From Candidatus Thorarchaeota archaeon (lineage in GTDB: Archaea; Asgardarchaeota; Thorarchaeia; Thorarchaeales; Thorarchaeaceae), in the NCBI GenBank assembly GCA_008080745.1, contig SHMX01000001.1, forward strand, positions 420,001 through 452,000: a stretch of 32,000 nucleotides of DNA, read 5' to 3'. The notes under the pieces were generated by a model that saw only the letters and a list, made by a program, of their open reading frames with translations, was not told where the DNA came from and searched no databases. A program made the position numbers and the translations under genes. Below are positions 1 through 32,000 of this stretch, in pieces (position 1 is the stretch's first letter; each line of letters opens with the position of its first letter).

Positions 1-1
1 T

Positions 2-229
2 GCATCACCTCGCAAATACACCGTATTAATGCTTGTCGCACTTCTTGTGAGACTGTCACTGATGGTTCCGTTGAACATCATTATTGTACCATTATTTTTT
101 GATTGGGGAATCGAACAGATTGTACAATACACGGTCATTCTGAATGTTTTACAGAGTTTATGGGACGCCCTAGTTCCATATTTGGTCGTGTATCCAACGG
201 GACTCTATAGGCATTATGGAATGTGGTGA
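2..229 (+). CDS. 3' end of an integral membrane protein, probably an ECF-transporter S-component-like protein (5'-truncated by the window edge)
   Basis: The frame is open from position 2 (ASPRKYTVLMLVALLVRLSLMVPLNIIIVPLFF...LNVLQSLWDALVPY). Two hydrophobic helices with the 'M.PLN.II.PLF' and 'N..Q' pattern resemble S-component C-termini. Confidence 0.45.
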   Translation, partial: ASPRKYTVLMLVALLVRLSLMVPLNIIIVPLFFDWGIEQIVQYTVILNVLQSLWDALVPYLVVYPTGLYRHYGMW

Positions 230-358
230 AAACTAGGCCCTACTAACTAGTCGCGTGGTTTAGGAGGGACCCTTTTCACCTACCTCTGTTGTAGCCCAGT
301 AATCTCTATATGGAATTGGGTTAATCTACACTAGATAATCTAGTGAAGGGAATCAACA

Positions 359-1183
359 TTGAGAAGATGCGAGTTCTGTGACTCCCCCGTTCCAGCAGAC
401 GCAGTTGTCTGTCCAGTCTGTAAAGAAGAGATTGCTGAGGAAACATTAGAAAGACTACTGCCATTGCTCAAGAGGCCAGAGGAACCAGAAGTCAAGAGAA
501 TGGGAATTACTCAGCGTATGTGGGGAACTATCAGAAGACCAGCTGCAACATATCGAGATATAGGGCAACGACCTGATAGTGCTGGTCCCTTTGTTATTGT
601 TTTGCTAAACGCGCTTATCATGGGTGTTATCATGCTGTTGATGACATCAAGATTCACTACGACGGTTTCTATGTTTGATCCCGTTGTTAATGCAACAGTG
701 CCCACTCAAGTAAGTGTATTAACTGGACCCCAAGCCCTCTCATTTTGGATGGTGGGACTAGCAACGATTGTTCCAAATATTTTGATTGGGATGATATTTC
801 TTGGAATGGGAAGTGTCTTTGCACATATTGCGATTAAGATAATGGGAGGTAGTGGTACAAAGGGACAAACTCTTTCGATTGTTGGATACAGTATGATGCC
901 TGTTCTGTTAATTAGATTGATCTCTATCATTTTGATTTATTCCGCCATGCCCACTGCTCCAATAGGAACAGCACAGGCAAATGCGGAAACGCTAGTGTTG
1001 CAGATATTTAGTTCATCAATATGGTTGACCATCGATTATCTGACAACAGGTGCATTTCTATGGACTGGATTCCTCCTAATATTTGGTGTTCGCGAGGCGC
1101 ATAATACCTCCACTCAATGGGCAACAATCATATCAATAGCATGTATAATAGTGCTTGTCTGGACATTTTGGCAGATGCATTGA
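359..1183 (+). CDS. Yip1-family membrane protein with an N-terminal zinc ribbon
   Basis: TTG start after AAGGGA. N-terminal CEFC..CPVC ribbon, then the Yip1-like 'WGTIRRPAATYRDI' helix, about 5 TM segments and 'LSIVGYSMMP'. Confidence 0.75.
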   Translation: MRRCEFCDSPVPADAVVCPVCKEEIAEETLERLLPLLKRPEEPEVKRMGITQRMWGTIRRPAATYRDIGQRPDSAGPFVIVLLNALIMGVIMLLMTSRFTTTVSMFDPVVNATVPTQVSVLTGPQALSFWMVGLATIVPNILIGMIFLGMGSVFAHIAIKIMGGSGTKGQTLSIVGYSMMPVLLIRLISIILIYSAMPTAPIGTAQANAETLVLQIFSSSIWLTIDYLTTGAFLWTGFLLIFGVREAHNTSTQWATIISIACIIVLVWTFWQMH

Positions 1184-1185
1184 GA

Positions 1186-2106
1186 TTAGAATAACACACC
1201 ATATAGTGGAATGATTACAAACGCGATAAGCCCTACTAAAGCGCCAATCTTATCCAATGTGCTACCTATGAGAAGCTTCTTTTCATCACTTGGACCAAGT
1301 AAGGGAGATATTGCAGCACCAAGTACTATTGCATCTCCTAACAACAACAAAATCCACAAATCCCAACTCGCATAACCCAGCAACCAAATCAATGAATAAC
1401 AGATTACTCCAATGATGTTTAGTATTGCTTGTACTCCAGCTGCTGCACGATATCCATATACACGAGCAATAGTGCGAACATTCCGTAATGCATCTCCTTC
1501 AACATCCTCGGATCCCTTTATAGTTTCACGAGCCTGAAGAATCATGAATGCAGTTAGGAAGAACAGCCAAGATGGTACAGGAATAACCCACACGCCAACT
1601 TGTTCTGCATAAATCAAGGATCCATAGATTACCCCGAATGCAAAGGAGAAGGCAACCATGAAGTTTCCAGCAAGTCCCAATTCTTTCACTTTTGCAGCAT
1701 AAGCGTAACCCACGATGAGAAAGATAATCACAATAATAGCACCAATCATGCCATTGAGCCATGCAAAGAACACACCGAGTAAGCTAAGAACACCTACATA
1801 TGCCCAAGCTTGTTTCACAGTCATTCTCCCACTTGGTAAAGCACGATTTGGACGATTTATTTTATCAATCTCAATGTCAAAGATATCATTAACAACATTT
1901 CCTCCTGCAGCCACAAAGAAATAGGTAATATAACCATACAAAAATACTTCCCAGTTAGCGCCCAAGGATGTCCACACATTAGTAATCTGATGTGCTATGG
2001 CAATTCCTGCAAGGACTGTAAGACCACCAATGATGCAATTCTGTGGTCTGATGATGGATAAGAAAGCCTTTGGATCAGTTTTCTGCTTCTCTGTTGTTTC
2101 AGACAT
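1186..2106 (-). CDS. UbiA-family prenyltransferase, digeranylgeranylglyceryl phosphate (DGGGP) synthase
   Basis: Motifs IIRPQN, GNVVNDIFDIEIDKINRPNRALPSGR (first Asp-rich motif) and ARETIKGSEDVEGD (second motif); multi-TM protein. Confidence 0.85.
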   Translation of the reverse strand: MSETTEKQKTDPKAFLSIIRPQNCIIGGLTVLAGIAIAHQITNVWTSLGANWEVFLYGYITYFFVAAGGNVVNDIFDIEIDKINRPNRALPSGRMTVKQAWAYVGVLSLLGVFFAWLNGMIGAIIVIIFLIVGYAYAAKVKELGLAGNFMVAFSFAFGVIYGSLIYAEQVGVWVIPVPSWLFFLTAFMILQARETIKGSEDVEGDALRNVRTIARVYGYRAAAGVQAILNIIGVICYSLIWLLGYASWDLWILLLLGDAIVLGAAISPLLGPSDEKKLLIGSTLDKIGALVGLIAFVIIPLYGVLF

Positions 2107-2215
2107 CTAATTCTCCTCTAACCACTGGAAACGGTATGGCAGATAAAAGACTTTTCAAAAGAAAAAACCAAGTTCTCAACCCAATCACTCATATGTTTGA
2201 TACGAACCTCTACTT

Positions 2216-2734
2216 GTGGGGAAAATGAATTTCGAAGACCTAAGTAAGGAAGAATTGCTGAAGATTGTTGATGCGTATGCAAAGGCATGGCAAGCAATGG
2301 ATGGTGCGTACTTTCTAGCCCTTGAGAAAAAGTACGGAATGGATGTTGCTATTGAGATGGATAAGGAAGCTTGGCGTATTTTCTCACCTATCGAAGCAAA
2401 ACGAATAATGCGAGAGTTCGATGTGGAGAAAAATGGAGGACTTGATGCACTTGAAAAAGCACTGGGATACAGAGTCTACGCTCGTTTGAATACTCAATCA
2501 TGTACCAGAGAAGATGACAAGTCACTGATTTTCAAGATGCATGCGTGTCGAGTACAGGTTGCTAGAAATAGAAAGGGCCTACCAGATTTCCCATGTAAAC
2601 AGGTAGGAATAATTGAATACGAAGAGTTTGCAAAGACTATCGATCCACGGATAAAGACGCGATGTATCAGTTGTCCACCAGATCCTCATCCAGATGAGTA
2701 CTATTGTGCTTGGGAATTCACTCTGGAGGAATGA
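2216..2734 (+). CDS. DUF6125 / ATC-hydrolase-like Cys-rich protein (V4R-related fold)
   Basis: W.AMDGAYF..LEKKYG, IEAKRI, CRVQ.AR.RKGL.DFPCK.VG..EY..FA..ID and C..CPPD.HP...YC.WEF. The start may be ATG 2225. Confidence 0.7.
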   Translation: MGKMNFEDLSKEELLKIVDAYAKAWQAMDGAYFLALEKKYGMDVAIEMDKEAWRIFSPIEAKRIMREFDVEKNGGLDALEKALGYRVYARLNTQSCTREDDKSLIFKMHACRVQVARNRKGLPDFPCKQVGIIEYEEFAKTIDPRIKTRCISCPPDPHPDEYYCAWEFTLEE

Positions 2735-3585
2735 ATAATCTGGGAACTCTGAAATTTGGTCCAGCAGGATATCCTGCAGAAGCAAAAGGGAACTTAGAAA
2801 GAGTATTCCAAATTCTATCGGAGGCTGATTTAGACGCTCTTGAATATGCTGCAGTGTATGGACTAAGAATGAGCGAGGAAAAGGCTATCTCAATCGGTAA
2901 AGCTGCAAAGAAGACCAACATAACAATGAGTATGCATGCACCCTATTACATCAGTCTAGCTTCAAAACGTGAAGATGTGAGAGAACGGTCTCGAGAGAGG
3001 TTGATCAAGGCTCTGAAATTTGCGCCACTGATGGGAGTCAAACGAATTGTCTTTCATGCAGGAGGATACAGTGGAAGAAGCCCAATTGAAGCTTATAGAT
3101 TAATTCTTGATAGTTTACAAGAAGTATGGAATACAGCAGGACACCACGGAAATGGAGCATTTCTTGCTCCTGAGATTGCTGGAAAGCTAAAAGCATTCGG
3201 ATCCGTTGAAGAGATAATCAGAATATGTGAAGATGTAGAAGGATGTATTCCTACAATTGATTGGGCCCATATGTATGCCAGAAGGCAAGGAGAGATAGAG
3301 GGAAAAGAAGATTATGCCAAGATATTAGGCATATTTGAGGATAGATTGGGCGAAAAGTTCACCAAAAACATGCACTTCCATGCAAGCGGAATAATCTATA
3401 CAAAAGCCGGAGAGAAAGCGCATAGACCATTGGATGGAAAATGGGGACCAGATCTTCTTCCGTTAGCAGAGATAATCAGAGAGGGTGGTTATAAGCCCAC
3501 CTTCATATCTGAAACTCCTGATTCACTAAGGGGTGCTCTGTACATCAAGTATCTATTCGAAGAATTGGAGAAAGCAAAGCAATGA
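2731..3585 (+). CDS. nfo: Archaeal endonuclease IV (AP endonuclease family 2 TIM barrel)
   Basis: Metal-ligand motifs HAPYYISL, VFHAG, PEIAGK..AFGS, IDWAHMYAR, HFHASGI, EKAH, ISETP. Start moved to ATG 2731, which forms an ATGA overlap with the upstream stop. Confidence 0.82.
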   Translation: MNNLGTLKFGPAGYPAEAKGNLERVFQILSEADLDALEYAAVYGLRMSEEKAISIGKAAKKTNITMSMHAPYYISLASKREDVRERSRERLIKALKFAPLMGVKRIVFHAGGYSGRSPIEAYRLILDSLQEVWNTAGHHGNGAFLAPEIAGKLKAFGSVEEIIRICEDVEGCIPTIDWAHMYARRQGEIEGKEDYAKILGIFEDRLGEKFTKNMHFHASGIIYTKAGEKAHRPLDGKWGPDLLPLAEIIREGGYKPTFISETPDSLRGALYIKYLFEELEKAKQ

Positions 3586-4925
3586 CAGACTACACGTTCA
3601 TACTTGGAAAAAATTGGTTATTATCCCTAGCAGAGTTGATTCTCTATCTACAAGATAGAGACTTGATTGTACGAGTGAAGGATCATTCTCGGAATGCAGC
3701 AATTGTGGAGATGAAAGAAAGACTCGATTTGGAACAAATTGTTGAGATTCAAAGTGCTCTTGGTGGTAGTTTTAAACTGGGAGAGGTGATTACCAGCTTC
3801 GATAAAGAGCTAGTAAAGGATGCTTTTCCAAGAAGGGGAAAACCTGACAAGACTGCTAGGAAAAAACTACAGGGGTGCGAATGGACAGAGAAGATATGGA
3901 AAGGAAGAAAATACAACAAGGTTAGATTTGGTGTAAGTTCATATCCAATGATTGATAGAAGACCAGAGGTTGATCTTAAACGATTCACCTATGGACTGAA
4001 CCAATGGATAAAGAGTAAACTTCTCTCTGAGGGTGTGAGGAAAGCATCATTTTTCATCTATGAAGAACCAGATAGACGGGATAAGAGAAGAGCAAGTGTA
4101 GCGCTATGGCCTCATACAATAGCAAGACATGGCCTTCTTGTTCCACCAAATGCAGAGATTTTGGCAACGTTCACCGATTCAAAATTATATCTATCCAAAA
4201 CCATTGTAGTCTACGACTCGCAATTACAAAAGTATAGAGATGAATCAAGACCATACATTTCAGCGGAAATCAGCACAAGTCCAAAGATATGTCGCACGCT
4301 CCTCAATTTTGCTGGTGCTCGACCAGGTGAAACCGTACTCGATCCATTCTGTGGAACAGGTACGCTCCTAATGGAAGCAATAATGCTTGGAATAAGAGCT
4401 ATTGGTATAGATGTCGATCCTGATGTTTTACAGGGAGCCCATCAGAATATCATGTGGCTAAGTCGAGACCTTGGAGAACACGTTGATTTTGAATTGATTA
4501 GGGGTGATTCAAGAGAGGTTGCCGAAATTCTTAGTGAATCTGTAGATGCAATTGCTTTCGAACCCCATCTCGGACCAGTTTTGGAGGAAAAACCAGATAC
4601 CAAGACGGCTGAAGGAATAATTGAGGATCTTACGGAACTATACAATACAGTCCTTCGTGGGCTTTCAAAGGTATTGAAACCCGGAGGTCGAATAGGGATG
4701 ACATTACCTGTACTCATAAGCAAACAAGAGACACATGCCATCGATTTATCTCGAATTTTGATGGGGACAGATTTTGAAGTCGGCCTTCTTCTTCCGGACT
4801 CGATAATCGATAAATCTCTTGCAACAGATAATAGAATAACAATCAGCCCCAATCGAGACAGACTTCCTGAAAGAAAGATGGGACAGCAAGTTCAACGCGA
4901 ACTCATTATGCTAATCAAAGCCTGA
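3582..4925 (+). CDS. Trm11/UPF0020-family SAM-dependent RNA methyltransferase (putative tRNA m2G10)
   Basis: TSPKICRTLLN, VLDPFCGTGTLL.EA (motif I), GIDVD, IAFEPHLGP (motif IV). ATGA overlap with the nfo stop. Confidence 0.75.
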   Translation: MTDYTFILGKNWLLSLAELILYLQDRDLIVRVKDHSRNAAIVEMKERLDLEQIVEIQSALGGSFKLGEVITSFDKELVKDAFPRRGKPDKTARKKLQGCEWTEKIWKGRKYNKVRFGVSSYPMIDRRPEVDLKRFTYGLNQWIKSKLLSEGVRKASFFIYEEPDRRDKRRASVALWPHTIARHGLLVPPNAEILATFTDSKLYLSKTIVVYDSQLQKYRDESRPYISAEISTSPKICRTLLNFAGARPGETVLDPFCGTGTLLMEAIMLGIRAIGIDVDPDVLQGAHQNIMWLSRDLGEHVDFELIRGDSREVAEILSESVDAIAFEPHLGPVLEEKPDTKTAEGIIEDLTELYNTVLRGLSKVLKPGGRIGMTLPVLISKQETHAIDLSRILMGTDFEVGLLLPDSIIDKSLATDNRITISPNRDRLPERKMGQQVQRELIMLIKA

Positions 4926-4954
4926 ATAAAAAGTGGGAATTATCAAGAAATTGC

Positions 4955-5788
4955 TTAGAAAAGATAGCGAACCACATCATCTAGAATTGCATAGGTTTGT
5001 AACCGGTCGATATCCCGTTTTACATAGGGCATAGCATACTCAAATAACATCTCGCGGTAAGTGGTCTTGTCAACGTTGCTTCGAATCACATCTGCTAAAA
5101 CTTTGAGTAAATCTTCCAATCCATTTCTTAGATGACGGTATGAAACATTGTAGACATCAACAGAAAGTATCTCAATACCAGTATTATCTATAGGTACAGT
5201 CTGGAGGAACTGGTAAGATTCAAGGATTGGTTCTAGTCTGTTCTGAACTTTCGACATAATCTTCTTTCGAGTTCCTTTATCTACATCAATACGTAAAAGA
5301 GCTCGAATAAGATGACTATACACCTCAAGACAGTCCATGGACTTTCCGGCTACTAAGCATTCGTCCGTTTCTTCATATTGTGATACAAGCTCGTCTACAA
5401 ATTCGGCAAAGTCATTGAAAGTGGTCGATACACCCGGCCAATGATTCAGCATAGTTTCAACGGTTTCAGTTTTTGGAACTACTTTTCTCATAAATTCATT
5501 CATCGCAAAATCCAAAATGAATCGCATATGGGGGAGTCTTGCCCTTTTTGAAACCACCATGACAAACAATAGGTGTTCATTAGCAGACCATACATAGCGA
5601 CTTGTTTCTGTGTCTATTGTCTTGAGGGTTTCGTTAGATGCCTTGTCAATAAATGTGTGAGTTGCTGAGAGAAAGGGTGCTATTAGGTCCATATCAATTT
5701 CAATTTCAGTGTACGCTCGTGCGATAAGATTTCTACCAGTAGTTTTCTCTATCAACCAGACGCCTTGGATAGAGCGTTTATTGGACAT
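4955..5788 (-). CDS. Longin-like domain protein with an unknown helical C-terminal domain
   Basis: N-terminal GVWLIEKTTGRNLI...DMDLIAPFLSATHTF...LKTID...LLFVMVVS follows the longin beta-beta-alpha-beta-beta-beta-alpha pattern typical of Asgard longins. SD GAGGTG upstream. Confidence 0.6.
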   Translation of the reverse strand: MSNKRSIQGVWLIEKTTGRNLIARAYTEIEIDMDLIAPFLSATHTFIDKASNETLKTIDTETSRYVWSANEHLLFVMVVSKRARLPHMRFILDFAMNEFMRKVVPKTETVETMLNHWPGVSTTFNDFAEFVDELVSQYEETDECLVAGKSMDCLEVYSHLIRALLRIDVDKGTRKKIMSKVQNRLEPILESYQFLQTVPIDNTGIEILSVDVYNVSYRHLRNGLEDLLKVLADVIRSNVDKTTYREMLFEYAMPYVKRDIDRLQTYAILDDVVRYLF

Positions 5789-5869
5789 TTACACCTCAGA
5801 CTCCATTTTGAAATTCACTTGGAAGATAATAAGCATATCTTGCGTAATTACAAGTAATATTTCATGTTC

Positions 5870-5910
5870 AAATAGAACAAAGAGGTGAGGACATAAAATC
5901 CCTCACCTTT
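5870..5910 (-). terminator. Putative intrinsic terminator downstream of tfb
   Basis: Minus strand reads AGGTGAGG-GATTTTATGT-CCTCACCT (perfect 8-bp stem, 5883-5908) followed by CTTTGTTCTATTT, starting about 25 nt after the tfb stop. Confidence 0.55.
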
Positions 5911-5932
5911 CTGCACATGATTTGTACTCCAT

Positions 5933-6895
5933 TTACGTAGTGCTGATGTTAAGCTTAGCCACCATCTCTTTGTACCTATTCCGCACTGTAACTTCGGTCA
6001 CTCTAGCGGTCTTAGCTATCTCTAGCTGAGTTCGTCGAGAACCAGTCAAAATGCTGGCAACATAGATAGCAGCGGCAGCCATACCTTTTGGATCTTTACC
6101 AATTGTAAGGCGTTCAGCTTTCGCTAATTCAAGAATATCAATTGCTTTCTTTTTCGCCTTTCCAGGGAGATCCAGTTCGGTACCAAATCTATGCACAAAA
6201 TCAATTGGATTTGAATGAGGAATCTTAAGATTGAGATGTCTCAAAATAAGCCTCACACACAGACTCAATTCTTTTCGTGTGATATGTATTTGGTCACAAA
6301 CCTCCTCCAGGGGTCGGGGAACTTTATGCACTCTACATGCAAGATATAGAGATGCAGCAATCATACCAAGGATAGTTCGTCCACGAGTTAATCGTTTACG
6401 TAGGGCTTTCCTGTATAGCACAGCGGATGTCTCACGAATCGAGTATGGGATACTCAACTGCGAAGATATTCGATGGAGCTCTGTCATCGCAACTGCGAGG
6501 TTGCGTTTGTCAGAAGAGTGCACTTTGGTGCGTATCTGCCATTTCCGTAGCCTATGAATTTGTGCACGCCTTGTTGAAGACAACTTTCTTCCCGATGCGT
6601 CAACATTCTGTCTTCCAATGATAGTAGTGAGTCCTTGGTCGAATTTACTCCAGTCAGCTGGACCTCCTACACGCTGGCGAGATTTCTTCTCATCAGCAGT
6701 AAAGGCTCTCCACTCAGGACCCATATCAATCGAGTGGTCAGAAAGAACTAATCCGCATTGGGAACAGGTGACTTCACCTCGGGTGCTGTCAATATGGACA
6801 TCAGTAGAACTACAGGCTGAACAGACATAAGCCGCAGCGCTTGTGCGCTCATTGGTTTTCTTTGTTTTCGATTGTCTGCTGGCCAGTCCAATCAT
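5933..6895 (-). CDS. tfb: Transcription initiation factor IIB (TFB)
   Basis: Zn ribbon CSAC...CSQC, B-reader GPEWRAF, two cyclin repeats, GKDPKGMAAAAIY, and C-terminal TQLEIAK.ARVTEVTVRNRYKEM. ATG 6895 chosen; the exact start is uncertain. Confidence 0.96.
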   Translation of the reverse strand: MIGLASRQSKTKKTNERTSAAAYVCSACSSTDVHIDSTRGEVTCSQCGLVLSDHSIDMGPEWRAFTADEKKSRQRVGGPADWSKFDQGLTTIIGRQNVDASGRKLSSTRRAQIHRLRKWQIRTKVHSSDKRNLAVAMTELHRISSQLSIPYSIRETSAVLYRKALRKRLTRGRTILGMIAASLYLACRVHKVPRPLEEVCDQIHITRKELSLCVRLILRHLNLKIPHSNPIDFVHRFGTELDLPGKAKKKAIDILELAKAERLTIGKDPKGMAAAAIYVASILTGSRRTQLEIAKTARVTEVTVRNRYKEMVAKLNISTT

Positions 6896-7294
6896 CTCCC
6901 TCAGCCACAACGGGGGGATTTGTAGCTGTTCTCAGAGCATTCATGTTCCTTTGGCGTGTTCTCCTTGGCGTAAGGGAACACAGTGTGTACGCGGGGTTTT
7001 TGGGGAACCGTTCTCGTAAAGAGAATCACGTTACGGAACACAGAAAACATAAATAAGCGTTTGCACGATTTTTATTAATATTATTATAATTGTTTTAAAA
7101 ATATTAGAAAGGTATGTGATTGTTTATGCTGTTAAGAAAAACAGTCATTTCTAAGATTAATTATTTTTTGTAACAAACCATCTTATTTTTCAAGTTTCTT
7201 TCGGAATGTAACTTTGATGGAATGGCATTCCCACAACACTTTTTCTCCATCCATGCCGCTTCATTTATCTGTAATGTGAAGGCCAAGAATATAG

Positions 7295-9217
7295 GTGAGT
7301 GTATTGATGCGAGGAACCAGCTCAAATCCATGGAAATCAGTTATTGATTTTATCGTCGAGATAATAGCAGAGAAGACAGAATTGGATAGGATGCAAATTA
7401 TAGAGAGTCTTGAGGTTCCACCAGATCCAAATTTAGGAGATTTAGCAACAACAGTATCGTTTCAACTTGCAAAAATTGAGAAGAAAAATCCTGCACTTAT
7501 TGCCAACAAGATAGTTGAATACCTTGAGCAAGCAGCCGAGAAAGAGGGATTCATCGAGCGAATTGAATCAAAAGGGCCTTACATCAATATTTTTCTCAAT
7601 AGGGGCGCTTTAGCAAAATTCGTAATCAGTTGTGTTTCTGAACTTGATACGGATTACGGTAAGTCCGACTCGTATAAAGGGCTTCGTGCGCTATTGGAAT
7701 ATCCAGCTGTTAACCCTTCAAAACCATGGCATATTGGTCATACTAGAAATGCTGTCATCGGAGATACTCTTGGAAATATTCTTGAACATGTAGGGTATGA
7801 TGTCATTAGACTTGATTACATCAATGATTTGGGTTTGCAAATAGCTCAGATTACTTGGAAACTTATGATGGATGGAGAGCCAGAAAATATCGAGGAGAAG
7901 TATGATCATTTTTTGGGGAAAATCTACGTCGAAGTTCAAGAGGCATTTGAAAAATTTGAGTCAATAGAAAAGGAGATTCGTGAAGTATCTAGAAAACTGG
8001 AGGATCTCTCTAGTTCTGAATCTAAGCACAGTCTCAAAATGGTAACAAAATGTGTCAAAGCGCAGTACCAAACAGCATATAGATTGGGGATATATCACGA
8101 TTACCAAGTCTGGGAAAGTGCCATTGCTCATAGTGGACTATTAGAGATTGCAAGAGAAAAAATGATGGAATGTGAAAATGTAGTAAAGCTGGAAGAAGGC
8201 GAAAAGGCTGGATGCATCGTTGCTAAACTCGATTCAATCGATGATTTCAAAGATATGAAAGACCCGAATAAAGTCCTGTTCAGATCGGATGGTACAAGAA
8301 CCTATACTGGTGCAGATATTGCCCTTCAAATGTGGAAATTTGGAATCTATCCAGACCCATTTTTCTATCAGATCTTTGAGAAACAACCCAATGGAGAAGA
8401 AATTTTACGGACTGCCTTGGAAGGAAAAAAGAATGGGATTGGAAAAGTAGATCTAGTATTCAATGTGATTGGCACAGCTCAAGCCCACCCACAAAAACTT
8501 GTTTACTCGATTCTGGACTTGTTGGGTTATGAGGAGGAGAGCCAAAACTCCCACCACATAGCATATGAATTTGTAGGCTTAGAGGAAACAGATTTCTCAG
8601 GGAGAAAAGGAACTTGGATAGGATATACATGTGACGAAGTTCTTGACAAAGCGAAAGAACTAGCATATGAAGAAGTGGCAAAAAGAAATCCCGATTGGGG
8701 AGAAGAGCAGAATGACCAAGTTGCAGAACAAGTTGCAGTAGGTGCGCTAAGATATTTCATGCTTAATGCATCTCCAGACAGAAAAATAACCTTCAGATGG
8801 GAGGACGCACTCGACTTTAATGGGGATGCAGCACCATACTTGCAGTATTCCTATGCAAGAGCTACAAGAATCTTAGAGAAGATAGATGCTCAAGAAAATC
8901 AAGAGGGAAACCTATCCCTACTTTCAGCACCTCAGGAATTTGAACTTGTAAAGGCAATAGCAAAACTACCAGAAGAGATACTGGAGGTCGCTAGAGGAAT
9001 GCGCAAGAATGTTTGGGGTACTGGGTTTAGCTCGAATAGGATTACCAGTTATAGCTATAATCTTGCAACTCTTTTCAGTAGGTTTTATGATTCATGCCCG
9101 GTTCTGAAAGCAGAGCCAGGTCTGATGGCAGCACGTCTCGAACTCGTCAAATCCTTTAGGACAACAATATCGAACTGTCTGAGTTTGCTGGGAATTCCAG
9201 TCATAGAGAGAATGTAG
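7295..9217 (+). CDS. argS: Arginine--tRNA ligase
   Basis: N-terminal GDLAT..F domain, HIGH motif PWHIGH, FSGRKG, anticodon-binding APYLQYSYARA and terminal ERM. Confidence 0.95.
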   Translation: MSVLMRGTSSNPWKSVIDFIVEIIAEKTELDRMQIIESLEVPPDPNLGDLATTVSFQLAKIEKKNPALIANKIVEYLEQAAEKEGFIERIESKGPYINIFLNRGALAKFVISCVSELDTDYGKSDSYKGLRALLEYPAVNPSKPWHIGHTRNAVIGDTLGNILEHVGYDVIRLDYINDLGLQIAQITWKLMMDGEPENIEEKYDHFLGKIYVEVQEAFEKFESIEKEIREVSRKLEDLSSSESKHSLKMVTKCVKAQYQTAYRLGIYHDYQVWESAIAHSGLLEIAREKMMECENVVKLEEGEKAGCIVAKLDSIDDFKDMKDPNKVLFRSDGTRTYTGADIALQMWKFGIYPDPFFYQIFEKQPNGEEILRTALEGKKNGIGKVDLVFNVIGTAQAHPQKLVYSILDLLGYEEESQNSHHIAYEFVGLEETDFSGRKGTWIGYTCDEVLDKAKELAYEEVAKRNPDWGEEQNDQVAEQVAVGALRYFMLNASPDRKITFRWEDALDFNGDAAPYLQYSYARATRILEKIDAQENQEGNLSLLSAPQEFELVKAIAKLPEEILEVARGMRKNVWGTGFSSNRITSYSYNLATLFSRFYDSCPVLKAEPGLMAARLELVKSFRTTISNCLSLLGIPVIERM

Positions 9218-9233
9218 ATACGATTGATAACCG

Positions 9234-10583
9234 CTAACCAGATGTCACTCTGGCAGAGTCAATCACAAGAGATGGGCTGATTATGGATGATGCTACTCTT
9301 GTATCATCCCCCACTCGATGAATTCTCTTAAGTAATTCCATCATATTGATGCCAACTAGAGTGTTCTTGACGGGATGAATAATTTCACCTTTCTCGATAT
9401 AGAAACCCTCCATAAGCATAGCGCTCAATTCACCCGTGGTTAGGTTAGGTCTATCAGCAGTATACTTGCACAAGACGCCCCTTTTAACCTCAGAAATTAA
9501 ATCATCCAGACTGCCTTTTCCAGATGAAATGACAAAGTTTGAAGAAGAGATTGAAGGTGTGCCAGAATAGGATGGACGCGCTGCATTACCAGTGTTTGTA
9601 ACTTGATCTTTGTTCGCAGTATAGGAATTATGAAGCAAGCTTTTCAGGATGCCTTTTTCTAGAATGGTTGTCTGTTGTGAGGGGTATCCTTCTGCGTCAT
9701 AAGGTCGTGAACCAATTCCAGCCTTTAATAATCCATTATCAATGATATTTACCTGCTCAGAGGCTATCTCATTTCCCAATGCATCATGGATATATGAACG
9801 ACCATACTGTACCTCTTCAGCATTTACCGCGGATGCAAAACCAGCACCCATTACTGTTGCAACAGCAAGAGGAGCGAGAATTACAGACATATCACCACCC
9901 TCTATTGTTTTCCCACCTAAGCCTTCAAGAGCTTGTTCTGTTGCTTTCGAACCGATATATTCCGGGTTTATTTCTGTGAGCTTTCGTGAAATCTGATATT
10001 CATAACTAGAAGTTTGTTCTCCATCCAATTTCACTGTAGGATAGCTGTAAATATAGAAGGAGGTGGATTCTGCAGATTGAGATATACCAACAGAATTAGC
10101 AATTGCCCTCTGCGAATGAGATGCATTTAGAGTAGATTCAACAGCAATTTCTGCATTTCCAGAAACATCTATTGAAGCGTCAACAGTTCGCATGATTAGA
10201 TCAGCAGCTAATTCCGATTGCAGATCACGAATCTCCGGGTCAACCAACCCTTTGATTACCGGATATTTTCCAGTATAGGATGGAAGTGAAACAAAATCAG
10301 GGTCTGGGACTGATGCTTTAGCAATTCTCACTGCATCTTCAGCTATCTTAGTTATATCATCATCCAGAACTGTAGTAACATACGCAAAACCAATACCGTT
10401 GTCAACAATGACCCTAATACCGCATCCAGCATCTCGAATTTCGGATGCCGTCTTGATTGTATTGTTCTCTACTTCAATAGAGAAGGACCTTGCAGATGCC
10501 ACATAGGCTTCTGCTTGCTGTGCTCCAAATCTTTCTGCCTCACTCACGGCATTCTCAGCTAGTTCAAGCAGTTTTTCCGACAC
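9234..10583 (-). CDS. pmbA: PmbA/TldE-family protein
   Basis: AEAYV..A....IEVEN, G.GIRV, PYDAEG, GILKSLLHNSY, TGNA.R; no HExxH. Start reassigned to GTG 10583, 7 nt after GGAGGG and just behind the tldD stop. Confidence 0.88.
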   Translation of the reverse strand: MSEKLLELAENAVSEAERFGAQQAEAYVASARSFSIEVENNTIKTASEIRDAGCGIRVIVDNGIGFAYVTTVLDDDITKIAEDAVRIAKASVPDPDFVSLPSYTGKYPVIKGLVDPEIRDLQSELAADLIMRTVDASIDVSGNAEIAVESTLNASHSQRAIANSVGISQSAESTSFYIYSYPTVKLDGEQTSSYEYQISRKLTEINPEYIGSKATEQALEGLGGKTIEGGDMSVILAPLAVATVMGAGFASAVNAEEVQYGRSYIHDALGNEIASEQVNIIDNGLLKAGIGSRPYDAEGYPSQQTTILEKGILKSLLHNSYTANKDQVTNTGNAARPSYSGTPSISSSNFVISSGKGSLDDLISEVKRGVLCKYTADRPNLTTGELSAMLMEGFYIEKGEIIHPVKNTLVGINMMELLKRIHRVGDDTRVASSIISPSLVIDSARVTSG

Positions 10584-10584
10584 A

Positions 10585-11976
10585 CTACATCCCTCCCACC
10601 GGAATCTCAATAATGCGTGCATGCGGCCCACCCGACATATCAGGCACGGATTGGCCATTCTTTCCACAGGTACCCGCTTCAAGTTGGAAATCGTTCCCAA
10701 CAGCATCAATTTTACTTAGTATATCCAGAATCTGCCCTGCAAGAGAAACATCTCTAACCATTTGTCCCAGTTCACCGTTCTCAATCATATAACCATGGCT
10801 AGCTTGAAACATGAACTGACCCTTTGCGGGTTCTGTATAACCATAATTAAAATTACAAAGAAGAATGCCATTCTTTGTTTCAGCAATTATTTCATCACGT
10901 TCCCAATCCCCAGGTTCCATGAAGGTATTGCTCATTCGAGGAATGGGTACATCCATAAAAGATTGAGCCCGAGCAGAGCCATTAGTGGTCATATCAAGAC
11001 GTGATGCGGTTTCAAGAGAATGCAATAGTTCGGTCAAGATTCCATCTTTGACAAGACATCGTTTCTGTGTCTTAGTCCCCTCCCAGTCGTATTCAAATGA
11101 TCCTCGCATCTCAGGAATGGTGGGATCGTCACTAATATTGAGATGATCAGGTCCAACTGACATGTCCAACTTGTCCTCAAGTACTGTTGCGTGTGCTAAA
11201 AAACCGTCAGCCTCACAAGCATGTCCAAAAGCCTCATGAACCATTACTCCATTGAGGACAGGGTCCATAACGACATCATATGTTCCGCCCTTCGCAGCTT
11301 TCGAGTCGAGAAGTTCTATTGCCTTTTTCGCGGATTCGGTCCCAATATTCTGAGGGCGTTCTTGTTCTATTTTTTCGAAGCCACCCAAAGTACCAAATGA
11401 TCGATAGGCACGCTGGCGATTGGACCCCTCCTTAGCAGTTGTAACCGATACAATACGAGGGAGAGAATTCTCACGATAGATGGAAGTACCAAAAGAGTTG
11501 ACTACATACAAATTTGTCCACAATTCGCCATAGACAGTTCGAGTGTTTGTTACACGTTCATCATAGACTCTAGCTTGGTCATCTATTGTCTTTGTATAGT
11601 GGATTTTATCTTCAATCGGGATATCTCGGAAGTCTTTCTTTGGCTTGAAGAAGACCCTATCAGTATATGTAGGGCCATGTATCTCAAAAGACTCTTTTAC
11701 TCGATGTTTAGTAGCTAAAGCAAGTTTTGCAACAGACTTTCCCGTTTCTCTCATTCCAGAGGGGGTCATATCTGTTGTCTGAGCAAAGGCCCATGCACCA
11801 CCAACAAATGCACGAATTCCAGCTCCCTTCAAATGAGATGATAGTGCTCGCTTAGTAATACCATCTGTCATCTCTATGATTGTGGATATAGAGTTCTCAA
11901 TTCGTACATCAACAAAAGAAACCCCAGTTTCTAGTGCTGCGCTAATTGCAATGTTTGCCAAGTCTTCCATAGACAT
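10585..11976 (-). CDS. tldD: TldD-family metalloprotease
   Basis: HEAFGHACEAD zinc motif, DWEG, PIPRMSNTFM and C-terminal CGK.GQSVP...GGPH. Paired with pmbA. Confidence 0.93.
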   Translation of the reverse strand: MSMEDLANIAISAALETGVSFVDVRIENSISTIIEMTDGITKRALSSHLKGAGIRAFVGGAWAFAQTTDMTPSGMRETGKSVAKLALATKHRVKESFEIHGPTYTDRVFFKPKKDFRDIPIEDKIHYTKTIDDQARVYDERVTNTRTVYGELWTNLYVVNSFGTSIYRENSLPRIVSVTTAKEGSNRQRAYRSFGTLGGFEKIEQERPQNIGTESAKKAIELLDSKAAKGGTYDVVMDPVLNGVMVHEAFGHACEADGFLAHATVLEDKLDMSVGPDHLNISDDPTIPEMRGSFEYDWEGTKTQKRCLVKDGILTELLHSLETASRLDMTTNGSARAQSFMDVPIPRMSNTFMEPGDWERDEIIAETKNGILLCNFNYGYTEPAKGQFMFQASHGYMIENGELGQMVRDVSLAGQILDILSKIDAVGNDFQLEAGTCGKNGQSVPDMSGGPHARIIEIPVGGM

Positions 11977-12155
11977 CGCCTATAAATTGGCCAACATCAC
12001 GAGATGGGAGTTTTAACCGATTCGATTAAGGCGGAAAATCTGATGTGAGAACGCTCACAACCCACCTCTGAAAGAAGGACGAAGTATTACCTGAACAATA
12101 CTCAGGTTATTGACGTAATATGTGCTCAATATAGTTGCACTTGGAGGACTATTAG

Positions 12156-13712
12156 TTGACACGAGATACAGATCGGGAAACTTGTAAGATATGTAGAGAT
12201 GCGAGAGCTACACATCTCTGTCAAGGTTGTGGCGAACTACTTTGTTTGGAATGTCAAGGAACTAGATCTAGTGTGTTCTATGTCTGTAACGAATGTCATC
12301 ATGTTCTTGGAACCCCCCAACCAGGCGAATCTTTTGAGAAATGTCCAGAGTGCGATTCTGACGATCTTGGTGAAGGAAAACGAGTCGAAAACATATGTCC
12401 TCGCTGTCATTCCACAGAAACAATTGTTCTTGAAGAAAAGAGGAGAACTTTGACAATGAATATGCGTCATGCGATACAGAGTTTATCCTATGGCCATACT
12501 AAACTTCGAGAGTTCCAAAGTAGATTTACAAGTGCAAAAAGACTGCTTGTATCACTAAGGATGGCTAATTTCCTTCATTATCATTGGCTAGAGAGCAAGA
12601 TAGAAGATATGCAAGAAGAAATCCCAGCAGTTAAAACTAGAATTGCTAGTCAAGCAGAGATAGTTGCGAAACAGATCGCGGCAGAAACGAAGGGTCTAAT
12701 GGATTATAATGACTGGGAGCCGTCACAGTTTCCTTTCATCGAAGGAGTAACCAATAGGGTAAATGAGCTTGGAAAACAATACAGAAGAAATGTTGATGAG
12801 TCGCTTCAACGAATATTATTGAAAATAGAAGAATTAGAAAAACAACTAGATGGATTGAATTATTATAGAAATGAATTTAGCGATTTTTATGAATATGCTG
12901 AGCTATCAGTAAATGAATTACCAGTTTGTGCGTTTCCTGATGTAAAACTAACAGGAAGCGACTTCATAAAAGCAGACAAGTCTACTGGTACCCTTTTTAT
13001 CACAAACAAGCGTGTTGTCTTCATAGCTGAAACTGGAATAGTGAGAAAAAAGACCGATATTGTATTTGATTATCCTCTAATCTACCTGAATTCAATAGGA
13101 GAGGATGGAAGGATACGAAAGAGAGTTGTACTAAAATTCAAACAGGGAGAGGTCAAAATAACATGCTGTGAGCAAACTGAGCGGGTGTTACCAGACTATA
13201 TCGAGATTGCTAGAAAATTCGATAAATATATCCAAACCGATCTCCAAAGAGTCAGAAAACTTGAGCAGGGAGACTTGAATATTAGTGAGGTCAGAATGAA
13301 AATTGAGAACCTTGTCTACTCGCTCTTAGCACCAACCAGAGCAATGCGAGATACAAAACAATCAGAACGCCGGTCTTCCGAATACACTAGACCATGGGAT
13401 ACAGGAAGAATTGTCAACCCTTCAGGATATGACAGGCAGCCAAGAAGAAACTTTAGAGACCATCTTGAAGGAACCATTAGTAGGGGCAGTCAGGATGCAA
13501 CACAGTATCGAAGAAACCCCGAAATCAGAGGATTAGAACGGGAACTCCATAATCTAGAGAATGCCATGAGGAATATGGTTCATCTTTTCAGAGATGGAAG
13601 AATGGTCCCAGAAGAGTTCATCCGGAGATACAAGAGTTTGATGAGGGACTCTTTCTTTACCAAGAAGCGAATTAGCGATATTACCAGAGAAACTCAAGAT
13701 TTCCGATGGTGA
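12156..13712 (+). CDS. Putative ESCRT-I-like subunit: Zn fingers (6 CxxC), coiled coil, GRAM/PH-like domain, C-terminal steadiness-box-like hairpin
   Basis: TTG start after GGAGG. CKIC/CQGC/CLEC/CNEC/CPEC/CPRC, then long heptad helices, GTLFITNKRVVFIAE (GRAM/GLUE-like), and ENAMRNMVHLFRDGRMVPEEFIRRYKSLMRDSF resembling the Vps23/Tsg101 core. Abuts the ESCRT-III gene. Confidence 0.65.
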   Translation: MTRDTDRETCKICRDARATHLCQGCGELLCLECQGTRSSVFYVCNECHHVLGTPQPGESFEKCPECDSDDLGEGKRVENICPRCHSTETIVLEEKRRTLTMNMRHAIQSLSYGHTKLREFQSRFTSAKRLLVSLRMANFLHYHWLESKIEDMQEEIPAVKTRIASQAEIVAKQIAAETKGLMDYNDWEPSQFPFIEGVTNRVNELGKQYRRNVDESLQRILLKIEELEKQLDGLNYYRNEFSDFYEYAELSVNELPVCAFPDVKLTGSDFIKADKSTGTLFITNKRVVFIAETGIVRKKTDIVFDYPLIYLNSIGEDGRIRKRVVLKFKQGEVKITCCEQTERVLPDYIEIARKFDKYIQTDLQRVRKLEQGDLNISEVRMKIENLVYSLLAPTRAMRDTKQSERRSSEYTRPWDTGRIVNPSGYDRQPRRNFRDHLEGTISRGSQDATQYRRNPEIRGLERELHNLENAMRNMVHLFRDGRMVPEEFIRRYKSLMRDSFFTKKRISDITRETQDFRW

Positions 13713-14336
13713 TTACATCCCAAGTTCTTTCTCTAGCGATTTAATCTCGTCTTCTAATTCTTCTGTTTCCGAAACTGGGCCTGCTGGAGCCGCTTCAGCA
13801 ACTCCCGCTTCACGATCAATTTCAGCCATTGCTGCTGTGAGGTCATCAGTAGTAACTCGACTTTCACCTGTCGAATCAAATGCTTCTTCAGTGATACTGC
13901 TCTCTATCTCAAATTCTTCCAGTCTTCGAGATATTTCATCTATGTTCTCAACAACCTTCGTAGCGTCAGTAGAGTCACCAAGAAGACCTAATATTTTGGA
14001 TACACGTTCTACAATCTTGGTTGCTTGTGCAGTGGTCTGTGCACGAGTCACATGTGCAAGTATCTTTAGAAGCTGTAATCGAGACCTATCGATAGATAAA
14101 GCATATCTTCTGAAACGAACCATCTCTGTTGCATACATTCGATAGGCATCAGTACGTCCCTCTTTCCGAGCACGGACAGCACGAGCCTTAACATCGCGTT
14201 CTTCTTTTTCCAATTTGTTGCGTTGGCGTTCCAGTTGTTTTGTCATGATACGTAGCTGACTTGTTACTTCTGCAATGTCGGGTTTCTTTCGACCCCATGA
14301 AAATGCCTTTTTTAACGCATCCAAGAATATCACCAT
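13713..14336 (-). CDS. ESCRT-III subunit (Snf7 family, Vps2/24/46-like)
   Basis: Basic N-terminal helical hairpin (QLERQRNKLEKEE..VK..A..ARKEG...YRMYA.E.VR.R), acidic C-terminal half (DDLTAAMAEIDREAG) and MIM1-like tail EELEDEIKSLEKEL. Start is ATG 14336, or TTG 14324 after GGTGAT. Confidence 0.88.
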   Translation of the reverse strand: MVIFLDALKKAFSWGRKKPDIAEVTSQLRIMTKQLERQRNKLEKEERDVKARAVRARKEGRTDAYRMYATEMVRFRRYALSIDRSRLQLLKILAHVTRAQTTAQATKIVERVSKILGLLGDSTDATKVVENIDEISRRLEEFEIESSITEEAFDSTGESRVTTDDLTAAMAEIDREAGVAEAAPAGPVSETEELEDEIKSLEKELGM

Positions 14337-14428
14337 CGGGAAGGTATCTTCCATCCAAAGGTATGAGGCAGTGCGTTTAAACCTTCGCAGAGAGGAGTAT
14401 GATAAAGCAATTACACTCATAACACGGA

Positions 14429-14440
14429 AGGTTTTAACCT
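14429..14440. promoter_or_regulatory. Candidate bidirectional TATA element between ESCRT-III and vps4
   Basis: AGGTTTTAACCT reads TTTTAA on + and TTAAAA on -, each with a purine-rich BRE-like upstream flank. It lies about 30 nt before the vps4 ATG. The same GTTTTAACC string occurs upstream of tldD (12010-12018). Confidence 0.45.
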
Positions 14441-14468
14441 GTTCAGAGCTTTGAAGTAGTGAGTAATC

Positions 14469-15695
14469 ATGTCAGGAAGTGGTGGCGATCGAGTCGACAG
14501 GGGTCTCAAGGCCCTGCTTGATAAAGCGATAGAGCTTGACAGGCGAGGAATGAATAAAGAAGCATGTGAGTATTATCTAAAATCCAGTAAGATTCTACTT
14601 AAATTATCAAATTCAGCATCGCTTCCGTCCATTCGAAAACACTACTTTGATCGAGCTCAAGAGTGCGTCGATAGAGTACGATATCTGACAGGTATTAAAA
14701 AGAAATCAAGAGGGCCAGTAGAAGGATTGAGTACTATCCCCGCCTCCGAATCCAGCTCAACAAGCTCAAGGCCTGCTGAAACGGAAGAACCAGAGAAGGA
14801 AGAGGACACTGATACTCGACGCCTCCAAGAAATGATTGCAGATACAATAATCACCGAACGCCCGGATATCAAGATGACCGAGATAGCAGGATTAGAAGAT
14901 GCAAAACAAGCAATACAAGACGCAATAATTGCCCCAGCCAAGCATCCAGAATTGTTCAAAGGCAAGTCTCGCCAACCTTGGAGAGGTATCCTTTTCTATG
15001 GACCTGCAGGATGTGGGAAAACTCTTATCGCTAAAGCAGTAGCAGCAGAGGTCAATGCAACATTCTTCAACGTTTCAGCAGCAAATATTGTTAGTAAATG
15101 GCTTGGAGAATCAGAGCGATTGATCATGACACTCTTTGATCTTGCAAGAAAGAATCAACCTGCCATTATATTTATGGATGAGTTGGATTCAGTTGGAGTA
15201 GCTAGGTCGGGAGATGATGTAGGTGGAGAACGCCGGTTGAAGACACAATTGCTAACTGAACTTCAAGGTCTTGCTAGCAAACAGGAAGATCGGATTACTG
15301 TTATTGGTGCAACTAATCTGCCTTGGGAAATTGATTTTGCGCTTAGATCCCGTTTTGAGAAACGGATTCATGTACCATTACCAGACAAAGAGGCAAGAAC
15401 CGAGATATTTAGGATACATATGGAAGAGATAGAAATTGGATCTGATGTTGATTTTGAAGAGCTAGCTGATTTGAGTGAGGGTTATAGTGGCAGAGATATC
15501 AGCGTTGTATGTAGAGAGGCAGCTATGGAACCAATAAGAGACCTTCAAAAAACAGGCCGGATGGATGAAGAAGGGGAGATTCTAGCCCTTAGACCAGTAT
15601 CACGGGAAGACTTTCTACAAGCTATTGATAATATCAGACCCGCAACGTCTCCAGAGGATATTAAGAAATACATTGACTGGGCGGAGGGCTCCTAA
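14469..15695 (+). CDS. vps4: Vps4-type AAA+ ATPase with N-terminal MIT domain
   Basis: MIT three-helix region (A.ELD..G..KEA.EYY), Walker A GPAGCGKT, pore loop SKWLGESE, Walker B IIFMDELD, and ATNLPWEID.A..SRFEKRI. Confidence 0.93.
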   Translation: MSGSGGDRVDRGLKALLDKAIELDRRGMNKEACEYYLKSSKILLKLSNSASLPSIRKHYFDRAQECVDRVRYLTGIKKKSRGPVEGLSTIPASESSSTSSRPAETEEPEKEEDTDTRRLQEMIADTIITERPDIKMTEIAGLEDAKQAIQDAIIAPAKHPELFKGKSRQPWRGILFYGPAGCGKTLIAKAVAAEVNATFFNVSAANIVSKWLGESERLIMTLFDLARKNQPAIIFMDELDSVGVARSGDDVGGERRLKTQLLTELQGLASKQEDRITVIGATNLPWEIDFALRSRFEKRIHVPLPDKEARTEIFRIHMEEIEIGSDVDFEELADLSEGYSGRDISVVCREAAMEPIRDLQKTGRMDEEGEILALRPVSREDFLQAIDNIRPATSPEDIKKYIDWAEGS

Positions 15696-15698
15696 ATC

Positions 15699-16421
15699 GT
15701 GAGTACACGAGAACGGTCACGTAAGACGGAAGAAAAGACTAAATCAAAGACGGTAGAGAAAAAATCTGATAGTTCTGAGAAGAGCAAAAGTAAGCAAAGT
15801 GAAAGCTTGAGATCTTCAAGACCCACAGAAATTGAAAAACTAACGTCTATTTCTTCCTCCGAAACTCAACAGGCTATTAGTGAGGAAACTACGGAGGTTG
15901 ATCAAGCTCTTGAAATACTACTCCCAATTTGGGGAGACAGAAATGAGAGTGAGTGGATGTACCACGTCCCAGAAAGAAAAGAGGATAGGGGAATGTGGGC
16001 ACAGGAATGGGCTGACTTTCTGCTTGAATGGACGCAAAATAAAGTCGTTCATGTCATTTCTGTAACGATGTTCATCAAGGAGGCACCATTCAATGATATC
16101 CTGGGTAAGTCAGATGCCTTCAAAATGATTGGAGATGCATTGGTAGATAAGGAAATGGCGGATTGGACCAGTCGAAAGAAACGGCAACTCCGAGTGTATT
16201 GGAGACCTCTAGAGGAATGGGCAGATATTATTTATCAGTGGGCATTAGATACGGGACATACAAGGCTTGATGTCAAGTCAATCATGATTCAAGAGGCGGA
16301 TCAAGATTTTGCATCACTTCCTGAGAAGGACCTTCATATTGTTATCGAGCTCATGGTGGAAAAAGAATTAGCAGAATGGGTAGACAAGAAGAGAGGAGCA
16401 ATCAAAGTAAATATCATCTAG
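15699..16421 (+). CDS. vps25: ESCRT-II subunit Vps25 homolog with a low-complexity N-terminal extension
   Basis: R..W.QEW.DFLLEW, YWRPLEEWADIIYQW and tandem winged-helix pattern (L...G/K.AEW). GTG start 3 nt after the vps4 stop. The first ~65 aa are S/K/E/T-rich. Confidence 0.82.
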   Translation: MSTRERSRKTEEKTKSKTVEKKSDSSEKSKSKQSESLRSSRPTEIEKLTSISSSETQQAISEETTEVDQALEILLPIWGDRNESEWMYHVPERKEDRGMWAQEWADFLLEWTQNKVVHVISVTMFIKEAPFNDILGKSDAFKMIGDALVDKEMADWTSRKKRQLRVYWRPLEEWADIIYQWALDTGHTRLDVKSIMIQEADQDFASLPEKDLHIVIELMVEKELAEWVDKKRGAIKVNII

Positions 16422-16437
16422 GCAACGCTCGCAATTC

Positions 16438-17196
16438 CTATGCAGATGGAATCTGAGTGTTGTCTGATTCTTCTCTAGAACGGAGACCAGGGAACCAGTA
16501 TCTGCCACCTGTAGAAAATCTACGATCTGCTACAGCCATACCAGCATCAACTAAACTGCTTAACACCTGTCTAGCATGATCTTCTGACCACTTCAGACGC
16601 ATCATAATTTCCTCAATTGATGTGAATCCCTTTGAGGCTGCCAGATTGATCACATCTGATTGATCGCGACGTAGCTCGAGGGGACGAAGTTCGACCACCT
16701 TTACTCCACATCTAAGGGTCCGTATTCCAGGGATGAGACCATGTTCTGCAACCATATCCACTGCTTGAATTACATCATTGTAGGAAACAGATTTTAGTTG
16801 GGGAATTTTTCGTACAACCTCAACAATTAATTCAGCAAGCCCCATCAACCCTTTTGCTGAATTAGCAGTAGCAACATCTAGAACTGCTAAACCAATAAAA
16901 TCGTAGTATTCTTCTTTTGTCATATCTTTTGGAAAAGCCTCACCACGATTAGATGTTAAATCTAGCATCCGTAAAGCCTCAGGAAAGTCGTGGATGAATA
17001 TTTCACTTCCGAGAAAAGACTGAACATCAAATCCAGAACGCCTCAATTCTTCAACATAATTATTGACCTCGTATAGTAGTGCCTCTGATTCTCTCTGATA
17101 TGACCGGATGTCGACAACGCCAAGATCGAACATCTTTTTGAGTTGGTCGAGTGTTGCAATTGAGGCGTATAACTCAGATTGAAGTCGGTTTTGCAT
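16438..17196 (-). CDS. Fusion protein: Vps28 N-terminal (ESCRT-I) hairpin plus Vps22/EAP30 (ESCRT-II) winged-helix domains
   Basis: aa 1-80 SELYASIATLDQLKKMFDLGVVD..SY......LL is Vps28N-like. aa ~93-240 YYDFIGLAVLDV..GLM.L.EL, P.EL..DQ..V..LA..KG, LKWSEDHARQVL..LV..GMA, YWFPGL is Vps22-like. Confidence 0.8.
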   Translation of the reverse strand: MQNRLQSELYASIATLDQLKKMFDLGVVDIRSYQRESEALLYEVNNYVEELRRSGFDVQSFLGSEIFIHDFPEALRMLDLTSNRGEAFPKDMTKEEYYDFIGLAVLDVATANSAKGLMGLAELIVEVVRKIPQLKSVSYNDVIQAVDMVAEHGLIPGIRTLRCGVKVVELRPLELRRDQSDVINLAASKGFTSIEEIMMRLKWSEDHARQVLSSLVDAGMAVADRRFSTGGRYWFPGLRSREESDNTQIPSA

Positions 17197-17481
17197 TAGC
17201 CATTATCCGTCCATGGAGAGTATACTGTTCACTCGTCAGATAAGTTGTACATAGAAAATGAGGCTTTAAGACCAAGTATTATATGCTTGTTAGCAATTCG
17301 TGCTAATTGCCATCAGTTGTGACGCTCGCAACCCTTTTCATTATAATAGAACAAACCGTTGATTATTGCATGAATTCCTAGAAAACACTTATAGGTGTGG
17401 AAAAAACTGCATGCTTGTTTCTGGCGGTTTACAGACGTCAGGAGAGAGAATAACACTAGGAATAGTGTTGGAGGATAAGAT

Positions 17482-18612
17482 ATGTATAATCGATACCAAA
17501 TTATGGTATTCTCTATTTGTATAGCTATTGCCGCGCCCGGGTTTGTGGCTGCGTTTACCACACCAATCACAAATCCAGTTGTTGTAACTTTCGACCAAAC
17601 AACAGCAGAAAGAGTAGCGGTAACCACATTTCACCAAGAAATGTCAAATGCCATAACAGTAGAATACGGAAGTCTTCAATATAATCTAATGAAGATGAGA
17701 GCAGTAGGACCCATGGTCTTTGTAGGACATGGTAATGCTGATGGAATTCGGGATCAGAATATGGTTGTGTCTGCCAAGCAGATTCAAACCGAAATCAGTA
17801 CTACCGCTGCAGCAAGAATATACCTACTCGCTTGTGATTCGGAAGAGATTGCAGATTTCGATAAATCTGGTCGAACTCATGGATACAGCTACATGGTAGA
17901 TGCAGAACTAGCTGCTTTTGATGCTGCAATAAGAATCAAATTATTCCTTGGACAAATTGATTCAGCGATTGAAACCTTCAAAACCTTCAGAGAGGTACTG
18001 ACGGCCAAGTTCATTGGAACCAATGAGTACATGCCTCTAGGACTAATCGGAGGAGGTACTATTGGAGGAGGTGGAACAACTAGTCCCGTCTTCAGTACAG
18101 CTGAAAAGCTTAATGCTGTCAAAGTATTTGGTCTTGGTTGTATCTTTGCCCTGATTGGTTTTGGTATATCAGTAGCTGGAGACAAGTTATCTGATGCTAT
18201 AGACAAATGGCTTAGAGTTGATGCTTTAGGTGTGCCTTCTTCTCAACCAAGTAAAGTAGTAAAGATATTCAATTATGTGAAGGACTATGGAATCGGTACC
18301 TTAGATGTAGCAGTTGGTAACATCTATGGGGGCTGGACTGATATGGCAGCCGCATGGCTTGATACATCTGTGAACATCCTAGGAGATTGGCTTGACAGTA
18401 TGAGTGCTGGTGAGTGGGCAGTATTCCTTACATATTGTGCTTTGGATATTGTTGTCACAATTCTCACAGCAGGATCAAAGGCATGGGTACAACTCTGTGT
18501 TGGTATTGGTTTTGCAGGACTTGAAGCTGCTACAATTGCAATATGTGACGCACACGACTCAAACACCTATCCAGCTTCTGGTGTAGGTGACGCAATTTCA
18601 AGTTGGACATAA
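17482..18612 (+). CDS. Secreted protein with a putative clan-CD (caspase/gingipain/CHAT-like) protease domain and a hydrophobic C-terminal region
   Basis: SD GGAGG at 17470. Signal-peptide-like N-terminus, VFVGHG (His83), IYLLACDS (Cys118), Gly-rich linker, then several hydrophobic helices. Confidence 0.55.
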   Translation: MYNRYQIMVFSICIAIAAPGFVAAFTTPITNPVVVTFDQTTAERVAVTTFHQEMSNAITVEYGSLQYNLMKMRAVGPMVFVGHGNADGIRDQNMVVSAKQIQTEISTTAAARIYLLACDSEEIADFDKSGRTHGYSYMVDAELAAFDAAIRIKLFLGQIDSAIETFKTFREVLTAKFIGTNEYMPLGLIGGGTIGGGGTTSPVFSTAEKLNAVKVFGLGCIFALIGFGISVAGDKLSDAIDKWLRVDALGVPSSQPSKVVKIFNYVKDYGIGTLDVAVGNIYGGWTDMAAAWLDTSVNILGDWLDSMSAGEWAVFLTYCALDIVVTILTAGSKAWVQLCVGIGFAGLEAATIAICDAHDSNTYPASGVGDAISSWT

Positions 18613-18622
18613 ACAATAAGAT

Positions 18623-18654
18623 ATCGGGCATATGCCCGATTCTACTCTTTTTTT
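18623..18654. terminator. Perfect 18-bp palindrome, likely bidirectional terminator between convergent genes
   Basis: ATCGGGCAT-ATGCCCGAT (18623-18640) followed by a T7 run on +, with T-rich sequence on the - side. Lies between the stops at 18612 and 18661. Confidence 0.6.
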
Positions 18655-18660
18655 GGAACT

Positions 18661-20019
18661 TTATGGAGTTATTCTATCTCTATCACGAGGTAGTAGTGTT
18701 GCCTCACGAATATTATCAATTCCTAACAACTGCATGGTAAGTCTTTCAATACCCAAACCCAATCCACCATGGGGGGGCGCACCATACTTGAATGGATCAA
18801 GATAGAATCCAAAATTATCTATATTGTATCCCTTTGCTTTGAATCGTTCCACCAATAAGTCATATAGGTGAATTCGTTGACCACCCGTGGTAATCTCCAT
18901 TCCATGATATGTCAAGTCAAAACTCTCAGTCATTCCTTCATCTGTAAGACTCGGCATTGTATAAGCAGGACGGAGTTCTAATGGATAGTGGGTTATGAAA
19001 ACCATATCTGTACCAAACTTCTCAGGGAATATCTCACCCAAGATTTGCTCACATTCAGGGTCTAAATCATCAGTGATGCTCAGGTCCTTTCCTTCAGCAT
19101 TTACCAAGTCAATAGCTTCAGCGTATTTTATTCGTTTGAATGGTACTTCAGGAACCTCCAGATTAATACCTAAGGTTTCTAAGGCATGTCCCAAATTCTC
19201 CTTAGTTTTCAGGAAGGCATAATGAAGCATATTCTCTTCCATTTGCATTACATCTTCCACACCACTAATCCATGACATCTCAAAATCAAAAGAGGTATAC
19301 TCGTTAATATGACGCCTGGTGTTATGTTTCTCTGCACGAAATACAGGCGCAATTTCGAAGACTCTCCCAAATCCAGCTAATAACATCAATTGTTTGTAGA
19401 ATTGTGGACTCTGAGCAAGATAGGCAAGTTTATCGAAATACTTGATCTCGAATAGATTAGCTCCACCCTCTGTTGCCTCAGCAACAATTTTTGGTGTGTG
19501 AATTTCAACAAACTCCTTTTTCTCCAGATATTCTCGTGAGAAACGTACTAGAGCATGTTGAACACGAAATATTGCATTGATGGTTGGTTTTCTTAGATCA
19601 AGGATTCGATGATTCAGACGTGTATCTAAATCAATATCGACTTTTCCCTCCACAACATCAATCGGTAAACGGTCCGATGTGTTAAGAATACGAATGGATG
19701 TTGGAACAACCTCTGCCCCAGCAGCAACCTGTTTGGCTTCGACAACCTCTCCATCCACTGAAACTGCGAATTCTGGTTTTAGCTGTTCTGCCGTTTCAAA
19801 AACATCCTCAGAAACTCTCTTCTGGTGGATAAAAATCTGGCACATGCCACGCTCATCACGGAGAATAAGAAACTTGAGTTTTCCCTTGTCGCGGAGAATG
19901 TGAACCCATCCCATGAGTGTGACTTTGTCGCCTACAGTATCAGAACTTATTTCTGATGTGAAATGTGTTCTACGCATATTACCAATAGGAACAGCACCTG
20001 CTTTTGTGTAGAAGTCCAT
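18661..20019 (-). CDS. aspS: Aspartate--tRNA ligase, archaeal type (possibly non-discriminating)
   Basis: OB-fold GWVH.LRD.G, motif 1 FVEIHTPKI, AYLAQSPQFYKQ, motif 2 FRAEKHNT.RH.NE, and motif 3 PPHGGLGLGIERL. Confidence 0.95.
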   Translation of the reverse strand: MDFYTKAGAVPIGNMRRTHFTSEISSDTVGDKVTLMGWVHILRDKGKLKFLILRDERGMCQIFIHQKRVSEDVFETAEQLKPEFAVSVDGEVVEAKQVAAGAEVVPTSIRILNTSDRLPIDVVEGKVDIDLDTRLNHRILDLRKPTINAIFRVQHALVRFSREYLEKKEFVEIHTPKIVAEATEGGANLFEIKYFDKLAYLAQSPQFYKQLMLLAGFGRVFEIAPVFRAEKHNTRRHINEYTSFDFEMSWISGVEDVMQMEENMLHYAFLKTKENLGHALETLGINLEVPEVPFKRIKYAEAIDLVNAEGKDLSITDDLDPECEQILGEIFPEKFGTDMVFITHYPLELRPAYTMPSLTDEGMTESFDLTYHGMEITTGGQRIHLYDLLVERFKAKGYNIDNFGFYLDPFKYGAPPHGGLGLGIERLTMQLLGIDNIREATLLPRDRDRITP

Positions 20020-20182
20020 CTTAATTGCCTCGGAACTCGAATTTTAGACGTTTTGAATGCATTAAGAGGCTTTTGGATTATCAATAATGTACGACATCAT
20101 CTTGTTTATCTGTAAAGTGTGCACCTCTGGATGTGTGCCTAATTTACAGCAGATGATAGAATAATATGGGGATCATCGGATT

Positions 20183-23113
20183 ATGAGTTCTATTCTAGTT
20201 CTTATCTGTGATGACGATGAGAACCTACTAAAAATTTCTCAAAAATATATCACAAAATTAGATGACGGTATCAAAGTATACACAGTGTCATCAGGCAAAC
20301 AAGCATTACAGGAAATGAAACGTACTTCCTTTGACATTATAGTATGTGACTACCAGATGCCAAACATGAATGGGCTCGAGGTTCTTAAAAAACTACGAAG
20401 GCAAGATAATTCGATTCCTTTTATCATGTTCACAGGACATAGCAGAGAGCAAATAGCAATTGAGGCTTTGAATCTAGGAGCAACAAACTACCTAACCAAA
20501 AGTGGACACCCTAAATCAATGTATACAGAACTGGTACATCTCATTAGAAGAGCAGTCGAACATGATAGAATAGAAAAAGCACTCATAGCAAGTGAACGGG
20601 ATAAATCCATAATTCTCGATGGAATTTCCGACATGGTGACATTTTACGAATATCCAAGCATGAAGATTATTTGGGCAAACAGGTCCTCCATTGAATCATC
20701 ACTAACAAAGCAAGAGGAATTCATTGGAGAGGTTTGCTATGAAAAATGGCATAACCGAGATGTTCCTTGTCAAGACTGTCCAACAATCAAGTCTGCTATT
20801 GATAGTGAAATACAAATCGGCTCTCGAAGGACACCGGATGAAAGAAGCTGGATAATTACTTGCTATCCCATAACTAATGAAGATGGAAATGTATCAGGCA
20901 TTGTGGAGGTAGGGCGAGACATAACAGAACAAAAGATGGCTAAAGAGAGATTACGAGAATCAGAATCCCAACTAAGAAGACTCATCGAACATCTTGGATA
21001 TCCACTTCACGTAATAAATCAAGATTTTGAAATCATTTTAGTAAATAATGCATATTATGAGTGGATTGGTAAGTACAACCTATCAACAGATGTTATTGGA
21101 AAGAATCTTTTCGTTATGTTTCCGTTCCTTCTAGATAAGGTAAAAGATGAATATGATACAGTATTTGAAACTGGAGAGATTGTTATCACTCAAGAAACTA
21201 ATCTCTTTATGGGTGAGCAAGTTTACACTGAAACAACAAAAATCCCAATTCTTTCTGAAGGTGTAGTCACACAAGTTCTTTCGGTATTTAGAGATGTAAC
21301 GAGTGAAGTTGTATCGCTTGAAAAATTAAAGAAAAGTGAGGAAAGATACAGAAGTCTTGTAGAAGCTTCACCCGATGCAGTCATTCGATTAGATACAGAA
21401 GGAATTATTCAACAAGCAAATAAACAGGTATTGGAACTAGTTGGAGCAGAACGTATAGAGGACGTAATTGGAAGCCACTATACTGATTGGCTAAGTGAAA
21501 AAGAATTAACCAGTGCCGAGAACGAATTTGCAAAGATGATGAGAGGAGATGCTGATATTCAACATCAGTACAAATTAACAGGAAGCGATGGGAGAACAAA
21601 GATTGTTGAGTCTCACGCCGCATTACTAGAAGATGAAGAGGGGGCATATATCGGAATTCTAGCAATCATCAGAGATATCAGTCAAAGAAAAAGCATTGAG
21701 GAAGAAATACGAATTAGTGAGAAACGACTTAGATCATTAGCTGAGAATATAGATAGTGTAATCTGGCTTAGCGATCCAGATGACCCATCGAAAATAGTAT
21801 ACTTGAGTCCAGGTTTCGAAAAGATATGGGATATACCAGTAGAACGGGCATTAGAAAGTCCCAAAATATTTCTGGACTCAATTCATCCGGATGATAAAGA
21901 AGAGGTTGAAAAAGCACTTAGAAAATTTCTTGAAACGAAACATGAGTATAACCTCGAATATCGGATTCTTACAAATAATAATGATGTCAAATGGATTTGG
22001 GCAAAAGGTTTCTTTATTCTAGATCCCGATGGAAATAAGCATCAATTTGGAGGTGTTGCACAGGATATTACAAAAAGAGTCAAAGATCGAATGGAATTAG
22101 AAAGAGCATACAAACAATTCGATAGGCTTTTCGAGTCATCAATCGATGGCATTACCTTCTCCGATTTGGATGGAATTTTATTGAAGGTCAATCCAGCCTT
22201 TGCGAAGTTGCTAGGTTACAGCAATGATGAACTAATAGGAAGAAATTTCATTGATTTTACGGTTGAGAAATATCATGAAGAGAATCGAAGAATATTAGAG
22301 AAATTATCCCTTAATTCGGGAGTGTATAATTTTGAGAAGGAGTATTACCGAAAGGATGGTTCTAGAGCTACCGTTTCCTTAAGCACATGGCTCCATACTG
22401 ATGAAGGGAAAAAAATAGGGTACTGGGCGGTTATCAGAGATATCAGTGAACAAAAAGAACTGGTCAAGAAATTAGAGGAATCTAGAGAGCAATACAGAAA
22501 AGAAAGGGAGAGATTGAGTGAACTGGCTCATTATATGCGTCACGACTTGAGTGCATTATTGCACAATATCGAAGGTTTCTGTGAAATTATTCAAGATACA
22601 AATGAATTACAATACATTGATAGAATAAAAGAAAATACACGCCAAATGAGAATAGTGTTTGATAGATCTGTAGAACTGGCCGATGCAGGATTAGTAATTG
22701 GAAATCTCCAAAAGACTGATCTAGATGAACTAGTAAGAGAGATAGTATTTCGAGCAGTTTCAGAAACAGTACAGGTGGAAATAAAGAATCTACCCGTAAT
22801 AGAGTGTGACAGAGAAAAGATTGTACAGGTGTTCACAAACATTCTAATCAACGCAATTCAACATGGTAAAGCACAGAAAATCAAGATAAGCTCAATCGAA
22901 ACCGATAACGAAATTCAGATACTTATAATGAACGATGGTGATGCAATTCCGGAAGATATTAGGAGAAAAATATTCAAAGACAACTTTTTCCTAAAATCCA
23001 CAAAAGGACTAGGTATGCAGATAGTCAGACGCATTATTGAAGCACATAGGTGGTCGATTTCATTGGATACCGGAGAACCCGTTACCTTCAGAATATCTAT
23101 TCCGACAAGATAA
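20183..23113 (+). CDS. Hybrid sensor histidine kinase: REC, five PAS/PAC domains, HisKA, HATPase
   Basis: REC motifs CDDD, CDYQMP, FTG, YLTK. Five PAS/PAC repeats ending in RDIT/RDVT/RDIS/QDIT/RDIS. H-box RHDL, N-box NILINAIQHG, NDG, and KGLGMQIV. Confidence 0.92.
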   Translation: MSSILVLICDDDENLLKISQKYITKLDDGIKVYTVSSGKQALQEMKRTSFDIIVCDYQMPNMNGLEVLKKLRRQDNSIPFIMFTGHSREQIAIEALNLGATNYLTKSGHPKSMYTELVHLIRRAVEHDRIEKALIASERDKSIILDGISDMVTFYEYPSMKIIWANRSSIESSLTKQEEFIGEVCYEKWHNRDVPCQDCPTIKSAIDSEIQIGSRRTPDERSWIITCYPITNEDGNVSGIVEVGRDITEQKMAKERLRESESQLRRLIEHLGYPLHVINQDFEIILVNNAYYEWIGKYNLSTDVIGKNLFVMFPFLLDKVKDEYDTVFETGEIVITQETNLFMGEQVYTETTKIPILSEGVVTQVLSVFRDVTSEVVSLEKLKKSEERYRSLVEASPDAVIRLDTEGIIQQANKQVLELVGAERIEDVIGSHYTDWLSEKELTSAENEFAKMMRGDADIQHQYKLTGSDGRTKIVESHAALLEDEEGAYIGILAIIRDISQRKSIEEEIRISEKRLRSLAENIDSVIWLSDPDDPSKIVYLSPGFEKIWDIPVERALESPKIFLDSIHPDDKEEVEKALRKFLETKHEYNLEYRILTNNNDVKWIWAKGFFILDPDGNKHQFGGVAQDITKRVKDRMELERAYKQFDRLFESSIDGITFSDLDGILLKVNPAFAKLLGYSNDELIGRNFIDFTVEKYHEENRRILEKLSLNSGVYNFEKEYYRKDGSRATVSLSTWLHTDEGKKIGYWAVIRDISEQKELVKKLEESREQYRKERERLSELAHYMRHDLSALLHNIEGFCEIIQDTNELQYIDRIKENTRQMRIVFDRSVELADAGLVIGNLQKTDLDELVREIVFRAVSETVQVEIKNLPVIECDREKIVQVFTNILINAIQHGKAQKIKISSIETDNEIQILIMNDGDAIPEDIRRKIFKDNFFLKSTKGLGMQIVRRIIEAHRWSISLDTGEPVTFRISIPTR

Positions 23114-23120
23114 AGTGACA

Positions 23121-23152
23121 ATAGGGTCCTAATTTATAAATTAGGAACCTAT
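23121..23152. terminator. 32-nt near-perfect palindrome between convergent genes (terminator or protein-binding site)
   Basis: ATAGGGTCCTAATTTA-TAAATTAGGAACCTAT, 15 of 16 positions symmetric, 8 nt after the kinase stop and 13 nt after the wHTH stop. Confidence 0.5.
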
Positions 23153-23164
23153 CTGATAGTGTGG

Positions 23165-23407
23165 TTACATCGGAGCCGACACTAGTTCGTACACACGCTC
23201 CCGTCTATCATCATCACTCTCTTCTTCTCGAATTAGGCCTAGATCACGCAGTCGGCTCAAACCATAATTTACAGTTCTGGGGGGCATAAATGAGATATCA
23301 ATCAAATCTTGCCTAGACAAGCGATTTCTATTCTTTAGAAGAACGTAGAGAAACTTTGCAGACGGAGGTAGTGCTAAAAATGAGCGCCTGGCAAACGCGA
23401 TCCCACC
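23165..23407 (-). CDS. Small winged helix-turn-helix (MarR-like) regulator, absent from the ORF track; start codon unresolved
   Basis: Stop-to-stop translation: GGIAFARRSFLALPPSAKFLYVLLKNRNRLSRQDLIDISFMPPRTVNYGLSRLRDLGLIREEESDDDRRERVYELVSAPM*. This matches the archaeal LPPSAK...PRTV.Y.L..L...GL....D.R...Y pattern. Confidence 0.75.
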   Translation of the reverse strand, partial: GGIAFARRSFLALPPSAKFLYVLLKNRNRLSRQDLIDISFMPPRTVNYGLSRLRDLGLIREEESDDDRRERVYELVSAPM

Positions 23408-23581
23408 TTAGAATTGTTGCCAATATATTTGTACCTCCATTTGTTTACAGAATTCTTGAAAGAGAGAAGGGTAAAAAGTTTATTGATGTCAGAAGGAGGA
23501 GTTGTCTAATTCTGTTGATAGGGAACAGGACAGAAAACAAAAACAAGATGGGAAGAGAGTGTCTTCCCATTCGGTTTACAA

Positions 23582-24940
23582 TCAAATTGAATCTGCAATA
23601 GATTTGTCTAGACGATCGACTGCATCATCTAATTCTTCCTGAGTAATGACATAACTAGGAGTGAAACGGATACAGTTTTGGCCAGCCCCTAATATCCAGA
23701 GCTGGTGCTTCTGAACTGCCGTCTTGACAATCTTGTCACGAAGCTTTGGTGCCTTTTCTTTCGATTTCTTATCCTTCACAAATTCGACACCAACCATCAG
23801 ACCAAGTCCTCGAACATCGCCAACCACTTCATATTTGTCTTTGAGTTCATTAAGGCGTTTCAAAAGATATGCTCCCTTCTCAGCATTCTTCTTTAGATAA
23901 TCTCCGTCCTCAATTTGTTTTATGACCCAAAGAGAGAGCAAGGACATCTTTGGTTCTGCAGAGAAAGTTTCTGAATGACGAGAACCACTAGTATACATTG
24001 GAGCAGGTCCAATTGAAGCACCCATGGGATATCCTCCACCAAGTGCTTTTGCCATGGAAATATAATCAGGGACTACATCATGATTAGCCATAGCACACCA
24101 TTTTCCAGTTCTACCCATACCTGCCTGTACCTCATCAGACATGAAGTATGCATCAAACTCTTTGGAAACTTCGTAGAAGCCCTGCACAGCTTTGGATGGA
24201 GGAACAATCAACCCACCCTCTCCACAGAGGGGTTCCATAACTGTGGCAGCAATGTCGTTGCCTTCTACCTGTAAAGCATATCGAAGAGCCTCAACACATT
24301 CTAGGCTACAATCCTCTACATGAGTACCATAAGGACATCGATAACAATAGGGATAGAAGACTCGAACAACGTCAACGCCCTGTGGAAAGCCGGATTTGTG
24401 CTTTGAATTGGAAGATGTAAGAGCAAGAGCATAGCCAGTACGACCATGGAAAGCAGGCCGGAATGCAACAAATCTGCGTTTACCGGAGAGATCCATTGCT
24501 GACTTCATGCAACCTTCAACAGCACGTCCACCTGATGTGGTGAAAACAACTCGTTTCTTATGGTCACCAGGAGTAAGAGTAGCAAGTTTCTCAGCAAGAA
24601 GAGTCTGTGGAATTGCATCAAAGTCCATACCTGGAAGTTCTCGAATTACATCATTGATTTTTTCTTCAAATTCCAAATAAGGTTTGTATCTCAGACCAAG
24701 AGCACGAACAGCAACCCCACCAGTTACATCAAGATATTCTGTGCCTTCGATATCGAAAATTCTAACTCCCTCACCCCGAGTATGGTCCAGACATCCGTAT
24801 ACATCACGGTCTTGTGTAGTTAGTGCCAGAGCTTCTGCGGCTCTGCTTTTCCAATATGCATTGGTCATGTTTTTCGGATCAAGTTCAAAACCCAGATCTT
24901 TGAGGATCTGCATATGCTTTTCGTCCATAGCTGTCACCAT
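23582..24940 (-). CDS. Class III PLP-dependent aminotransferase (GabT/ArgD-like)
   Basis: FHGRT, EPLCGEGG, SDEVQAGMGRTG, Schiff-base Lys in MAKALGGG, and VRGLGLM.GVE. The start may be ATG 24928. Confidence 0.9.
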   Translation of the reverse strand: MVTAMDEKHMQILKDLGFELDPKNMTNAYWKSRAAEALALTTQDRDVYGCLDHTRGEGVRIFDIEGTEYLDVTGGVAVRALGLRYKPYLEFEEKINDVIRELPGMDFDAIPQTLLAEKLATLTPGDHKKRVVFTTSGGRAVEGCMKSAMDLSGKRRFVAFRPAFHGRTGYALALTSSNSKHKSGFPQGVDVVRVFYPYCYRCPYGTHVEDCSLECVEALRYALQVEGNDIAATVMEPLCGEGGLIVPPSKAVQGFYEVSKEFDAYFMSDEVQAGMGRTGKWCAMANHDVVPDYISMAKALGGGYPMGASIGPAPMYTSGSRHSETFSAEPKMSLLSLWVIKQIEDGDYLKKNAEKGAYLLKRLNELKDKYEVVGDVRGLGLMVGVEFVKDKKSKEKAPKLRDKIVKTAVQKHQLWILGAGQNCIRFTPSYVITQEELDDAVDRLDKSIADSI

Positions 24941-25016
24941 CCGTAAAGAACAAGGCCACTCGGATGGATTCTCTATTATCTAATTTGTGATGCAGTCGTC
25001 TTTTTTTGATGTGTTT

Positions 25017-25064
25017 GAAAAGAGAAAAGAAAAGAGATTAGTGGATAGCCAAAAGGCTGCCCAC
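25017..25064 (-). terminator. Putative intrinsic terminator after the small membrane-protein pair
   Basis: Minus strand GTGGGCAGCC-TTTT-GGCTATCCAC hairpin (25041-25064) followed by CTCTTTTCTTTTCTCTTTT. Confidence 0.55.
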
Positions 25065-25078
25065 TTCAGAGTTTAGTT

Positions 25079-25420
25079 TTATGCCAACAGCATTAGAATG
25101 GCACCCAGAATAATCAGAATGCCTGGAAGACCGCCTCCAAATATGTAGATTAGGACTCCAAGAATCAACATGATTATCCAATTGTTAGCAAATTTTAGTG
25201 CAGGAATACTGACTGCACCACTAGATGCTAAAACAATCAATGAGAGCACTATTAGAATCACTCCACCTATTATTCCTAAGCCTAAGTTTAGGACACTGGT
25301 AGGGTCAACAAATATGGGTGTGACTGGAGATAGTATTGCCAAAATACCCCATAGTAGTCCTAAAAGTCCACCTAGCAAGATTAACAGGCTTGCAAGTTTT
25401 TTGATATCAGATTTAGCCAT
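25079..25420 (-). CDS. Small 4-TM membrane protein (113 aa)
   Basis: Real start is probably ATG 25420 (MAKSDIKKLASLL...) after GAGG plus A10. Four Gly-rich hydrophobic helices. Confidence 0.75.
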   Translation of the reverse strand: MAKSDIKKLASLLILLGGLLGLLWGILAILSPVTPIFVDPTSVLNLGLGIIGGVILIVLSLIVLASSGAVSIPALKFANNWIIMLILGVLIYIFGGGLPGILIILGAILMLLA

Positions 25421-25467
25421 TTTTTTTTTTCCTCGTGTGTTTTTTCTTAGATTACTAAAACTAGATT

Positions 25468-25836
25468 CTAGGATTTGGTTATTATAAGGATGCCAGCAAG
25501 TAGTATCATCAGACCAGCCAAGGTACCTACGTTCATTAGCCAGCCGATTGGATCGAAGGATAAACCACGACCCACTAGAATGATAGCAACAAGACCAATC
25601 ACAAATAGCAATAGTCCATTTCGATGAATCATCCAATAGACAAATCCACAAGCATCGAATGCAAGAATTGCCATTAGCAATAGAGCAATTCCTAAGACAA
25701 GCGTAATTACGCCATCAAAGTTTCCTGCCAATATCTGATTCAGTCCGCCGATGATATCATTCAAGGCGAATATAATTAATACAAGTCCGCCAAGAAGTGT
25801 ATAGCCCTGTGCGGCTCCTTCTGCTTTACAACCCAT
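25468..25836 (-). CDS. Small 4-TM membrane protein (122 aa), possible paralog of the downstream gene
   Basis: Four hydrophobic helices with TM1 LLGG and C-terminal LAGLMILLAGILII. Confidence 0.75.
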   Translation of the reverse strand: MGCKAEGAAQGYTLLGGLVLIIFALNDIIGGLNQILAGNFDGVITLVLGIALLLMAILAFDACGFVYWMIHRNGLLLFVIGLVAIILVGRGLSFDPIGWLMNVGTLAGLMILLAGILIITKS

Positions 25837-26071
25837 GTTTTACTCAATCCTAGTAAGGTCTTTTTTGGTATCCAGAACACGCTCATGGTGTTTGGACCTT
25901 AAACCTCTACTGTTTTTCAAAGTGAAATATAAGGTAAATACTTACCGCTGGTTGAGAACTTGATTTCGACAAATGACGTTTTGAGAAAGTAGTCCTACCT
26001 AGGTAATACACAGATTGGTATTGTCAATTTGCTGAGAACATATAGAGAATATTGGGAATGAGGAACGTATC

Positions 26072-26941
26072 ATGAGATATCCATCATATGGAGAAGATAA
26101 ACGAAGCGAACGTCCGGTTAGATTGGATAAGACAGAGGGACATATCATCATTGAAGGACGTACATACCCTGCAAGAGAGATAGTTGAAGCTCTAGCTCAA
26201 AGCGGATATGCAGAAATACGGTCTGATGGTGACTCATTGGTATTGGGCAGAAGGAGAATCACACCCATATTCAAATCAAGCCAAGAACGTGCAATGGCAG
26301 CTCTATGTCATGGAAGTCTTGCATATTGCTGTCCCCTTTCAAAGAGATGTGCGGTGAGAGCTAGGGCTTTGGAGATGCTGGGTCTATCCAAGGAAGATTA
26401 CAAGAAGATGAAAGAAGAAGCACATCACCATTATATCGAAGTTGCAAAAGGGCTTGTGAAATCTCACGATCCATGGTACGAAGAATCAAGACATTCAGCA
26501 AACCGACCAGCAGTAGATCGAGGTTATGGTGGAGATGACTATCGTCAAGATTTCGACGCCATTGAAAGAATGATTGAAGAAAGATCACGTCAGCGTGATG
26601 GAAGAAGACATTGGTCTTCCGAAAGGCGAGATGAATCTTCAACTCGAGGAGAATCCCCACAATTCCCAAGACGAGAGCAAAAGAGCCCATTTACCGATGT
26701 GGATGAAGATGGTTTCCTGACAGGAGAACGCAAATCTTCAGTGCGAATTAGAAGCGGAATGGCAGGTGGATGTCCAGTAGAAGAAGAAAAAATTGATGGT
26801 ATTGGTTCCTTATTCATGCAGGGTGAATTGAGTCCATTCAATGAAGATACGGAAGAAGAACCGAGTAGATTCTGTTTCTCATGTGGAAGAAATATCAGGG
26901 TAGGTACACGCGAGTGTCCTTACTGTGGAGCCTCACAGTAG
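26072..26941 (+). CDS. Protein with one methanogenesis-marker-9-like Cys motif, a charged disordered middle and a C-terminal zinc ribbon
   Basis: LCHGSLAYCCPLSKRCAVRARALEMLGLSKEDYKKMK, an R/E/D/S-rich linker, and FCFSCG...ECPYCG. Confidence 0.6.
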   Translation: MRYPSYGEDKRSERPVRLDKTEGHIIIEGRTYPAREIVEALAQSGYAEIRSDGDSLVLGRRRITPIFKSSQERAMAALCHGSLAYCCPLSKRCAVRARALEMLGLSKEDYKKMKEEAHHHYIEVAKGLVKSHDPWYEESRHSANRPAVDRGYGGDDYRQDFDAIERMIEERSRQRDGRRHWSSERRDESSTRGESPQFPRREQKSPFTDVDEDGFLTGERKSSVRIRSGMAGGCPVEEEKIDGIGSLFMQGELSPFNEDTEEEPSRFCFSCGRNIRVGTRECPYCGASQ

Positions 26942-26964
26942 AGGCTCACAATAAGTTCTTAGAA

Positions 26965-27999
26965 CTAGTAGTTTCCAATAGCTGCTTCACGACGTATTGA
27001 ATAATCTGTGGGATAGCTGAAAGTCGAAATAAATCTAGTAACTCCGGCTTCTTTTCCAAGCGCAGCTAACTCATCAAACTGGTCGATGGTTGAGATGCCC
27101 CACCGGAATAATGATACCGTTCCACCACGTCTCTTGAATTCGTTAGTAAAGTAGAGAGATTCAATTAGTTCATCATATTCTTTGCTGCCCTTTGATGGCA
27201 ATAGAGGTGACCATGGGTAGAGATTGATAGCTATACTTCCAGTAGTATTGTTGATACGTTGGTAATCATAACCATATTCCGCCTTTGCACCTTCAGAGAA
27301 TCCGGTTTCTGCGTCAAGAAGGACCTCGGCGGTTATTTTAAGGGGCTCTTCTCGCCCCATTTGGGTGTCAACATCTTTTGCAGCTTCCTTAAGGTATCCC
27401 AATCCCTCAATGACTTTGCCCTGGCGCCATTCATGCCATATCTTGCGGTAGTCATCATTCTCAATAATGTATTCAAAGGTCAAACGATCTGGTTCCTGAC
27501 CAACTAAGGGGGCAAAATCGTTTCTGCAACGATCACAGAAGCAAAACTTTTCACGAATGAATCCACTACCAAATACCAGAATCTCATCGATAGGATAGGA
27601 ACCAAGTTCTTTCACAATCTCTGCACCATATTGCCAATATTCCTCACGATTGGGGCAGATTTGATGTTCCATAGTCTTTCCTTTTGGAGTCATAGTTTGA
27701 TATTTGGGGTCTTTTGCAAACCAACCATCAGTGTAGTAATCCATGCTTACGACAGTCTTGATGTCTAGAGCATCGGTTAGGCTAATCCATTCCTCGAAGA
27801 AACCTGTGTATTGTTCTTCTACAGGTGCTGTTCGACTTTGATAGATGGTATAGCCATTTGGTCGTTTTCCAACGAGCCCAATCTCTGTACAATAGGAGGC
27901 ATATGTAGATAGGAATTCCTTCGCACCCATCTCAACATCCTCTGGCTTGAACAATATATTGAGCTTTTTCATAAAGAACTCGCGCCAGTTTGTCATCAT
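26965..27999 (-). CDS. Glycoside-hydrolase-like TIM-barrel protein (GHL10/GH42-like) with a CxCxxC motif
   Basis: ICPNREEYWQY...IV.EL..Y.IDEI, FCFCDRCR.DF and W..WR...V. No signal peptide. Confidence 0.5.
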   Translation of the reverse strand: MMTNWREFFMKKLNILFKPEDVEMGAKEFLSTYASYCTEIGLVGKRPNGYTIYQSRTAPVEEQYTGFFEEWISLTDALDIKTVVSMDYYTDGWFAKDPKYQTMTPKGKTMEHQICPNREEYWQYGAEIVKELGSYPIDEILVFGSGFIREKFCFCDRCRNDFAPLVGQEPDRLTFEYIIENDDYRKIWHEWRQGKVIEGLGYLKEAAKDVDTQMGREEPLKITAEVLLDAETGFSEGAKAEYGYDYQRINNTTGSIAINLYPWSPLLPSKGSKEYDELIESLYFTNEFKRRGGTVSLFRWGISTIDQFDELAALGKEAGVTRFISTFSYPTDYSIRREAAIGNY

Positions 28000-28247
28000 T
28001 GAAACCCCTGTTTATTCTTCGAATCTGTTATCAGCTACTTACCAAAGTAACGGCCCCGTATTTATGGCTTTGTTAGCTGAACCAAGATTTTTGTTAGATA
28101 TCAGGGTTTTATGTGCGATTCTAAGATAAAACATATCCGATTTTCCTCGAAATCGTAAAAATCATCCAAGAGAGCATATCTCATATCTGATAGATACGGT
28201 ATATACATTCCACTTTCAAGTGAACGTAGTGAGTCAATCCAATTCGA

Positions 28248-31200
28248 TTAGAAGAATTGATCCAATGTTGTGAATCCCAATAGCTCCTCAAAATCGATAC
28301 CTACCGACTCAAGTACCTGACCAAAGACAGACTTCAAGGTGTCCATGTATTTATCCTTATCAAGCCAATATGCCTGTTTCTCTGCCATCGGAATTGGCAA
28401 GACACCGTCATTATCCTTGGTTTTAATATATTCAATAATAGTTCCAGCTGGAACAGGATATCCCTCTTTTTCCAACATCATTGCAGCACGAACATGCTGG
28501 GGTTTTACTTTGCCATACTTTGATACATCTTTGGTCATCTGAACTCGGAATGCCAGCTCACTGGGAGAATAGGGTTCAGCTTTTCCCTCTAACCGGTCGA
28601 TAACATCATTCACAACCTCACGAATCTCCTCTTTGGCGGTCTCGAATCCTTCTGTCGAATCCACTTTGCTTAGGATGGTTAGCATATCACGGAAAGCATC
28701 TTGAACAAAATCAGGCGTATTACGCTTCTTCCCACTCAGACCTTTCACTTCAACATATCCAGACTGATATACTCCAATGTAGTTCTTCTTTCTATCCGAT
28801 AATGCTACATATTTGTAGGTCTTCTCAACTTCAAGATCGATACCAAGTTCATTTCTAGACCACTTGATTAGTTCTTCTTGTTGCTCTTTTGTTGGTGCAT
28901 CTAAGAATACCGAATCGGTGTTATGCAATAGAATTCCTCCAAGACCACCACAGAAATGATGGTTTTTGGTTTCCAAATCATACACCGGACCGTCAATATC
29001 AAATTCTTCAATATAGAGGATTTTCAAAGGTTTGTGTTTATGGGGTTCTGATTTTCTTATTTGGACCCTGATTGAATTCTCCTCATCTGGCCGAGTTGAT
29101 AAATAATAGTCATAGTCTAATCGTAGCAGTATCATTGTCAATCCTTGTAGCAAGGAATAATTTACGGACTCAAAACTAGTAACTTCGGTAGTGCTTTCTT
29201 GCCCACCCCCTGCAAGATAGCCCTGTAGAAATGAGTCTTGAGATTCTTGGGAAGCATCTAAAATGAATGAGGGCACTATTTTTTCTCCCGATTGACTTGA
29301 ATGAGCGCATTCAAAAAAGTGAACTAGTCTATCAGACTTGTCTATTGTTGAAAGATAACTCATACCATCAGATGCATCAACAATGGTAGTGGTTAATCCA
29401 AACCGCCAAAGAATCTCTTGACATTTTCTAAGAAGGTTTCTATCAGGATTAGTGATTCTCCAGTTATTTTTCTGTTTTCCACCTTCACTATATCTTTCAG
29501 ATGTTCCTTCAGATGCATAGAAACCAAATACCCATGCTAAGTCCAAATCGACCCTATTCTTTCCACCAAGAGTAAATTCGTATCGCTCTATTTCATCACC
29601 AACTTTCAAACTCTTAGGGCTTACTTCTTCACCTTTAATGATTAAAGAATGGTCTTCTGTTGTTTCGACATACGCCTTATCTGTCAAAATTCGATAACCC
29701 TTTTTCTTAACCTTGTGACAGAAAGAATAGAGGACTTTGCTCCATCCATGATCCGTCCAGACCTCCATATCTTCTTTGATTTCTCTAATTGCATCAGTAT
29801 TCGATTTGCTCAAATGAAGATCTTCAATGGGAACTATCTCTATGATTTCATTTCTTCTAATCATAACTGGGGTATTTGGCATTACACTGTCGCCGTACAA
29901 TACACGAACGCCCATAGATTCGGCTTTTTCTTTGGTCTTGATGATGGCATCGCGTCCGTAAGCTGTGACGCTCTCAGCTGCGGGCATACAGAATAATTCA
30001 AAATGCTGGGCACCAGTAACGCCGTAAGACGCATTGACATAAACTTTCAACGCCTTTTCAACAACTTTGTACCAGTCACGGATTTTGGAATCAAGGGTCT
30101 TATCTTTACTTTTTGATTTAAACCAGTTCACACGAGTGTCTCTGAAAAATCCAATTGTTTGGCTGATCATTCCAGTTCGCTCTTTGCAGATCCAATGATT
30201 GGTTTCAGGAACACGATTATCGGTACGATTCTTGCATGATTCATGTGAACAGTCTACGGTCTCGTAGCTGATATTATGACGTTTCATGATAGTGGGATAC
30301 AGACTGGCAAAGTCAAGCACAGTGGCATTGAAGTGCACTCCTGCAATGGGTTCGATTACAATCGCACCCTTGAAGCGCTTATCTTTAATCATCGCTTCCG
30401 TGTGTGCCTCGGTCGATTTCGTACTCTCGATATCCTCTTGTCGAGGAATGAGATAGTTATTGGTCCGATGAACTTGTCGAAAGAGTGACTGAATCCACGA
30501 TGAGATTCCAAAGCGTGTCACGTCTTCCATGGAGAGGCGAGAGATACGCATAAGCAGGATAATCAGTCGGAGAATGAGATTTTCATCATACTGGGTTATC
30601 TGCAAGGTAATATTTGCATCGAGCCAGCAGTAGTGAGCAAGTTCATAATAGGGTAGTTTTGAGATATCTGTGCTCAATTCAAGTTTACCAATATCTAGTA
30701 ATCCCTGAGCAATGCTATCAAGATTATTTTGTTCGTAGGCTCCAGAAAGAGCGTAGAGTCGGATAGAGGGGTTCTTGAGAAAGCGGTATAGGTCGATATG
30801 GATTCCTCTCTGGAGTAGTGCAATATCGCGTCCCAAATATATCGGACAGTGTTTTTGCATATCGATTTTCAATCGTTCTGCTCGATGATACAGATAATTC
30901 AGGTCGAATGCATCGCCTACAAAGGTTAAGAGGATTGGATAATTGTCGATGATTCGGAAAGTTTCAAGAAGCATTTGAGCCTCATTTTCAAAGAATACAA
31001 CGTCAAAATCCTCTGGATAATCAGGCCCTTTCTCTCCTAGAGGTATATTGTCCCGTTTCAAGACAAAGCACTTGTTGTAACCCTCATTATCTGAGAGACC
31101 GATAGCTGTTACCGGATAAGGTGCAGTATTTGCATCCGGTATGCGATTCTGTACAGGAGTATAAACCTCTATGTCCAAAGCAATTCTTCGGATATCAGGT

Positions 31201-32000
31201 ACTTCAGTGAAAAACATGGGAGCATAGGTATCAAGAATATCCTTGAACATCTCCTCATCAGCAAACATATCCTTGAATTTCTTGAGGATCTCCGAGTCTA
31301 CATCGGGAGGGGAGGGGGTCAATGAACCATTTTCAATTGAATAGGATAATCCAGGAACCAAGTCGAGATCATAAGTGTAACAATTTCTGTAACGAATATT
31401 TGCCTCCCAAGCACGACTAATGATAGTGCCATCAGGGGCCCGATCTACTAGCATCTCTCTGATAGAACCAGCATGACCGCCAATACTTAGTGGGTCCTCA
31501 GCGATTACTTTAGTCATCAGTTTCTCTTCATCTCGTAAGAGGTCTATGACTTTCACGGATTTCGTTTTGAAGGGGCCTCGAAAGCTTTGAAGTCTAAGAT
31601 CAACTGTTTGAGTGGTATAATCGGTATAGCAATAAGGTTGATGGCCCGTATTATCAAACCAGAAAAATAATTTCTTTTCTAATGGATCATACAATCGAGC
31701 AAATGCTTTCTTTTGAGGCCCGGCATAATCAACAGATAAGAGAATAGAGGGAGAGAGATCTCGAGGTTTATCACGATCTCCTGTCCGGAAGTCCAGACTT
31801 GTTTCATCAAACTCCATCTCTTCAGGAATCTCCTCCTCATCTCGATCCATTATAACAACAGTAGATGCATCCTTAGTTGTCTTCTTCTTTTCAGAGGTGG
31901 ATTTTGGTTCTGTACGCTCAGTTTTTTGAGGAGGGGATCTATCTTCTTTCTCCTCTGTTTCAAAAAATGTATCAAGGGTCTCTTGAGCGCCATCAGGTTC
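28248..32000 (-). CDS. polB: Family B DNA polymerase (B1-type), intein-containing, 5'-truncated by the window edge
   Basis: ExoI ALDIEVY, ExoII GDAFDL, ExoIII YCWLDA, motif A DFASLYP, motif B KVYVNASYG, and motif C YGD/TDS split by the intein. The frame stays open 50 codons past the track start (31850) to 32000. Confidence 0.95.
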   Translation of the reverse strand, partial: EPDGAQETLDTFFETEEKEDRSPPQKTERTEPKSTSEKKKTTKDASTVVIMDRDEEEIPEEMEFDETSLDFRTGDRDKPRDLSPSILLSVDYAGPQKKAFARLYDPLEKKLFFWFDNTGHQPYCYTDYTTQTVDLRLQSFRGPFKTKSVKVIDLLRDEEKLMTKVIAEDPLSIGGHAGSIREMLVDRAPDGTIISRAWEANIRYRNCYTYDLDLVPGLSYSIENGSLTPSPPDVDSEILKKFKDMFADEEMFKDILDTYAPMFFTEVPDIRRIALDIEVYTPVQNRIPDANTAPYPVTAIGLSDNEGYNKCFVLKRDNIPLGEKGPDYPEDFDVVFFENEAQMLLETFRIIDNYPILLTFVGDAFDLNYLYHRAERLKIDMQKHCPIYLGRDIALLQRGIHIDLYRFLKNPSIRLYALSGAYEQNNLDSIAQGLLDIGKLELSTDISKLPYYELAHYCWLDANITLQITQYDENLILRLIILLMRISRLSMEDVTRFGISSWIQSLFRQVHRTNNYLIPRQEDIESTKSTEAHTEAMIKDKRFKGAIVIEPIAGVHFNATVLDFASLYPTIMKRHNISYETVDCSHESCKNRTDNRVPETNHWICKERTGMISQTIGFFRDTRVNWFKSKSKDKTLDSKIRDWYKVVEKALKVYVNASYGVTGAQHFELFCMPAAESVTAYGRDAIIKTKEKAESMGVRVLYGDSVMPNTPVMIRRNEIIEIVPIEDLHLSKSNTDAIREIKEDMEVWTDHGWSKVLYSFCHKVKKKGYRILTDKAYVETTEDHSLIIKGEEVSPKSLKVGDEIERYEFTLGGKNRVDLDLAWVFGFYASEGTSERYSEGGKQKNNWRITNPDRNLLRKCQEILWRFGLTTTIVDASDGMSYLSTIDKSDRLVHFFECAHSSQSGEKIVPSFILDASQESQDSFLQGYLAGGGQESTTEVTSFESVNYSLLQGLTMILLRLDYDYYLSTRPDEENSIRVQIRKSEPHKHKPLKILYIEEFDIDGPVYDLETKNHHFCGGLGGILLHNTDSVFLDAPTKEQQEELIKWSRNELGIDLEVEKTYKYVALSDRKKNYIGVYQSGYVEVKGLSGKKRNTPDFVQDAFRDMLTILSKVDSTEGFETAKEEIREVVNDVIDRLEGKAEPYSPSELAFRVQMTKDVSKYGKVKPQHVRAAMMLEKEGYPVPAGTIIEYIKTKDNDGVLPIPMAEKQAYWLDKDKYMDTLKSVFGQVLESVGIDFEELLGFTTLDQFF
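28920..29888 (-). mobile_element. Intein (323 aa) at the pol-c site with a LAGLIDADG homing-endonuclease region
   Basis: Inserted in YGD|TDS. Block A SVMPNTPV, block B TTEDHSL, block C LAWVFGFYASEG, block E FLQGYLAGGG, block F VYDLET..HHF, block G ILLHN, with Thr at +1. Confidence 0.95.

Follow-up and report, generated by a model that had tools for sequence, protein, structure and literature searches.

The window analysed here, a 32,000-nucleotide stretch of contig SHMX01000001.1 from a Candidatus Thorarchaeota genome (3.16 Mb in 19 contigs, 98% complete), carries five adjoining genes that form a Thorarchaeota-type ESCRT cluster (Table 1). The gene under study is a 252-aa ORF with an ATG start on the minus strand (16438-17196), and its closest protein relatives are labelled Thorarchaeota. 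It is convergent with vps25, and 16 nt lie between the two stop codons. The 518-aa protein of the cluster corresponds to Znr_PH_CC_SB (cog.011556) of Makarova et al. (2024, mBio; PMC10936438). The N-terminal extension of Vps25 (window 15699-15990) comprises ~95 residues of low complexity that are rich in Ser, Lys and Glu, and the Pfam match of this protein begins at aa 99. Beside the cluster lies a 376-aa ORF (window 17482-18612, plus strand) whose product starts with a hydrophobic segment, contains a Gly-rich stretch and has hydrophobic helices at its C-terminal end; the sole Pfam match was weak (HAB, E 0.06), and no link to ESCRT was evident.

Table 1. Parts of the 252-aa protein and genes of the ESCRT cluster, in window coordinates.
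Feature	Position (strand)	Residues	Basis or remarks
Vps28-type N-terminal headpiece	16957..17196 (-)	1-80	Hairpin of helices 2-24 and 30-53, then three short helices at 58-77
Linker	16918..16956 (-)	81-93	Little conserved, predicted flexible; pLDDT <50 at aa 81-87, variable alignment columns
Vps22/EAP30 tandem winged-helix core	16477..16917 (-)	94-240	Pfam EAP30, SNF8, Foldseek; pLDDT mostly >90
C-terminal tail	16438..16476 (-)	241-252 plus stop codon	Variable, short, low model confidence
Zn-ribbon/coiled-coil/PH/steadiness-box protein, 518 aa	12156..13712 (+)		Weak Pfam bPH_3, B-box and Vps23_core (aa 464-503)
ESCRT-III (Snf7 family)	13713..14420 (-)		Pfam Snf7, E 9e-8
Vps4	14469..15695 (+)		MIT domain, AAA domain, Vps4_C
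Vps25 (ESCRT-II), 240 aa	15699..16421 (+)		Pfam PF05871 ESCRT-II, E 4.6e-13; low-complexity N-terminal extension

When the 252-aa protein was searched against Pfam, EAP30 (PF04157) matched aa 88-224 with an E-value of 8.3e-14 and 52.3 bits, above the gathering threshold of 26.8, and this match was confined to profile positions 82-218 of 219. Residues 86-239 aligned with human SNF8/Vps22 (3cuq_A and 2zme_A) with an E-value of 1.5e-14, and the protein matched yeast Vps22 (1u5t_A) with an E-value of 1.5e-4. In the AlphaFold2 model of the whole protein (mean pLDDT 89.5), aa 94-246 form a tandem winged helix and the linker at aa 81-87 is of low confidence. Furthermore, a Foldseek comparison of the whole model returned 2zme_A (7e-10) and 1u5t_A (1e-7), and Vps36 chains ranked next. 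Taken together, these data demonstrate that aa 94-240 are a Vps22/EAP30 tandem winged helix, in agreement with the preliminary description of this DNA, which had assigned the C-terminal ~150 aa to that fold.

The N-terminal part of the protein has a different affinity. Pfam VPS28 (PF03997) matched aa 7-76 at profile positions 2-71 of 188 with an E-value of 0.006 and 16.8 bits, and the scores obtained for the 252-aa protein (16.8-19.4 bits) lie below the gathering score of 24.5; thus, of the two Pfam searches that the preliminary description had suggested for the two halves, the one with EAP30 exceeded its threshold and the one with VPS28 gave a match below it. The VPS28 profile was matched by 24 of 30 orthologous N-termini, with a best E-value of 2.7e-4. 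In a phmmer (HMMER) search of 1.84 billion representative proteins, three proteins aligned to query aa 4-88 only (E 1.8e-6, 1.2e-5 and 1.3e-5), and by Pfam all three are full-length Vps28 (profile 2-188, E 3e-17 to 2e-11), with source labels of Jordarchaeales and Odinarchaeia. Profile comparison with hhalign gave a probability of 99.4 and an E-value of 8e-22 over 80 columns for 30 Thorarchaeota N-termini against 13 Asgard Vps28 N-termini, whereas the Thorarchaeota heads against 15 canonical Asgard and eukaryotic or eukaryote-like Vps22 N-termini gave a probability of 0.3. The heads and the Asgard Vps28 N-domains align over ~80 columns without gaps, and conserved motifs are common to both.

The modelled structure points in the same direction. 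The head residues have a model pLDDT of 86-95, and when the model of aa 1-88 (pLDDT 86) was compared with 350,542 PDB chains using Foldseek, ranks 1-10 were all Vps28 N-domains: human 6VME chains E, U, V, W, X and Y, yeast 2CAZ chains B and E, and yeast 2F6M chains B and D. The TM-scores by query were 0.63-0.77 over 81-86 columns, which include the extra short helices; nine of the ten chains had TM-scores of 0.68-0.77 and rmsd values of 2.4-3.2 Å, and 2f6m_B had 0.63 and 4.0 Å. Vps23 hairpins covered just 52-55 columns of the head model. Foldseek E-values are weak for such a small domain (0.14), and the argument is made from rank and coverage. The helical N-terminal domain of Vps22, which occupies EAP30 profile positions 1-81, is absent from the protein: the EAP30 match starts at position 82, and the heads were not recognised by the Vps22 N-termini. 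We conclude that aa 1-80 are the Vps28 N-terminal headpiece (steadiness-box) domain, though the Pfam match by itself is sub-threshold, and not the usual Vps22 N-terminal helices. The claim that the N-terminal ~80 aa are Vps28-N was therefore borne out by the phmmer, hhalign and Foldseek results, and neither of the outcomes named beforehand as speaking against it, a failure of aa 1-85 to match Vps28-N or an alignment with the Vps22 coiled coil, was seen.

Two readings would do away with the fusion altogether. According to one, this is a normal Vps22, and the likeness of its N-terminal coiled coil to Vps28 is a coincidence or an effect of helical composition; both the sub-threshold Pfam VPS28 match and the weak E-values that helical hairpins yield in Foldseek (0.14) are what such a protein might give. 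This reading is already refuted, and we give it almost no credence: phmmer reached full-length Vps28 with an E-value of 1.8e-6 in a library of 1.84 billion proteins, hhalign separated Vps28-N (99.4%) from Vps22-N (0.3%), all ten leading Foldseek chains among 350,542 were Vps28-N over 81-86 columns, and the 80-column alignment is gapless with conserved motifs in common. The other reading, that the assembly artificially joined two genes, is still less credible, and nothing was found in its favour. The full-length architecture is shared by more than 120 protein clusters, which come from many assemblies and in part from contigs of more than 1 Mb, by 31 genomes of the order and by 16 of the 17 further genomes sampled from the family. 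In addition, the region 16300-17400 is covered without a difference by Logan contigs from two runs on marine sediment (129 kb; depths 48 and 129), which served for this check in place of raw reads and may derive from the source sample. The misassembly against which the preliminary description had cautioned was thus not seen.

The 252-aa protein has no Vps28 C-terminal four-helix-bundle domain; the VPS28 match stops at position 71 of 188, and what follows in the chain is EAP30. No credible Vps28-C match was found elsewhere in the 98%-complete genome with Pfam VPS28, and the absence of this domain, as claimed earlier, is upheld. A VPS28 match in the same genome (a 465-aa ORF on contig C3, E 0.44) and matches in the relatives G069 (414 aa) and G055 (444 aa; E about 1e-3) are long coiled-coil proteins and not Vps28, and a weak EAP30 match on contig C2 is an MCM winged helix. 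Searches of the genome for ubiquitin and UEV gave no match, which agrees with published statements that Thorarchaeia are without ubiquitin and without UEV-Vps23. Outside the window, contig C1:66910-69255 (L066:411-2756, minus strand) encodes a 781-aa protein with long coiled coils and a C-terminal module that aligns with EAP30 at profile positions 37-214 (E 0.002). Because of the extent of this match, the protein includes part of the N-helical region that is missing from the chimera, and it may be a second stalk subunit of ESCRT-II, comparable to Vps36. Relatives have proteins of this kind with 760-880 aa, and others are present among the representative matches (e.g. P0140 and P0143).

Among the sampled genomes, those of the Thorarchaeota-type order and a single metagenome-assembled genome (MAG) labelled Odinarchaeia were the only ones seen to carry the chimera. 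A Vps22 ORF of 246-280 aa is present in 16 of the 17 further family genomes. In 15 of these, its EAP30 match begins between profile positions 58 and 85; in the sixteenth (genome G075) it begins at 17, yet the N-terminus is of the same Vps28 type. A Vps28 over the Pfam cut-off was found in 0 of the 17 other sampled family genomes and in 82 of 121 genomes across the phylum. In the single sampled genome of the sister family in this order (G112), one 265-aa ORF matched both the VPS28 profile at 2-142 (24.6 bits, over the cut-off) and the EAP30 profile at 61-217. In the remaining Asgard families, Vps22 covers the EAP30 profile in full (1/2-218) and Vps28 is a separate protein; these canonical Asgard Vps22 N-termini align with eukaryotic SNF8-like N-termini. 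In family f9, ORFs of ~790-807 aa (e.g. G104:C44:12782-13054 and G071:C1:154076-154348) match Vps28-C only (profile 87-182, above the Pfam cut-off) and belong to the multidomain Vps28-C proteins that have been reported from some Asgard lineages.

In the MAG labelled Odinarchaeia (GCA_054383955.1, locus L068), a similar chimera of 299 aa, P0127, occupies exactly the place between UEV-vps23 and vps25; genes for ubiquitin and a RING protein are near it, and the locus has no separate vps28 or vps22. The genes at this locus encode ubiquitin, a RING protein, UEV-Vps23, P0127, an unrelated 266-aa ORF, Vps25, Vps4 and two Snf7 proteins. The Vps4 is unusually long (550 aa), and unlike in Thorarchaeota, the chimera stands here alongside a ubiquitin/UEV system.

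The fusion itself has been known for Thorarchaeota since 2024, and its recognition in the present window is a correct rediscovery. Makarova et al. (2024; PMC10936438) stated that Asgard Vps22 (cog.002769) "are fused to an SB", used the label "Vps22#, Asgard specific version" and described the Znr_PH_CC_SB family; their Table S3 lists residues 1-70 of the Thorarchaeota Vps22 KXH75178.1 against PF03997 with an HHpred probability of 99 as "VPS28 protein (N-terminal domain - SB)". The window protein, with its head and two winged helices in an ESCRT cluster, belongs to this SB-Vps22 class and is an ortholog of 'Vps22#', with the same architecture, lineage and neighbourhood (Vps25, Vps4, ESCRT-III and Znr_PH_CC_SB). 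Unlike in that study, where the SB fusion was attributed to Asgard Vps22 generally, the other families sampled here have eukaryote-like N-helices. Lineage restriction, the loss of a free Vps28, an origin based on synteny and recurrence are not stated in that paper. To this, the present analysis adds the restriction to certain lineages, the finding that none of the sampled family genomes has a free Vps28 above the cut-off, an origin proposed from synteny and perhaps a second one, and a candidate partner obtained by modelling. Earlier, Hatano et al. (2022, Nat Commun; PMC9192718) had synthesised ThorAB25_09030 (Vps22), _08990 (SB) and _09020 (Vps25) for yeast two-hybrid assays and reported that the Thorarchaeota Vps22 self-interacts. 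ThorAB25_09030 is an ortholog of the window protein that shares its N-terminal motif and its gene order (08990 SB ... 09020 Vps25, 09030 Vps22); we found no mention of a Vps28-type head in the text of that paper, which treats the protein simply as Vps22.

Compared with its eukaryotic counterparts, the chimera shares with Vps22/SNF8 (3CUQ, 2ZME and 1U5T) the tandem winged-helix core (1.5e-14; Foldseek 7e-10) and may share the partnership with Vps25, but it carries Vps28-N in place of the N-helical domain (EAP30 1-81) that pairs with Vps36. With the N-domains of Vps28 (6VME, 2CAZ, 2F6M, 2F66 and 2P22) it shares the hairpin followed by short helices and, in the model described below, the packing on a Vps23-type hairpin; unlike Vps28, it lacks the C-terminal four-helix bundle and is covalently joined to ESCRT-II. 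The UEV-Vps23-Vps28 fusion of Heimdallarchaeota AB_125 (Hatano et al., 2022) likewise unites in one Asgard chain ESCRT subunits that are separate in eukaryotes. However, that fusion joins two ESCRT-I subunits and keeps Vps28-C, whereas the chimera crosses from ESCRT-I to ESCRT-II and drops Vps28-C.

The gene order of other Asgard families is informative about how the chimera may have arisen. Of 20 loci with Vps28 in other families, 18 have a canonical vps22 3' of vps28 on the same strand, mostly ~15 nt apart; locus L018 holds only the first 35 codons of vps22 before it ends, and L030 ends ahead of vps22. An extra Vps28-C-like stretch occurs between vps28 and vps22 in some loci (L018:2096-2368 and L028:2097-2369), in agreement with the separate Vps28-C genes reported by Makarova et al. 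(2024). The Odin-type genome G001 has the order UEV-vps23, vps28, vps22, followed by convergent vps25 and vps4, which is the layout of the window plus vps23 and vps28. Because vps28 sits directly upstream of a canonical vps22 elsewhere in Asgard archaea, an in-frame deletion between neighbours is suggested, and we infer from synteny that the chimera originated by a deletion of ~0.6 kb between adjacent, co-directed vps28 and vps22 genes. Such a deletion would have removed Vps28-C, the spacer and the Vps22 N-helices and would have left the protein that is observed.

Phylogenies of the two halves differ in what they tell about the number of such events. In the winged-helix tree, the chimeras of the Thorarchaeota order formed one clade (94/87), and P0127 fell inside another well-supported group (100/98) with canonical Vps22 proteins; for these winged-helix halves, the AU test rejected a single clade of all chimeras (p-AU 0.0066), in a tree that has long branches and with a test applied once the tree was known. 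The 80-residue head gave a poorly resolved tree with P0127 on a very long branch, and a single chimera clade was not rejected (AU p 0.41). Since the head-domain tree is uninformative, only the winged-helix tree bears on the number of origins. It suggests, though not securely, that the chimera arose twice, through independent fusions in the Thorarchaeota-type order and in the lineage of P0127. A wider reading of these data is that the chimera is a derived replacement and not a general feature of Asgard Vps22, that it arose more than once by in-frame deletion between vps28 and vps22 (in the Thorarchaeota-type order and separately in the Odinarchaeia-labelled lineage), and that each event cost the free Vps28 and the Vps22 dimerisation helices and gave one covalent ESCRT-I/II unit, which in Thorarchaeota would operate with a Zn-ribbon/PH adaptor and without ubiquitin. 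We advance this scenario tentatively and hold it, as a whole, to be a little short of evenly balanced.

The reverse course, in which the chimera is ancestral and separate vps28 and vps22 genes arose by fission with gain of Vps28-C and the Vps22 N-helices, could draw on the fact that the trees are unrooted, so that the direction of fusion or fission is not rooted either. It is nevertheless very improbable. Fission needs two domain gains; the canonical Asgard Vps22 N-termini align both with eukaryotic Vps22 N-termini and with EAP30 positions 1-81; separate genes are found in most sampled families and the chimera in one order plus one other MAG; and by their winged-helix halves, the two chimera lineages do not group together (p-AU 0.0066). 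A second alternative concerns function rather than descent. Because Hatano et al. (2022) reported self-interaction of Thorarchaeota Vps22, the head could instead, or also, serve dimerisation, and it might mainly drive self-association of Vps22 in place of the lost N-helices, without linking to the Zn-ribbon/PH protein. The yeast two-hybrid result and the absence of the canonical N-helical dimerisation domain favour this account, as does the behaviour of steadiness-box hairpins, which homo- and hetero-oligomerise; the Odin Vps23 dimer, for example, binds one Vps28. Against it stand a confident model of the head with the hairpin of the 518-aa neighbour, with contacts on conserved residues, and the constant company of the two genes, both described next. 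We regard self-association as the main role of the head as unlikely, and it is compatible with the docking of the head on the 518-aa protein, the reading that we prefer.

In the order, the 518-aa neighbour and the chimera occur together in 31 of 31 genomes, and the two genes lie about 3-4 kb apart wherever the positions of both are given. Its C-terminal hairpin (aa ~456-518, nt 13521-13709) is the only Vps23_core-like match in the genome. When the fragment P0271:439-518 of this protein was modelled with the head (P0001:1-88) using ESMFold2, an ipSAE of 0.68 was obtained in three runs, and the best of 3 controls reached 0.01; the mark was reached by 58 of 80 solved complexes and by 2 of 110 mismatched pairs. 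At least 93% of the contacts agreed between runs, and the partner pLDDT was at least 78. The modelled contacts fall on the most conserved residues of both partners: in the head, those of the N-terminal motif at aa 6-25, and in the hairpin fragment, R41, G43, F50, Y54, M58 and R59. The complex is a model and not a measurement, and its score may partly stem from the resemblance of the pair to the solved Vps23:Vps28 headpiece; we take it as support for, but not as proof of, an association between the head and the steadiness box of the 518-aa Zn-ribbon/PH protein. A region-limited homolog search with aa 400-518 returned the query alone, and orthologs of the 518-aa protein were taken from the genomes of the order. 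Direct alignment of the head with the hairpin of the 518-aa protein by hhalign was weak (probability 9.8), and the two steadiness boxes are not close paralogs.

In eukaryotes, Vps28-N lies within the ESCRT-I core, and the Vps28 C-terminal domain contacts Vps36 and so bridges ESCRT-I and ESCRT-II; the N-terminal helices of eukaryotic Vps22 pair Vps22 with Vps36. In the chimera, the Vps28-type head would pack on the hairpin of the 518-aa protein in the way that Vps28-N packs on Vps23 in the eukaryotic ESCRT-I headpiece, and the winged helices are predicted to bind Vps25 and thereby to reach ESCRT-III and Vps4. The flexible linker of ~13 residues may stand in for the non-covalent contact between Vps28-C and ESCRT-II, and an adaptor that binds membrane or cargo through its Zn ribbons and PH domain would then be coupled straight to ESCRT-II, without ubiquitin. 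A covalent bridge between ESCRT-I and ESCRT-II, as the preliminary description had proposed, would fit the modelled docking of the head on the steadiness box of the neighbour. Overall, we consider it quite probable that this gene codes for the only Vps22 subunit of ESCRT-II in a Thorarchaeota-type Asgard archaeon and that this subunit is a lineage-specific chimera, in which a Vps28-N head takes the place of the Vps22 N-domain, docks on the 518-aa adaptor and goes back to a vps28-vps22 deletion.

Because the fusion itself has already been published, the value added here is modest, and it lies in the restriction to certain lineages, its coincidence with the lack of a free Vps28 over the Pfam cut-off in the sampled family, the neighbourhood of vps28 and vps22 elsewhere, and perhaps two origins. 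The head and the hairpin of its modelled partner offer a compact and well-defined domain pair for binding or structure work. For the biology of these archaea, the fusion is a natural experiment on the handover from ESCRT-I to ESCRT-II: it implies that a peptide linker can stand in for the contact between Vps28-C and ESCRT-II, and that ESCRT-II can receive its input from a Vps23-type hairpin carried by a Zn-ribbon/PH adaptor in an organism that lacks ubiquitin and UEV proteins.
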